Assembly: GCA_011364985.1 (NCBI GenBank)
Contig: RDOC01000001.1
Span: forward strand, 320,001 to 384,000
Source: Candidatus Thorarchaeota archaeon
GTDB taxonomy: Archaea; Asgardarchaeota; Thorarchaeia; Thorarchaeales; Thorarchaeaceae
Reading direction: 5' to 3'
Length of the DNA: 64,000 nt
Positions 1 through 64,000 of the stretch are shown one piece after another (within the stretch, counting starts at the first letter, position 1; each line of letters starts with the position of its first letter). Under the pieces are notes generated by a model. It made no database searches, was not told the origin of the DNA, and saw only the letters and a program-made list of their open reading frames with translations. Position numbers and translations under genes: made by a program.

Positions 1-329
1 TCATAGCCCTCGTCGAGCTTTTCGAACAAGAGTGGGAGGTATTTTGGATGGTGAGAGAAATCAGCATCCATCACTGCAACATGGCCCTTGTTTGCCCTAA
101 CTGCGCCTTGCTGCACTGCGCTCGAAATCCCTAATTTGTGGCCTCTTTCCAGCAGATGAACATCATACTGCTCACTTAGTCGTTCTACAACATCAATAGT
201 GCCATCAGTACTATTATCATCAACAACAAGAACAGAGGTATTATCTTCTCCAATGTAGCGAAAAATCAAGGGTATGAGGCGTCCAACATTTGCCGCTTCG
301 TTTACTGTTGGGATAATGATAGTTCTCAT
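1..329 (-). CDS. GT2 glycosyltransferase, dolichol/polyprenol-phosphate mannosyltransferase-like (runs off the window edge)
   Basis: Manual translation MRTIIIPTVNEAANV...VLVVDDNSTDGT...VAVMDADFSHHPKYL shows the GT2 motifs IIPTxNE, VVDDxSxDGT and MDADxSH. Confidence 0.85.
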   Translation of the reverse strand, partial: MRTIIIPTVNEAANVGRLIPLIFRYIGEDNTSVLVVDDNSTDGTIDVVERLSEQYDVHLLERGHKLGISSAVQQGAVRANKGHVAVMDADFSHHPKYLPLLFEKLDEGY

Positions 330-430
330 AGGGATAGTAGCACCGCAGTTGACTTTCCCATGCTCATAGGCAACTCCACCAATGGAAACCTTTGCATTAA
401 GAAGGTTCCGAGTATGTTAAGCAGAAAGGA

Positions 431-1294
431 TCAATGTCCAGAAGCGAATTCCAGAGCGGCTTGGGCGGCTTCGATTCCTTTCAAATCATTAACAGGAATC
501 CAAGTTTCTGAAGGAATGTTGATAGCAAAGAGCTTCTTTTCCTTAGCTAGAGTCGGGCATACAACTGCTTCAAAGGATGACTCTCGTTCCAATGATACGA
601 GACGACGGAAGTACTCATATGAATCTGGATGAAAGATTGTAATGCCCGTATGAGCTGGAATAGCTATGGGAGGATACTTTGTCACATCCAGAACACGACC
701 ATCACGAATTATCATACCCGAGTATTGCAAAGGAGTTTCGGGAACCACCACGAATGTGCAGACACAGCCATTCTTTACTCCCTTCAAATGGCCCTCAAGA
801 AAGACCTCACCATAAGGCCGACCCATTCCTACTATCATGTCATCAGGATTATGCACAATCGCAGTAAATGAATCATCTAAGGCGCCATTGTTCAGAGCGT
901 GAAGTATAGCTCCCGCATTGCCGACTTTTCTTCCGTCAGGATCGCGGGAGTGCCTGATTCTTACACCCCATCTTGACCCATCCCCAAGATGTGCTTCAAC
1001 CATCTCAGCAAGAAAGCCTGTGAGAACCACAAAATCCTTGATACCAATTGAGGCGTAGTCAGAGATTGTTCTCTCAATCATGCTTTGCTTTCCATCAATA
1101 CTGATCATCACCTTGTTAATGCCATCACTGTGTGTTTCGGCACGTATACGAGTACCTTTTCCACCAGCAGGCAGTACAACAACGGTCTTCATTTTGGCAT
1201 TCTCAATCTCTGTCTGAGAAACCTTGGTGGTTTTGTCCTCGGTGTTTACTCTTGAACGAATTTCAGCCATAATGGATTCTAGGGTATCGGACAT
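431..1294 (-). CDS. Sugar-phosphate nucleotidyltransferase (NTP_transferase family)
   Basis: VVLPAGGKGTRIR...NKVMISIDGKQSMIE and HLGDGSRWGVRI motifs; same strand and adjacent to the GT2 gene. Confidence 0.8.
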   Translation of the reverse strand: MSDTLESIMAEIRSRVNTEDKTTKVSQTEIENAKMKTVVVLPAGGKGTRIRAETHSDGINKVMISIDGKQSMIERTISDYASIGIKDFVVLTGFLAEMVEAHLGDGSRWGVRIRHSRDPDGRKVGNAGAILHALNNGALDDSFTAIVHNPDDMIVGMGRPYGEVFLEGHLKGVKNGCVCTFVVVPETPLQYSGMIIRDGRVLDVTKYPPIAIPAHTGITIFHPDSYEYFRRLVSLERESSFEAVVCPTLAKEKKLFAINIPSETWIPVNDLKGIEAAQAALEFASGH

Positions 1295-1352
1295 TGGTAA
1301 TCATGTTTCCAATTCGAAGAAGACAGAAAAGAGTTACGAAAACAAGATTGCA

Positions 1353-1586
1353 TCATTGTTCCATCGTTCGTGCTATTTCAGCCATTTCTTCAAAGAGTGC
1401 AAGAGTTTTCTTGGCTTCTTCAGGCTTCATTTTTTCGATTGCATATCCAGTATGAACAATCACATACTCTCCCACTTTCAACTCCGGAAGCAACGTCACA
1501 CAGACCTTTTTCCGGACTCCGCCAAAATCGACTTCCGCGAAGTCTCCGTTGACTACTTCAACAAGACCTGGCACCGCAAGACACAT
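1353..1586 (-). CDS. hypC: Hydrogenase maturation chaperone HypC/HupF
   Basis: Diagnostic N-terminus MCLAVPG, plus VDFGGV and VGEYVIVHTGYAI; start moved to the MC codon at 1586. Confidence 0.95.
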   Translation of the reverse strand: MCLAVPGLVEVVNGDFAEVDFGGVRKKVCVTLLPELKVGEYVIVHTGYAIEKMKPEEAKKTLALFEEMAEIARTMEQ

Positions 1587-1763
1587 GATTGTCCACATTG
1601 AGTGGGAGTAGTCTGTTCTTTATAATCTTATGACATAACCAAGTACAAACAATGATTTGACATAGCAAAAGTTAACAATGTGAGAGAGAATATTATACGG
1701 GGAGGCAAGACTAGGTTAGCGAGTCAGCCATACCCTCTATTGGGCTGGTTGGAGGAGTTTCGA

Positions 1764-2327
1764 ATGAACAGGGCCGCTGTGTTTATCGATATTGGGTATC
1801 TTGGAAAGGTTCTGAAATACTGCTTCGGTGAACCACGCATAGACTTTGAGAGGTTCTCGGACCTTCTCTGCGAAGACCGTGAACGACTAAGAACCTACGT
1901 CTATGACTGTACGCCCTTTCAGGATGATCCGCCAACAGAAGAGGAGATGCGAAGAGCAGCAAACCATGAACGATTCGTAAATAGCCTTGCGAGACTTAAT
2001 AGATTTGAAATTCGGCTTGGGAGAACTGCAAGGAACCTGCAAACAGGAGAGTTCTATCAGAAGCGAATTGAGGTACTGTTGACTGTGGACTTAATGCGAA
2101 TGGCTTGGAGTCGTCAGATAGAAACTGCCATACTTGTTACTGGAGAGAATGATTATGTTCCTGCAATTGAGTCTGCCAAGGACGCAGGACTTCTCATCGT
2201 TATTTGGTACAGGGACTGCTTCGATCCCCAAGGAAGACCAATGACAAGAACTAGTGATGAGATACTTGGCATCTGTGACGAATGCGTTCCAATTGGTGAG
2301 GAACACATTGCCAAGTCTAAGTTTTAG
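1764..2327 (+). CDS. NYN/LabA (PIN-fold) domain protein with divergent active site
   Basis: AVFIDIGY, RTYVYD, QKRIEVLLTVD and ILVTGENDYVPAI; GGAGGAG SD before ATG 1764. Confidence 0.8.
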   Translation: MNRAAVFIDIGYLGKVLKYCFGEPRIDFERFSDLLCEDRERLRTYVYDCTPFQDDPPTEEEMRRAANHERFVNSLARLNRFEIRLGRTARNLQTGEFYQKRIEVLLTVDLMRMAWSRQIETAILVTGENDYVPAIESAKDAGLLIVIWYRDCFDPQGRPMTRTSDEILGICDECVPIGEEHIAKSKF

Positions 2328-2330
2328 ATG

Positions 2331-3434
2331 TTAGCTGACTGGTGAATAATAGATGCCTAGCTCCTCAGCCTTCGCAAAGGCGTGCCGCATTTCCTCTCTG
2401 TTTACTCCACGAGCAATATCTCTGAATCTGTCCGGTTCTCGGCGTACTCGATGTTCAGGACGATATTGACCCATTATGTTTACCATGCAGTCGGGCATGT
2501 TCTCTGATATCCACTCTAAGATGGGAATAGTGCAACAATCGACATGATTTGGCATAACGAGGTGCCGGACGATCATCTCACTGTATTCGTAGGCATGCAA
2601 ATGATTACGAGAAACAATATTGAAGTAGTCTTTGACGCCCGAGAGTCTAAGTGCACATTCATCATTTCCATACTTGAAATCTGGCAGCCAGACATCGAAG
2701 ATGTCAACCAGAAGATTCATGGTTTCCGCTGAGCAGTAGAGATTCGAATTCCAGAGCTGCGTGACATTCGCGGATTGATACTTCATAGAACCAAGAATTG
2801 TGTGAGTATTCGGAATCGGATCCCCTCCAACATAATTGATGTTCAAAGCCCCCTCTTTGTACAACGCGTCTGACACGGCAGCAAGTTCCTCCTCGCTAAT
2901 AGGATGACCGGAATTGGGATTCGTAGATATGTCTTCGTTCTGGCAAAATACACATCCAAAACAGCATGAAGCAAAGAAGATGGTTCCACTTGGGATGAGA
3001 GGCGCCTCTTCTCCGGTATGAAGAAAGGCAGATGAAACGTGGGATGTTCTACCAAGACGACACCATCCTTTCTCATCTCGCGTTCGATCTACGCCACATC
3101 TGCGTTCGCAGAAGTGACAATGCTGAAGGATCCTATTGGCGATTTCCGTTTTCAAATCAAGAAAGCTGGTTATCGGGCGATGTTCTTCTGTGATTCTTTC
3201 CTTGCCGCTATCCACAGCATCAACATATTCAGTGTGAGCCGCTGAAAGGTCTTGATGCGATTTCCAGAGGGCGTCCAAGGAGTCCTTCAGATCTCCTGTA
3301 AATGCTATATCCTTGGATAGAAGATACTTCGCCCATCGTTCTTGGTCTATAATCCCGCGATATCTTCTTAGTCTACGCACTGTTTCAGTATCTTTCCAGA
3401 CTCTAACAGCATCGGGTCTAAATGTGCGCCACAT
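2331..3434 (-). CDS. Radical SAM protein, PflX/PFL-activating-enzyme-like family
   Basis: CHFCERRCGVDR N-terminal cluster, GEEAPLIPSGTIFF, CCFGCVFCQN (CxxxCxxC), PDFKYGND and VRHLVMPNH. Confidence 0.85.
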   Translation of the reverse strand: MWRTFRPDAVRVWKDTETVRRLRRYRGIIDQERWAKYLLSKDIAFTGDLKDSLDALWKSHQDLSAAHTEYVDAVDSGKERITEEHRPITSFLDLKTEIANRILQHCHFCERRCGVDRTRDEKGWCRLGRTSHVSSAFLHTGEEAPLIPSGTIFFASCCFGCVFCQNEDISTNPNSGHPISEEELAAVSDALYKEGALNINYVGGDPIPNTHTILGSMKYQSANVTQLWNSNLYCSAETMNLLVDIFDVWLPDFKYGNDECALRLSGVKDYFNIVSRNHLHAYEYSEMIVRHLVMPNHVDCCTIPILEWISENMPDCMVNIMGQYRPEHRVRREPDRFRDIARGVNREEMRHAFAKAEELGIYYSPVS

Positions 3435-3487
3435 GACTCAAATTGGGAAGCTGCATCATATGATAAAAGGGCTACGAAGATTGTGTT

Positions 3488-4486
3488 TCATATTAAGCTT
3501 GCACGTAGTCCTTCTGCACTGAGTTGACTTACAAAGCGAATCGATTGAACAAGAACCTGAATGCGTCTTCCAAGTGCTTTTGGAGTGAGGTTATTCCGAC
3601 TCTGAATTAGGTCCATACTGGCCAAGAGATCAGTCTGTATAGGGGGCTCAGTGATGAAGAGTGATCTGCCACCTAGAAGACTTTTCGTGAAATGCCAGTG
3701 TTTGTACTTCTTTGCCTTGTCTGCCACCTTGTCGGGGTAGCTAAAGTCATCCAAGCTAGTCCAATTCAGCCCCACGACAACATCGGCATTTATGGAAGGA
3801 ATACTGAATTCAGTTGCTTCAACAAGGCTGCCATTATTCTCCTCAGCCAGCTGCTCAGCATTCCTGATAATACGCCGCATTAAAGAGAATTCTGGGGGTG
3901 ACGCAACCACCATTTCTGCACCCAATTTGGCACCTAGTGTGAGAAGGCTGTGAGCTAGATTCTGATGCGTGAAGCGAGATCCATATCCCCAAGAGATTGC
4001 AATCCTCCGCCCTTCAATATTCCCTAGCTCGCCCCAGATTGTTGAGAGTAAGCCAAGTGCTGGTTGAGGCGCATAGATGTCATCCATCATACTGACCAAG
4101 GGTACTTGAATTGTATTGGATAGTGTTTCTGAGAGAGAGCGCCCATATCCAAAGGTCTCCTCATCGATAAAGCCTGTCACGAGAGTGTCAATATATGGGC
4201 TCACCATCTGGGCCTTGGCAACTATGTCTTCAGTTGACATGGTGAAAACAGAATCTAAGCTGAATCCAACATGCCTATAGCCAAATCGAGCACCGGCAAG
4301 ATTCAGAATCTCTAGTTCGCCTGCTGGAATTCCTCGAAGTAATGAACCAATGACAAACGGTCTTGCGTCTTGGTCCAAGGTTCCTTTGGAACGATCCAGT
4401 CTAAGAGACGATTCAATTATATTTTCGAGTTCCTTTCGCGAGAGGCTGTCCACAAATGACCCTCCTTGGAATCGATTACTATGCAA
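3488..4486 (-). CDS. Carbamoyltransferase-fold protein (OTCase/YgeW-like) with degenerate catalytic motifs
   Basis: C-terminal half (IEGRRIAISWGY...MVVASPPEF...ADVVVGLNW...KYKHWHFT) resembles YgeW-type transcarbamylases; STRT and HPxQ are absent. Confidence 0.65.
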   Translation of the reverse strand: MHSNRFQGGSFVDSLSRKELENIIESSLRLDRSKGTLDQDARPFVIGSLLRGIPAGELEILNLAGARFGYRHVGFSLDSVFTMSTEDIVAKAQMVSPYIDTLVTGFIDEETFGYGRSLSETLSNTIQVPLVSMMDDIYAPQPALGLLSTIWGELGNIEGRRIAISWGYGSRFTHQNLAHSLLTLGAKLGAEMVVASPPEFSLMRRIIRNAEQLAEENNGSLVEATEFSIPSINADVVVGLNWTSLDDFSYPDKVADKAKKYKHWHFTKSLLGGRSLFITEPPIQTDLLASMDLIQSRNNLTPKALGRRIQVLVQSIRFVSQLSAEGLRASLI

Positions 4487-4563
4487 TAGTACAATCGCAG
4501 ATGCTAGGCAATGCTTAAGACCATATTGAATGCTTCAGGCATTAACAGCAGGAGGTACAAGTA

Positions 4564-5865
4564 CTGACCGCCTATGCGAAGCTCCTGAAGAGGATTCGAG
4601 ACAAGACAGCTGTTATTGGTGTCATAGGCCTTGGGTATATTGGCCTGCCAACAGCTCTATTCTATAGACGAGCAGGCTTTACGATTTATGGAATTGATAC
4701 CAACAAGGAGCTAGTTGACGAATTGAAAGAAGGCAAGATTCGCATGAAAGAGGAGGGGCTTGAGAAGATTGCAGAGAAGTATCTCTCGGAGATAAAAGTA
4801 GGGACTTCCTACGAGGGAATTAGCGAAATCGATGTCTTTGTTTTATGTCTACCAAGCCCGATAGATGAGGAGGGGAAGCCCGTCGTTCGATACTTAGAGA
4901 ATTCGGTGCGAGATATCGCGAATCGGGTAAAGAAGGAATGCTTGTTACTCGTGGAGAGTACGGTCCCAGTCGGGACAACTGAGAAACTGGCAGAGATCTT
5001 TAGGGATGTCAATGGAAAGAAGCTAGATCATGATTTCTGGTTTGCTCACTGTCCGGAACGAGTTCTCCCAGGCAAGGTTGTGGAAGAGATGAATTCCAAT
5101 CATAGACTGGCTGGTGGTGTTACGAATGCATCTACGGAGTTGGCAGTTGCTTTTCTCAACACAGTATTCCATGCGGAGCTTATTCATGCGACAAGGTCTC
5201 GTATATCTGAAACGGCGAAACTTGCGGAGAACGCCTTTAGAGATGCTAACATAGCATATGCGAATGAGCTTGCTAAGTTTTGCACGGTCCTTGAGATCGA
5301 TGTTACGGAAGTCATCCAACTTGCGAACCTTCATCCACGAGTCGATATATTGAATCCAGGGCTGGGTGTAGGCGGCTATTGCCTTCCAAAAGACGGATGG
5401 ATCCTGGTGGAATCGGTACGACCATTTGGTGAAGAAGGAATACTGATTCCGGCTGCTCGTCAGGTAAATGACAGCATGCCGGCACATGTATCCAAAAGGA
5501 TTCGAGAGACAGTTCTAGATATGTCATTGCGTCCAACAATCGGAATTCTCGGACTCAGCTTCAAGCCGGACGTATCTGACACCAGAAATAGCCCTGCGCT
5601 GGACCTGATTAAACTCCTAGGCTTCACTGGAATGGAGGTTGTCGTGTACGACCCCATGGTTTTTGAGAAACATGGAGACAAGAAAGTAGAATCACTGGAG
5701 GAGGTTCTTGCTTCTTGCGATGTACTTGTGCTCGGAGCAGCGCATCAGATTCTGAAGAAGGAACTCCAGAATAAAGATCTTTCTCAGAAGGTCTTTGTTG
5801 ACCCACATGGTACGATGATTGATATTGCAACCCAGGTAAGGAAGTATATTGGTCTCAGTGTCTAG
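4564..5865 (+). CDS. UDP-N-acetyl-hexosamine dehydrogenase (WecC/WbpA family), probable CTG start
   Basis: Frame is open upstream of the ORF-track start and contains VIGLGYIGLPTA; also ESTVPVGTT, CPERVLPG, KLAENAFRD, GVGGYCLPKD and GLSFKPDVSDTRNSP. GGAGGT at 4551-4556 precedes CTG 4564. Confidence 0.9.
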   Translation: MTAYAKLLKRIRDKTAVIGVIGLGYIGLPTALFYRRAGFTIYGIDTNKELVDELKEGKIRMKEEGLEKIAEKYLSEIKVGTSYEGISEIDVFVLCLPSPIDEEGKPVVRYLENSVRDIANRVKKECLLLVESTVPVGTTEKLAEIFRDVNGKKLDHDFWFAHCPERVLPGKVVEEMNSNHRLAGGVTNASTELAVAFLNTVFHAELIHATRSRISETAKLAENAFRDANIAYANELAKFCTVLEIDVTEVIQLANLHPRVDILNPGLGVGGYCLPKDGWILVESVRPFGEEGILIPAARQVNDSMPAHVSKRIRETVLDMSLRPTIGILGLSFKPDVSDTRNSPALDLIKLLGFTGMEVVVYDPMVFEKHGDKKVESLEEVLASCDVLVLGAAHQILKKELQNKDLSQKVFVDPHGTMIDIATQVRKYIGLSV

Positions 5866-5930
5866 GTCTTGGCAGGAACAGGCGAGTATCCAAATACTTA
5901 ACCGTCATAGTCTATCCGAAGAAAGCTAAG

Positions 5931-6698
5931 ATGAAGAAGCTTTTAGTCACTCTGACCCCTGCCGAAGGCAAACGTCTCATTGCCAAGGGCCTATTAGCAA
6001 CCAAGCAGGTGAAACACGCTTTAAAGAGCGGTTATCTCTGTGTGACTCTTGGAAGTACATCATCCTATCTTGTGGAAGAGATTCTAGGAGAGTATGACAA
6101 GACGAGGCATCTTGCAGGACTTGTTGTTCCTAAAGGCCCTGCAGTCACCGATGGAAAAATGCGAATGACTGATGCAATATTCCATAAGGGTCTACTTCTT
6201 GAAGGGAAGAAGGTTATTGATGTCTTGGATGAGCTTGGGCCTAAGGATGTCATAATTAAGAGCGCAAATGCATTGGGTTCTGACTACATTCCAATTGTAC
6301 TGCTAGCGAGCAATACTGCCGGAACAATAGGAACATTCCTTGGGGCTGCTGCTGCACGAAACATTACTGTTATCATGCCAGTGGGTCTGGAGAAATCCAT
6401 ACCTGCAAGCTATAATGACTTCAACGCGGAGTTCGGAATGAACGATTGGGATTATGCAATAGGAACCCCAGTTGGAGCAATATCTATTCCCAATACGATT
6501 GCCTTTACCGAGATTGAGGCTCTGGATGTGCTATTCGATGTGTTCACCATTCCCATCGCTGCAGGAGGGCTGAATGGTGCAGAAGGTGCTGTCACCTTCT
6601 ATGTAAGCGGCGACGACAAGAACATCAAAGATACCCACGATTTCCTTCTTACAATCAAGGGAGAACCATTATTTCCCCATGTTAAGCATGTCAAGTGA
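5931..6698 (+). CDS. Conserved hypothetical protein
   Basis: 255-aa ORF with protein-like composition (TLTPAEGKRLIAKG, PVGLEK, AAGGLNGAEG); heads a co-directional run with the ABC genes. Confidence 0.7.
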   Translation: MKKLLVTLTPAEGKRLIAKGLLATKQVKHALKSGYLCVTLGSTSSYLVEEILGEYDKTRHLAGLVVPKGPAVTDGKMRMTDAIFHKGLLLEGKKVIDVLDELGPKDVIIKSANALGSDYIPIVLLASNTAGTIGTFLGAAAARNITVIMPVGLEKSIPASYNDFNAEFGMNDWDYAIGTPVGAISIPNTIAFTEIEALDVLFDVFTIPIAAGGLNGAEGAVTFYVSGDDKNIKDTHDFLLTIKGEPLFPHVKHVK

Positions 6699-6716
6699 AA
6701 GGAGAGTCTCTCACCA

Positions 6717-7478
6717 GTGTCTGAAACCGTGATTCGAACCGAACACCTCAGCAAGACCTTCGAAAAAGGAAAGGCACAGGAGGTACGTGCCCTCAAGAGC
6801 GTGAGTCTTGACATCCAGAAGGGCGAGGTCTTTGGATTACTGGGGCCTAACGGAGCAGGAAAGACAACTCTCATTCGTATTCTTGTTGGTCTCCTGACGC
6901 CTACCTCTGGAAGGGCGTGGGTACTTGACAGGGACGTGGTTGAGGATATTGATTACATCCGCCCGAGAGTTGCCCTACTACCTCAGGAAGCAGGTATCTA
7001 TGAGCGGCTTACTGCTCGTGAAAATCTCATCTACTACGGTGGCCTCTATGGAATTCCGGATGATGCCCTGCAGGAACGAACCGACAGGCTCTTGGACATA
7101 GTTGGTCTTAGAGAGAAGGAAGACTATCAGGTGAGGGGATTTAGTGGAGGCATGAAGAGAAAGGTGCTTGTAGCCCGTGCCCTAATCATTGAACCACAAA
7201 TAGTCTTTATGGATGAGCCAACCACAGGAATTGATACGATTGGTGCTCGTGTTGTTCGAAACATGCTCAAAAAGATAAGCTCGGAACACAAGCAGACGGT
7301 CATTCTCACAACACATGACCTCCATGAAGTAGAGGAGTTATGCAATAGGGTCGGAATCCTGAACGATGGGAATCTTGCTGCAGTGGGGAAGCCTAGCGCA
7401 CTCGAAGAAGAATTCAAGGCGGCAAACCTAGAAGAGGTCTTTACCGGCTTAGTCACAGGAGAGGGTGTATATGATTAG
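6717..7478 (+). CDS. ABC transporter ATP-binding protein (ABC-2/NatA-like)
   Basis: Walker A GPNGAGKTT, signature FSGGM, Walker B VFMDEPT, H-loop TTHD. Confidence 0.95.
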   Translation: MSETVIRTEHLSKTFEKGKAQEVRALKSVSLDIQKGEVFGLLGPNGAGKTTLIRILVGLLTPTSGRAWVLDRDVVEDIDYIRPRVALLPQEAGIYERLTARENLIYYGGLYGIPDDALQERTDRLLDIVGLREKEDYQVRGFSGGMKRKVLVARALIIEPQIVFMDEPTTGIDTIGARVVRNMLKKISSEHKQTVILTTHDLHEVEELCNRVGILNDGNLAAVGKPSALEEEFKAANLEEVFTGLVTGEGVYD

Positions 7479-8688
7479 TGGATCTCGACAGCATAGACTG
7501 GACCCAAAGATGGTTTGGTTGCTAAGAAAGGAGATTAAATCGGTTCTTAGATCTAGATGGCTACTTGTGGGATTCATTATTAGTCCGTTATTTGCATGGA
7601 TGTTCCAAGGAGCCTTCCTAGGTTTCGTCTATGCACAAGCCTCTGTGGAGCCAGAACGCATCTATATCACAAACGAGGATGCAGGAATATGGGGAGATTA
7701 TGTCTATGGAAATCTTTCGGAATCAATGGACACACTTCTAATCTCAGAGCTTGTTGATGTCACATATGAAGAAGGAGTGGAGATGACTGACAACATCACT
7801 GTGTCAGTCTGGATTTATATTCCAGCGTATTTCACCGAGAAGCTGTTATCAAATACTACTTCTCATATAAGTCCTCTAAACATCACATATAATGCTGCTA
7901 GTTTCAGAGCTTCATCTGCTGCAACTAGACTCACTAATTACATATCTGGCATTGTGAATAGTCTCCTTATTGAAAGACTGGTGAATATCCAGCGAAATTC
8001 TGTTGCACCTCAGGCGAATTACGGTCACCAGCTCGCCATATTCTTGGTCATGCTGACCTCGGTTCTAGCTCCCAGTCCATATGTAGGTCAGTCTTTTGCT
8101 GGAGAGAGAGAGCGACATACCCTAGAAGCGCTCTTGGTTGTGCCGATGAGCCGTTTGAGGATTCTTTTCACAAAACTCGTGGCAGGACTCCTATTGACTC
8201 TCATATACTCAGTATTCACTGTGGTGGGAATTGTCACGTACAATCTCTTGGTCATACTAAGAGCCCAAGGTGCAATTGGAGGGGAGGCGGCCATTGCATA
8301 CTATAGCGTTGATTTAGCATCTGTTCCCCTAATCGTGTTTTGCCAGCTCCTAGTTCTGCTGACCGCAATTTCAATCGGCGTTGTTATCTCATGTATCGCC
8401 AAGGATCAAGCTTCAGCCGAATCAATCAACAATTTAGTACTCCTTGTGCCAACAATGGTAATTGGTATCTTGGGATTCACAGGAAGCATCCTCCAATATG
8501 GAGGCCTCTTTGGACTCGCGGTGCTGGCAATTCCATTCAGCCATGCTGTGATATTCCTAAATGGCGTACTTGTGGGAAATGCGACAGCAGCCAGTCTGGT
8601 GGTTAATGTAGTCTATATGTTAGTCTTCACCATCGTCTTTCTAATCATTGGTGCCAAACTCTTTGAGCGTGAAGCTATAATCGTTTAG
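7465..8688 (+). CDS. ABC-2 type permease (NatB-like)
   Basis: LLRKE N-terminal motif, multiple TM helices, FAGERERHTLEALLVVP; overlaps the ATPase stop; exact start uncertain. Confidence 0.9.
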   Translation: MYMISGSRQHRLDPKMVWLLRKEIKSVLRSRWLLVGFIISPLFAWMFQGAFLGFVYAQASVEPERIYITNEDAGIWGDYVYGNLSESMDTLLISELVDVTYEEGVEMTDNITVSVWIYIPAYFTEKLLSNTTSHISPLNITYNAASFRASSAATRLTNYISGIVNSLLIERLVNIQRNSVAPQANYGHQLAIFLVMLTSVLAPSPYVGQSFAGERERHTLEALLVVPMSRLRILFTKLVAGLLLTLIYSVFTVVGIVTYNLLVILRAQGAIGGEAAIAYYSVDLASVPLIVFCQLLVLLTAISIGVVISCIAKDQASAESINNLVLLVPTMVIGILGFTGSILQYGGLFGLAVLAIPFSHAVIFLNGVLVGNATAASLVVNVVYMLVFTIVFLIIGAKLFEREAIIV

Positions 8689-8702
8689 ACCGTGGATTCT
8701 GC

Positions 8703-10100
8703 CTATTGAACAGGCCACTTGGGCTGAATATCAACTCCAGATCTCTCCAGAAGAGCACGACTATGTTCAATAGCATTGTCTATGACTTGGTCTTCATTAA
8801 GAGTCAGGAGTTTCTTTCCATTCATTAGAAGACGACCATTCACAATAACCGTATCAACGGCGTGACCAATACCGGCATAAACAAGGTTCGACACAGGATT
8901 CGAATTCGGAGTTAGACCAATCTCTCTCATGTTGACAAGAATGATGTCTGCCAGTTTTCCAGTCTCCAGAGATCCTACCATATTGTCAAGTCCCATGGCA
9001 ACTGCACCACCAAGAGTGGCCATCTCAATGGCAGTTTCTGCAGGTACCACAAGAGGATTCGAAACCTTTGCCTTGTGAATAAGAGCTGCTAAGCGCATTT
9101 CACGGATCATATCGTAGGTATTGTTGCTTGGACCTCCATCACATGCAATCGAAACAGGAACTCCTGCTTCTAGCATGTCAGGAATTCTAGCAAAGCCAGA
9201 TGCCAGCTTCAAGTTGCTTGATGGGCAGTGAGCAATGTTTGCGCGGTACTTCGCTAATCGTGTCAAGTCATTATCGTCGAGGTGAATTCCATGGGCAAAG
9301 ACCATTCTTGGAGTTAGTAGACCCATTTCTTCAGCAAATTCTGTGAGAGTCTGATTGAAGTTGTCACGAACATAGCGAACATCATCCACTATCTCGCCTA
9401 GATGCATAGTCATATGCGTTTCCTTCTCCTCAGAGAGTTGGACCACCTCTTTGAATAAGTCAGGAGAGACTGCACCTAGCGAACGTAACCCATACCAGAC
9501 TTCAAGACGACCATCTGCTTTTCCATGCCATTTGTTGTACATACGATCTGTTTCGTCAAGACAAGCGTCATGGTCTTCAATCATTCCTGGATACATTATG
9601 TCTGAACTATCAGCATAGCCAGTGGAATCCATTATTATCTTTGAGAGAGCTGCCCTCATCCCAACTTGTTCGACCGCCTTGGCAATCTTATCAAACCCAT
9701 ATCTTGAGTGTATCATGCATTCGATAAAAGAGGTTGTCCCTGTTCGTATCATCTCCGCCATGCATAGCTCAGCGGAAACCTTCCCGTCATCACCCTCAAA
9801 GTTGCCCTGAAGAACCCACACGTATTTCTTGAGCCAGTCAACAAGAGAAACGTCGTCAGCACACCCGCGAATTAGGGCTTGTGCTAGATGTACATGTGTA
9901 TCCACAAGACCCGGCATGACAATCATTCCTCTGGCATCAAGAACTAGTTCTGCATTCCTGCTACTGAGAGCATCACTCTTTCCAACCTCTGCAATCCACT
10001 TGTTCTTGATGTAGACGGACCCATTTTGGAAGATTCGCCTTTTGGAATCCAGAGTGATTACATAGCCATTCTTGATAAGGATTGATTCAGGAGAGACCAT
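8703..10100 (-). CDS. Metal-dependent amidohydrolase/deaminase (MTA-SAH deaminase/AtzA/SsnA group)
   Basis: PGLVDTHVH, HLGE, AHGIH, HCPSSNLKLASG, DGGPSNN and GSLETGKLAD; start taken at MVSPES. Confidence 0.9.
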   Translation of the reverse strand: MVSPESILIKNGYVITLDSKRRIFQNGSVYIKNKWIAEVGKSDALSSRNAELVLDARGMIVMPGLVDTHVHLAQALIRGCADDVSLVDWLKKYVWVLQGNFEGDDGKVSAELCMAEMIRTGTTSFIECMIHSRYGFDKIAKAVEQVGMRAALSKIIMDSTGYADSSDIMYPGMIEDHDACLDETDRMYNKWHGKADGRLEVWYGLRSLGAVSPDLFKEVVQLSEEKETHMTMHLGEIVDDVRYVRDNFNQTLTEFAEEMGLLTPRMVFAHGIHLDDNDLTRLAKYRANIAHCPSSNLKLASGFARIPDMLEAGVPVSIACDGGPSNNTYDMIREMRLAALIHKAKVSNPLVVPAETAIEMATLGGAVAMGLDNMVGSLETGKLADIILVNMREIGLTPNSNPVSNLVYAGIGHAVDTVIVNGRLLMNGKKLLTLNEDQVIDNAIEHSRALLERSGVDIQPKWPVQ

Positions 10101-10164
10101 GTTCAATGCCTCTATCTCTCCAAGAGAGATGTATCTATGACATAATGATTGTGGTAGCAGGATT

Positions 10165-11982
10165 CTAGGCAGCAGGGTCTTTTGATGCGCATCGGAATTC
10201 AATACTTACCTTAAGCCCCGTTTCGGGTTTTCCTTCTATCCGATCCTGAACCTTCAGTTTAGCACCGTACTTCTCGGCCAGGCGCCGAACCAAGTGTAGT
10301 CCAACTCCACCAAAACGACGACCAGCATCGAATAATCTCTCCTTCTTGCCGCTATTCAGCCCAAGACCATCGTCAGCAAATGCTAGCAGAAACGTGTCTC
10401 CAAAGTCATGGCCTGCAATCCAGAGAGTCTTAATGTCCTTTGGGTTATGCCTCACACCGTTCTCCATTATGTTCCATATAAGCTGAGAAAGAGCGCTGTC
10501 AGCATAAACAAACACGCTCTCAGGGATGCGGTAGATCTCCATGTTCACCTCATATTGCTTGACGATATCCTTAATCTCATGCTGAAGTACTGGAACCAAA
10601 TCAACTGGACTGAGAGGCTCACTCTTGGCTTCCTCAGCCTTTCGAACCTTTGATATGAGCTCGATGCTCCGAACTGCACCATCCAATACATACTGCCTTG
10701 CCTTTTGAATTTCTTCGGGCTCACAGTTTTCATGAATCAAGTCACCACCGGCAAGTATTAGCTGCAATTGATTTCCAATATCATGAAGCAATAGGTCAAG
10801 AAGAAACCGTGCTTCGTTTTCCGCCGCCTTGAGGGCAGAAACATCACTAAAGATGCCAAAACTCCCAATATATTGTCCATCAGGTCCAAATACTGGAGCC
10901 GCAGAAACCACTGTAGGAACTAGTCTTCCTGACTTTGTCACTAGTTTCGCTTCATAATGTTCAATTCCACCAGCCTTTCGAGCGGCAAGTCTGCCATCCT
11001 GTTCCTCATCGCTAATTCCCTGTACAATCATGTGACTCGGAACGCCAATCAATTCTTGTTCGTCATATTCCAGCATGTCGCATAATGCCTGGTTGGCGTA
11101 GACAAGACGACCGTCTTCATCATCAAGTCCAAGACCAGCGGTCATTGTTTCAACAAGGGTTCTCCAACGTCGTTCGCTCTCCTCCAGCTGATGACGACGA
11201 GCTCTTTCTTCGGTGATGTCCATTAGCTGTGCAACTGATTTCGCAGACCCATCTTCTGTCGCAAGCATGCTAGCGTACATTGCCATTTCCCGAGTGGATC
11301 CATTGGGGAGCACAATCTTGAATTCATAGCTTGGAGGCACTTTTTCTCCAGTCTGCCTTTGTCTGTACCGTTCTGTAACGATTTCAACACTTTCAGGGTG
11401 AAGAAATCGACGAAAGTCTTGTCCAAGTAGCTCAGAACGTCTTCGCCCAACAATACTGCACAGCTTGTCATTAACATATTCGATACAAAACTGATCGTCA
11501 ATAATCATAATTCCAGTAAACCCAGAGTGCTCAATGGTGTATTCGAGAAGGTTCCTTCTATCGCGTAGCTTGTCCTCAACAGCGGTTCTTCTTGAGAGAT
11601 CAACCATGTACACTAAGAAACCCTCAAGATTTCCATTAGACATAATTCGTTCAGTATAGACCTGTACAGGAATCTGGACGTTATCCTTCCGGACAATTCT
11701 TAAGCTAATAGAAGTTGGATTTTGTTCTTTTGTTAGCTGGTTCAGGCCTTCGCGAACCAGATCCACCTGCTCTGGCGCAACAAGGTCATAGACAGGAACC
11801 TCTCTTTCAAGATCATTATCGTCTAGCTGAAGCATGTCTAATGCTTTGCGATTTGCATATTCAAGAGCGAAGTCGACTCCGACCTCAAGTACGGCCAATG
11901 GCATATTCTCAGCAACTTCACGAAATCTCGATCGGGCTCGCTTCATTTGGATTCCCAAATCTGTCTGTGTTGTCAGGGGCAT
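10165..11982 (-). CDS. Cytoplasmic multi-PAS sensor histidine kinase
   Basis: Three PAS/PAC repeats, H-box LLHDIGNQL, N-box NIMENGVRHN, DDGLG and GGVGL. Confidence 0.9.
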   Translation of the reverse strand: MPLTTQTDLGIQMKRARSRFREVAENMPLAVLEVGVDFALEYANRKALDMLQLDDNDLEREVPVYDLVAPEQVDLVREGLNQLTKEQNPTSISLRIVRKDNVQIPVQVYTERIMSNGNLEGFLVYMVDLSRRTAVEDKLRDRRNLLEYTIEHSGFTGIMIIDDQFCIEYVNDKLCSIVGRRRSELLGQDFRRFLHPESVEIVTERYRQRQTGEKVPPSYEFKIVLPNGSTREMAMYASMLATEDGSAKSVAQLMDITEERARRHQLEESERRWRTLVETMTAGLGLDDEDGRLVYANQALCDMLEYDEQELIGVPSHMIVQGISDEEQDGRLAARKAGGIEHYEAKLVTKSGRLVPTVVSAAPVFGPDGQYIGSFGIFSDVSALKAAENEARFLLDLLLHDIGNQLQLILAGGDLIHENCEPEEIQKARQYVLDGAVRSIELISKVRKAEEAKSEPLSPVDLVPVLQHEIKDIVKQYEVNMEIYRIPESVFVYADSALSQLIWNIMENGVRHNPKDIKTLWIAGHDFGDTFLLAFADDGLGLNSGKKERLFDAGRRFGGVGLHLVRRLAEKYGAKLKVQDRIEGKPETGLKVSIEFRCASKDPAA

Positions 11983-12011
11983 TTCTTTATATTATAGCTT
12001 AATAAGGGTTC

Positions 12012-12082
12012 ATAGGAGAGAGGGGGACTTCAGATCGCCCGGCACGAGCGTCTAAGGAATCCCATGATGGGTTCTCTTCTAT
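12012..12082 (+). ncRNA. Candidate structured small RNA or leader hairpin
   Basis: ATAGGAGAGAG pairs with TTCTCTTCTAT, with nested GGGA/TCCC, CTT/AAG, AGA/TCT and CGC/GCG helices; TATA-like TTTATATT at 11986-11993. Confidence 0.4.
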
Positions 12083-12206
12083 ATCCAAGTATTCTCATCA
12101 TCCAATTTGTAGAGAAACCGTAGACTGCCTTCTTTCAAGAATATACATGATGGCAACGACTTATAGCCTTAAATAGATTCGATAAGAAGGCTAAAGGCTC
12201 ACGGAG

Positions 12207-12710
12207 ATGTTCAAGGATTTGACGAAGATTCTTGCTATTGATGTAGAGAAATGCACAGGATGCAGAAACTGCGAGTTGGCATGTTCAATTCACCACACTG
12301 GCACCTTCAATCCTAGAAGAGCGAGAATTCAAGTCATAAAAGAAGAAAGAAAAGATTTGGTTGTTCCCATTGTATGCCTTCAGTGTGAATCTCCCCTCTG
12401 TGAGAAGGCCTGCCCGAACGGAGCAATTCAAAGAAATGAATTTGGGACACTCTACGTCAATAATGAGGTGTGCATTGGATGTCAAAATTGTGTGGCAGCC
12501 TGTATTTATGGAGGCATAGAGATTGACCCTTACACAAGGAAGGCAATCAAGTGCGATCTTTGTGGGGGCGATCCTGCCTGTATAAAGGCCTGCGATTATG
12601 GAGCAATCACCTTTGTTGAGTCCAGTCCAAAGGGACGGCTGCAGAGAGCAAAGGGCGTTGAAGTGCTCTCTCAAATCTTCGAAGCAAGCTTCGCGGAGGC
12701 TGAAGAATGA
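12207..12710 (+). CDS. 4Fe-4S dicluster electron-transfer subunit (DmsB/HydN-like), partner of AOR 1
   Basis: Four Cys clusters CTGCRNCELAC, CLQCESPLCEKAC, CIGCQNCVAAC and KCDLC...PACIKAC; ATGA overlap with the AOR gene. Confidence 0.92.
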   Translation: MFKDLTKILAIDVEKCTGCRNCELACSIHHTGTFNPRRARIQVIKEERKDLVVPIVCLQCESPLCEKACPNGAIQRNEFGTLYVNNEVCIGCQNCVAACIYGGIEIDPYTRKAIKCDLCGGDPACIKACDYGAITFVESSPKGRLQRAKGVEVLSQIFEASFAEAEE

Positions 12711-14635
12711 CTTTTCCATACAAGGGATATGCCGGACAATATCTAGACATCGACTTATCCAAGGGTAAAGTTTTGAAGCGAAAGATGGAAGAGGAATGGG
12801 CAAGACTGTACCTTGGAGGCACTGGAGTTGCGGCCAAGATTTTATGGGACCGGACAGGTCCCAAGACGAACCCCTTCTCTCCACAGAACATTGTAGTTGT
12901 GGGAACGGGACCCTTGACAGGAGTGATGTTCTCGCCATCTGGAAGATTCATGTTTGCCTCCAAATCGCCGCTCACTGGAGTGTGGGCAGAAAGCCACGCC
13001 GGTGGGTTCTTTGGGCCCGAGATGAAATATGCAGGTGTTGACTTCATTATATTCAATGGCCGGTCTCCAAAGCCAGTCTACCTTTTTCTTAGGGACGGAA
13101 AGGCGGAGTTGCTAGATGCAAGTGCCCTTTGGGGAAGAGAAACTGCTGAGACCACAGATATGATTCGAGAACAGCACAAAAATCCCGAAATAGAAACTGC
13201 TGTTATTGGTCCAGCAGGTGAGAATCAAGTCCTCTATTCATGCATAATTGTCGACTACTATCGGGCTGCGGGGCGCACAGGAATTGGCGCTGTCTTAGGA
13301 TCAAAGAATGTCAAGGGAATTGCAGCCTCTGGATCTCTTGGTCTTGAGGCCTATGACATGGAGAAGTACCTCGCCGCGAATGAGGGGGAGATGGAAAAGC
13401 TGAATGACCCGCTCTGGAAGGAGTCACTTTCCTCACTCAGAAGATACGGAACAACGGACTTGGTTGCTATAATCAACGAAATTGGCCGCTTGCCAACCAA
13501 GAATCATTGGACTGGCTTTTACGAAGACGCTGATGACATTGGACCCGAGGCAATAGCAACGAAATTTCGAATTGCACAGGAAGCCTGTCATGGATGCGCC
13601 ATCGGCTGTAAGTATATCTACAAGATAATGGACGGACCTTTTGTAGGAGGACCAGCGGGAGGACCAGAGTACGAAACCCTCATGGCATTTGGATCCAACT
13701 GCATGAACAACGATCTGGCTTCCATCATTCACCTAGGAACAAAATGTGACCTCCTCGGACTTGATACAATATCATGTGGAAAGAGCATAAGCTTTGCAAT
13801 GGACCTCTGGGAACAGGGGATTCTTACCGAGAAAGATACAGGCGGTCTTGACCTGTCTTGGGGAAATGTAGACTCAATGGTTCAACTTGTGGAGATGATT
13901 GCAAAACGAGAGGGCCTCGGTAGGCTCCTTAGTAAGGGAGTACGCAAGGCAGCAGAGAAGATTGGGGGCGATGCCTGGAAATATGCAGTCCATGTCAAGG
14001 GCCTTGAAGCTTCTGGACAAGACCCAAGGGCGCATCAGTCGGTTGGTCTTACCTATGCAACTAATGTGCGCGGAGCTGACCATCTCAGGAGCTTATCAAG
14101 TCTAGAAGAACTTGGTTATCCTGAAATTGTCACTCAACGATTCGGAGAGGAAAAGACCGAAGCAATCTTGGACATAATGTCGCCAAGACACAAGGGCGAG
14201 CTTGTCTGGGACATGGAAGACCTCTATGCAATCGTCGATAGTGCTGTGATTTGCAAGTATGGGACAATGTGGCCGCCAGTATTCTACTTTGATACCTTTA
14301 GTAATGTCATCACGCCTCTGACGGGTATGAAGGAATGGTCGGACCCGAAGTATGTACGAAGGACAGCAGAAAGAATAAGCCATCTACGCAGGGCATTCAA
14401 TCACAGACTTGGGATTACACGAAAGGAGGAGACTCTGCCAAAGAGACTTCTCCAAGACCCAATGCCAACAGGCCCATCAAAGGGCGGACTTCCGGATTTG
14501 GCTGAGATGCTTGACGAGTACTATGACTTCAGAGGCTGCGATAGAGAAACAGGTTATCCAAGGAAGGAGAAGCTTCTAGAGCTTGGATTGGACTATGTAG
14601 CAAAAGATCTTGAGCAACGGAAAATGCTTAGATGA
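12707..14635 (+). CDS. Tungsten aldehyde:ferredoxin oxidoreductase family protein (AOR/WOR) 1
   Basis: KSPLTG...ESHAGGFFGPEMKYAG, GPAGEN, GRTGIGAVLGSKNVK, CHGCAIGC, PEYET, GLDTIS and RGADHL. Confidence 0.95.
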   Translation: MTFPYKGYAGQYLDIDLSKGKVLKRKMEEEWARLYLGGTGVAAKILWDRTGPKTNPFSPQNIVVVGTGPLTGVMFSPSGRFMFASKSPLTGVWAESHAGGFFGPEMKYAGVDFIIFNGRSPKPVYLFLRDGKAELLDASALWGRETAETTDMIREQHKNPEIETAVIGPAGENQVLYSCIIVDYYRAAGRTGIGAVLGSKNVKGIAASGSLGLEAYDMEKYLAANEGEMEKLNDPLWKESLSSLRRYGTTDLVAIINEIGRLPTKNHWTGFYEDADDIGPEAIATKFRIAQEACHGCAIGCKYIYKIMDGPFVGGPAGGPEYETLMAFGSNCMNNDLASIIHLGTKCDLLGLDTISCGKSISFAMDLWEQGILTEKDTGGLDLSWGNVDSMVQLVEMIAKREGLGRLLSKGVRKAAEKIGGDAWKYAVHVKGLEASGQDPRAHQSVGLTYATNVRGADHLRSLSSLEELGYPEIVTQRFGEEKTEAILDIMSPRHKGELVWDMEDLYAIVDSAVICKYGTMWPPVFYFDTFSNVITPLTGMKEWSDPKYVRRTAERISHLRRAFNHRLGITRKEETLPKRLLQDPMPTGPSKGGLPDLAEMLDEYYDFRGCDRETGYPRKEKLLELGLDYVAKDLEQRKMLR

Positions 14636-14883
14636 TGAGAACGCTCTGGTCAAAAGGTCCAAGAATAGTCACTTAAAATGGGCACTACGACTAAGGACAG
14701 CATTGGCTTTGGTCCAAGTGCGTTCGCCTGCGATAGCTCAAGGGAAGAGCATGAAGAGAGAGTTTGCTAGATTACAGGAGCCACATGGTCAGACTAAGCT
14801 CGCAGAAACCAGCTTACTTGTAGAGCTAATATGTCCAAAAGTCTCAAGCAACTCTTATGTTGATGCGCGGCTTACAGCAAGGC

Positions 14884-15978
14884 ATGGCAGACCTAAAGGT
14901 AGAGATTGCTGGACTTAAATTCAGGAACCCTGTTCTTACGGCAGCTGGTCCTACGTCCCGAAATGGCATGACGCTGTTGAATGCTGCTGCTGGCGGCGTA
15001 GGTGGTCTTGTCGCAAAGACTGTAAGTGTCACACGGGCTGATGTTCCCAAACCAAATATGTCTGCATTTGGTAGCGGAAGAGTAGAATCGAAACGAGGTA
15101 TTCTAAATGCTGAACTCTGGAGTGAGATTTCAATTGAGCAATGGCTCGAGAAGGAGTATGCCATTGCCCTCAGTTCGGGCTTGCCACTTATAGCTAGTGT
15201 GGGTTACACTCCAGACGAGGTGTCTGCAATTGCGCCCAGAATTGTTGAGAAAGGAGTCCATGGAATAGAGTTCAGTACACACTATGTAGGAGAACATGCA
15301 GAGATAGCAAAGGCACTTCGTGAATCTGTTGATGTGCCGATTTTTGCCAAGATTAGCCCAAAAGCGGATGTGGCATCTGTGGCAAAGGCTGTGGAACCAT
15401 TCATTGACGGTATCGTGGCCATTAATACGTACGGGCCTTGTCTCAGGATTGATATTGAAACAGGCAAGCCATTTCTCGGTAGTGAATACGGAGAAGGCTG
15501 GATGAGTGGCAGTGCGATCAAACCCATCGCCTTAAGATGCGTTGTGGAGATTGCTCGGACCATCAACAAACCTGTCATTGGAGTCGGTGGAGTGACAACG
15601 GGAAAGGATGCTATCGAATTCTTCATGGCTGGGGCGTCAGCAGTTGAAGTTTGCACGGCGGCAATTCTTGAAGGGAATACTGTCTATGGGAAAATTGCGA
15701 AAGAGATCAATGAGTGGATGGATATGCACGAATACAAATCAATTGAAGACCTTCGCGGATTAGCTCTTCCACATCTTGCCAAAGGAGTATCCCTTAGACC
15801 ACCTCCAAAGGTCGATCTTGATGCATGTACTCGCTGCGGTCTATGTGAGAAATCGTGTGTATATCATGCCATCACGGTGAACAAGGCAGAGGATTTCTTT
15901 GAGATTAACAGCGAAACCTGCGAGGGATGCGGCATGTGTGTTTCAGTCTGCCCCTATAACGCGCTATCTATTGAATAG
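14884..15978 (+). CDS. Dihydroorotate/dihydropyrimidine dehydrogenase-like FMN enzyme with C-terminal 2x[4Fe-4S] (PreA-like)
   Basis: NPVLTAAGP, AKT, AKISP, AINT, GWMSGSAIKPIA, IGVGGV and AGASAVEVCTA; C-terminal CTRCGLC and CEGCGMC. Confidence 0.85.
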   Translation: MADLKVEIAGLKFRNPVLTAAGPTSRNGMTLLNAAAGGVGGLVAKTVSVTRADVPKPNMSAFGSGRVESKRGILNAELWSEISIEQWLEKEYAIALSSGLPLIASVGYTPDEVSAIAPRIVEKGVHGIEFSTHYVGEHAEIAKALRESVDVPIFAKISPKADVASVAKAVEPFIDGIVAINTYGPCLRIDIETGKPFLGSEYGEGWMSGSAIKPIALRCVVEIARTINKPVIGVGGVTTGKDAIEFFMAGASAVEVCTAAILEGNTVYGKIAKEINEWMDMHEYKSIEDLRGLALPHLAKGVSLRPPPKVDLDACTRCGLCEKSCVYHAITVNKAEDFFEINSETCEGCGMCVSVCPYNALSIE

Positions 15979-15990
15979 CTCAGCTTGAGA

Positions 15991-17184
15991 TTAGAGAAAC
16001 ACAAATGGATCGATTCCCTTTGTGAGGTGTGTGGCTTTGCCTGTCGTGACGGCATAGTCATCCTCTATTCGAACCCCGCCAAATCCCTCGAAATAGACCC
16101 CTGGTTCTATTGTAATGACATGACCCACTTCAAAATGGCCGTCACGGTCATAGGTACTAGGCTGTTCATGCACCTCTAGTCCAATGCCGTGCCCAAGACC
16201 ATGGGTCATCCCGTCCTTTGTTTCAGGGTCTAGGCGTCTGGATTTGTACCCATGCTTCCGAAGTGTATTGTAGCAAGCCATGTTTATTTCATCTATCTGC
16301 ACGCCTGCAGTAAGTGCATCAACAGAAGCCATATGGGCCTCATAGACTGCCTCGAACATATCTCTAAGCTTCTTTGATACTGTGCTCTTGACTATAGTTC
16401 TTGTCACATCAGCAATGTATCGTTCCCGCTTTAGTCTGGGAAAGACGTCAATAATGATTGGCACCTCGGCCTTCAGTTTGTCTTCTGGATTGCCCAGATA
16501 GTGCCAGTCGAACCCCTTCTCACCTACTGCAACAATGCAGTCTTCTGCAGACTCAGCACCTTGGTCAATTAGGAAATGATCAAGTGAGAGCTTGATGGCG
16601 CCGACAGTGACAGGCGTCCCATTGTGCATTAAGGTCTTGTTTGGACCAACATCAGTTTCCTTGACGAATTCAATGACCTGAGAGATGGCACCCATTGTCG
16701 CATCACCAGCTTTCTTGATGAGTTCAAGTTCTCGTTTGGACTTCGTTGCACGACCTTCAAGAAACAGATCTGATACTGCTTTCACATCATAGCCAAGCTT
16801 TTGAAGTCCGATGACAAGATATGCGGGCAGAGCGTTGGATATTCCAATGGTCTTGCCATCAAAAATCTCACCAAGAATCTTCCCCCAAAACCGTTCAGGA
16901 TTATCTGTTAATCTCTTTCCCGATGTGATGAGTTCCATATACAAGTCCGTTGCATCGTATGTATTCTCGACTATGCTTTCGTTCTTTAGCCGGTCTAATG
17001 TGTTTAGTCCTGTAATGCCGATTAAATTCTCGTCCTTTTGTTGGAAGACTCCTATATCATCAGGTGACCTAAATCGTGTCAGCCAGTAAATGTCCGGTAC
17101 TTCAAAGGCACTGCCATATGCAAATATGGCATCCACTTCATATTTTTGCATTAGTCTGTCCAGGTCCTTAAGCAAGGAAATCAC
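15991..17184 (-). CDS. Xaa-Pro aminopeptidase (M24B)
   Basis: IIDVFP...ADVTRT, HGLGHGIGLEVHE and TIEPGVY...GGVRIEDD. Confidence 0.92.
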   Translation of the reverse strand: MISLLKDLDRLMQKYEVDAIFAYGSAFEVPDIYWLTRFRSPDDIGVFQQKDENLIGITGLNTLDRLKNESIVENTYDATDLYMELITSGKRLTDNPERFWGKILGEIFDGKTIGISNALPAYLVIGLQKLGYDVKAVSDLFLEGRATKSKRELELIKKAGDATMGAISQVIEFVKETDVGPNKTLMHNGTPVTVGAIKLSLDHFLIDQGAESAEDCIVAVGEKGFDWHYLGNPEDKLKAEVPIIIDVFPRLKRERYIADVTRTIVKSTVSKKLRDMFEAVYEAHMASVDALTAGVQIDEINMACYNTLRKHGYKSRRLDPETKDGMTHGLGHGIGLEVHEQPSTYDRDGHFEVGHVITIEPGVYFEGFGGVRIEDDYAVTTGKATHLTKGIDPFVFL

Positions 17185-17233
17185 CCATTGGATGGCCTAT
17201 CATGTATTGAATAAGCCTTTCGAATACTCCTCG

Positions 17234-18118
17234 CTATAGATATACCTTCATTCGATCCTCCACCTGTTTCCGACTCGGCATGCCTATTGGACCGTGAGTC
17301 TGCGCATTAAATGAAGAACACGTTGCTCCAAAGAGGCCAGCTCTCTTCACATCACCGGTCCTTATGTACTCAAGAAGGAACCCCATAGCATACACATCTC
17401 CACTTCCGGTGGAATCCGCAGATTCAGAACCAAGAACAAGTGGTATATCCATCTGAGTGTTCCGAGTGTAGACAGTAGATCCTTTACGGCTTCGGGTCAC
17501 TAGGACAATTCGGGGACCAAGTTCCAGTATCTCTGTTACAGCTGAAAGCTCGGATTGTGCATCAAAAGCTGCACTTAGTTCTAATTCGTTGAATTTCACA
17601 ACATCCACCAGAGAAAGAATTCGTGACGGATTCTTCCATTCCTTCTCCACCACGCAGCCATCAACAATATCTCTCAGATAGCCTTGCGCATCAAGTGAAA
17701 CTAGGGGGCCACCCATGCGTGCCTTGCTATAACAACCATCATCAATGTCAGCAGCAGTCAAAGGAGAAAAATGATATATGCTGGCTCCAAGATGCTGAGG
17801 GAGAATATCCTCAGGGACAACAGGCTCGGCAATTGCCTCCACACACTGGCTTCTACCCTCAAAATCATATTCGTTGATGAAGCGTGTGCTCTTCATACCC
17901 TTTACATGTAACCCTGAAAGGTCCAACCCTGAATTCTGAAGTATCTCCAGGTAGACGTCTTCGAAATCACTGCCAATACAGCTCACAATGCCCGCCCCCA
18001 TTGCTCCCACTGCTGGCGCAATCATTGCATATGCAGGGCCGCCTCCTAATGTTTCTATTCTTGCTTCAGGCGTTACAATACAATCCCTACTCAGATGACC
18101 AATGACGACTAATTCCAC
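17234..18118 (-). CDS. PfkB-family carbohydrate/nucleoside kinase
   Basis: GGGPAY N-terminal motif, KFNELE and DSTGSGDVY signature. Confidence 0.9.
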   Translation of the reverse strand: MELVVIGHLSRDCIVTPEARIETLGGGPAYAMIAPAVGAMGAGIVSCIGSDFEDVYLEILQNSGLDLSGLHVKGMKSTRFINEYDFEGRSQCVEAIAEPVVPEDILPQHLGASIYHFSPLTAADIDDGCYSKARMGGPLVSLDAQGYLRDIVDGCVVEKEWKNPSRILSLVDVVKFNELELSAAFDAQSELSAVTEILELGPRIVLVTRSRKGSTVYTRNTQMDIPLVLGSESADSTGSGDVYAMGFLLEYIRTGDVKRAGLFGATCSSFNAQTHGPIGMPSRKQVEDRMKVYL

Positions 18119-18256
18119 AGAAACGACACTCCTTGGGACCTATCAGGCGGGATGCATGAAGGTGTACTCACCTATAACTTCTATCATTCGATTTCAGGTG
18201 CGGTTAGCAACGGTTAAAACAAGCATTCCACATTGTTTGAAGTTGAGTGGTCAAAT

Positions 18257-18538
18257 TTGGTTACCGTCACGGTGAAGTTCTTCGCAACGGTCCGTGAAGC
18301 TCTAGGCACCAGAAGTGTGCAAGTCGATGCGAGTACTGTCAGAGAAGTACTCGATAGACTCATAGAGCGGTTTGGCAAGGACTTCTCGGAAACGGTTATC
18401 GACCAAGAAACAGGCGACCTGAAGCGCTTCTTCTCTTGTATGGTGAATGGAAGAAGGATTGAGCTCCTTGATAGATACGATACCAAGCTAAAGGAGGGAG
18501 ATTCGATGGCTCTCTTCCCCCCCGTCGGAGGAGGCTAG
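18257..18538 (+). CDS. moaD: MoaD/ThiS/SAMP ubiquitin-like sulfur carrier
   Basis: VKFFATVRE N-terminus, VNGR, C-terminal FPPVGGG; TTG start at 18257 assumed. Confidence 0.88.
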   Translation: MVTVTVKFFATVREALGTRSVQVDASTVREVLDRLIERFGKDFSETVIDQETGDLKRFFSCMVNGRRIELLDRYDTKLKEGDSMALFPPVGGG

Positions 18539-18569
18539 CCTGTAGTGCAGAACTAGGAGAGATGAAATC

Positions 18570-19928
18570 ATGTTGGATCTGGTTGTAAAAAATGCACGAC
18601 TTCTGCTTGAGTCGGGATTGATAAGAGGAGGAATAGGCGTTAAGGATGGGAAGATTGGAGTAATAGCAAGAGACGAGCATCTACCTGATGCCAACATCAT
18701 CATCGATGCAAACTCCAACATACTAATGCCAGGGCTAATTGACGGCCATGCTCACATTCATGATCCTGCAATGCTGGACCATGAAGATTTCACAACCGGA
18801 ACTCGCGCCGCAGCCGCAGGAGGAATCACAACAGTCATCGACATGCCGCTCACAAGTCAAGTCGACACTCCAATACTTGTGGATGAGAAGATATCGCAAG
18901 GGGAGTCGATTGCTATTGTCGACTTCTCGTTCTATGCTGGGATGATTAATTCGGACAATGTGCCCGCAATTCCACTACTTATTGACAAGGGCATTGCAGC
19001 GTTCAAGGCCTTTACTTGTGAACCATATTATGCAAATAACGGAGTGATTCTTCGTGCTTTGAGCGAGGTATCGGAGCAGGGAGGCCATCTCACTGTACAT
19101 GCAGAAGACCAAGGCATCATAGACGAGTTTGCCAAGGACTTCCAAGACGAGTGGGATGCCCCCGTCAGTCACGCTCTTTCCCGGCCCTTCATAGCAGAGC
19201 AATATGCAGTGAAGCAGATGATTGATATGGCCGAGCGAACAGGAGGACATCTGCATATAGCTCATGTCACAACTGCGGACGGCGTAAGAGAGATTGAGAA
19301 GGGAAAACTTAGGGGAGTAATGGTGACCACTGAAGTCTGCCCGCACCATCTTTTGTTTAACAGCGATGAGATGAATCGGCTGGGACCAAAGAGCAAGATG
19401 AACCCGCCACTCAGAAGCAAACGAGATGTTTCTGCATTATGGTCTGCACTGCTCCGAGGGATAATCGACCTTGCCGTCACTGATCATGCACCCTCACCTC
19501 TTCAGGAGAAAGAGGTAGGACGGGAGGACATTCGAAAGGCATGGTCGGGAGTAGACGGTCTACAGATGCTCCTTAGAATTCTGCTCTCAGAGGGCGTAAA
19601 CAAGGGGAGAATAACATTTGAGAAACTTCTTCGGGTGGCATCGCTTAATCCGGCAAAACTATTCGGCCTCTATCCAAGAAAGGGAGCACTTCTGGTTGGC
19701 TCAGATGCGGATTTCGTTGTCATTGACCCTGCTCTTGAAGAGACTATTGGCGAAGAAATGATGTTCTCCAAATGTGACTGGACTCTCTACGACGGAATGA
19801 AGGTAACAGGAACTCCACTCATGACCTTTGTAAGAGGCGTGCAGGTGTACGGAGATAATCGGATGCATGTGAAGCCGGGGCATGGTCAATTTCAACCAAT
19901 GAGTGGATACTCCCCAATAGGAGTGTAA
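18570..19928 (+). CDS. Cyclic amidohydrolase (allantoinase/dihydropyrimidinase/dihydroorotase family)
   Basis: PGLIDGHAH, GTRAAAAGGITT, FKAF, VHAED, HIAHV, EVCPHHL, KMNPPLR, TDHAP and NPAK; lacks the HxHxR of dihydroorotases. Confidence 0.88.
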   Translation: MLDLVVKNARLLLESGLIRGGIGVKDGKIGVIARDEHLPDANIIIDANSNILMPGLIDGHAHIHDPAMLDHEDFTTGTRAAAAGGITTVIDMPLTSQVDTPILVDEKISQGESIAIVDFSFYAGMINSDNVPAIPLLIDKGIAAFKAFTCEPYYANNGVILRALSEVSEQGGHLTVHAEDQGIIDEFAKDFQDEWDAPVSHALSRPFIAEQYAVKQMIDMAERTGGHLHIAHVTTADGVREIEKGKLRGVMVTTEVCPHHLLFNSDEMNRLGPKSKMNPPLRSKRDVSALWSALLRGIIDLAVTDHAPSPLQEKEVGREDIRKAWSGVDGLQMLLRILLSEGVNKGRITFEKLLRVASLNPAKLFGLYPRKGALLVGSDADFVVIDPALEETIGEEMMFSKCDWTLYDGMKVTGTPLMTFVRGVQVYGDNRMHVKPGHGQFQPMSGYSPIGV

Positions 19929-19931
19929 TGC

Positions 19932-20423
19932 ATGACGGAACTCAAGTTTGTGTATGGTGACCCTCAGATATGCTCAGGATGCATGATTTGTGTTAACGTT
20001 TGTAGTATGTACTACTCTAAAGTTATTGGACCAGAATGGTCCAGAGTGCGAGTTGTGAGAGTTGAACCCGGACTGGATTTTCCCTTATTCTGCAGAAATT
20101 GCGAAGATGCTCCGTGCATTAGTGCATGCCCAGAAGGGGCGCTTAGTAGAACATCGAAAGGCGTTGTTATTGTAAACGATGGAAAATGTACCGGTCACGG
20201 CGAGTGTGTAAAGGCTTGTCCCTATAATGCGATAAGGATCAACCGAGACACAGGAAAGGCAATCAAGTGCATTCATTGTGGTCAATGTGTAGAGAGATGT
20301 CCAGCAGATGCCATATGGATCACTACAGAAGCAGAGCTCTCCGAGAAAGATGCAGACGGAAGAATGGCAAGATTGTATGAAGACCATAAGGAGGAGCTCT
20401 ATGGAAGGGAGAAATCAGCATGA
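19932..20423 (+). CDS. 4Fe-4S dicluster electron-transfer subunit, partner of AOR 2
   Basis: CSGCMICVNVC, CRNCEDAPCISAC, CTGHGECVKAC and CIHCGQCVERC; ATGA overlap with AOR 2. Confidence 0.9.
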   Translation: MTELKFVYGDPQICSGCMICVNVCSMYYSKVIGPEWSRVRVVRVEPGLDFPLFCRNCEDAPCISACPEGALSRTSKGVVIVNDGKCTGHGECVKACPYNAIRINRDTGKAIKCIHCGQCVERCPADAIWITTEAELSEKDADGRMARLYEDHKEELYGREKSA

Positions 20424-22300
20424 TAAGAGGAATTGGAGGACAGATTCTTTGGGTTGATCTCACAAAAGGACGAATAGACAAGAAACCAGTCGACGAGGAC
20501 TTGGTCGAGAAGTACTTGCTCGGGGCAGGATTTCTTTCTAGAATGCTCTTTGATATGATTCCCCTTGGTATTGACCCCTTCTCTCCAAAAAACGTTCTTG
20601 GCATTGCCACCGGTCTATTAACTGCATCAATGTTCCCGCAGTCATCTCGACACGTTGTGGCTGGACTCTCCCCACTGACAGAGATCTGGGGAGAAAGCCA
20701 TGCGGCGGGGTTTTGGGGACCGGAATTGAAACTAGCAGGATATGATGCCATCATGTTCTTGGGTGCATCAAAGGACCCTGTATACTTGAATATTGAAAAT
20801 GACAAGGTAGACCTTCTTGATGCATCTCACATTTGGGGAGCTGATGTCTTCGAAACAGATGACTGGCTTAGAGAGAAGCATGGGAAGAGGACACGTACAC
20901 TTGGTATCGGGCAGGCCGGAGAGAACCTTGTGCGATTTGCCGCCATTATGAACGACCGTGACAGGGCTTCAGCGCGCGCGGGCCTAGGAGCAGTGATGGG
21001 CTCCAAGAATGTCAAAGCAGTTGCAGTACGCGGCACTGGGAAAATAGAGGTTGCAGATTCAAAGAACTACCTTAAGCAGATGGACATATTCTTTGACCGA
21101 ATGCTTGCAAACCCCTTCACGAAAGAGAGGGTCAAATACGGTACAACAAACCTTCTAGAACTGATGAACCACATTGGGCGCTTGCCGACCTACAATATGA
21201 AACAAGGAGTCTTTGAGAAATACGAAAAGATCAGCGGAGAAACAATCACGCAGCACTACTTGGTGAAGCCTCGCGCTGACTGGAACTGCTTGCAGAGATG
21301 CGGCAGGTACACTAGAGTAAAGACAGGCCCCTACAAGTATATTGGAGGATCTCCCGAATTTGAGTCTCAATCATCGTTGGGATCAAGATGTGGGAATGCC
21401 AACATAGAGTCGATACTGTATACGCACCACCTTGCCAATATGTATGGGATGGATACCATTTCTCTGGGCGCAACAATCTCATGGGCGATGGAGGCATGGG
21501 ACGAGGGGCTTCTAACAGGCGAGGATACGGGAGGAATAGACCTCTCTTGGGGCAACCACGAAACCATTGTGAAGTTGACAGAGATGATTGCACTCCGGGA
21601 AGGCTTCGGAAACATCTTGGCTGAAGGGAGTGAAAGAGCTGCTGCAAGAATTGGACGCGGGACTGAGGAGTTCGTAATGACTGTCAAGAAACAGGAGATT
21701 GCAGGACAGGAGCCAAGAGCACAAAAGTCGATGGGGCTCGCAGCTGTCACTGCAGCCCGAGGAGCAGATCATCTGTATGCATTCCCTGTTCTCGATGAAG
21801 CAGGATTTGATGTGGAAATCAAGAAGAGGTTTGGCAACGAATACTTACCTGAGATAGCAGACCGTCTAAATCCCAAATTCAAGGGGGTAATGGTAAAAGA
21901 ATGTGAGGATTATATGGTCGTGATTGAAAGCCTAGGTCTATGCAAATACGGGACACAAATTCCTCCCGAATTCTATTATGAAGATGTGGCGGCCGCACTA
22001 AGAGTTCACAACGGGTTGAATTTGTCCAAACAGGACCTGAAGACTATTGGAGAAAGGATTGTTAATCTGAATCGACTCTTCAATGTTGCACGAGGAGTGA
22101 CAAGGAAGGACGACTCGCTTCCGGACAGACTGACCAAAGAGCCGTCCCCTGTTGGCCCTCCTAAAGGGCAGGTGGTAGAGTTGGACGATATGCTCAGCGA
22201 GTACTACGAGCATAGGGGTTGGGATGTTGAAACTGGTATTCCTCTTCCAGAAACCCTCAAGTGCTTGGGTCTCGAGAAGGACTGGAAGGAACTCCTTTAG
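20420..22300 (+). CDS. Tungsten aldehyde:ferredoxin oxidoreductase family protein (AOR/WOR) 2
   Basis: SPLT..WGESHAAGFWGPELKLAG, GQAGEN, GLGAVMGSKNVK, PEFES, GMDTIS, RGADHL and EYYEHRGWD. Confidence 0.95.
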   Translation: MIRGIGGQILWVDLTKGRIDKKPVDEDLVEKYLLGAGFLSRMLFDMIPLGIDPFSPKNVLGIATGLLTASMFPQSSRHVVAGLSPLTEIWGESHAAGFWGPELKLAGYDAIMFLGASKDPVYLNIENDKVDLLDASHIWGADVFETDDWLREKHGKRTRTLGIGQAGENLVRFAAIMNDRDRASARAGLGAVMGSKNVKAVAVRGTGKIEVADSKNYLKQMDIFFDRMLANPFTKERVKYGTTNLLELMNHIGRLPTYNMKQGVFEKYEKISGETITQHYLVKPRADWNCLQRCGRYTRVKTGPYKYIGGSPEFESQSSLGSRCGNANIESILYTHHLANMYGMDTISLGATISWAMEAWDEGLLTGEDTGGIDLSWGNHETIVKLTEMIALREGFGNILAEGSERAAARIGRGTEEFVMTVKKQEIAGQEPRAQKSMGLAAVTAARGADHLYAFPVLDEAGFDVEIKKRFGNEYLPEIADRLNPKFKGVMVKECEDYMVVIESLGLCKYGTQIPPEFYYEDVAAALRVHNGLNLSKQDLKTIGERIVNLNRLFNVARGVTRKDDSLPDRLTKEPSPVGPPKGQVVELDDMLSEYYEHRGWDVETGIPLPETLKCLGLEKDWKELL

Positions 22301-22306
22301 GAAAGA

Positions 22307-22828
22307 ATGAAAGGTGGAATCTTAATGGTATTGCACAAGTTTCAGCAGAAGATGGACATAACGGTATACGACCACTATAGAGCAGTGGTTGCAGAACTGG
22401 TGTCACTTATCCGTGAATTGGAGAACAGCATTGGCAAGGAGATGACTCACCAAATCATCTCGAAGTGGGCAGAGACCAATGCAATTGCAAACATCAAGAA
22501 TGTGATGGCAGCTGAAGACACTGCCATCAATTCCTTCGAAGATGTGAAGTTACTCCTTAGAAAATGGATTACGCACCTAGACGAGAGCATGGAAACTGTC
22601 AGTATTACAGAAGAAACCTCACGCAAATCAGTCTGTATCGTTACCGAATGCATGTATGGAAAGATCTTCAACGATTTGGATGCAGCAGACCTAGGATACC
22701 TTCTGCACTGCAAGCATGACTTCGCGGCTACTCCTGGAATTCATCAAAATCTGAGATTGAAGCGGGACAAAACCGTAATGCAAGGTCACGACTGCTGCGA
22801 TTTTGAATACTACTGGAAGGAAGAATAG
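22307..22828 (+). CDS. ATC-hydrolase-family (L-2-amino-thiazoline-4-carboxylic acid hydrolase-like) protein
   Basis: VTECMY, LGYLLHCKHDF and LKRDKTVMQGHDCCDF signature. Confidence 0.8.
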   Translation: MKGGILMVLHKFQQKMDITVYDHYRAVVAELVSLIRELENSIGKEMTHQIISKWAETNAIANIKNVMAAEDTAINSFEDVKLLLRKWITHLDESMETVSITEETSRKSVCIVTECMYGKIFNDLDAADLGYLLHCKHDFAATPGIHQNLRLKRDKTVMQGHDCCDFEYYWKEE

Positions 22829-22835
22829 CGGGAAA

Positions 22836-23090
22836 CTAGACCCATTCACCAGTTCTGCCATGCCTTGCTCTCATAGGTTCTATACTAAAATCGATATTCT
22901 CTGTCTCACAGAAATTTAGAATACGAATCATGAGTTTGTAGTCCATCTCGTACACAAGCTGTCCGGTTGCAGCTGAGCATTGAACTTCTATTGTGTTGTC
23001 TTCCTCCGACAGAATCTCTGCAGTGAACTCGCTTCCTAGTACTTCCTTGCCAAGACCTAGTACGGCATTTCGTATCTCGGCCGCACCCAT
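22836..23090 (-). CDS. Hypothetical protein
   Basis: ORF downstream of the Lrp-like gene; start MGAAEIR chosen to avoid overlap. Confidence 0.5.
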   Translation of the reverse strand: MGAAEIRNAVLGLGKEVLGSEFTAEILSEEDNTIEVQCSAATGQLVYEMDYKLMIRILNFCETENIDFSIEPMRARHGRTGEWV

Positions 23091-23166
23091 TGAAAGTTGA
23101 TAACCATAGCGTGGTCTGAAGGTGTACACACGGCGGCTAAAGACTTCCGACACGAGCAAATCACTC

Positions 23167-23412
23167 CTAATCACATGCTGCACAGACATTCGTCACTGTG
23201 TCCTTTACTCCGTCCACTTTCCGCAACGTATCCACAACAAATGCACTAAGGGCTTCAGGTGTCTTGAAATTGCATTTTATCAGCAAGTCATAAGCACCAT
23301 AGATAAGATGTGCCTCTTCAACCTCATCTAGTGCCCGCACCTTATCCAATATCTCACGAGCCTTTGCAGACTCAATCTTAGCCATGATATATGCTACAAT
23401 CATTGCTGTCAC
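23167..23412 (-). CDS. Lrp/AsnC ligand-binding (RAM) domain protein
   Basis: AYIMAK...EVEEAHLIYGAYDLLIK...LRKVDGVKDTVT. Confidence 0.9.
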   Translation of the reverse strand: MTAMIVAYIMAKIESAKAREILDKVRALDEVEEAHLIYGAYDLLIKCNFKTPEALSAFVVDTLRKVDGVKDTVTNVCAACD

Positions 23413-23547
23413 CCAGAAAATACATCAACCAGCCTTTTCTTATCCAATGACAACATAAATCTGCCCCTTTGGAAGTGTCATTGGTTTTCGGAATCAGCTC
23501 TTGAGTATCTTCGATGCTCGTTTTGGGTCTGTTTCTTTGAGCACTAG

Positions 23548-26448
23548 TCACTCCAAATACAAAGAGACTCGGCCAGGGAGAGAGAAGCGTGCCTTGCTTT
23601 GTGGGTCGTATTTTGCATCTTCGGCCTTGTGCACCTCGACCTTCAGACCGAGTTCTTTGCTGATGTAATTTGAAGAATCTCTTAACATCGATATCTCGTC
23701 TTTTGCAGTCGTCGAATGATCCCATAAGCCATTCTCTTTAGCAATTCGGTCAACTATGTTCTTCACTTCTTTGCCATGTTTGCGAAATTCGTCCTTGGAC
23801 ATTAGATGCTTCATGATGTCACCAACGATCATTGGCAGATCGGCATCACGAATGCTGTTCATGGCTTCGAACATCCAGCTAGGGGCCACGTAGATATGAA
23901 CTGTCTTGTGCTGTTTGTCTCTCTTGAGCTTTAGAATCTCTCTTATGTCACTGATTGTGGATTCAACAACAACATGTGCTCTTTCAGCTGCAAGATCAAT
24001 CAATGCCTTATCTAATCTCGGCCATTCCGCCAGTGAAACATAGTCCTCATGCCCCATCTTGGACCAGTATTCTTCACAAAGGTGTGGTATCATTGGTGCC
24101 AGCATACGAACCCATTTGTCACAGATGTAAGCCATTGTAGATTCCAGTTCTTCCTTCGGTACTTCTGTTCGGTTTTGATAGTGATTGACAATACGGATCA
24201 TCTCGTGCATTGCAGTAATCGCATAATCCCGTATTCGAAAGCTCTCCAAGTATTCAGTACAGTCCCGAACGATGGAATTTACTCGGGACAACGCCCATTT
24301 TGTGATTTCGGACCTTTTCGCCTTCTTGGATGGGACTTCTGGTGTATACTTCGAGTACTTCCTCATGATATCACTGAATTGGCGCAATCGATTTCTGACA
24401 GCAGGCACGTCCCGTTCACGCCAGTCCATAATACTGGCAGGCTCGGCTGCAGATACCACATAGGTCCTGAATACGTCTGCTCCATATTTATCGGGAATCT
24501 CAACCAGTGGGATTGTATTTCCCTTGCTTTTTGACATCTTCCCGCCTTCCATATTCATGTGCTCATTTAGGCTGATGCATTGAATCCAGTCCTTCTTTGG
24601 GAATATAGCAACGTGATGGAAGATGGCAAAGCTCAGATGATTTGAGATATGAGAGGGTGCCGTGTGACGCTGGTCGTTTGGATACCAGTACTTGAACTCA
24701 TCACGCATTATCTTTAGCAGTTCTTCAGATATACCGCTTTCCTCGACAACCTTCTTTGCTGTACCTTTGCCTAGGAAGACATAGTCAAAGAAGTTCATTA
24801 TCAGCTGCTTCGGCCTAATCTTGTTCTTAGTCAAATGATGGGCAATGGTGTAGAAGGCCATATAGATAGTTGAATCCGAGAGAGACTCGATAATCCACTC
24901 CTCATCAAATGGTAATTTGGTCCCAACCCCACGCTTTCGGGCACAGGGACGCTGCGTTAACCAGTTGAAGGTTGACTCGAACAGATTCCTGAACAACTCA
25001 GGAACTATGTCCATCTCATTTAACGCTTCCCACGCCTTGTCCTTCCAGCCGGGACTCTCATAGTCTAGAAACCATTGACCTGCAAATACTCCAACCTGAA
25101 CATCGGCACCACATTTGCAAACGACGGGACGTTGGTCAGGTTCGTAGAAGACATCCACTCGATTAATGGATTTCATCCACTCAATAACTTCTTCCTTGAC
25201 ATCCCTGATGGGCCTCCCAGAGAACTGAGCGCAATTATCCTTCATCACGCCTTCATAGAACTCGGCCTTGTAGATTTCTTGTGTCGCATCTTCAAGCTTC
25301 TCGTCCTCATTTTGGGAGTTGATGCCTCTCTTCTCGACTGCGTCCTTTGCGGGGTACTCAGAGTATCCCTTGATGTCAATCATACTGATAATATCTATTC
25401 CACGGACTGCCTCTGGCGAGATTCCATACTTATCCAGGCCTGATGGATCTTCCTGCAAGTCAAGGAGAGCAATGTAGTCAAATGGAGCATGGCCCGGAAC
25501 AGAGTAGACCACTCCTGTTGCATTATTGACATCAACGAACTCAGCTGGCAGGATAGGAATCTCATGCGAATCGTGAATAGCGCGGAATGTCTTCCCGATT
25601 ATTCTGGACCCGGAGAAGGATTCCAGAGTCTTTACATCTTTGGCTTGAAGCCGTAGCTTCTCACATGCGGGCTTTGAAACAATCCACTTCTCGCCGTCAA
25701 CCTCAGCCCAGACATATTCCTTATCGGGATGAATCCACATATTCGTGACACCAAAAATGGTCTCAGGGCGTAGTGTAGCCGCAACCAAGAAGCCATCTTC
25801 AAATGGCCATTTAATAGCAGTGAATTCCTTTACCTTGGCAGAGGTTCCTTCTAGCAAGTCATCCTCACCAACAGGATTTTGGTCCTTTGGACAATAGAGC
25901 AAGGGATAGTTGCCTTGCTTCAGGTATCCCTTATCCATGAACTTGTGATACTGCCATGTGATGAATTCATTATAGATTGGATCGCCTGTCGTGAAATGTC
26001 GTCTCCAGTCTATGCTGTAACCAAGAGCATCGAAGTCTTGATGGATGACCTTGGCAAAGAAAGCAGCAGTCTTCCAAGCGTCAGTGAATTTCATCAATTG
26101 AGCATCTACTTCTTCTTCGGTCTTGAAGTATAGACGCAAATCTCTCTTGTACTGCTCTATTGCCATCTTGTCCCCTGCTTTGATCCTGTCCACCATTCCC
26201 TGAACTGGAGTCCCAGTCATATGGGACGCCATGGGGAATAGGACATTGAAGCCTCTCATTCGTTTGTATCGAGCGAGCAAGTCACCAACTGTGTATGTTC
26301 GACCGTGGCCAATGTGAAGTGATCCGTTGACATATGGATAGGGAACAGTCAGAAAGAACTTCTTCTTCGAATCCGGATTGGCCTCAAAGACATGGTCTTT
26401 GCTCCACTTCTTCTGCCACTTCTTCTCGATTTTGGCGAACTCACTCAT
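23548..26448 (-). CDS. leuS: Leucyl-tRNA synthetase (archaeal type)
   Basis: PYPYVNGSLHIGH (HIGH), ATLRPET editing domain, IESLSDSTIYMA and KMSKSKGN. Confidence 0.97.
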   Translation of the reverse strand: MSEFAKIEKKWQKKWSKDHVFEANPDSKKKFFLTVPYPYVNGSLHIGHGRTYTVGDLLARYKRMRGFNVLFPMASHMTGTPVQGMVDRIKAGDKMAIEQYKRDLRLYFKTEEEVDAQLMKFTDAWKTAAFFAKVIHQDFDALGYSIDWRRHFTTGDPIYNEFITWQYHKFMDKGYLKQGNYPLLYCPKDQNPVGEDDLLEGTSAKVKEFTAIKWPFEDGFLVAATLRPETIFGVTNMWIHPDKEYVWAEVDGEKWIVSKPACEKLRLQAKDVKTLESFSGSRIIGKTFRAIHDSHEIPILPAEFVDVNNATGVVYSVPGHAPFDYIALLDLQEDPSGLDKYGISPEAVRGIDIISMIDIKGYSEYPAKDAVEKRGINSQNEDEKLEDATQEIYKAEFYEGVMKDNCAQFSGRPIRDVKEEVIEWMKSINRVDVFYEPDQRPVVCKCGADVQVGVFAGQWFLDYESPGWKDKAWEALNEMDIVPELFRNLFESTFNWLTQRPCARKRGVGTKLPFDEEWIIESLSDSTIYMAFYTIAHHLTKNKIRPKQLIMNFFDYVFLGKGTAKKVVEESGISEELLKIMRDEFKYWYPNDQRHTAPSHISNHLSFAIFHHVAIFPKKDWIQCISLNEHMNMEGGKMSKSKGNTIPLVEIPDKYGADVFRTYVVSAAEPASIMDWRERDVPAVRNRLRQFSDIMRKYSKYTPEVPSKKAKRSEITKWALSRVNSIVRDCTEYLESFRIRDYAITAMHEMIRIVNHYQNRTEVPKEELESTMAYICDKWVRMLAPMIPHLCEEYWSKMGHEDYVSLAEWPRLDKALIDLAAERAHVVVESTISDIREILKLKRDKQHKTVHIYVAPSWMFEAMNSIRDADLPMIVGDIMKHLMSKDEFRKHGKEVKNIVDRIAKENGLWDHSTTAKDEISMLRDSSNYISKELGLKVEVHKAEDAKYDPQSKARFSLPGRVSLYLE

Positions 26449-26617
26449 CTTGAATAGCCTCAACTAATTCTAAAGAACCACAGGAGCCAAAATCAATGCC
26501 CTCTATAAAGGACACGCAAAAGCAGCATCTGTCAATAGACGAGAACGCAATCCATCCTGGCTCACTCTTCCTTTTCTTCAGGTTGGAAGTCCCTTATTAG
26601 AGCTGTGGTTAACTTGA

Positions 26618-26797
26618 ATGGACCATCTGGTGTCTCGCAAACGATGTATGTTCAATAGATGCGGCAAGAATTGTGGATTCTGCTATGGGCCTTGTCCTCG
26701 TCATCATCCTTCGGGCAATCTGAATCAGTTTGCAGAAGCATCAGCCAAAGATGTGATGTATGATGAGATATTTCCAAATGGGCGTTTCGCCTTTTGA
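26618..26797 (+). CDS. Possible 59-aa Cys-rich small protein
   Basis: MDHLVSRKRCMFNRCGKNCGFCYGPCPRHH...; TTATTAG about 24 nt upstream; below the ORF-track cutoff. Confidence 0.25.
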   Translation: MDHLVSRKRCMFNRCGKNCGFCYGPCPRHHPSGNLNQFAEASAKDVMYDEIFPNGRFAF

Positions 26798-26874
26798 GAG
26801 ACCCCGGTTCTCATCTTGTAGAGATTGAAAGCAAAGAGCTGAAAAGGAGCGGATAATTCACGCTGTCTGATTCT

Positions 26875-27501
26875 ATGACACCCAAATGGCTGAACGAAGG
26901 CAACCGAGAATACATTGATGTGCACAGCAATCTTCTTGGATACGTCGATGTCTTGAATTTCTTTGAAGAGATTGAACGAGACTTTGACGTCCTGCACTAC
27001 TGCAACGGATCAAATGCAGGAGGCAGGTTTGTATTCCAGATACTCAATCATGAGTTCATTATAGACTTGGCACAGATTGTGAATTCCAAGATACAGAAGG
27101 AGCATATTCTTCTCGAGGTGATGGCCGGAGACGGAAGCCTCACTCGATTTCTGAAGCCGCATATCAGAGCAGAAATGATTGCCACGGATTCCAAGAGAAA
27201 CGTTCATGACATTCCATATCCAAAATGGATTGTTGAATATGAGGCCCTTGATGCCATTGATAGATTCAGACCTGATGCAGTGCTCTTGTCATGGGAGCCT
27301 TTGCTGTCTTCAACAGGGTTAGCGATTTGTGAATCAGGTATTCCTCTGATCTGGATTGGCGACCCGGAAAAATGTGCACCGCACTCGGGCATTTTCGATA
27401 ACGAGCATAAAAAGCTTGGAAACCGGTTCTCGCTGGGAAGATCTGACGAGTTTGCAGAACGCGAGTTTCGCTCTGACATCTATCTCTTCAATTGGCACTA
27501 G
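26875..27501 (+). CDS. Hypothetical protein with SAM-methyltransferase-like motif
   Basis: LLEVMAGDGSL (motif I-like), IATDS, AVLLSWEP and WIGD. Confidence 0.65.
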   Translation: MTPKWLNEGNREYIDVHSNLLGYVDVLNFFEEIERDFDVLHYCNGSNAGGRFVFQILNHEFIIDLAQIVNSKIQKEHILLEVMAGDGSLTRFLKPHIRAEMIATDSKRNVHDIPYPKWIVEYEALDAIDRFRPDAVLLSWEPLLSSTGLAICESGIPLIWIGDPEKCAPHSGIFDNEHKKLGNRFSLGRSDEFAEREFRSDIYLFNWH

Positions 27502-27616
27502 TTGAAATCCACTCCAGCGGCTGTTCAAGTAGCGTCAGATTCAGGACTCCAAAAATACTGCGTAGCTAACCTTTGTATAGCGGGACTTGCGATAGCGCTA
27601 ATGGTAATTCTTAGTA

Positions 27617-28258
27617 GTGAGCCTCTTCTCTTGGCCTGATATGCACCGCACTATGTATAGTCCCAATGCATACAGGTTCCTCCATTTTATCGAAACTCTT
27701 GAGAGTGATAAAAAGCCGGAGAAGAGAGTTCTGGATTGTGGAGCCGGAGGACCTCGACCACCTCTCGCTCTCTTTCATTTGATGGGCTACGAGACGCATG
27801 GGATAGATATTGCTGAGGCACAAGTAAATAGAGCCTACGATTTTTCAGACAAATACGGTATTGACCTCAATATTCGAATAGGTGATATGAGAGCCCTTGA
27901 CTTTGTAGATGAGTCATTCTCCTGTGTCTACTCGCAGAATTCTATCTTTCATCTTACCAAGTCTGATACAGCCAAAGCAATGATGGAGATGAAACGAGTT
28001 CTCGCGCAAGGAGGGCTTCTCTACGTGAATTTCCTCTCTATTGAGGACCAAGGATACCGCGAAGGAAGGGAGGTGGGCTCAGGCGAGTGGGAGTCAATGG
28101 AATATGGTGAGGTCACAATCCACAGTTTTTACGAAGATAGTGAGCCTGACAAGTATTTCGAGGATGTAGAGATACTGGTGAAGGAGAAGAGAATCATGGA
28201 CCTTCGTACTTACAACCACAAAATGGTGACAATTGAATACATTGCGAGAAGGCCTTGA
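27617..28258 (+). CDS. Class I SAM-dependent methyltransferase
   Basis: VLDCGAGG, HGIDIA, GDMRAL and RVLAQGG. Confidence 0.9.
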   Translation: MSLFSWPDMHRTMYSPNAYRFLHFIETLESDKKPEKRVLDCGAGGPRPPLALFHLMGYETHGIDIAEAQVNRAYDFSDKYGIDLNIRIGDMRALDFVDESFSCVYSQNSIFHLTKSDTAKAMMEMKRVLAQGGLLYVNFLSIEDQGYREGREVGSGEWESMEYGEVTIHSFYEDSEPDKYFEDVEILVKEKRIMDLRTYNHKMVTIEYIARRP

Positions 28259-28342
28259 TGCAGCATTTGCATTAGCGCGTGTTACACCTATTCATATTAT
28301 GATAATACTGATTCGTTGTATCACTCAGCAGAAGGTCTGGGC

Positions 28343-29284
28343 ATGGTAAAGGCCACGGTGGAAGCACTAGACATTGACCCCAAAACAGGAACAACTCTAG
28401 GATTTTACACCTTCGGGGAAGATAGGCCAAACATCTTGCTGATATCAGCTATGAGTGGGTGGTCAGCGACAGATGTCTATGCAAACTACTTGATGATGAA
28501 GCATATGCGAGATGTGCCACGGATAGACGGATCAGTGACGATACTGCCTGTGGCAAGTCCACTCGCTTTCCGTCTGGGAGTAAAGGTTTCACCACTCGAT
28601 TCCAAGAACATCGACACGGTGTTCCCGGGAAACGAACATGGAACAGTGACAGAAAGAACAGCTTGGGAGATATGGAGACGAGTAGTGCAGGCAGACTATG
28701 TGATTCACCTGCAGACTGGTGAACAGGCCTGTGTTAGTCATGTTACAGCACTTCACAGGGATTACATCCATGTCAGAAATCTCGCGTCCCAAATTGCCCT
28801 TCCGCTAGTAACCCAAGCCTCCGGGAAGAGAGGTACTCTAATCACAGAGGCGGCTCATGAAGGAATCTCAGCAATATGTATTCAGATGAGGGGAGTTAGA
28901 AACGGGGTAGAGCCCCAAGCAGCGGTAGAGGTTCGCGAGGCCATCTTGAATTTCATGCGGATTAAAGATATGATGCCTGGCGAAGGAATCGAAGCCGCTA
29001 GTACTTTCACAGGGATAACAAGACAAGTGAACGTCGGTTCAGAAGGCTTCTTTGTCCCCAGTATCAGACCGGGTGAAGAAGTAATCAGTGGGGACGTAAT
29101 TGGAAGTGTCCAAGACGAGAACGATGTTACTACGCCCTATGATGGTATTGTTGTTTCCATGAGTCAAATGGTCTATGTGTTTGAAGGAGATATGATATCC
29201 GAGATCGCAGCGCGTCTGGTAGAACGTTCAAAGACAAAGGACGATGACATTAATTCGATCCCACAGCCGAGAAGGAAGTGGTAG
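28343..29284 (+). CDS. Succinylglutamate desuccinylase/aspartoacylase (M14) fold protein with degenerate Zn ligands
   Basis: GSVTILPVASPLAF, DSKNIDTVFPGNEHGTVTER and a C-terminal biotinyl-like hairpin domain; HGDE is absent. Confidence 0.75.
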   Translation: MVKATVEALDIDPKTGTTLGFYTFGEDRPNILLISAMSGWSATDVYANYLMMKHMRDVPRIDGSVTILPVASPLAFRLGVKVSPLDSKNIDTVFPGNEHGTVTERTAWEIWRRVVQADYVIHLQTGEQACVSHVTALHRDYIHVRNLASQIALPLVTQASGKRGTLITEAAHEGISAICIQMRGVRNGVEPQAAVEVREAILNFMRIKDMMPGEGIEAASTFTGITRQVNVGSEGFFVPSIRPGEEVISGDVIGSVQDENDVTTPYDGIVVSMSQMVYVFEGDMISEIAARLVERSKTKDDDINSIPQPRRKW

Positions 29285-29285
29285 A

Positions 29286-29723
29286 ATGAGTAATACCGCT
29301 GACTGTACAGAACTAGAGCGGCTGATGTGCATCAATGTTGGAGATTCCCGCTTGAGAGAGAGAGGAGAACTCCTCCTAATTGGAAGCTGCATGAACAGCC
29401 GTTTTCCTGATATTGCCAACGAATTCAAAGCGAAAAATGAAGGCAATGCAGTCCTACATGTTTGCTTGGAAGAGACCCATGTGAATCAGGCGGGATTCAA
29501 GATAGCTTCAATAATACGATACTCGAAGATTTCCAAAGTTACAGTCCTCACTATAGATGGAAGTCCACATTGTGTGCAATTGCATTTTGTTGTTGAAGAT
29601 ATTAAGAAGCACTTCACTTCGGAAGTGGAAATCGAGCATTACGTTGTTGAAAGAGGAGAGGCTCTCGAAGTACCTTCGGCTGTTGTCAAACGTGCAAGAC
29701 ACCTTTCGAAAATATCCCTTTGA
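29286..29723 (+). CDS. Putative Fe-S cluster protein
   Basis: Conserved-looking Cys motifs LMC, IGSC, VCLEETH and DGSPHCVQLH. Confidence 0.7.
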   Translation: MSNTADCTELERLMCINVGDSRLRERGELLLIGSCMNSRFPDIANEFKAKNEGNAVLHVCLEETHVNQAGFKIASIIRYSKISKVTVLTIDGSPHCVQLHFVVEDIKKHFTSEVEIEHYVVERGEALEVPSAVVKRARHLSKISL

Positions 29724-30171
29724 ATCTTAATGATGTGAGGAGATTTTATTAAGAGAAGGCTAAATCCTGCAGATTTCTTGTATTCAACATATTCATCGCA
29801 GTAATGAAGGATGAGCTTCTCTTCCTCGTATACAGCAGCGTCAGGGAGTAGTTACAGGCGAGGAGAACTAGTGAACATTATAATGGTTATCAAATGCAAG
29901 CGACATCGTATTCTTGCATGAATCCCATCAGTGATGAGTTCTGGCATCTGATCTGTACTCAGGCACGCAGCAGTACTTACAGACATGATTGTAGTCCAAA
30001 GAGGGCAACTTCAAGATTGAATACCGAATTCTCTGGCATTCAATGACCATTTTGAGATGGGGCACATTCCAATCTTCAACAGCTCAGCAGAAGTACATCT
30101 TGCAACCCTTGCACCAATTTTATAAGGGTCGTATACATTATTAACAATAGTTAATATTAGAAGTGGTTACA

Positions 30172-30738
30172 ATGGAAAAGAATCCTTTCAATGCAATGAT
30201 AATGTCAGAAGACACTATTGTCACTGTGAAAGAGGGTGACAAAGAGAAGCAAGTAGATGCCAAACGCGACAAGATTCGCTATGTCGTGGGTGAGAGCCAA
30301 GAGAAACGATTCGTAGATGGTGGAAACGAAACACTCAAGCCCTTGGAGGACAAGACTGTCTATCTCGTACCAGCAATTCATAGACTTCCAGGAGACCCCT
30401 TCCACTACGATGCAACAATGGTGGAGAGAGTCGCTGGAAAGCATCAACTAGATGCAGCGACAAGGCTACTGAATCGCCATCCCGCCTGCGAATCTCATAA
30501 TGTGATCGAAATCACCTATGAAAGCCCCGGTGTAGAATGCTGTACCATGACGAAGGAAGAGGCTGACAATACACAAGTACCTCTCCAATACGTCGCAGGC
30601 TACTATCTTGGAAAGAAGAACGGCCTTCTAAAGATCGCGTTGTCCAAGACTACAATAGAAGAATCGGGAAAGACATACTATGACAACATCCGGGTGATTC
30701 CGGAAGCAGTGGTCAAAGAGATGAACTGCCTGGAGTAG
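30172..30738 (+). CDS. Hypothetical protein, C-terminal domain possibly Sm-like beta-barrel
   Basis: Clean 188-aa ORF after an AT-rich promoter; VIEITY...VAGYYLG...LKIAL...RVIPEAVVKEM strand pattern. Confidence 0.7.
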   Translation: MEKNPFNAMIMSEDTIVTVKEGDKEKQVDAKRDKIRYVVGESQEKRFVDGGNETLKPLEDKTVYLVPAIHRLPGDPFHYDATMVERVAGKHQLDAATRLLNRHPACESHNVIEITYESPGVECCTMTKEEADNTQVPLQYVAGYYLGKKNGLLKIALSKTTIEESGKTYYDNIRVIPEAVVKEMNCLE

Positions 30739-30768
30739 ACATTTCGATACTGGCTCATGGAAACCATT

Positions 30769-30840
30769 GGTGAACACTCAATGCCGCAAGTATGGCTTGA
30801 TCCACACAGCCATAAGGGAGGATTCTATTGAGTGTTCACC
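30769..30840. repeat. Perfect 14-bp inverted repeat enclosing a 7-bp inner hairpin
   Basis: GGTGAACACTCAAT (30769-30782) / ATTGAGTGTTCACC (30827-30840); inner TATGGCT (30791-30797) / AGCCATA (30808-30814). Confidence 0.85.
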
Positions 30841-31041
30841 CACATGTTTTCTTCAGTCTGACAAAGGGTTCGGCTGAATCCATGTCGGAGAATAAACACG
30901 ATCTATTCATAGATGCTTAGACTTATATACGAAAACAATAGCGCCTCCTGACACTCCCTAATTGGGGGCCGGTTTTAACCATTGATTGGTAGCCACCATA
31001 TTCTCGGCCACATCCCAACGGGAAAAGACAAGGTGAAACCT

Positions 31042-31986
31042 ATGGCAAAGCCAGTTCGCTCAATGAACGAAAGGCAGAGAGGCATGAAAGTCTGTTCTAT
31101 TTGTGGCGCCGATAAATTCTACGAAGATTTGTCCCGTGGTGAGAGTATTTGCACATCGTGTGGATGTGTGATTACTGAGAGGATTATTGATAATGGCCCA
31201 GAATGGCGCGCCTTTACTTCTGAAGAAAGAGATGCCAGAGCTCGAACCGGTTCTCCTGCAACCCTTACTATGGCTGACAAGGGACTCGCAACAACCATTG
31301 GCTGGAGCGACAGAGATGCAAATGGTCGAGCAATTGCCGCAAGCTCACGTGCAGCTATTTACAGGATGCGTAAATGGCAGATTCGAACTCTAGTCCATAG
31401 TTCGCAGCATCGAAACCTCAGTATTGCCATGAGCGAGATGGACCGCCTTACTTCACAATTGGGAGTCCCCCATGAAACAAAGGAGACCTCAGCCCTCATC
31501 TACAGAAAGGCCCTTTCAAAGAGGCTTGTCAGAGGACGAAGCATTGAGGGCATGGTTGCGGCTACTATATACTTGTCATGCAGAATTCATAAGATTCCAA
31601 GGCAGCTGGATGAAATTGTGACCGAGGCGAGAGTCAACAGAAAGGAGCTTGGTCAGTGTGTCAGACTGATTCTTCGGAACGTTGATGTTAAAGTTCCAAT
31701 TCCATCTGCAAATGACCTAATGCCGAGGATATCCGCAGATCTTGGACTTGATGGCAAAACTGTACAGACAGCTATGGGAATCATAAATGATGCCAGAGAA
31801 AGAGGCATTACTGCCGGGAAAGACCCTGGTGGACTTGCAGCTGCTGCCCTCTATATTGCAGGCATTATTACCAATGACCGTCGTACTCAGAGGGAAATTG
31901 CCGAGGCATCAAACGTAACAGAGGTCACTGTGAGAAATAGATACAAGGACCTCGCAAGTAGCCTTCAAATCACAATCAAGCCGTAG
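31042..31986 (+). CDS. tfb: Transcription initiation factor IIB (TFB), paralog 1
   Basis: Zn ribbon CSIC...CTSCG, GPEWRAF, two cyclin repeats, TQREIAEASNVTEVTVRNRYK; GGTGA SD before ATG 31042. Confidence 0.97.
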   Translation: MAKPVRSMNERQRGMKVCSICGADKFYEDLSRGESICTSCGCVITERIIDNGPEWRAFTSEERDARARTGSPATLTMADKGLATTIGWSDRDANGRAIAASSRAAIYRMRKWQIRTLVHSSQHRNLSIAMSEMDRLTSQLGVPHETKETSALIYRKALSKRLVRGRSIEGMVAATIYLSCRIHKIPRQLDEIVTEARVNRKELGQCVRLILRNVDVKVPIPSANDLMPRISADLGLDGKTVQTAMGIINDARERGITAGKDPGGLAAAALYIAGIITNDRRTQREIAEASNVTEVTVRNRYKDLASSLQITIKP

Positions 31987-32064
31987 TAGAGGAAATGCTT
32001 CCGCTGTTTCTACCGCATGGCAATACCAGATTCTTTTTCAGAGTTATACACCTTCGGAAGAACA

Positions 32065-32829
32065 ATGAATCAGTTCATCGTGGCACTTTGCGGTATCCCA
32101 GCATCAGGGAAGACAATCCTAGCTAGAGTGATTCAGGAATTGCTTTCTGTTGAGACGGACGTAGTAATTGTCGATACTGACACCTGCAGAGATGAGGCGT
32201 ATTGCTCTAATTTCACTCCTGAATTAGAGAAGAAGGTAAGAAAGGAAGCCTTGAGAAGAACGGAGGAGATTGTTAAAAGCGGTCGTTCGGTCATTCATGA
32301 TGATACCAATTACTATACGAGTATGCGACACGAGCTCTATGAGATTGCGGTTAGGCATGGATGTGCATTTGGGGTAGTCTTTGTATCCACGCCACTGGAG
32401 AAATCATTGGAGTGGAATAGTCTGCGAAAAAAACCAATTCCAGAAGATGTTGTGAAACGCATCAAAGAGCGCATGAATACTCCTGGTACAAAATACACAT
32501 GGGACAGCCCTGTAGCTATTGTAAACCTAAGCAGAGAGAAGACCATAGACGCAGCGAAGAATGTTGTTGAGTCGATTCGTGATCTTTCTCTGCCAAACAT
32601 TGAAGGATCGCCAACTGCTGAGTCGAATGCTTACAACCAGATAGACTCTGTAACAAGAAGAGTAGTATCAGAATTCCTGCAGGAGTACCCATCCTACAGG
32701 TCTGACCCCAGAGTATCACGTCTCAGAAGAGAACTCCTTGTTGAGGCCAGAACTCTTCAATTGGAGGTTCGTGAAGTTGAACGGATGTTACGAGTACGTC
32801 TTGGAATTCTTGCGGACAGGACGTCTTAG
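32065..32829 (+). CDS. pstk: L-seryl-tRNA(Sec) kinase (PSTK, Kti12-like P-loop kinase)
   Basis: LCGIPASGKT P-loop, DDTNYYTSMRHELY, WNSLR and KYTWDSP; ends 5 nt from tRNA-Sec. Confidence 0.9.
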   Translation: MNQFIVALCGIPASGKTILARVIQELLSVETDVVIVDTDTCRDEAYCSNFTPELEKKVRKEALRRTEEIVKSGRSVIHDDTNYYTSMRHELYEIAVRHGCAFGVVFVSTPLEKSLEWNSLRKKPIPEDVVKRIKERMNTPGTKYTWDSPVAIVNLSREKTIDAAKNVVESIRDLSLPNIEGSPTAESNAYNQIDSVTRRVVSEFLQEYPSYRSDPRVSRLRRELLVEARTLQLEVREVERMLRVRLGILADRTS

Positions 32830-32834
32830 AAAGA

Positions 32835-32925
32835 TGGCGGCCTCCTAAGAGAATCGAACTCTCATCGCTTGCACGATCGTGGGTTTGAAGTCCACGGGGC
32901 CGGACCACCAGCCCTGTAGGAGGCC
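32835..32925 (-). tRNA. selC: tRNA-Sec (anticodon UCA), 9/4 archaeal/eukaryotic fold, CCA encoded
   Basis: 9-bp acceptor GGCCTCCTA/TAGGAGGCC plus discriminator G and CCA; 7-bp D stem GGGCTGG/CCGGCCC with 4-nt loop; anticodon loop CTTCAAA; variable arm ATCGT-GCAA-GCGAT; 4-bp T stem AGAG/CTCT with TTCGATT loop. Confidence 0.97.
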
Positions 32926-32941
32926 TTGATTCTGGATGAAG

Positions 32942-32953
32942 ATATATGAAAAT
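32942..32953 (-). promoter_or_regulatory. Putative TATA box for tRNA-Sec
   Basis: Minus-strand AT-rich ATTTTCATATAT about 17-28 nt upstream of the tRNA 5' end. Confidence 0.35.
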
Positions 32954-32977
32954 AAGCTTGAGGGTCTGAATGATGAA

Positions 32978-33628
32978 CTACAGATACCGCGCGATGACTT
33001 CGTGCGTTTCCTTCTTCCATTCAATGGTCTTCTTTGCTAACTCAGCAGCGATATTTGCGGGAGGAGATTCATCTCTGGGTAGAGATTCTATTTCTGACAA
33101 CCAACCTGATGTCGATAGCGTCAGTGAATGCAAGTCCTCACCCTGTGTTGCCTTAATCATCATTTCCCTACCGTGTGCAAGCTGAATATATACATCATTC
33201 AGTGGAGCCTTATTGAGAATTTCAAAAATGAGCCGGTCCCAGCAGGTCTTTGCAACAAGTGCACGACGAAGCTTGGCTCGTTCGTCATCTGAGATGGTAG
33301 CGAATTTCTCCAAGTGTGCATTGAGAGCGGACTCAATCGTTTCGAGGTATTCGTGAATTGCTTTCCCATTTTTGCCCCAGACAGTAATCTCCACTGACCG
33401 CTGGGCCTCTTCAACCCAAATTCTAACATCATATTTCTGGGAATCAGCATCAACAGAAAACATGGCTTTGCCTTTGAAGATCTGGCTCTCAGCCTCACTG
33501 TACTCAGTCAGAAGGACTCCTGGCTTGGATGCCACTGTATACCAAGCTAGGCGGAACACCACAGCTGAATCGGCTATCTGGTAGCTTGAAGTACGACTGA
33601 CCTCCGTCTTGTCACCGACTTCCTCCAA
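32978..33628 (-). CDS. Uncharacterised protein within the selenocysteine operon
   Basis: 216-aa ORF with GGAGGT SD and TTG start 14 nt after the SepSecS stop; lies directly upstream of tRNA-Sec on the same strand. Confidence 0.85.
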   Translation of the reverse strand: MEEVGDKTEVSRTSSYQIADSAVVFRLAWYTVASKPGVLLTEYSEAESQIFKGKAMFSVDADSQKYDVRIWVEEAQRSVEITVWGKNGKAIHEYLETIESALNAHLEKFATISDDERAKLRRALVAKTCWDRLIFEILNKAPLNDVYIQLAHGREMMIKATQGEDLHSLTLSTSGWLSEIESLPRDESPPANIAAELAKKTIEWKKETHEVIARYL

Positions 33629-33642
33629 TGGCTGACCTCCCT

Positions 33643-34968
33643 TCAGGCTTCCGAGAGTAAACCTTTGACTTCCTTATAGAGTTTCGTAGTAGCTTTCTCA
33701 ACATCACTTTTGGTAGCCCCAATTGCCGAATTCATCACGATATAGCTGTGTGGATAGTCATCGATGCAGGATCCGTAAGCGCCCATTTCAACTGCTCTTG
33801 GACCAGTGACTCGCATGTTGTAGAGTCTTCCACCAATTTCGCGGACATCCAGACCATCCATTGTCATTGCCAAAGCGACAGGGTTTTCTACTGAAAGAAC
33901 TCTTTGGCTCACTTCTTCTGCGATTTCGTCTAGTCTGCATTCAAGGTATTTCTTATTTGCCTTCTGTTCCTCTTGTAACGCTTTGTATCTTGAGAAACCC
34001 AAGGACAATAACGATGCTAAGGTTTGAACAACTGGGGCAGCTGTTGCACGTCCAGCATAGGTTTCTGAAATGGCTTCGATAGACTCTTGGTGTGGAGATA
34101 CAACGATTGACGCACCAACGGGAGTAAGGAAATTCTTATCACTGCTCTGGACAATGGCATCAACCCTTCCGGCGTCAATAGCAGAGCTTATGGCTTTCAT
34201 TACTTCGTTGGACTGGACACCGTATGCGTTATTGATTACAAACGGAATACTTGCATCCTGACAGAGTCTTGCTATTTCCTTAACAGGATCTGATTCACGT
34301 GGAGGGAAGAACGTGGTTGTTGCAAGGATAGCGACTGCTTTATTGTCTTTGATTGCCTTGGTAAGTGCGGACAAGTCAGCACAAACTGCCTCGCCCTCCA
34401 AGATTGTTGGTATTTCCATTTCCTTCAGTCCAGCCATTGCGATTCCGCGTTTAGGCGATTCATGATCAACACGCGGATAAAGGACGGTTCTTATGCCCTG
34501 TGTTCTTCGAAGCGCAGCCAGAGTCAGCGCAATTGACATGCCAGTTGAAAGAGGGGAGATGAAGCCACCTTTCACACTACCAAGGCCGAGCTTTCGAATT
34601 GCATCCAGGGCAACGCTGCTGGCTACCTGCTGCATCAGAGAGGCGCCAGGTGCCTTTGGCTGCGCTGCAGTTACATGCCCGCTCCGACCTATGCCATGGT
34701 TGAAACCACTAGATAGCATCCCGACAAAAGGTGAAGCAATCCTGGCCTCGCGTTCACCCACGCGAGCGGCTTCAGGGTCCTTGTCTGTATCCATGGATGA
34801 CAGAAGCTTCAGCAAGATATCTAATTGCTCATCTGAAAGAGAATCATCTGGAAAGACTCGACGATTCAAGACGTCTCTTATTGGTGCTAAAAATGCATCA
34901 AGGGTGATTTCACCGCGTGCTGCGATACTCGGTGGCAGAACTGCTTTCAAGCGTTCATCAGCACCCAA
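33643..34968 (-). CDS. spcS: O-phosphoseryl-tRNA(Sec) selenium transferase (SepSecS)
   Basis: MDTDKDP..ARVGEREARI, HGIGRSG, AQPKAPG, NNAYGVQ, VQSSDKNFLTPVG (PLP Lys) and YAGRA. Confidence 0.96.
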   Translation of the reverse strand: MGADERLKAVLPPSIAARGEITLDAFLAPIRDVLNRRVFPDDSLSDEQLDILLKLLSSMDTDKDPEAARVGEREARIASPFVGMLSSGFNHGIGRSGHVTAAQPKAPGASLMQQVASSVALDAIRKLGLGSVKGGFISPLSTGMSIALTLAALRRTQGIRTVLYPRVDHESPKRGIAMAGLKEMEIPTILEGEAVCADLSALTKAIKDNKAVAILATTTFFPPRESDPVKEIARLCQDASIPFVINNAYGVQSNEVMKAISSAIDAGRVDAIVQSSDKNFLTPVGASIVVSPHQESIEAISETYAGRATAAPVVQTLASLLSLGFSRYKALQEEQKANKKYLECRLDEIAEEVSQRVLSVENPVALAMTMDGLDVREIGGRLYNMRVTGPRAVEMGAYGSCIDDYPHSYIVMNSAIGATKSDVEKATTKLYKEVKGLLSEA

Positions 34969-36352
34969 AAGTCACATCCTCCGTCACAAATCTCTCATAA
35001 ATCACTTCATCTTCTTCAGAAACTGGCTCTCGAAACTCGATGCTTACAACACCTCTTGTGCCAAATGGGCTTCTAATAACTCCCTTGACACCTTTGGTTG
35101 TATATACTTCAGTACCAATAAGGGCTTCCGCAACTCTCTTGCTGGACGCCAAGCCTTGGACAAGTGCATCATCCTCTCGAAGACGGGTAACTGTGCCCAA
35201 CCGTTTCCTCCTTTTGTGTAAAACAATGGTATCAGAAATATCGGTTACTGTTCCAGCACCAATAATCCTCATCTTGGAAGGAGGAAGGTCTGTTCTTGTC
35301 AACAGGATCCTCATTCCCTTTTCCACTGCAAGAGGCTTATGCAGAAGAACAGTCAATTCAAGTTGCTTGTCGTCCACCTCATCTAGAACTACACGCTTGT
35401 TGTTAATTGATTCAAAAGGTACAATCTCAGCTGTCACTGTGGCCATGGCGACGGTTGCGCTTACGATCATTCTATTTGTGATTCTTTCTCTATAGAGTGG
35501 ATTCCTATCCAATCTTGCGACCATAATCGAAATACGTGAGAGACTTCCTGGAAGGCAGAGATAGTCGCCTCTGCTAATGCTGTCATGGCTGAGTTCTGGT
35601 ACGTTTATTCCCACTCTCTCTCCTGCACAGGCTCCTACCTTGGCTTCACCAAATGTCTGAAGGGAGCGAACCTTCCCAATTGCACCTTGGGGCATTATTT
35701 GTACCTTGTCACCGGTCGCAATTACACCTCGCTGAATCGTTCCAGTTACAACAGTTCCATGCCCCTTTATTGGAAACACATGGTCTATAGGCATGAGAAA
35801 AGAGCTGCCAGTATCACGTTTCCTTGGTTCAATAACGTTCCGGAGCGCCTCCTTCAGCTGTTCGATTCCCGCCCCAGTCTTCGTTGAAACCTGCGTATAT
35901 TCGACTCTGCGAAAGCCGGCGCCTTGCGTTATTTGTTCAATCTGATGTTTAATGGCGGACAATCTCTCAGGTCTTACTAGATCCGATTTAGTAATAACCA
36001 CAACCATTGAATCAATACCCATTGACCTAAGAATCACAATGTGCTCTCCTGTCTGTATTTTTGGACCTTCATCTGCTGCTACAACCAAAATCGCCAAATC
36101 AATGATAGATGCACCTGCGACAACGCTTCGGATTAGGTCGGCATGCCCTGGTGCATCCACCAGTGTTACAATATAATCATTAAGAGTGAACATTGTGAAT
36201 CCGAGATCGATTGTGATTCCGCGTTCTTGTGCCTGTGGATGCCTGTCTAATCCAGCTGTGGATACCTTTTCGCTAAGTGCTTTGGCTAAAGCAGTCTTTC
36301 CATGGTCTATATGTCCAACAAGGCCAATATGGACAGGAACTAGGTCCTTCAT
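34958..36352 (-). CDS. selB: Selenocysteine-specific elongation factor SelB/eEFSec
   Basis: GHIDHGKT, RGITIDLGF, DAPGHADLIRSVVAG, TKSD and IDHVFPIKGHGTV; C-terminal GVIRSPFGTRG domain IV; overlaps SepSecS. Confidence 0.96.
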   Translation of the reverse strand: MKDLVPVHIGLVGHIDHGKTALAKALSEKVSTAGLDRHPQAQERGITIDLGFTMFTLNDYIVTLVDAPGHADLIRSVVAGASIIDLAILVVAADEGPKIQTGEHIVILRSMGIDSMVVVITKSDLVRPERLSAIKHQIEQITQGAGFRRVEYTQVSTKTGAGIEQLKEALRNVIEPRKRDTGSSFLMPIDHVFPIKGHGTVVTGTIQRGVIATGDKVQIMPQGAIGKVRSLQTFGEAKVGACAGERVGINVPELSHDSISRGDYLCLPGSLSRISIMVARLDRNPLYRERITNRMIVSATVAMATVTAEIVPFESINNKRVVLDEVDDKQLELTVLLHKPLAVEKGMRILLTRTDLPPSKMRIIGAGTVTDISDTIVLHKRRKRLGTVTRLREDDALVQGLASSKRVAEALIGTEVYTTKGVKGVIRSPFGTRGVVSIEFREPVSEEDEVIYERFVTEDVTFGC

Positions 36353-36500
36353 GATGTAGCGCCTTTCATCTCAGCTGTACACTCGCATAAAACCTTGGCT
36401 AAATACGAGATTTTTGACAGTGAGGAGAGAACAGGGCGGGAAAGAGAAATCGGTGTAATGAAGCGGGCGGTTTATTGGGAGGCTTGCTGAACACAGACCC

Positions 36501-36908
36501 ATGGTCTCCAGATCTCTAGAAAAGATGGTGTTGATGGCTTTAGGACTGACAACGGTTGTCATAATTGGTGTTCCGGCCTTGATGTTCGCAGTCAACACTC
36601 TTGGAAATATCACAGACCTTGAAAGGGCTGAGGCTTTTGCAACTGGACTGATAAACGAAACACGGCTCGTCGACATTGGGACTACAAATAAGACTGAACT
36701 CGCAGTTCTCATTCCGGAGTACGTAACAATATCCGCTAGTGAAAGCACTTTGACTATCACATTCACAAAAGAAGGAATTCCAGAAACTCAATGGAAAGAC
36801 ACATTCCTACACCCTGTAAGCCTTCTTGGAAGTACTTCTGCTGGGCAGTATTCCATGACTATCAGTTTGGTTGCAGGCACAATTGAAATCGTATTTGCTT
36901 CCCTTTGA
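36501..36908 (+). CDS. Membrane-anchored, possibly pilin-like hypothetical protein
   Basis: N-terminal VSRSLE followed by a long hydrophobic helix and a beta-rich, Thr/Ser-rich C-terminus. Confidence 0.55.
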   Translation: MVSRSLEKMVLMALGLTTVVIIGVPALMFAVNTLGNITDLERAEAFATGLINETRLVDIGTTNKTELAVLIPEYVTISASESTLTITFTKEGIPETQWKDTFLHPVSLLGSTSAGQYSMTISLVAGTIEIVFASL

Positions 36909-37018
36909 GGCTGGTCCTGTCCATACTAACAGCAAAGGGACGAGAACCATTCAACACAATGTTTTTAATGCTGGCTCAAGTTCCGCGCCAATATCGCCCT
37001 TGCCGAGGACAAAATGCC

Positions 37019-38080
37019 ATGGCCGAAGACAACGAAATGGCAGAGAAGCTAGATGTTGAAAAAGAGGATGCGAAAGAGGAAGAAACATCCTCCTCTGAAG
37101 ATCTTTCGAAGAAAGAAACAAAGGAACCTTCTAGCAGATTCAAGATCAAGAACCCTGTTGGTTTCATTTTCAACCTGAGAATGCTACGTAGAGTGGTTCA
37201 GATTCTCTTCCTGTTAGGAATAAATGTGTACATCTTTGCAGCATGGGCAGAAGGCGAGCAGATCATTGCCTTTTGGCAGGCATTTCGTGATATACTTCCA
37301 ACGCTTCCGATTATAGCCCCGCTTGAGGGCTCTTTTGCCGTTCTAGCGGGCTCTTTTGACACACTTCAGCGAGAGTTCACCTCTGGAGTGTTCCCATTCT
37401 TTACCATCGGTGCCATGATTATTATCCTTGCTGTTGTTGGTCGAACGAGTTGTGGATGGATTTGTCCAATAGGAACAATTCAGGATTTCGCAACTCTGCC
37501 CAAAAGACAAAAAGCACAAGTCGGACCAGACAGCGAGAAAGACGCTCGGAAATTCAAGGTTTACGTCTTTGTGCTTACGATGTTCTTTGCTCTTTGGGTC
37601 GGGTACAGCCGAGCGTTGGATACCTCAGATACGCTTGTAGAAATACTCGGACCTTTTGCTGATGCAGCCTTCGATCCATTTAATCCGGCATACATCATAT
37701 TTGTTGTATTGCCTGATCAAGCATGGCCAACAGATATCAATACCCTCTGGTATTTCACGCAGTGGGGGTGGGCTCTTGCTCAGCTAGTCCTTGTTGCGCT
37801 TATTGTTGTTATTGCAGTTTGGTACCCCCGTTGGTTTTGTAGATGGATATGCCCAGCTGGATGGTTATATAGCGTATTTTCGCGCGATGCGCTGATTGGA
37901 ATAGGCAGAAATCCAGCAAGATGCACGCCAGATGTGTGCAATGTATGTGAAGTGGTGTGTCCAATGAATATTCGAATCAGAAGATATCCATACCAGCATA
38001 TGTACTCTCCAGATTGCATCATGTGTCTTGAGTGCAAAAGCCATTGTCCAAACAAGGCCATTGAGATAAGGTTCTCGTAA
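37019..38080 (+). CDS. Membrane 4Fe-4S binding protein (NapH/MauN family)
   Basis: RRVVQ, GRTSCGWICPIGTIQD, RWFCRWICPAG, CNVCEVVCPM and CIMCLECKSHC; several TM helices. Confidence 0.88.
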   Translation: MAEDNEMAEKLDVEKEDAKEEETSSSEDLSKKETKEPSSRFKIKNPVGFIFNLRMLRRVVQILFLLGINVYIFAAWAEGEQIIAFWQAFRDILPTLPIIAPLEGSFAVLAGSFDTLQREFTSGVFPFFTIGAMIIILAVVGRTSCGWICPIGTIQDFATLPKRQKAQVGPDSEKDARKFKVYVFVLTMFFALWVGYSRALDTSDTLVEILGPFADAAFDPFNPAYIIFVVLPDQAWPTDINTLWYFTQWGWALAQLVLVALIVVIAVWYPRWFCRWICPAGWLYSVFSRDALIGIGRNPARCTPDVCNVCEVVCPMNIRIRRYPYQHMYSPDCIMCLECKSHCPNKAIEIRFS

Positions 38081-38093
38081 GATCCAAAAGGCC

Positions 38094-38435
38094 TCAGACT
38101 TCGCTGGCACGGTCAAATCCACCTTGCACCTTCGCGAACATCTGCATTAGTTTAAGTCCAAAATCCGTGACTTTCGCGCCCCCTCCGCCTGAAGGTCCGC
38201 CCTTGAAGGTTACAAGAATCTTGACACCGAGGGTTGCCTCGATCTTGCGAATTACCCCCCATGCGTACCGATAGGACATTCCAGTCGATTCGGTGACTCC
38301 TGTAAGAGTACCCTTCTTGAGAACATGATTCATAATGGCATATGCACCAGGTCCAAATACATATTTCCCATCAAACTCAAGCCAGAGTTTGTAGTTTGGT
38401 TTCAATTTGGAGAATGTCACATCTTCATCGTTCAT
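38094..38435 (-). CDS. ModE-like winged-helix regulator (N-terminal domain only)
   Basis: KLWLE...VFGPG...GMSYRYAWG.I..IE..LG..ILVTFKGG..GGGAKVT. Confidence 0.88.
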   Translation of the reverse strand: MNDEDVTFSKLKPNYKLWLEFDGKYVFGPGAYAIMNHVLKKGTLTGVTESTGMSYRYAWGVIRKIEATLGVKILVTFKGGPSGGGGAKVTDFGLKLMQMFAKVQGGFDRASEV

Positions 38436-38494
38436 TTATGGCAGCTCCAAGGGAGTAATCAAGCTAACGGCTCCAAAAGAAGAAGAAACTCAGA

Positions 38495-38722
38495 TCACGG
38501 ACCCCATCTCATTCGTTCGCCTTTTGTATCTTTTTTGTATGCCTTCTTTACTTGTTTCCAGTGGTCGGCGCATAAGTAGGTTTTTCGTGAGCGTGCATCT
38601 TTCAGTTTCAACCCAGTTCTCGTAACACTTTCTGCAATACGTACAGTGGCAAATGACCTCTTTGATTCGTTGTTGCAACCGGCAATGCTGCATATCTTAT
38701 TTGACGACGACAAATTCCTCAC
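38495..38722 (-). CDS. Small archaeal Zn-finger-like conserved protein
   Basis: CSIAGC...YLCADHWK (C-x4-C / C-x2-H) pattern and basic C-terminus. Confidence 0.7.
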   Translation of the reverse strand: MRNLSSSNKICSIAGCNNESKRSFATVRIAESVTRTGLKLKDARSRKTYLCADHWKQVKKAYKKDTKGERMRWGP

Positions 38723-38783
38723 TCATTGTCAGCTCCGAAGAGCATCATTATAACTATGACGGCCAATCACATTGAACTGGATT

Positions 38784-39764
38784 TCATCGTGGAGTAAGGA
38801 TGGGCCCCTGAGAATAGTCAAATATCATCTTCTCCTCAGAACCAAGACGTAGTTTCAGCTCTTTGGTGTCATTTACCTCTCCTATTTCAGACACGGTGAC
38901 GCCGTGAGCTTTGGCTATTTCATGCACCTGTCCTAGATGTGCTTTCGCGGTCGAAACAAGAAATCCCAGAGATATGAACATTCTAAGCCAGTCCCTCATT
39001 GGAACATCATCCGGTCTATCCTTATCGACGGCATCCAAGGATATTATACCACCCTTCTCGGAGTACTCAAGAAGCATACCAGCAGTACCAATGATGCCAG
39101 CTACCGACACGTCCTTTGCGGCACTCAACAACTGGTTTGCTGCTAGATCATTCATTACGGAAAGACGCTCCATGAGCGTTGTGGATTCTCGTCCAGTGAC
39201 GGAATCCCACCCTAAGTTGTAGCTTGATCCTCTTTGGCCCGTTTTGTCAAAGAGGAGCACAAGAAGATCGCCAGTCTGTGCGCCTCCTGCAGTCAGCATA
39301 TTAGTCCTCTGGACAGTCCCTGTGGCTGATCCAACGACAAAAGTTGATGTCGCTATGGGATTAGTATGGCCTCGTACTATTGGTACCTGAAATGCGTGTG
39401 AGCCATCGATGAGCCCTTGAAGTAGATGTTCTCCGATGTCTTTGTCTGAGTAAGAGAGAGCAACAGCAAATGATGTGGGAACTCCTCCAGCTGCATAGAT
39501 GTCCATTACATTTGCCAGAACTGCATTGAAACCAGCTGCTTGAGGATGTTCAAGGCAGAGCTCCTCGACAATGGCATCAGTCGTTAGGAGAATTACTTCG
39601 TTGCTCTCAGTCCCAATTGCTGCGGAGTCTTCGCCCAGTCCATGTGCATGATCTCCATGAAATGACTCAAGGCGAAGGCGCCTAATTATTGAAGGAAGTA
39701 CATATTTCCTACTTATGCCATCAAAATCAAGAAGTCTGGCCACGATATCCTCCAGGCGGCTCAA
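38784..39764 (-). CDS. AIR-synthase-related protein (PurM/ThiL superfamily), methanogenesis-marker-2/sll0787-like
   Basis: FDGISRK, GEDSAAI, AGFNAVLANVMDIYAAGG, VRGHTNP, WDS and AAKDVSVAGIIGT. Confidence 0.8.
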   Translation of the reverse strand: MSRLEDIVARLLDFDGISRKYVLPSIIRRLRLESFHGDHAHGLGEDSAAIGTESNEVILLTTDAIVEELCLEHPQAAGFNAVLANVMDIYAAGGVPTSFAVALSYSDKDIGEHLLQGLIDGSHAFQVPIVRGHTNPIATSTFVVGSATGTVQRTNMLTAGGAQTGDLLVLLFDKTGQRGSSYNLGWDSVTGRESTTLMERLSVMNDLAANQLLSAAKDVSVAGIIGTAGMLLEYSEKGGIISLDAVDKDRPDDVPMRDWLRMFISLGFLVSTAKAHLGQVHEIAKAHGVTVSEIGEVNDTKELKLRLGSEEKMIFDYSQGPILTPR

Positions 39765-40067
39765 GAGCAGTCACCAGGCATATTTATGGAATCTACGGAG
39801 GAGATAGAAAAGCTAAAACATAGGCGGTCTGGCCAAGGATTATTCCTATGCCTAGCAACGTTAAGCCAACCATCAAATAGATGAGAGCCCTCATTTCAGG
39901 ACAGATTTCTTCGAACAACTTTGCTCACCTAAGATAGTATGGCGTGACCTATGTGATGCTTATAGGCATTGTGCAATAAAGCACTCTCACAAAGCAATCA
40001 GCCAGATGACGATAAATGGTCGTTAGGATTCTAAGCCTAGTAAAAGATGTGTTTGCAGTCCCTAAAT

Positions 40068-40117
40068 CTGATGATCTTTGTGCGGATGATAAGCCTTCGA
40101 AGAGTCCACCATACTGA
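40068..40117 (+). ncRNA. Candidate box C/D sRNA
   Basis: cTGATGA - 11 nt - ATGA (D'-like) - 7 nt - tCGAAGA (C'-like) - 10 nt - CTGA, 50 nt long, in a 520-nt intergenic region. Confidence 0.3.
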
Positions 40118-40287
40118 GAACATGAACTAATTCCTTTGACTCCTGTCTGATAAATATCCAGCTTTGTTTGGATTCTGTGTTACAGCTGTCAATCCCAAGA
40201 ACATGCCCGACTGACGGACACCATAAAGAAGCCAATGTTATCATCACTGCTCAGCAGCTGAACATGATGGTAGATGCCTAAATGAGG

Positions 40288-42108
40288 TCATCCGGAATAT
40301 GACCACTTGGGAAGCCAAATCAAGAGTTCGATACCTTGGCTTTGATGGTTTGGTATCCTGTCACGTACGAGAATTCGCCCCCCATATTTGCGAATGATAC
40401 TTATCGCCTGATGGACTCCAACGCCTCCAAAGCGTCTCTCTGGGTCAAAGAGAGACTCCTTTTCAGACTCGGTCAGACCTGGACCATTATCGCTTATCGA
40501 TATTTCATACCCTCTCTCTATCTCGTTCACGGTGACCCAGATACACCTGACCTTCTTATTATTGTGCACAACAGCATTTTCCAAGATATTCATGAGCAGA
40601 TGTTCAAGGTATCTGTCTGCATAGACTAATGGTTTCTGCACTTGTATGCCCAGCTCGACCTTGACATCACCATAAGTCGCACATAATTCTATCAGACACT
40701 CGTTCAGAACTACATCCAGCGGTCTTATGAAGAAGGGTGCTGTTAGTAGACCACGGGTGGATTGCATTTTCCTGATAATCGACTGTGAGATGTCTACTGA
40801 CTCAAGGATGAGTTCAAACATTGGGTCAACATCAGCTCCGATGTCCATGTGCTTCATAATCTCTGTGGCCATGACAATTGCCTGTAGATGATTACGTAGG
40901 TCGTGGCCCATGAGATCCAAATACAGCTCGGCTGTGTCTGCCGCAGCCCTAAGATCATGTTCTGCCCTCTTTCTCTTTGTGATGTCTGTAATAGCAACAA
41001 TTACTCGGGAGAGATCTATTTTGCCATTGATGGCATATGACCTCCAATGTACAATGACTTGAATAGGATTACCTTTGAGCGTCTTTGTTGTGGTTTCGAA
41101 CTCGATTCCGTATGTCTTGCCTTCCCAGATAGCAAGAAGCTCCTGTTTGAAGTACTCAGGAGAAACTTCAATGAGAACCTCGTTCAGGCGGCTCAATAGA
41201 GCTTCTCTGGTGTCAACCTCATATATCTCCAGAGTTGCATCGTTTACATCAATAACTTCTACAAGGGAGATCACTTCAAGGATTGCCTCCGGATTGTCAT
41301 CAAAGTACTTTACTAGGTCAGACACACCACTGGCTCGGAGCTTATCTAGCCATTCACTTGCTGCTCTAAAATCCTCTATCCAGATCGAAACCGGGCTGTA
41401 TTTGAACAGGGCTTTGTATCTAGCTTCCGATTGTCGCATTGCCTCCTCTGTCCTCTTCTGGTCTGTGACATCGCGAATTGTTGCTAGATTGATCTTCTTA
41501 CCTTCAAGTTCTACTAGGTCCTCATTAAGCAGGGCATGGTACGTCGTTCCGTTCTTTCTTCTGAGCTCCACCTCGAAATCCCGAAGCCTTCCAGTTTCAT
41601 GTACCTTGGCCAGAACTCTATTACGATCTTCTTCATATACGTACAAGGCTGGAGCTTTCACACTCTCCAATTCATTCCGTGAGTAATCAGATATCTTTTC
41701 CATCCATTCATTTGCTGCGATGAAGTTACCATCAATGTCTGTAAGGACTATTGCTATTGGAGCTGTTTCAAACAGCATTCTATACCTACTCTCGCTATCT
41801 CTAAGTGCTTCCTCAGAGTCTTTGATCGCATGAAACAATGGTGCAATCGAATCCATACCAATCAACATAAGCACGGATATGCACAAGGCAATCAGCTCGG
41901 CCGCCAAGTCAGGTGGCAGCGTGAGGTCTCCTGAAATCAGTCGATACAGAGTGACAGCACGCCTAAAAGCCATCAAGAGAATAGCTGCTGCAATTAAAGT
42001 GAATGAACGTCGGTTTCCGGTTATCAGGGTCAATCTAAAGGCCAAGACTGCTGATGCAATTTGAAACATGACTGATGTTATGAGAACAAATCTAACAATC
42101 AAGTTCAC
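40288..42108 (-). CDS. Membrane-anchored PAS sensor histidine kinase
   Basis: About three N-terminal TM helices, two PAS domains, MGHDLRNHL H-box, NILENAVVHN, DNGPG and GGVG. Confidence 0.9.
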   Translation of the reverse strand: MNLIVRFVLITSVMFQIASAVLAFRLTLITGNRRSFTLIAAAILLMAFRRAVTLYRLISGDLTLPPDLAAELIALCISVLMLIGMDSIAPLFHAIKDSEEALRDSESRYRMLFETAPIAIVLTDIDGNFIAANEWMEKISDYSRNELESVKAPALYVYEEDRNRVLAKVHETGRLRDFEVELRRKNGTTYHALLNEDLVELEGKKINLATIRDVTDQKRTEEAMRQSEARYKALFKYSPVSIWIEDFRAASEWLDKLRASGVSDLVKYFDDNPEAILEVISLVEVIDVNDATLEIYEVDTREALLSRLNEVLIEVSPEYFKQELLAIWEGKTYGIEFETTTKTLKGNPIQVIVHWRSYAINGKIDLSRVIVAITDITKRKRAEHDLRAAADTAELYLDLMGHDLRNHLQAIVMATEIMKHMDIGADVDPMFELILESVDISQSIIRKMQSTRGLLTAPFFIRPLDVVLNECLIELCATYGDVKVELGIQVQKPLVYADRYLEHLLMNILENAVVHNNKKVRCIWVTVNEIERGYEISISDNGPGLTESEKESLFDPERRFGGVGVHQAISIIRKYGGRILVRDRIPNHQSQGIELLIWLPKWSYSG

Positions 42109-42524
42109 AGCCCCCCGTTCCTAGTGTAATGTCTCTGTAACACAAGATGATCAAACCATGAATCGGTAAGTGTACCTCGTGTCACGACTGACTTCTCGGT
42201 GCTGATGATTGTACCAAGGAGAGAATGTTCTCGTTTTGTGTTTGCTTTTGTGATATCCACTTTCTCAGGATTCAACTCCTGCAAGTTGGATGATGTACCA
42301 TAGATGGCAGTTCTCCTTCCATTATCCTTGTCAAGTACAGACCACACCAGCCTGTGTCCAATTTCTCTTACATCAATTTCGTATATCTCTGCCAAAAGCT
42401 CGAAATCATCTATTGTGCTTATTAGTGCCCTATTATAGACGCTAAGTGACTTGAGTGTCCGAGTTTCTCTTAGAGGAAATATATTCGATTCATTGCAAAC
42501 TCTCATGTGTGAGGAATTCATCAC
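42105..42524 (-). CDS. Hypothetical ORF (dubious)
   Basis: 139-aa ORF overlapping the kinase start by 4 nt; no recognisable motif. Confidence 0.3.
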   Translation of the reverse strand: MMNSSHMRVCNESNIFPLRETRTLKSLSVYNRALISTIDDFELLAEIYEIDVREIGHRLVWSVLDKDNGRRTAIYGTSSNLQELNPEKVDITKANTKREHSLLGTIISTEKSVVTRGTLTDSWFDHLVLQRHYTRNGGL

Positions 42525-42950
42525 ATCGCCCCGACTTCGAACGGCTGTTTGGTAGACATGGAAATCGATAGACCACAGTCAATAGACACTCCTTGTGGTA
42601 GATTTCGAGTCCTTCAAGGCTGGCGGAGGCCTTCTAAGGTGCAGTCATTCGCATGACTCCTGTCTATGCTATCTTTCGTTATGAGAGCCTAACATCCCTA
42701 TCATTTTATGCCGCTAGATGGATTATATGATTTGTTGGTAGATTCCCCCCATTCTTGATGCAGTCATAGCTTCAATATAGGAAGAAGTCCATAGATGCAT
42801 TGAGGTTGCTTCTTGAGTGACGAATCCCCTTCCAATCAGATGAGCCTTTCACAGTAATCTACTGCAATCGACAGATCAGTCAGCAACAACTCCTCACCAA
42901 GAGACGATTCTAGTCTCTTTCTTGGTTGTGGGCTTGTGCCAGTCAAGTAC

Positions 42951-43261
42951 TCAACCTTCAAGTTCTCTTACGAATTTCTTGAAAACACCTTTGTCCATAT
43001 CGAACTCATCATCACCGAATTCTCTGGCAACTTAGATTTGGAGGCTAGTCTTGTTGACATGCTCTTACATTTGCTGTTTTCATCGATTTTCCTTGCAGTA
43101 CAGAGCCCAAACTTGCACCAAGGTCCATCGCATGCATCGTCAATCCAACTACACCAAACTAATTTCCTATTTCCTTTGCGCTTGACTAGATATGCAGAAT
43201 GATTCTGGTAACATCTGAACTTGTCACAAGAAGAGATGCACTCTCGGATGGCCGTGGACAT
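42951..43261 (-). CDS. Small Cys-rich archaeal protein with probable frameshift near the C-terminus
   Basis: CISSCDKFRC...WCSWIDDACDGPWCKFGLC...C; a more natural-looking tail EFGDDEFDMDKGVFKKFVRELEG* lies in the adjacent frame. Confidence 0.65.
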
Positions 43262-43294
43262 TTCCAATCACTCCATTCTCATTGTATAGACCAA

Positions 43295-44083
43295 CTATCG
43301 TTCTTTTGCTAGTTGTATAGTTTCATCCAGTATCCTTTCACTGATGTTAAGAATTCTTATTGCACGATTATTCTGTGCCACTGCCCTCTCGTAGGCAGAG
43401 GTGGAAATGTCGCCAATCTTGTGCTCTATATCAAGCCGACTTCGCTTCTTCAGAAGGACTCTTCGTAATCTGTCTATTGCCTTCATCCATCGACCAGCGT
43501 CCTTAATTGCGCCCTTCAGCTCTTTCTCAAGTGCTTTGATCTCGACGTGCATCTCTGAACGCTGTTCTTTAACGACAGAGGGGTCCGGTGTGCTCTGCGC
43601 ATTCTCAAGTTTCTTCAGTTTGGACTTGAGATTGCCAAGGTTACGGACAATGACCTCCAAGGAAAGTTTAGCATCAAAGCTCGTTAGTTCCTCTCGTCTC
43701 TTCTTAGTGTCATCAAATGCTCTTCTAAGCTTGCTTGCACGAGAAGTAAGAAGCGATTTGTCAGCTTCCTTGAGTTGTAGAGCCTGACGTGTTGCACCGA
43801 TTTGCTCAATGAGTTGGTCCAACTCCTCACCAATGATCTCCAGTTCAGCACGTGAAAGAAGACAGGCAGATGCCAATGAGTCCATGCCGTCAATTGTGAG
43901 TGTGAAGCGAGGAATATGTCCCATCATTGCACTGTGGTCAGACTGAGGTCTTGGAACATTAGACTTCGATTCCATGGTGGGATCTGCTTGTGCTTGTGAC
44001 AGAGAAAATCCGCAGAAATTGCAGAATTGTCCCATAGGTACTTCATTGCCACAAGATGGACATACAATCAATCGGTCAGGCAT
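43295..44083 (-). CDS. Zn-ribbon plus long coiled-coil protein
   Basis: CPSCG...FCNFCG double CxxC and heptad-rich C-terminal two-thirds; GAGGTG SD before MPDRL. Confidence 0.75.
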   Translation of the reverse strand: MPDRLIVCPSCGNEVPMGQFCNFCGFSLSQAQADPTMESKSNVPRPQSDHSAMMGHIPRFTLTIDGMDSLASACLLSRAELEIIGEELDQLIEQIGATRQALQLKEADKSLLTSRASKLRRAFDDTKKRREELTSFDAKLSLEVIVRNLGNLKSKLKKLENAQSTPDPSVVKEQRSEMHVEIKALEKELKGAIKDAGRWMKAIDRLRRVLLKKRSRLDIEHKIGDISTSAYERAVAQNNRAIRILNISERILDETIQLAKER

Positions 44084-44157
44084 GAGACACCTCAACCTTA
44101 GATAACAATTCGATGTAAACCTGTACAGATATTACTCATGCAAGGCTTCCACGAAGC

Positions 44158-44475
44158 TTAGGTAAGAGAACCTAAACGCGCTGCTGCAGTATCAAGTTTC
44201 CCCTTTGTATTTACTATTGTGTCTGCGCCATAGGTAGGAAGCACCTTCAGTTCTTCAATTAGGAGCGCCGTCGCTCGTGGAGCATCTATCTCCTTTTTAT
44301 CGAGAGACCCATCAGGAAAAGTTAAGGACGCTTCCACCCATTTCTGTTTGGTATCATCGGCTGGAAACAGGCAGTAAATATAGTCATCATTGCTGCAGAT
44401 GAAGGAGGGAGTATTCTCCCAAGCCTGGGCCAACAATGCACCGAAGGTCTTTGCATTTTCTGCTTTGTCTGTCAT
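44158..44475 (-). CDS. Hypothetical protein
   Basis: 105-aa ORF with GGGTGG SD and protein-like composition. Confidence 0.7.
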   Translation of the reverse strand: MTDKAENAKTFGALLAQAWENTPSFICSNDDYIYCLFPADDTKQKWVEASLTFPDGSLDKKEIDAPRATALLIEELKVLPTYGADTIVNTKGKLDTAAARLGSLT

Positions 44476-44553
44476 TAAGAAACCACCCTCGTGGGCTCGA
44501 TGAAACTGTGAAATCGAGAGCGCAGGTCCTTATTTGTATTTCTCATGTAAGAC

Positions 44554-45120
44554 CTATGGTCGATGCCAGACAAAGCTATAGTAGGCTATTTGCCCATTAT
44601 CCTTCACTGTTGCAATGATGAACTTCTTACGTACGCTGGTCGCCAACCGGCCTGCGCGAACAATATCAAGTGGGGCAACCCCCTTCTTTTGGGCTATGAC
44701 ATGAACTAGAAAGGGGGCATGATCCAGCCCAGGACCACGTTCATAGACTGCAAAATCGGTTCCGAATTTTAGCCCTGGTCGTACAACATATCCAAGATCT
44801 CTCAATTCGGAGTAGACATAGAATTGATCTTGGAAGGATCTGGATACACCCATACCCAGTTTGACAATATCTTTCACTGAAAGAGCGGCATTTCTAGAGG
44901 AGTCATTCACTCTGATTCTTTTCTTCTCCGTGAGATACGCACATTCAAGCAAGGACAATTCAAGGGGCTTATCGAAATCGGCAGACTTCGGTTTTCTTAT
45001 TCCGACAGGCTGGCCGAAATAGCCATTTGCATAGAGACACATAGCACCTTCGTTATTCCATACAACAGCTCTATCGCCTACAAACTCAGCAGTTATGGGA
45101 TTCTCTAACAATGATTCCAC
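44554..45120 (-). CDS. endA: tRNA-intron endonuclease, catalytic subunit
   Basis: LSLLECAYL, VYSELRDLGYVVRPGLKFGTDFAVYERGPGLDHA and RLATSVRKK (Y/H/K triad). Confidence 0.95.
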   Translation of the reverse strand: MESLLENPITAEFVGDRAVVWNNEGAMCLYANGYFGQPVGIRKPKSADFDKPLELSLLECAYLTEKKRIRVNDSSRNAALSVKDIVKLGMGVSRSFQDQFYVYSELRDLGYVVRPGLKFGTDFAVYERGPGLDHAPFLVHVIAQKKGVAPLDIVRAGRLATSVRKKFIIATVKDNGQIAYYSFVWHRP

Positions 45121-45126
45121 CGATAG

Positions 45127-45789
45127 TCAAGTGTTCAACGTTAGTGACAGAGCCCTAATTACATTTGCGGCGTCCTCGCTGAAGTTGGAGAGTTCTTCCA
45201 TCATATTGATGAAATCGCGGAATCGAAGAAGTGTTGAAAACTTGATATCAAGGGCATAAAGTATCGAAACAATGTCTCTCTGAATAGTATCGATTTGCTT
45301 CTCCAACCTACAAATCGCGTCTGCCTTTTTCATGGATTCCTCAATATTCAAACTGAGGAATCTGACTGCCTCTCTCTGTTCTGTGATTTGATCGCTGAAG
45401 AGCTCAAAGAATCTATTGAGTTTCTCCTTTATCTCGCCATCAGGAGTCCAAGAAGGAGTTACTGCAGCGAGGTGGTAGAGGGCTATTTCAGCACCATCAA
45501 GTAGCTTGTCGTTGTAGTTTACAAGTCTAAGAAGATCTTCCCTCTGCATCAAGGAATTGGCCTTTGATAGTTCATTCAGAATGGCTTGCTTGAGTTCATC
45601 GGCCTTCTCTTCAAGCTGAGTAATCTTCTCCAAGCTCTCCGGGGCGACATTCTTGCCATCCTGAAGCCAGTCGATTATTGCACTTCGTACCATTTTGTTA
45701 GCCGAGAGGGCTGAACGCATATGATCTTCAATCATTTTTGTAATATTGCCAAGTTCAGAACTCATGTATCTATCATTATCGAGAACCAT
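45127..45789 (-). CDS. DUF47/PhoU-like phosphate transport regulator
   Basis: ITQLEEKADELK, REDLLRL, ICRLEKQID and NFSEDAA helical repeats; start uncertain. Confidence 0.8.
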   Translation of the reverse strand: MVLDNDRYMSSELGNITKMIEDHMRSALSANKMVRSAIIDWLQDGKNVAPESLEKITQLEEKADELKQAILNELSKANSLMQREDLLRLVNYNDKLLDGAEIALYHLAAVTPSWTPDGEIKEKLNRFFELFSDQITEQREAVRFLSLNIEESMKKADAICRLEKQIDTIQRDIVSILYALDIKFSTLLRFRDFINMMEELSNFSEDAANVIRALSLTLNT

Positions 45790-45879
45790 TCCTGCGCACT
45801 CCATCATTGGAATAGGTGTTTCGCCTCGTGTTAGCCTTTTTATGTCTTCGGTACTCAACCGAGTTGAGCGAAATCCACC

Positions 45880-46674
45880 ATGGAACCTTGGCATATCATC
45901 GTCGCACTGATTCAGGGACTTATCGAATGGCTTCCAATTAGTAGCGAGGGCCATGTTGTCCTCTTTGTCTACAATGTTGGTGCCCTGCCTCAACAGGAGA
46001 TAGTCACTCTAGTGGTATGGCTTCATCTTGGAACAGCGCTGGCTGTTGTCGCAAGGTATCCAAGAACAGCTTATGAATTGATTACTCTTCGAGACTGGCA
46101 ACTGCTCAGGTGGTTGATTATTGCGACTATGGCCACTGCAATCACGGCGATTCCATTCTACATCTATCTCAAGGCAACGCTGACAGCAGCTCAAGGTGAA
46201 TTTCTGAATGCTGTTGTTGGAGTACTACTTCTATTGACGGCAATCGTGCTGTACTTGCCAACAAGAAAGGATGCAAATCCTTCAGGACTTACTACTGAAA
46301 ATCCCGATAATCGTATTTCGTTGATTACTGGGCTGATTCAGGGGGTGTCCGTACTACCAGGTCTAAGTAGATCGGGAGTCACTGTGTCGGCGCTACTGAT
46401 GCAGAAGGTTGACAAGGAAAAGGCGCTTCAATTCAGCTTTCTCATGAGCGTTCCGGCTGTCCTTGGCATATTCGCAGTAGAGATACTATGGGGAGGTGCC
46501 GCACTGCCTTCAGTAGGAGCAATAGACCTGATTCTGATGGAAGTTGTTGTTTTCATAGCAGGACTTGGGTCCATGGAGTTCCTTCTAAGGCTAGCACGAA
46601 GAGTTGCGTTCTGGAAGCTCTGTTTGACCCTTGGTCTGATTGCAATTGCCTTTGGCCTACCTGCATTGCTTTAG
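45880..46674 (+). CDS. uppP: Undecaprenyl/dolichyl-diphosphate phosphatase (BacA/UppP)
   Basis: QGLIEWLPISSEGH, HLGT, PGLSRSGVT and FSFLMSVP. Confidence 0.93.
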   Translation: MEPWHIIVALIQGLIEWLPISSEGHVVLFVYNVGALPQQEIVTLVVWLHLGTALAVVARYPRTAYELITLRDWQLLRWLIIATMATAITAIPFYIYLKATLTAAQGEFLNAVVGVLLLLTAIVLYLPTRKDANPSGLTTENPDNRISLITGLIQGVSVLPGLSRSGVTVSALLMQKVDKEKALQFSFLMSVPAVLGIFAVEILWGGAALPSVGAIDLILMEVVVFIAGLGSMEFLLRLARRVAFWKLCLTLGLIAIAFGLPALL

Positions 46675-47397
46675 CTATTCTAATCGTTTCTGGAACATCA
46701 TCGCAATTGGAGCATTGGCCTGTCTCCATTCAGCAAGCTTTCCTTCGTAGTTCAGTGGAACTGGATGACGCCCATGATTTCCAATTACTATGAAGATAGT
46801 GCCAGCATGTGCCTGCTTAAGGAGGACCTTGACCCAGTTGTCAGTTCTTCTTACTATCTTTTCAAGGAGAGTCTTTGGTGGAGTCCTATGACCGTACTGA
46901 GCATACAGACTCTCAAAGTCAAGAAAGTGCATGTAGAGGAATTCTGCGCGAGCGACATGTTTAGTTGCCTCGACGTAGGTTTGCATATCGTCACGTCTGT
47001 TGACAGTGTAGGCGGGATCAAAACCGAAAGTCAGCATATCGTCCTCCCTGCATATGACCTGAACGGCCTTTCCAAAACCTCGTGTATACTCAACGAGATG
47101 AAATGATTGAGATGGTCCACGCAATATCTTGGAAACAAGAGGTATTGCATAGGGGTCGTCAGTTTCAATCAGCGCAAGAGCTTCCATGTTTTTGATCAAT
47201 GCCTCTGGCTTGTAAACGACAGCCTCGAATAGACCGAAGTTGTCAATCACGATAACAATCAATCTACCGGACTTGAACTTGGCTAGAATCTCGGCGTTCG
47301 CAGGCGGCATTTCTTCTGGAATTTCCATTCCCATTAGATTCAGAATTGTTGAGGGAAATTCGGCGGCTGAAGTTCTAACCTGCGGAAACGACACCAA
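46675..47397 (-). CDS. Minimal alkaline-phosphatase-superfamily fold protein, degenerate
   Basis: LIVIVIDNFG, FLYMHFLD and IVIGNHG (cf. TADHG). Confidence 0.6.
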   Translation of the reverse strand: MVSFPQVRTSAAEFPSTILNLMGMEIPEEMPPANAEILAKFKSGRLIVIVIDNFGLFEAVVYKPEALIKNMEALALIETDDPYAIPLVSKILRGPSQSFHLVEYTRGFGKAVQVICREDDMLTFGFDPAYTVNRRDDMQTYVEATKHVARAEFLYMHFLDFESLYAQYGHRTPPKTLLEKIVRRTDNWVKVLLKQAHAGTIFIVIGNHGRHPVPLNYEGKLAEWRQANAPIAMMFQKRLE

Positions 47398-47560
47398 GAG
47401 ACCTCACAGAGCAACTATGAATCCTTTCATTTATTGGATTTCTGTATCTACATAAAAGCCGGAGATTTTTGTGCTTATACTTATCCCTGATGCCCTCAAC
47501 TAATGGTATCTGATGGAAGCATTAATAGACATAGAAACGCAGTGCGCTTGTGGACGTGCC

Positions 47561-48514
47561 ATGACAATAAAGAACATTGTGTATAATCAAAGTATCAAAT
47601 TTATTCTCTCCGGCGGAAAAGGAGGAGTAGGCAAAACCAGCGCTGCAGGAGCAATGGCCGTCCTTTCTGCTAAGAGCGGACTAAGAACTCTTGTATTGTC
47701 GACCGATCCAGCGCACAGTCTTAGTGATAGCTTCAAGCAAGACCTCTCAGGAGGAGAGATTATACCTGTGGAGGGCATAGACAATCTGTGGGGCATGGAG
47801 ATCAGCTCTGAGAAAGGTATGCAGGATTTTCAAAACGCCATGGATGGAGGAGGGACGGAGATGGAGATGGCGTCCCAACTTCTTGGAAGCATAGGAGATA
47901 TGACTCCTCCAGGATCAGATGAGGCGATGGCCTTTGGGAAGATCTTGGAATTTCTTGATGATATGTCATATGACAGAGTCATTTTCGATACAGCGCCCAC
48001 CGGTCATACACTTAAGCTACTTGAACTTCCCGAGCTATTGGACAGCTGGCTTGGAAAAGTCATAACAATGAGACAACGACTCAGTTCAACCCTTGCAGGA
48101 ATTAGAGCCATGTTGGGCGGGCGAGAACAAGAAGAAACGGCATGGGAAATGCTTCAGCAAACAAAGGAGAAGATAAAGTCAGCAAAGCTGGAGCTACAAG
48201 ACCAAGAGAAGACCCAATTTGTTATTGTGATGATACCGGAAGCAATGGCGGTCTTCGAAACCCAGCGGCTCTTGTCCAGTCTTAATACATGGAATATCCC
48301 AATGAATAACATAGTCGTCAATCAGCTGATCCCTGAGAATCCGGGCTGCGAATTTTGCAGCTCAAGAAGACAAATGCAGCAGAGGAACTTAGTAGACATC
48401 CGCGACCTCTATCAAGATATAGACATCGTAGAAGTGCCACTTCTTAACACAGAAATAGTGGGGATTGATAGTTTGGAGAATCTTGGCAGAATACTAATCG
48501 GGGAGGATCAATGA
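47561..48514 (+). CDS. Get3/TRC40/ArsA-family ATPase (single-domain, Get3-like)
   Basis: GGKGGVGKT, STDPAH, PGSDEAMAF, DTAPTGH, ETQRL, CEFC dimerisation motif and Met-rich helical subdomain. Confidence 0.93.
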   Translation: MTIKNIVYNQSIKFILSGGKGGVGKTSAAGAMAVLSAKSGLRTLVLSTDPAHSLSDSFKQDLSGGEIIPVEGIDNLWGMEISSEKGMQDFQNAMDGGGTEMEMASQLLGSIGDMTPPGSDEAMAFGKILEFLDDMSYDRVIFDTAPTGHTLKLLELPELLDSWLGKVITMRQRLSSTLAGIRAMLGGREQEETAWEMLQQTKEKIKSAKLELQDQEKTQFVIVMIPEAMAVFETQRLLSSLNTWNIPMNNIVVNQLIPENPGCEFCSSRRQMQQRNLVDIRDLYQDIDIVEVPLLNTEIVGIDSLENLGRILIGEDQ

Positions 48515-48612
48515 TGCGGTATATCTGGAAGAAAAGGCTGATAGGTCTATTCTTTGTATTCCTTTTCATAGCGTCAGTTTTTGCCGCCCTTTCACAAATC
48601 TATAAACCATAG
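48511..48612 (+). CDS. 33-aa single-transmembrane microprotein coupled to the Get3-like ATPase
   Basis: MMRYIWKKRLIGLFFVFLFIASVFAALSQIYKP*; GGAGG at 48502-48506; ATGA overlap with the ATPase stop; basic N-terminus followed by a hydrophobic stretch of about 18 aa. Confidence 0.7.
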   Translation: MMRYIWKKRLIGLFFVFLFIASVFAALSQIYKP

Positions 48613-48634
48613 ACATGAATAGACTAGAACAGCC

Positions 48635-48778
48635 CTAAACACCTTTAACACGTTTCACAACAGGAGGCCGTATCTTGTAAAGAATTCTTCCTCCGCAATA
48701 GGGACACTTCACACCTGGGAGTGTCTTGAGGCCTTCAGGAGTGACTTCTTTTGAACAGGTATGACATATATAGACCAT
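48635..48778 (-). CDS. rpo12: RNA polymerase subunit Rpo12 (RpoP)
   Basis: YICHTC...KCPYCGGRILYKIRPPVVKRVK; GGTGA SD. Confidence 0.93.
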   Translation of the reverse strand: MVYICHTCSKEVTPEGLKTLPGVKCPYCGGRILYKIRPPVVKRVKGV

Positions 48779-48881
48779 GGAATCACCACACGGGCCGACT
48801 GATTTCTTCGACCATTCAAGCAAAAGCGCGAGACTTGAGTTTATGAAGCTTTTCTTATAGTGCATCGAACTCCCTCTTGCA

Positions 48882-50465
48882 CTACTTCACAACCTCAGCT
48901 TCAAGCAATCCAGGGCTCAAGACTTTTGTTATCTTTAGCATTAGCAGTGAACCTGCAGAATATCCACCCCTCACCGTCATTATTGGACCTTCTCCGAAAG
49001 GATAAACAATTGTGTAGCCGTGGCGACTCCATGAGGGTTCAGCAGCAATTCCGCACAATGTTTTGCCAAGGTATCGATCCTTCTTGTTTCGATTAATGCG
49101 TGATGCAGTCTTTCTCAGCGGCTCACTCAATGGATCATGGAAAGAAGATTCTGAAAAATGTGAGAAGGCGGATTCAGGAAGTGGACGAAACCCATAGAGT
49201 ATGATTCGCTCAGCTCCTGCATCGCTGACCTCGTGCATGATTTTGACCGAAGCCTGCACAGATTCAGCCGTCTCACTAGGTAGGCCATAGATGAAATAGA
49301 TATAGGGGAACATACCATGCTTCTTTGCAGTTTTCACAGCATTGACAACGTCGCTTGCGCTCCCACATTTCCCGATTTGTGCCATATGTATATCCGAACC
49401 AGTTTCAAGTCCTATATTAGGAGAGATTGAAGTTAGCCTCTTGGTCAATACGCCTGCAATTTCATCTGCGAACAGACATGCCTTTATGTTCTCAATTGAG
49501 AGATGGACATTTCCCGAGTTTATTTCTGGTATTGCATTCAGATCATCAAGGAGAGATGCGATTGCATCGTTATTTGCAGGCGGTGCGCAGGGATTTGTTA
49601 CTGGCGATTCGCCCCGTTGATAGTCTAGAAAGTCAGGCGCCTCAAGGACAATTCTGTGTACGCCAGAGGCCACCAATTCCTCGATTTCGTTCACGATGGA
49701 TGCTGCAGAACGGCTTCTCGGAGGACCCCAAGTGTTTGGTACGCTGCAAAAGCCGCAGCCAGGAGGTATATTTTCAGGACATTCCAATCGTTCGTTCATA
49801 TTGGAAGATTGGCAATTGCCGCAATTGGTACACTCTCGGCCGTCTGGAAGGGGAAGGGTCGTTCTTCCAAAATTGGAACAGCCTCGCAGAACCTCGACGT
49901 ACACTCTAGCAGCTTGATAATCCTTATAGTCAACAATTCGTTCTGTAGAGGCCTTATAGTCATTAGACCATTCTTCAGAGGTGATAAAGCTCCGAGAGGG
50001 AGTTAAAAACAAGTCGTCATGATCCAGATAGGCGATGCCATCTATCTTCGAAAGATCTATATTCTCTGAGAAGAAATCCTGCTCCAGCAGGTTTTCAAGA
50101 GTTGCTTCGCCCTCGCCCATAACCAAGAGATCGGGTTTCAGGGACTCCAAAACAGGTTTTGGATTGAATGCAATAGGACCACCTATGATCATCCGTCCGT
50201 GTGGCCTTTCGTGTTTCCAAATCTTAGCGAATTTGACTGCTGCAGGAAGGTCCATAGTCATGGCGCTGATGGCAACATGGTTGTATCTCCTTAGCCGCTT
50301 CGGGATGACAAGAACATCTTCCATTCGCTGGATTTTGCATTGAACCTTCTGTTTTTCCAATACTCCTGCAACTGCACGTGGACCGCATCCTATGGAATCG
50401 CGAGAACTCGTACGTCGTCCGACACCAGCGCTAAGCGCATCCACTATGAGAACTTGATCAGACAT
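48882..50465 (-). CDS. B12-binding-like radical SAM protein with C-terminal TRAM-like domain
   Basis: IIGGP, MGEGE, EVLRGCSNF...GCGFCSVP, RSRS, IGLETGS and FIYGLP.ET. Confidence 0.85.
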   Translation of the reverse strand: MSDQVLIVDALSAGVGRRTSSRDSIGCGPRAVAGVLEKQKVQCKIQRMEDVLVIPKRLRRYNHVAISAMTMDLPAAVKFAKIWKHERPHGRMIIGGPIAFNPKPVLESLKPDLLVMGEGEATLENLLEQDFFSENIDLSKIDGIAYLDHDDLFLTPSRSFITSEEWSNDYKASTERIVDYKDYQAARVYVEVLRGCSNFGRTTLPLPDGRECTNCGNCQSSNMNERLECPENIPPGCGFCSVPNTWGPPRSRSAASIVNEIEELVASGVHRIVLEAPDFLDYQRGESPVTNPCAPPANNDAIASLLDDLNAIPEINSGNVHLSIENIKACLFADEIAGVLTKRLTSISPNIGLETGSDIHMAQIGKCGSASDVVNAVKTAKKHGMFPYIYFIYGLPSETAESVQASVKIMHEVSDAGAERIILYGFRPLPESAFSHFSESSFHDPLSEPLRKTASRINRNKKDRYLGKTLCGIAAEPSWSRHGYTIVYPFGEGPIMTVRGGYSAGSLLMLKITKVLSPGLLEAEVVK

Positions 50466-50608
50466 TCTATCTATGGAATTGTCTTCATCCTTCTATATTC
50501 TTGCACTTGCCTTTGGAAAAACTACACCTTCATAGAACTTATATAAAGCAATAACCAAGGCTGTTCGAGCATTAAGCTGAAACTAAATAACCAGGAGTAA
50601 ATCACTGC

Positions 50609-50947
50609 GTGAGCGATGAAGGTGGAATATGCCCGAATTGCGGCCTTCCTACTGACCTATGCGTCTGTGAAACCATAGCTCAGGAGGAAGCCCGTATTAC
50701 TGTAACAGTTGAACGAAGAAAGTGGGGCCGACTCACGACTATTGTTGAGGGGTTTGATAAGAATATAGATCTTTCAGACTTGGCTACAAAGCTCAAAGGC
50801 AAGCTTGCCTGTGGCGGAGCCGCAAAGCATGGTCATGTCGAGCTTCAGGGAGACCATAGAGGAACTATAACCGAAGTACTATCCAGACTTGGCTTTCCGG
50901 AAGAAATGGTTCAAATCGATTGGTCATTTGTTGAAGGCCGAAGATAG
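50609..50947 (+). CDS. Translation initiation factor aIF1/SUI1
   Basis: CPNCGLP.DLCVCE, RKWGRLTT, LKGKLACGG and ELQGDHR. Confidence 0.95.
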   Translation: MSDEGGICPNCGLPTDLCVCETIAQEEARITVTVERRKWGRLTTIVEGFDKNIDLSDLATKLKGKLACGGAAKHGHVELQGDHRGTITEVLSRLGFPEEMVQIDWSFVEGRR

Positions 50948-51014
50948 TCCTACATCTCTGAAGCAATTAGGCCATGTGGATTACATAAAGCACGGTCTGC
51001 CAGATTAGAGGAAT

Positions 51015-51983
51015 TCAGACCAAGGACATTGTATCAATTCCCAGTTTGCGCACAATCTCTTTGTATCTATTTCTCACCGTGACTTCTGTCACGCGAGCTA
51101 CTTCAGCAATCTCACGCTGAGTCCTGCGCTCGTCCATCATAATTGAGGCGACATAGATTGCGGCCGCAGCCAAACCAAGAGGGTCTCTTCCTATCGTGAG
51201 GCCCATGTCCCTGCTTCTCTCTAGAATCTCGACTGTTCGTAGTTGAACAGGACTGGAAAGCTCAAGCTGCGATGCGAACCTAGAGATGTAGTCAATAGGA
51301 TTACTTAGCGGGATTCGTACATTTAGACTTCTAAGAAGAAGACGATAGCATTGCCCAAGTTTCTTCTTATCAATGCGTGAGGCATCAGCAACTTCATCTA
51401 ATGGACGTGGTTTCTGGCGGATTCTGCATGCTGCATAGAGTGTAGCTGCCACCATCGCTTCTATTGACCTGCCTCGAACCAGTTTCTTCTGGATAGACTT
51501 GCGATAGAGCAGAGCTGCCAATTCTCTAATTGGCTGGGGAATACCAAGTTGTGAAGCCAAGCGCTCCAGCTCAGATAGAGCCTGAGCGAGATTACGGTCC
51601 ATGGAACTATGAACTCTACTTCGAATCTGCCATTTGCGTAGTCTATAGATTTCTGACCGTCGCGTTGGACTGAGTTTCCTGCCGCTGACATCTCGATCCC
51701 GCCAATCGATTACTGTTGATAGACCTTTATCATGCACAGTATATCTCATTGGCGCACCGACTCTGCTTCGAGAATCAGCCTCTTCAGAACTAAAGGCTCG
51801 CCATTCGGCGCCTGTATCAATCCTATGGTCAGAGAGAACAAGACCGCACCCCCCGCACACACGCTCTCCACGAGTTAGATCTTCGACGACTGATGAAGAC
51901 CCGCACTCGGGACAGGATTTCACATCAGACTCGGGCTTGTGAAGACTGCTCCTTTCTGGAGCATCGCCACGTACAGGTTCCAA
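51015..51983 (-). CDS. tfb: Transcription initiation factor IIB (TFB), paralog 2
   Basis: CPECG...CGGCG, GAEWRAF, HDKGLST, RGRSIE and TQREIAEVARVTEVTVRNRYK. Confidence 0.97.
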   Translation of the reverse strand: MEPVRGDAPERSSLHKPESDVKSCPECGSSSVVEDLTRGERVCGGCGLVLSDHRIDTGAEWRAFSSEEADSRSRVGAPMRYTVHDKGLSTVIDWRDRDVSGRKLSPTRRSEIYRLRKWQIRSRVHSSMDRNLAQALSELERLASQLGIPQPIRELAALLYRKSIQKKLVRGRSIEAMVAATLYAACRIRQKPRPLDEVADASRIDKKKLGQCYRLLLRSLNVRIPLSNPIDYISRFASQLELSSPVQLRTVEILERSRDMGLTIGRDPLGLAAAAIYVASIMMDERRTQREIAEVARVTEVTVRNRYKEIVRKLGIDTMSLV

Positions 51984-52158
51984 GTTGGCTCCTCCGTCGA
52001 TATCTGACCGGTAGATTCTGCCGGCTATCGATGATGAATCATTGAATTAGAAGACAGTCTCCCGGGACCACAGTATATAACAAAAGCGAAAACACGCTTT
52101 TAATTGTATGGACGCCTCAAATATCCTTCAATTATCGAAGCAAATGGAAGTTCTACCT

Positions 52159-53094
52159 CTAGGTGGTACGCTCAAAGCCATCTTCAGTTACTATAACCGT
52201 GTGTTCTGCCTGAGACACAAACTGACCCTCTTCCTCTGCAAGAATATGGTGTGCAATAAGAGCACCATTCTTCTGCAACTCTCTAATCGCGAGCTCAAGA
52301 TCAGCCCTTCTGAGCTGTTCTGCCATCCATCGCTTGGCAAAAGGGAACTCCTTGTAGTCGCGTCTTGCAATGGATAGGAATTGCTTGGTCCCCTTGAAAC
52401 GGACCGGCACGCGAATAGGAAGCATTTGAAATATCAGCGGATCAGGCAGGTCGGAAACGTTTCCAGAGCCAGTGCTTGCAAACGTTTCGATAGCATAAAT
52501 CTCATTCTCCTCAACCAATACTTCGGACTTCCCTGATACACAGGGTACTTGCTTCTCAGCGTGAAGCTCGTATTCTTTTAGTTGATGTCCAGTGAGTTGC
52601 TTGATTGGCTCAAATCCAGCGCTCTTGATTGTGTCCTCGATTAATGCACCGATAGTATTCAACTTCGCTCCGGGTCGAATCATCTCCATGGCAATTCTGG
52701 TGGCATCCTCGGAGGCCTTGACGAGTTTCGCGTGTTCTGGGTTCAAAGCAATTGTGAAGGCACTGTCAGAAATACAACCATCAACATGAGCACCGCAATC
52801 AACTGTAACAAGGTCACCCTCTTGGATTACTGTTTCATCGTCAAGTGGAGAGGTATAGTGCGCAGCAATATTGTTTATGGCAATATTGCAGGGAAAGGAC
52901 ATGCCGGTTGCATTCTCAGAGATATACTTCTCGACGGTCTCAACGATGTCCAAGAGCTTTGTTCCGGGCTTGACCATAGACCGAGCAATATCAAGAGCCT
53001 CTTTTGCAGCCACTCCAGCCTTACGCCACTTGTCCCAATCACGCCCTTCGCCTTCCTCTTGAATTTCATCTCTTGTTGGTTCATCCTCTGCCAT
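52159..53094 (-). CDS. map: Methionine aminopeptidase type II
   Basis: FPCNIAINNIAAHYT, DCGAHVDGCISDSA, LTGH, AIETF and SQAEHTV. Confidence 0.95.
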   Translation of the reverse strand: MAEDEPTRDEIQEEGEGRDWDKWRKAGVAAKEALDIARSMVKPGTKLLDIVETVEKYISENATGMSFPCNIAINNIAAHYTSPLDDETVIQEGDLVTVDCGAHVDGCISDSAFTIALNPEHAKLVKASEDATRIAMEMIRPGAKLNTIGALIEDTIKSAGFEPIKQLTGHQLKEYELHAEKQVPCVSGKSEVLVEENEIYAIETFASTGSGNVSDLPDPLIFQMLPIRVPVRFKGTKQFLSIARRDYKEFPFAKRWMAEQLRRADLELAIRELQKNGALIAHHILAEEEGQFVSQAEHTVIVTEDGFERTT

Positions 53095-53164
53095 TCCAAA
53101 TCACCTAGAGCGATAGTCCGGTATGCTTTGTGAAGTTCATAAAAGAGTGACGGAGAGGGACCAA

Positions 53165-53557
53165 TTACAGAATACCCTCTATTCGTCGTGCGATTCTTGT
53201 CATCATGAAGAACATATATCCAATGTTGGCACGTTTCGTTGTTAAGACGGCAAGGAGAGCATCTTCTCCCGCATCACAGATGATAATGTATCCTGTTTCA
53301 CCTTCAACGAGCATTCTCACAAAGGCGCCTCGTTTTAGCTGTTTGAACACTTTCCGCGTAGCTGTTTCGATTTGCGTGGACCGACCAGCTATGACGTCTT
53401 CTTCAGGTATTGTTGCAGCATCTTGGTCAGGAGGAAAATGTGTACAAATCGGTAATCCTTGCGATCTCGAAATGATAATACTAGCCTGCACATTATTCTG
53501 GGAGGCGCGACTGAGGTCTTCAAGTAGTTGTGTGAGCATTTCTGTCTTTGAGGACAT
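53165..53557 (-). CDS. Roadblock/LC7 domain protein
   Basis: L..L......VQASIIIS..GLPI...LKRG...RMLVEGETGYIII..AGEDALLAVL......IG pattern. Confidence 0.9.
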   Translation of the reverse strand: MSSKTEMLTQLLEDLSRASQNNVQASIIISRSQGLPICTHFPPDQDAATIPEEDVIAGRSTQIETATRKVFKQLKRGAFVRMLVEGETGYIIICDAGEDALLAVLTTKRANIGYMFFMMTRIARRIEGIL

Positions 53558-53641
53558 TTGAGGATGAACCTCCCTACGGGCTGCTTCGCTCCAAAAGGCT
53601 CCTCAAGTATTTAAACATGACCAGTTTGGACTCCAGGCCAT

Positions 53642-54415
53642 TTAGACCTTCTTCGCGCCAGCTGCCTTTAGTGCTTCAACGATTCTCTTCAGTCCAGCGC
53701 CATTGTCTTTCTGAACGTGCTTTTCGATATATGTCCCTTGGACTATTATCGATGCGCCTGATTCAACACCGCGTACAACCGATTTGGCATCATTAAATCC
53801 ACCTCCAGCTATGACAGGGACATCGCAGTATTGAGACACCATTGATATTGTTTCAGGAGGGACGCCACCTCCCTCAGCACCACTTCCCGCTTCCAGATAG
53901 ACAAGTTTGAACCCAAGCAATTCTGCGGCCAAAGCATACATCAGAACCAGTCTTGGTTTGTCACGCGGAAAGCATTCAGCTCGGCCAACCCAAGCTGCAC
54001 TTTTACCAGGTTCAATGAGCAGGTAGGCCATTGGGATTGATTCGATGCCTGACAACTTGACTCGGGCAGCAGCTAGAGCTTGAGCTCCGACAATGTAGTA
54101 TGGGTTGTTGCTATTTAGCAGACTCATGAAGAACATGGCATCTGCATACTCAGAGACGCCTGTTAGGTTTCCAGGAAAAAGAATGGTGGGGATATTGACA
54201 GCATCTGAGATTGCCTTAACTGAGTCGTCAATGGACCCAAAGATCGTACTTCCCCCAATCATTATCGCATCAGTGCCTGAATCCTCGACCAGCTTGGCAA
54301 TCTCAACAATTGTATCAATCTGCGTTGACAGTGGATCGGGATCTAGGAGGGAGAAGTGACATGCACCTTCGGTTGTTAGTTTATCAGTGATGTACTTCCA
54401 AACGTTTCCGGACAT
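53642..54415 (-). CDS. Geranylgeranylglyceryl phosphate synthase (GGGPS)
   Basis: HFSLLDPD, IMIGGST, ILFPG, SLLNS, YLEAGSGA and AGGG. Confidence 0.93.
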   Translation of the reverse strand: MSGNVWKYITDKLTTEGACHFSLLDPDPLSTQIDTIVEIAKLVEDSGTDAIMIGGSTIFGSIDDSVKAISDAVNIPTILFPGNLTGVSEYADAMFFMSLLNSNNPYYIVGAQALAAARVKLSGIESIPMAYLLIEPGKSAAWVGRAECFPRDKPRLVLMYALAAELLGFKLVYLEAGSGAEGGGVPPETISMVSQYCDVPVIAGGGFNDAKSVVRGVESGASIIVQGTYIEKHVQKDNGAGLKRIVEALKAAGAKKV

Positions 54416-54804
54416 GTATGCAATCCTCCAGAGTTAAATGTCGAAGCTTGGCATCGGCCTTTTTACGGTTTTGGTGCACTGTTAACCAATGGCACTTGTG
54501 TCACATTTCCGTATTCTGACAGGAGATATTGAAATCAGGCATGAGTTCTACGTGAAATGCTTATTATGGGCAAGTTGTAAACTGACATTGGAATCAACTA
54601 CAACCTATCACCCCATTACTACGCTGAGCCTCTCGCAGTAGGAATGAATATTCCAAGAACAGAGGCCATAATGGCAAGATATCATGTCAAACCAAAAGGA
54701 CCAATTTCAGAGCAAAAAAGGATTCAGATAAAGCAAGAATTGAGAATCTAGCAAGTCCATAAGACACCCTTGTCATCTTCTGCAGTGAGCAATTCGTTTT
54801 GGGA

Positions 54805-55422
54805 TCAGATAGGGAGAAATCGTCCAGTTTTTTTCATATATGCTCTGTACTCATCTCCAAAATGATTCATAAGATTCAACTCTTCTGAATCAGCCAAGAT
54901 ATAATACCCTGGAAATCCAAGGAAGAGGAGACAAGATACTACCGATGGAAGGAGTAAAAACAAACCCAGAAAGCAAAGAAGATATGATGCGTAGGAAGGA
55001 TGACGAATTCGACCGTAGGGCCCCGTGGTGACCAACTGATGCGTCTTACTCATTGCCCATGATGCTGCCATCTCTTGACGTACACTGCGCGACCAATAAT
55101 GAAGACCTATCCCCAAAGATAATAGCATAAGGCCCAGCATCCACATTACGACAGGAGGAGAGAGTATAGGGAAGGTGAACCAGAATAGGTTTGATCCAAG
55201 TCCAGTCAACCATGCTATTGGAATAAGAAAGACCAGAAAGAACGATAGTAGAGTTGAAACCGCAACAGTAACAACCGCGGTCATAGGGACTTCGGTTGAC
55301 GGCTCCGCAAGGAAGAAATTCGTCTTTGTTCTCACCTTCTTGAGGTCCAGGCGTATGTGTAGAATGACATCTACTGCTGCCAGTATTCCAATTACAGGTC
55401 CGACGATAGTGAAATCTGTCAT
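54805..55422 (-). CDS. Isoprenylcysteine carboxyl methyltransferase (ICMT/PEMT) family membrane protein
   Basis: HQLVTTGPYGRIRHPSY and EE..L..HFGDEY..Y...TGRFLP; several TM helices. Confidence 0.9.
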   Translation of the reverse strand: MTDFTIVGPVIGILAAVDVILHIRLDLKKVRTKTNFFLAEPSTEVPMTAVVTVAVSTLLSFFLVFLIPIAWLTGLGSNLFWFTFPILSPPVVMWMLGLMLLSLGIGLHYWSRSVRQEMAASWAMSKTHQLVTTGPYGRIRHPSYASYLLCFLGLFLLLPSVVSCLLFLGFPGYYILADSEELNLMNHFGDEYRAYMKKTGRFLPI

Positions 55423-55599
55423 AAAGTGATTTCTACATGCCTTGTATTTTTGGTTTGCTAAGAGCATTGAATGAAATTCACCATCATTCATCACCCTGGG
55501 CCATCATCCGAAACCCTTTATTGCTTGAAATCGACGGTCGAAATTGCTAAGAAGGAATGCGCGCCGCGGATACCCTTTATTGGCGCAGAGGACATTAAT

Positions 55600-57564
55600 A
55601 TGCCTGAAACACGCGTTGGAGTATTCCTATGTCACTGTGGAAGTAATATCGCAGGTGTCGTTAATATCGACAAAGTGATGGAGGCGATTACAGAACTTCC
55701 TAACGTCGAGCACGTTGAGGACTATAAGTATCTCTGTTCCAAGCCCGGGCAGCAGATGCTGAAGGATCGTATCAAGCAGCATCAACTTAACCGTGTGGTA
55801 ATCGCCTCATGTAGCCCGCGAATGCATGAACCAACCTTCAGACAAACCATGCGAGAAGCAGGGTTGAACGCGTTCCTTTTGGATATAGCGAATATACGAG
55901 AGCATGTCAGCTGGATTCATGCCCAAGACCCAGAGGGGGCAACGGAGAAAGCAATCGATCTGGTTCGCATGTCCCTTGCTCGAGCAAGACTTCTGGAGCC
56001 GCTAGATGAACCAGAGGTCAATATAAAGAAAGCAAGCCTTGTTGTTGGTGCCGGTATTGCTGGAATCTCGGCATCATTGGATTTGGCAAATGCGGGGTAC
56101 AAGGTGTATCTTGTAGAGAAAGAGCCAACCATTGGTGGGCACATGGCAATGTGGGATAAGACCTTTCCGACCTTGGATTGCTCCAGCTGTATTTTGACTC
56201 CCCGGATGGCTGAGGTGGGTGCGCATCCAAATATCGAGCTCTTCACCATGGCCGAAGTTGAGCAGGTAGATGGTTTTGTCGGCAACTTCGAAATCACAAT
56301 TCATCAAAAGGCGCGATACGTCGACATAGAGAAGTGTACCTCATGTGGTGATTGTTCAGAGATATGTCCCGTAGATATCCCCTCTGCCTTCGATGCAAAC
56401 TTGGGCTACAGAAAGGCCATCCATATTCCATTCGCCCAAGCCGTGCCTTCTGCATATCTTCTTGATATGGAGAACTGCCTTGGAGTAGATGCAGTACGAT
56501 GCGGAAAGTGTAAAGATGCCTGTGAGGCAGAAGCTATTGACTACGATGACCATGATAAGAGAACCAAGATCTGCGTAGGAACCATTATAGTGGCTACCGG
56601 TTTTGATCTCTTTGATGCTTCCCAGAAGCAAGAATATGGTTACGGAGAATACGCGAATGTTGTCAATATTGCAGAAGTCGAAAGAATGCTGAATGCAGCA
56701 GGACCGACCAAGGGACACGTTGTTCGTCCTTCGGACCTTCAAGAACCAAAGCGTGTCGTGTATGTTCAATGCGTAGGAAGCCGCGATGAGCTCACCAACA
56801 GGTATTGCTCACGTATCTGTTGCATGACAGCAATTAAACAAGCACGGATGATTCGTGACAAACTTGGAGCCGAGGTCTACATCTTCTATATTGACCTTCG
56901 AACCTTTGGAAAGGGGTATGAAGAGTTCTATGAGAGCACAGCAGAGGCAGGTGTGACTTTTATCCGAGGCAGAGTAGGAGAGGTTGTGGAAGAGGAAGAA
57001 ACCAGCCTCCTCACAGTGAGAGGAGAGGATACGTTGATTGGAAAGCCAATTCATTTGAACGACGTGGACCTGGTGGTTCTTTCAACAGGTGTTGTTGCAC
57101 CCAAGGCAGCAGAGCGAATAGCGCATGCACTGAACCTAAGCATATCACCTGATGGATTCCTCATGGAGGCGCATCCAAAGCTGCGACCTGTCGACTCATT
57201 CAATGATGGCATCTTCGTGGCAGGCATGGCACAAGGTCCGAAAGACATTCCGGACACAGTGGCTCAGGCCAAAGCAGCAGCATCAGGTGCAATGGCGCTG
57301 ATGGGTAAGGGAAAGATCAACATTGAGCCCTATTACTCAATTGTCGATGAAGTCAAATGCGCCGGCTGTAAAATATGCATAACAGTGTGTCCCTACAACG
57401 CAATAAGCATCAATGAACGCGAAAAGGCGGAGATCAATCCTGCACTGTGCAAGGGATGCGGCACCTGTACAGCAACCTGCCCGAGTGGGGCAATCTCCTC
57501 ACAGCACTACACCGATGGGCAGATAGCAGCTATGCTTGATGCGTTCCTTTCCAGTCCCCAGTAG
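55600..57564 (+). CDS. hdrA: Heterodisulfide reductase subunit A-like flavoprotein
   Basis: GVFLCHCGSNI, ASCSPRMHE, NIREH, GAGIAG, KTFPTLDCSSCIL, QCVGSRD, YCSRICC, EAHPKLRPV and C-terminal ferredoxin domain. Confidence 0.95.
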   Translation: MPETRVGVFLCHCGSNIAGVVNIDKVMEAITELPNVEHVEDYKYLCSKPGQQMLKDRIKQHQLNRVVIASCSPRMHEPTFRQTMREAGLNAFLLDIANIREHVSWIHAQDPEGATEKAIDLVRMSLARARLLEPLDEPEVNIKKASLVVGAGIAGISASLDLANAGYKVYLVEKEPTIGGHMAMWDKTFPTLDCSSCILTPRMAEVGAHPNIELFTMAEVEQVDGFVGNFEITIHQKARYVDIEKCTSCGDCSEICPVDIPSAFDANLGYRKAIHIPFAQAVPSAYLLDMENCLGVDAVRCGKCKDACEAEAIDYDDHDKRTKICVGTIIVATGFDLFDASQKQEYGYGEYANVVNIAEVERMLNAAGPTKGHVVRPSDLQEPKRVVYVQCVGSRDELTNRYCSRICCMTAIKQARMIRDKLGAEVYIFYIDLRTFGKGYEEFYESTAEAGVTFIRGRVGEVVEEEETSLLTVRGEDTLIGKPIHLNDVDLVVLSTGVVAPKAAERIAHALNLSISPDGFLMEAHPKLRPVDSFNDGIFVAGMAQGPKDIPDTVAQAKAAASGAMALMGKGKINIEPYYSIVDEVKCAGCKICITVCPYNAISINEREKAEINPALCKGCGTCTATCPSGAISSQHYTDGQIAAMLDAFLSSPQ

Positions 57565-57605
57565 AAACTGCATGATGTTAATGAAATGGGACGACAGTGA
57601 TGTCA

Positions 57606-58229
57606 ATGGCGGATTTGACTGTGGCAGTATTAGTTGGAGGAGAGTCCACACGCTTCAAAGCAGAGAAATTCCTAGCTAAGTTCCAAAGAAAAACATTGAT
57701 TGCCCATATGATGAATATTGCCAAGTCCATTTCTCCAAATGTCCTCGTGGTGACATCAAGCGAAGAACAGGCAAAATCCGTTAGAAGCGTGGTGAGCTCG
57801 GCTGAAGTAGTAGTTGACCCAGAGGAGTCGACGAAGGCACCGATCATAGGTGCATTAACTGCTTTCGAGTACTCTGAAACTTCACATACCATGCTTCTTC
57901 CTATTGACACACCTCTTGCCAATGTGTATCTCCTGCGTGCCTTAGGGGACCTAGCCGAAGGTCACGGCGCAGTCGTACCGAGATGGCCATCGGGGTATAT
58001 CGAACCACTTCATTCAGTCTATCTCACAGAACATGCCTATTCTAAGGGACTAGACCTGATAGCTGCCAGAAGATATCGAATGCAAATGCTACTTGATACG
58101 ATGAACCGTGTCATATACGTTTCAACTTTAGTCCTGCAGAGATTTGATCCTGATTTGCTCACTTTTAGGAATGCCAATACGCCAAAGGAACTGCTTAGAC
58201 TCGAAGGGCAAGCCCATCGCCGAAGCTAA
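57606..58229 (+). CDS. mobA: Molybdenum cofactor guanylyltransferase MobA-like
   Basis: VLVGGESTRF..EK, APIIG, PIDTP, EPLHSVY and NANTPKEL. Confidence 0.82.
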   Translation: MADLTVAVLVGGESTRFKAEKFLAKFQRKTLIAHMMNIAKSISPNVLVVTSSEEQAKSVRSVVSSAEVVVDPEESTKAPIIGALTAFEYSETSHTMLLPIDTPLANVYLLRALGDLAEGHGAVVPRWPSGYIEPLHSVYLTEHAYSKGLDLIAARRYRMQMLLDTMNRVIYVSTLVLQRFDPDLLTFRNANTPKELLRLEGQAHRRS

Positions 58230-59305
58230 ACAGCATGATATTCGTGCCTGATTCTACAGGTTCCTTCATGACCCACCATGCAAGGACCGTACGGATTATC
58301 CGGAACACATCGTTTTCCAAAGAGAGGACAGTCGGATGGATCAGCAATTCCAAGAATGACATCATGGCACCTGCATCCTGGCATGATATCAATTGATTCG
58401 GTTGGTGGAAAACTGAACCGAAGCCGAGCATTAAAGGCCTCGTATTCTTTCCGCAGAAACAATCCAGATTCCTTGATTATTCCAAGACCTCTCCACGGTG
58501 CATCGTCAACCCTAAACACACTATCAAGGATCTTTTGTGCAGCTAAATTCCCCTCAGGATGCACAACACGGGTATATTCGTTTTCGGACTCAGCACGTCC
58601 TTCCTTCTTTTGAAGAAGAATCATTCTGATTGACTCTAGGACATCCAAGGGTTCAAATCCAGCTGCCACGCAAGGCACTCTGTACATCTCAGCAATTGGT
58701 TGAAAAGCATTTGTTCCGATAATTGCGCTTACATGCCCAGGCGTGATAAAGCCATCTACTGCAAAGCCTTCGAGATTGACAAGGAGATCCATTGCGGGAG
58801 GTATTATTTTCAATGAGGTCAGAATAGAGAAGTTGCCAGGAGGACTGCGAGATATCTCTGCAGCCATTGTAGGAGCAGTGGTTTCAAAGCCAACGCCAAT
58901 AAACACGACTTCTCTATCAGGGTGGGCCTTAGCGATTTCTACAGATTCGGTGACTCCATATACTACTCTAACATCAGCACCGTTTGCGCGCTCTTTCACT
59001 AGCGATGATGATGTAGAAGGGACTCTCATCATATCACCAAAGGTGGCAATAATGTGTCCTTGGCGCGCAAGCTCTATAGCCATGTCGACATCTTGTGCCG
59101 CGCACACGCATACGGGGCATCCAGGACCAGCAACAAGACTTATGCTTTCAGGCAAGAGAGAACGAATGCCATGACTGCTTATTGTATCTTCATGTGTTCC
59201 GCAGATATGAACGATTCTTATTTTGCTAGGCCTAGCAAGATGTTTAATCTCCTTGACTAGAGCCTTCGCATACTTAGCATCCCGAAACTTGCTCGTGTCC
59301 AGCAT
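58226..59305 (-). CDS. hypD: Hydrogenase maturation protein HypD
   Basis: HICGTH, GPGCPVC, GFETTAP, PGHVS, GFEP, NEY.R and CPLF...C.P..P.GPCMV..EGTC. Confidence 0.97.
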   Translation of the reverse strand: MLDTSKFRDAKYAKALVKEIKHLARPSKIRIVHICGTHEDTISSHGIRSLLPESISLVAGPGCPVCVCAAQDVDMAIELARQGHIIATFGDMMRVPSTSSSLVKERANGADVRVVYGVTESVEIAKAHPDREVVFIGVGFETTAPTMAAEISRSPPGNFSILTSLKIIPPAMDLLVNLEGFAVDGFITPGHVSAIIGTNAFQPIAEMYRVPCVAAGFEPLDVLESIRMILLQKKEGRAESENEYTRVVHPEGNLAAQKILDSVFRVDDAPWRGLGIIKESGLFLRKEYEAFNARLRFSFPPTESIDIMPGCRCHDVILGIADPSDCPLFGKRCVPDNPYGPCMVGHEGTCRIRHEYHAV

Positions 59306-59377
59306 GAACATCAATCAATAAAGCGGTGAATGCGAATAAAAGGAAGCTTGTATAGCACTTGAAGAATCAGTAGGATA

Positions 59378-59704
59378 TTAGGATGAGCCATTGTCCTTGG
59401 TGACTTCGTCCAAGATCACCAGTGACTCACCTAATGAGATAGACAGCTTGCTTGCCAATTCTTTTGGTGTCACTTTCGGGTTTTTTGCGATAACATGATC
59501 CCTTGTATAACCAAGGAGACCAGCATACATTGGATTCCGTTGGGCTGTTTCAGTAAGAATATCCCAGAGGGGGTGTGTCTTGAAATCTCCCAAGTCTATT
59601 TCGATAAGGCGTGTCGATTTCTTGTTCCTTTTCTTTTGAGGGGTAGAAACAAGGGCGTCCTTTTGGGTTTCCATGGTATGCCTCGTGAGTCTATCTTGTT
59701 TCAA
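59378..59704 (-). CDS. Hypothetical protein with C-terminal HTH-like segment
   Basis: NPKVTPKELASKLSISLGES; basic N-terminus. Confidence 0.6.
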   Translation of the reverse strand: MKQDRLTRHTMETQKDALVSTPQKKRNKKSTRLIEIDLGDFKTHPLWDILTETAQRNPMYAGLLGYTRDHVIAKNPKVTPKELASKLSISLGESLVILDEVTKDNGSS

Positions 59705-59959
59705 ATTTGCATCCCTTACCTATTCCCGGCGAAACGAAGGAAGCTGCTCTCTCCAAGATATGATACCTCTGTGATATAAGCATTAGGGCGTCATAGAGGC
59801 CTGTGAGAATGTTTCTAGTCAACGTCTAGGAAAGATACCTAAGAAATGTGGCAATGAAGATTTCGCATGAAAAGTCACATTCATGCCACGCAGCAAGGTT
59901 TAACAAGGGAGAATCTTGGAATACGTTGAGCCTCCTGCCTAAGGGGAGGAACTCGGAGT

Positions 59960-60265
59960 ATGAACCTATTGCCTCATGGCATCAGGAGAATAGTATTAGA
60001 TGTATTGAAGCCTCACACACCGAGGCTTACAGATTTGGCCCTCATGCTTACTCGAGACGAGAGAGTCAATGGAGTAAACGTGACAGTAAAAGAGGTTGAC
60101 GCAAATACCGAATCCATCACCATTACATTGGAAGGTGATGACCTTCAATTTGAGTCTATTAAGGAGATACTACAGCAGGCAGGCGCTGTGATTCACTCAA
60201 TCGACCAAGTTGTTGCTGGTAAACGGTTTGTTGAAGAGGTGACACTACAACCGGAGAATTCTTAG
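59960..60265 (+). CDS. DUF211 family protein
   Basis: IRRIVLDVLKPH, V.GVNVTV.EVD and GAVIHSIDQVVAG. Confidence 0.9.
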   Translation: MNLLPHGIRRIVLDVLKPHTPRLTDLALMLTRDERVNGVNVTVKEVDANTESITITLEGDDLQFESIKEILQQAGAVIHSIDQVVAGKRFVEEVTLQPENS

Positions 60266-60267
60266 CT

Positions 60268-60876
60268 TCAACGTCCTTCAAGCTGGTCCAGTAGCCGCTT
60301 GCTTTCCTCTTCGATTTTTCGCTGCACTAGATTATGTATCTCCTCAACAAATGCAATAGGTACTATCTTTACAACGCTGCAAAGCCGATCTACGATTCTC
60401 TCGGCCAGCGCATTCGGAGAAACAACAGACTCCTTGATTATGCTTCGTACAACTTCTTCCCCGACACTGGATTTGACTACGGAGTCAATAACACTAGCTA
60501 CTGTCCCTTCCGGATCCATGAAGAAAGGTAGTCGGCTAGTGTCGTACAAGACCGTGTAGCGCAATTTGTCGACAATGCTATCAGTGTACCAGTCTATACT
60601 GGACTCCTTCACGTCAAGGCGCTCTGAGAATTGGGTCTTTGTGATCGGGTTGGGGTGACTCCAAGGATGGCGTGTTACTACATAAAGCGCTGCGCTGAAG
60701 AAGGAATCAACTTCTCTTGGCACTCCCTCTGAAGAAACATACCTGCGGATCAAATCCAATGCTATGTTCTCATATCTTTCATCAATTCCGTTCTGCTCAT
60801 AGAACTCGTGAGCATCTCGTACAACACGCACAACCACTTGTGGATTCACAACCATGCTCTTATCGACGTGCGTCAA
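60268..60876 (-). CDS. Hypothetical protein with a single TFB/cyclin-box-like repeat
   Basis: SAALYVVTR...PITKTQFSERLDVKESSIDWYTDSIVDKL aligns by eye with the TFB repeat AAAIY...RTQREIA...VTEVTVRNRYKEIVRKL. Confidence 0.65.
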   Translation of the reverse strand: MTHVDKSMVVNPQVVVRVVRDAHEFYEQNGIDERYENIALDLIRRYVSSEGVPREVDSFFSAALYVVTRHPWSHPNPITKTQFSERLDVKESSIDWYTDSIVDKLRYTVLYDTSRLPFFMDPEGTVASVIDSVVKSSVGEEVVRSIIKESVVSPNALAERIVDRLCSVVKIVPIAFVEEIHNLVQRKIEEESKRLLDQLEGR

Positions 60877-60978
60877 AGCTGGGGCACTCCTTCAGCCAAA
60901 GGCTATTACCAAACCGCAGAATACTGATTTAAGTACTTGTCCAAAGGAAGAAGAGGTGAGGCATTTTCGCGCCGAATG

Positions 60979-61551
60979 TCAACGAGCACGATAGGTCTTC
61001 TCCAGGGCCCATCGCAAAGTGCGTTCGATTTCCATGAATTGATCTTCACCGCTGAAATTCCTAATAACAACCTTCTGAAGAATGCCATCTTCTGCAACTA
61101 CCTCAAAATCAAAAGCTTGAACCCAGTCGATCTCACCACTTTCGACTCGCTCTCTGTCTTGTTGTTGATATTGCCCCAATATCCGTTCAACAAAGAACCT
61201 GGCAAAAGCTCCACGCTTAATGTCATAAAGGGCATGTGGTGAAGGGATTATTGTGATTTCGTTATCCTCCACCTGCATAGTTGCGAGTTCCAGATCACGA
61301 GCCTTATTGAACACAGCAGTAGATTTCGGCAACACGACTGCTTCAGCTGTGGATTGAGGCATTGCTTCACTATGCTCTTCTGTAGCCCTAGTCAATGCAA
61401 CATCGGCTGTTGAGAAGCTACCAGCTCCAATAATCGTGTCAAGATTCTCAAGTATTTCCTCTATTCGTGCTGTCTTCTCTCTAAGATCCTCAAGTATTTC
61501 GCCCAATTCCTCTCTTAGCCCAACAAGGGCACGAATATCGATGTTTTCCAC
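60979..61551 (-). CDS. Hypothetical protein (N-terminal coiled coil)
   Basis: 190-aa ORF with GAGGT SD, heptad-rich N-terminus, linker and alpha/beta C-terminal domain. Confidence 0.75.
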   Translation of the reverse strand: MENIDIRALVGLREELGEILEDLREKTARIEEILENLDTIIGAGSFSTADVALTRATEEHSEAMPQSTAEAVVLPKSTAVFNKARDLELATMQVEDNEITIIPSPHALYDIKRGAFARFFVERILGQYQQQDRERVESGEIDWVQAFDFEVVAEDGILQKVVIRNFSGEDQFMEIERTLRWALEKTYRAR

Positions 61552-61654
61552 TTGCCGACCTCGTTCTAACGATAGATGCCTTATTTCTGTTTACTTCACA
61601 AGTATTTTACAGCATGTATTATAGAAGAAGCCACATCTCTTCGACAATAAGAAA

Positions 61655-61888
61655 CTAATCTGCATCCACTGCTATCGCAAAATCAGGGCAGTGCATTTCA
61701 CAGAGCCTACAGGCCATGCAGGCGTCCAGATTGACTACTTCAGGTAGATAAAATCCTCGATTATCAACCTCCTTAGATTTCTCCAAAACACCATGAGGAC
61801 AGACTGAAATGCAAATATGACACCCCTTGCAGAGGTTCTTGTCCACAACAACAGCATGAACTCTCTTGGGCAATCCTGATGTCTCCAT
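61655..61888 (-). CDS. 2x[4Fe-4S] ferredoxin (KorD/delta-subunit-like)
   Basis: CKGCHICISVCP and CMACRLCEMHCPDFAI. Confidence 0.9.
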   Translation of the reverse strand: METSGLPKRVHAVVVDKNLCKGCHICISVCPHGVLEKSKEVDNRGFYLPEVVNLDACMACRLCEMHCPDFAIAVDAD

Positions 61889-61988
61889 CTTGCGCAGAAA
61901 ATCTTCTTTGATATAATGCTATTTATTTGACACCTAAGAGTCGGTGTTAAATAGCTAAGAACTACACTAGTTGAAGAAGGCATCGGCA

Positions 61989-62702
61989 ATGCTAAAGCCC
62001 TTTCTTGTGTTCATGTGCCCTAAGTGCAAGAATTTCACAAATGCTCCTGTCGGACAAAAACGCAGGCGTTGCAGTTATTGCGGAAAAATAATAGACATAA
62101 CTAAGGCGGCCACTGCAATCTTTGATAGTCCAGAAAAAGCATCAGCTGCAGTCAAGCAGTTCAACGCCTCAAGAGGAGGGGATGCATTTGACCAAGCAGT
62201 GCGGAAAACAAGGGAGAAAATGAAGGAGTTAATTCCTCTCACAAAACTCCGTGCATCAGATGTAAAGAGCAACCTTAGGCAGGACCTTCCCTCTGGGAAA
62301 GCAAGACGATTGATGCGCCTTCTAGAGAATGAGGCAACCGAGAAAGCGTGCACACTTGACAGAATTGAGCTTCTCTGTGCTGAGTATCAGTTGGACTGGG
62401 CATGGGTCGAACATCAGCTAACGAAGCTGGCCAATCGAGGAGTTATCGTTTTTCCGCGACCATGGTCAATCAGGCTTGTTCAGATAGCTTCAGCAAGCAG
62501 TAAATCGGACCTGAAGATTGATGCTTCAAAGGAGATTATTGTGCTCTTGAAGAAGGCAGGCGGCGAGATGCTTTTCGATGAGATTGTGAAGCATTTTGCC
62601 TTAGCAGATGTCGGCATCGACTCCGTGGAGGAATCTCTTGACCATCTTATGAGCCGAGGAGAGATTTACGAGCCCAAGTCAGGAATGATAAGTCTGATAT
62701 GA
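61989..62702 (+). CDS. Zn-ribbon (DUF1922-like) protein with winged-helix domains
   Basis: CPKC...RCSYCG; two wHTH-like segments (LTKLANRGVIVFP, LDHLMSRGEIYEPKSG). Confidence 0.75.
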   Translation: MLKPFLVFMCPKCKNFTNAPVGQKRRRCSYCGKIIDITKAATAIFDSPEKASAAVKQFNASRGGDAFDQAVRKTREKMKELIPLTKLRASDVKSNLRQDLPSGKARRLMRLLENEATEKACTLDRIELLCAEYQLDWAWVEHQLTKLANRGVIVFPRPWSIRLVQIASASSKSDLKIDASKEIIVLLKKAGGEMLFDEIVKHFALADVGIDSVEESLDHLMSRGEIYEPKSGMISLI

Positions 62703-62743
62703 GATTGGAGACATTGAATCAGTAGCCGAAGGCGGCGTTTGAT

Positions 62744-63133
62744 GTGCCAGTAGTAGAGATTGTAGCAAAGAAGGCTCTAGCAATGAATCCAGAGCTTGAC
62801 CTAGAAGTTGTGGATTTGATTGTTCTTCTTTGGCTCTACTCAAATCCATATGAAAGCAAAAGGCGGCAGCTTAGTAGCATGAGAAATGTTCTGAGAATGT
62901 GTGAGGCATTTCAGACTCCAGGAAAGGGAATCGAATTTTCAGAAGAGGAGTTGACTCAAGTAGTTCTAGGTAGCTTACAGAGACTGAAAAGCAAAGGACT
63001 AGTTTATGTGACATCAGCAGGAGTACACTACATTAAGGGGACTCTCACGGAAAAAGGGCAGCAGCTTGTAGATAGATCTATTTCCACATCCAATCTAAAG
63101 CGCGTCACTGAGGAATTTGGGAACAATCCCTAG
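62744..63133 (+). CDS. Hypothetical winged-helix protein
   Basis: SLQRLKSKGLV...TLTEKG wHTH wing signature. Confidence 0.7.
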   Translation: MPVVEIVAKKALAMNPELDLEVVDLIVLLWLYSNPYESKRRQLSSMRNVLRMCEAFQTPGKGIEFSEEELTQVVLGSLQRLKSKGLVYVTSAGVHYIKGTLTEKGQQLVDRSISTSNLKRVTEEFGNNP

Positions 63134-63196
63134 GCGTGTTTTAAGCCCTCCTACAACATTTCGCAACGCTTATATGCAGAGTACGCTCGGCACACC

Positions 63197-63314
63197 TGTC
63201 GCTCTTAAGAAACGGCTGTTTTGGAGTCATGGGAGTCAGTGCAGGCGCCTGATTCTGCTCGCGGACATGCCTGTATACGTGTGCCCGATGATTCTGGAGT
63301 GGCTGGCAGCGATA
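63197..63314 (+). ncRNA. Candidate multibranch structured RNA upstream of rpl22
   Basis: TGTCGCT/AGCGATA closing stem, 18-bp G-U-rich stem 63213-63230/63288-63305, two inner hairpins; TTATAT at 63170-63175. Confidence 0.55.
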
Positions 63315-63376
63315 AGAATCTGCATCTCTAAGCCATAATATATGGTAAAGAGAAGAAAACCGGAAGGTTAGCCGAC

Positions 63377-63841
63377 ATGCCGACGTACGGATACAGCATC
63401 ATAGGCATTGACCCAGATAGAACAGCAGTAGCCAGTGGTAGAAACATGCGCTGTTCCCCGAAGCAGAGCAGAGAGATCTGCAAAGCTATCCGGGGAATGA
63501 TGCTTGACAGGGCCATTGAGCTTCTCGAAGATGTGATTCAGGAGAAAGCTTGGATTCCTTATCGACGTCATAAGAAGAAGAGAGGACACCATTCAGGAAT
63601 GAAGAAGTGGGCTGCTGGCGGACATCCGGTCAAAGCCTCAGAGAACATCTTGAAGATACTGAAAAATGCAGAAGCCAATGCGGATAGCAAAGGTTTGGAC
63701 ATTGATAGGTTACGGATAATACATGCGGCCGCCTCAAGGGGTAGAACCTACAAGAAGTATATCGAAAGAGCATTTGGCAGAAGTAGTCCATACTTTAAGA
63801 ACACAACACATGTTGAGATTGTTCTAGAAGAGGTGATTTAA
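63377..63841 (+). CDS. rpl22: 50S ribosomal protein uL22
   Basis: SPKQSREIC.AIRG, HPVKAS, NAEANA..KGLD and RAFGRSSP...TTHVEIVL. Confidence 0.97.
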   Translation: MPTYGYSIIGIDPDRTAVASGRNMRCSPKQSREICKAIRGMMLDRAIELLEDVIQEKAWIPYRRHKKKRGHHSGMKKWAAGGHPVKASENILKILKNAEANADSKGLDIDRLRIIHAAASRGRTYKKYIERAFGRSSPYFKNTTHVEIVLEEVI

Positions 63842-64000
63842 TGTCGGCGGTTAAGTACTTCATAGACCTGAATTCAAAGAAGCTGAAGATTGACGAGTTC
63901 TTAGCAAGAGAGTTGAATTCCGCGGGCTATGGCGGTGTTGATATTCGGAAAATGCCAATGCGAACCGAAGTCGTCATTCAGGCTTCCAGACCAGGAGTCG
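63841..64000 (+). CDS. rps3: 30S ribosomal protein uS3 (truncated by the window edge)
   Basis: MSAVKYFI...IDEFLARELNSAGYGGVDIR...TEVVIQASRPGV; TAATG overlap with rpl22. Confidence 0.95.
   Translation, partial: MSAVKYFIDLNSKKLKIDEFLARELNSAGYGGVDIRKMPMRTEVVIQASRPGV

Follow-up and report, generated by a model that had tools for sequence, protein, structure and literature searches.

A conserved 32-residue membrane microprotein of tail-anchored type encoded directly behind get3 in Thorarchaeota and other Asgard archaea

Introduction

In a Candidatus Thorarchaeota genome, the stop codon of a gene for a Get3-like ATPase overlaps the start of an open reading frame of only 32 or 33 codons. The locus raises the question of whether so short a frame is a gene at all and, if it is, what its product does beside an ATPase of this kind. 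Archaeal Get3 homologs bind tail-anchored (TA) proteins in vitro, as given in PMC6593721 with reference to Sherrill 2011 and Suloway 2012. The window analyzed here (the whole stretch of 64,000 nt, G000:C11:320001-384000) comes from an assembly of 1.7 Mb that is 74% complete. We examined the identity of the ATPase, the evolution and predicted anatomy of the small frame behind it and the occurrence of the pair in Asgard archaea, and weighed several roles for the small protein.

The ATPase gene and its product

The get3 gene lies at 47561..48514 on the forward strand and encodes a single-domain P-loop ATPase of 317 aa. Alignment of orthologs places the start at the Met of 47561 in all of them, and the upstream ATG at 47513 is unused. 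The product matches PF02374 (ArsA_ATPase) with an E value of 1.7e-86 and 290.7 bits (cut-off 24.3), and reaches 291.9 bits with the NCBIfam model TIGR00345 (GET3_arsA_TRC40), for which the cut-off is 135. Its solved archaeal relatives in PDB are MtGet3 (3zq6, 7.6e-75) and MjGet3 (3ug6, 1.8e-71), and fungal and human Get3/TRC40 chains match at 4e-61 to 4e-44. The two-domain algal ArsA1 (5zme) is also matched (3e-121), the other best PDB relatives all being single-domain Get3. Labels of the close relatives of this ATPase are almost all Candidatus Thorarchaeota or Promethearchaeota (the Asgard phylum).

Several motifs were traced through the alignments. Both cysteines of the CEFC motif (C263 and C266 of the CxxC) are invariant across 30 Get3 orthologs and align with the CxxC of MtGet3 3zq6, and would form a zinc site at the dimer interface. 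A Met-rich segment that precedes the PPG-DEAM motif is kept in the ortholog alignment and aligns with the helical subdomain of 3zq6, and would form the helical insert of the client groove. The orthologs also keep a D-L-Y-x-D motif, which we take to be a version of the acidic motif that contacts Get1, Get2 and Get4 in yeast Get3.

An identity as the arsenite-pump ArsA was considered and rejected. That protein is a tandem of two domains encoded in an ars operon, whereas the ATPase of the window has a single domain, scores 129.6 bits with the arsenite-pump model TIGR04291 (cut-off 650) and has no ars genes among its neighbors, which encode BacA, an unnamed 240-aa protein, RpoP, a radical SAM enzyme and aSUI1. 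Judging from these comparisons, the ATPase is of the Get3/TRC40 type and not an arsenite-pump ArsA. The original prediction, which had described a Get3-like ATPase with a CxxC motif and a Met-rich helical region and with no ars genes nearby, is borne out on each of these points. In addition, two ArsA-family paralogs in tandem were found at another genomic site in many Thorarchaeota (e.g., G018:C29:193361-195311 and G022:C67:24993-26942); their identity to Get3 is 27-33%, and their open frames span ~337-341 aa.

A small gene behind get3

The get3 stop codon TGA (48512-48514) overlaps two in-frame ATGs, at 48511 and 48514, and a Shine-Dalgarno-like (SD) GGGGAGG, read from the sequence, is located within the last get3 codons (48500..48506, forward strand). 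The distance from GGAGG to the ATG is 4 nt for the first of these starts and 7 nt for the second. Use of 48511 gives a product of 33 aa, the length originally proposed; in orthologs of the microprotein, however, the start corresponds to the second ATG, and the product is therefore likely to have 32 aa (48514..48612, forward strand). The SD-preceded frame overlapping the get3 stop was thus correctly recognized, whereas its length probably needs correction.

The 32-codon gene and get3 make up a two-gene unit between genes of opposite strand, those for the 240-aa protein, RpoP and the radical SAM enzyme all being encoded opposite to get3. Scans for sigma-70 promoters and intrinsic terminators gave hits at shuffle level, and such scans are inappropriate for archaea. 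Two of the neighbors deserve a brief description. The gene for the 240-aa protein (window 46675-47397, reverse strand) is divergent from get3, and its product has no Pfam or PDB match; the sole match is a weak one in NCBIfam to the C-terminal part of phosphopentomutase (E 5e-5), and membership of the alkaline-phosphatase superfamily is suggested. Beside get3 this gene is kept in Thorarchaeota as well as in families 12, 7 and 21, some of which lack the microprotein. The gene for the zinc-ribbon protein RpoP (Rpb12; window 48635-48865, reverse strand) converges on the microprotein gene, and its listed ORF of 76 aa is probably too long, since the Pfam match begins at residue 32, a Met with which the conserved ribbon starts.

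To judge the small frame, 80 loci were checked (79 fetched by the ATPase and the window's own), 75 of which are of Thorarchaeota type (ATPase identity of at least 66%). Among these, 71 could be judged, i.e., contained the get3 3' end and at least 110 nt downstream of it. The small frame is present in all 71, has 31-38 codons (mostly 32) and starts between -8 and +14 nt from the get3 stop in every case. When the 16 nt upstream of the starts were compared, a purine run of the GGAGG/GAGG type was seen at the same place in most of the 71 loci. No such frame follows get3 in the remaining five of the 80 loci, which come from other Asgard lineages and, in one case, from a contig labelled Bathyarchaeota.

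Further examination of 44 distinct 32-codon versions showed that pN averages 0.32 and pS 0.78, with synonymous sites saturated, and that dN/dS has a median of 0.24 overall and of 0.15 for pairs with dS below 1. Entropy at the three codon positions is 28.7/19.1/45.6, so that variation is concentrated at third positions. Stops interrupt four of the five alternative frames in 32 to 44 of the 44 versions, and the fifth (forward +2) in only 10. With a profile of the peptide, one copy each was found in 81 of the 85 genomes of family 1 (Thorarchaeota), to which the window's genome belongs, and the only genome sampled from a second family of the same order was matched too. The four genomes missed in family 1 are assemblies that are 71-83% complete; get3 is at a contig end in one of them, and the other three lacked a get3 match in these searches as well. 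At one locus (L072, G363:C292), a partial second copy of the helix without the basic N-terminus lies ~540 nt downstream of the first (contig 6384-6458, reverse strand) and is probably a decaying duplicate.

On this comparative evidence, the small frame is a real gene under purifying selection; both the conservation of a small ORF downstream of Get3 orthologs and the bias toward synonymous substitution are what the check proposed with the original prediction had looked for. That the frame in the 3' flank of get3 is open by chance, for which only its very short length speaks, is extremely improbable and, as far as sequence comparison goes, refuted, given that length, stop position and residues are kept in 71 of 71 loci despite saturated synonymous sites and that the SD is conserved.

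Features of the predicted microprotein

The anatomy of the peptide was derived from 67 distinct sequences. Following the Met is an N-terminal stretch of ~8 residues with a net charge of +4.1 (compared with +0.8 for the tail), in which positions 2 and 6 are always basic (Arg or Lys) and position 8 carries Lys in 65 of the 67 sequences. It leads into a helix of 22 residues, with a maximum 19-residue hydropathy of 2.7, which ends three residues before the C-terminus. The remaining three residues are an aromatic one, then Lys/Arg and then Pro/Gly. The basic N-terminus, single transmembrane (TM) helix and short tail of the original prediction are seen in the family as well.

A Ser in the middle of the helix is invariant in all of the sequences. 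Relative to it, the most conserved positions are Phe-7, Leu-4, Phe-3, Ser0, Ala+4 and Leu+7, and the conservation moment peaks at 105-110 degrees, which places them on one helical face. From this periodicity, the conserved face is best read as pointing to a specific contact with another helix in the membrane rather than to a generic anchor. With one predicted TM helix within ~30 residues of the C-terminus and no other hydrophobic segment, the microprotein falls into the tail-anchored topological class, and the charge bias (+4.1 vs +0.8) predicts an N-in orientation, that is, a cytosolic N-terminus. Membrane entry would be post-translational, because a chain of 32 aa would be finished before its helix leaves the ribosome tunnel. 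Topology and insertion route, like a membrane partner and the binding to Get3, are properties that we infer for the microprotein.

No Pfam match was obtained at E values up to 10 for the window peptide and six relatives, and nothing meaningful was found for the peptide in NCBIfam, in ESM Atlas or, with the family profile, in PDB. Full-text literature searches did not find a paper that describes a get3-linked microprotein. The peptide had been called hidden, and this holds for its name, which in public data is at most 'hypothetical protein' or 'uncharacterized integral membrane protein', but not for its presence, since ten 50%-identity cluster representatives are already contained in public protein sets.

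Distribution across Asgard families

The sequence downstream of get3 was also inspected at 47 loci of 28 further Asgard families. A small ORF (sORF) encoding a basic N-terminus and a single helix was observed within ~55 nt past the get3 stop in family 2 (of the same order) and in families 12 (all five loci), 15 (both loci) and 6 (one locus), and was not seen in the other 24 families sampled. These linked sORFs align with the Thorarchaeota peptide without internal gaps and have Ser or Thr in the same column; the family 12 versions are without Lys at position 8. A broadened profile found a copy in 16 of 19 genomes of family 12, in 4 of 4 of family 15 and in the one genome of family 6, always within ~55 nt after get3 wherever the get3 position was listed, and the one genome of family 2 carries the linked sORF. 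On the Get3 tree, the linked state requires at least four changes (gains or losses). The get3-microprotein pair hence occurs in five Asgard families, at four or more separate places on this tree.

The weight of the adjacency differs among families. Synteny extends over the whole block (240-aa gene, get3, sORF and rpoP) in Thorarchaeota and family 12, so that counts inside these clades are not independent and adjacency there is weaker evidence. In families 15 and 6, the pair persists and the flanking genes of Thorarchaeota were not found within ~0.7 kb on either side.

Unlinked look-alikes were detected by the broadened profile, away from get3, in family 21 (6 of 6 genomes) and family 33, which means that the peptide can be encoded at a distance from get3. 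In family 21, they have 27-28 aa, a TTG start and their own SD, and stand alone between unrelated genes (L061:2120-2203, reverse strand; L062:2118-2198, L063:1370-1450 and L075:154-240, all forward strand); at L061, the neighbors are a 370-aa gene and small-GTPase genes. In one family 21 genome (G150; 99% complete and fragmented into 540 contigs), the peptide was found and no full-length ArsA-family gene. Divergent full-length ArsA-family genes are present in families 29 and 30.

Proteins of 46-49 aa and of tail-anchor type were also noticed in families 9 and 23, not near get3 (L190:1184-1327, L191:1220-1366, L192:1140-1286 and L193:1206-1343, all on the reverse strand). They have an Arg/Lys-rich N-terminus of ~20-25 residues, a mid-helix Ser and a Pro-Leu-type end like that of the family 12 peptides, and they may be longer relatives of the microprotein. 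On a contig labelled Bathyarchaeota (L183, WJJB01000065.1), the Get3 groups with Asgard family 27 with a support of 100/99, suggesting a binning error or gene transfer.

Comparison with known systems

The nearest systems for comparison are Get3/TRC40 and its clients, as represented by the eukaryotic GET pathway and by MtGet3 (3zq6) and MjGet3 (3ug6), and the ATPase of the window is clearly of this type. Like TA clients, the microprotein has a single, very hydrophobic C-terminal helix that would lie too near the C-terminus for co-translational targeting. Unlike it, known Get3 clients are not encoded beside get3, and none so small has been described for archaea in the papers searched.

With Get1/Get2 (WRB/CAML) and Ylp1/DUF106, the microprotein shares the character of a membrane protein whose basic, cytosolic N-terminus could meet Get3 at the membrane. 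It differs from them in having one helix instead of three, no coiled coil and no sequence relation. An identity as Get1/WRB or Get2/CAML was rejected, as the microprotein has one helix, ~8 cytosolic residues and no Pfam or NCBIfam match. A search of the window's genome with PF04420 (Get1/CHD5) gave no match and was uninformative, control genomes being equally without a match.

A resemblance to RAMP4/SERP1 (PF06624) had also been proposed. The microprotein is likewise small and tail-anchored, with a basic N-terminus and a Ser-containing helix, but it has half the length, the window peptide and six relatives gave no PF06624 match at E values up to 10, and the family profile found no SERP chain in PDB at the same limit; the proposed likeness received no support from these searches.

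The bacterial proteins KdpF, CydX and AcrZ have ~30-50 aa and a single helix with a conserved face, and are co-transcribed with the complex that they bind. The microprotein belongs to the same size class and resembles them in its single helix, its conserved face and its encoding beside a presumed partner. The partners of KdpF, CydX and AcrZ are, however, membrane complexes, whereas the gene upstream of the microprotein encodes a soluble chaperone ATPase.

Possible roles of the microprotein

The best explanation, to which we give somewhat less than even confidence, is that the microprotein is a tail-anchored cargo made beside Get3, which then acts in the membrane by helix packing. Because no more than a few bases lie between the get3 stop and the start of the small gene, whose ribosome-binding site is inside get3, the two proteins would be made side by side from a single mRNA. 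The microprotein would be complete before its helix emerges and would be handled post-translationally, as tail-anchored proteins are. Newly made Get3 would capture the helix in its groove and deliver it to the membrane, where the inserted microprotein would pack its conserved face, centred on the invariant Ser, against another membrane helix. We place this reading first for the reason that the peptide would need post-translational handling and that a chaperone for such helices is encoded on the same mRNA a few bases upstream. In its favor are the tail-anchor features of the peptide, a Get3 of the TA-binding type and linkage in five Asgard families, while the helical periodicity of conservation and the unlinked copies argue for a membrane role of the peptide's own. 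Against it is the observation that, in most Asgard families, no linked copy is detectable beside the Get3 gene. A complex prediction (Get3 dimer, peptide, two ATP and Zn, with Get3 and peptide alignments) returned a score close to zero, and we counted it neither for nor against.

The near-fixed Lys before the helix and the coupling, with its matched protein amounts, fit a stable partner of Get3 as well as a cargo. As the main alternative, it is possible, though doubtful, that the microprotein is a membrane tether or receptor subunit, whose basic N-terminal stub docks Get3 as a minimal analogue of the Get2/CAML basic motif, or whose helix pairs with Ylp1/DUF106 to form a landing site for Get3 together with an insertase. 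The receptor of archaeal Get3 is not known, and the homology of Ylp1/DUF106 to Get1 is no more than remote (PMC5868721). A gene for a DUF106/EMC3_TMCO1 protein (Ylp1-like, Oxa1 superfamily; 61 bits, above the cut-off) is present in the same genome at G000:C11:397954-398430, ~30 kb away and ~14 kb beyond the window end, and its product would be the obvious candidate insertase alongside Get3 and the peptide. A tether is also consistent with the nearly fixed basic positions 2, 6 and 8, with translational coupling, which suits matched amounts of Get3 and peptide, with the conserved helix face, which implies a membrane partner, and with the D-L-Y-x-D motif kept in Get3, if its role is the one assumed above. 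However, Get2 contacts Get3 through two helices, whereas the microprotein offers only ~8 cytosolic residues. Basic residues before a helix are a general positive-inside signal, the Lys at position 8 is missing from family 12, most Asgard Get3 genes are without a linked copy, and the peptide gene is not beside the DUF106 gene. In its most specific form, this reading would make the microprotein the missing membrane-side partner of archaeal Get3, its basic stub docking Get3 and its conserved face pairing with the Oxa1-type Ylp1. We consider this unlikely; if true, the one-helix tether and Ylp1 together would be a minimal precursor of the Get1/Get2 receptor of eukaryotes, in the archaea most closely related to them.

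The microprotein may, alternatively, be an unrelated small membrane protein that merely shares the get3 transcript, serving as a subunit or regulator of another complex and entering the membrane by a YidC-like route or spontaneously. The syntenic block in Thorarchaeota and family 12, which includes the functionally untied rpoP, is consistent with this, as are the unlinked look-alikes of families 21 and 33 and the fragmented genome G150. But the pair outlasts the other Thorarchaeota neighbors in families 15 and 6 (within the ~0.7 kb compared), recurs across the Get3 tree and keeps the small-gene start no more than 14 nt from the get3 stop in every judgeable Thorarchaeota locus, and we rate the chances of an unrelated protein as low.

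It is very unlikely that the peptide regulates Get3 itself, its helix filling the client groove of fresh Get3 as a placeholder and stabilizing the closed dimer or tetramer until clients displace it. Coupled synthesis would suit such a role, as would the tetramer of the archaeal MjGet3, in which helices are enclosed (PMC6593721). For a placeholder, however, hydrophobicity would suffice, and neither a conserved face nor an invariant Ser nor a fixed tail at the C-terminus would be called for.

Whether as the cargo that we tentatively favor or in another role, the microprotein is of interest for Get3 biology in archaea, for which neither the native cargo nor the membrane receptor is known in the literature (PMC6593721, PMC5868721). 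It represents a protein family covered by no Pfam or NCBIfam model. Beside get3, several Asgard lineages have kept by selection one specific 32-residue peptide of tail-anchor type, and get3 and the microprotein would provide a defined natural pair, in the archaea closest to eukaryotes, with which a role as cargo, tether or regulator can be tested.
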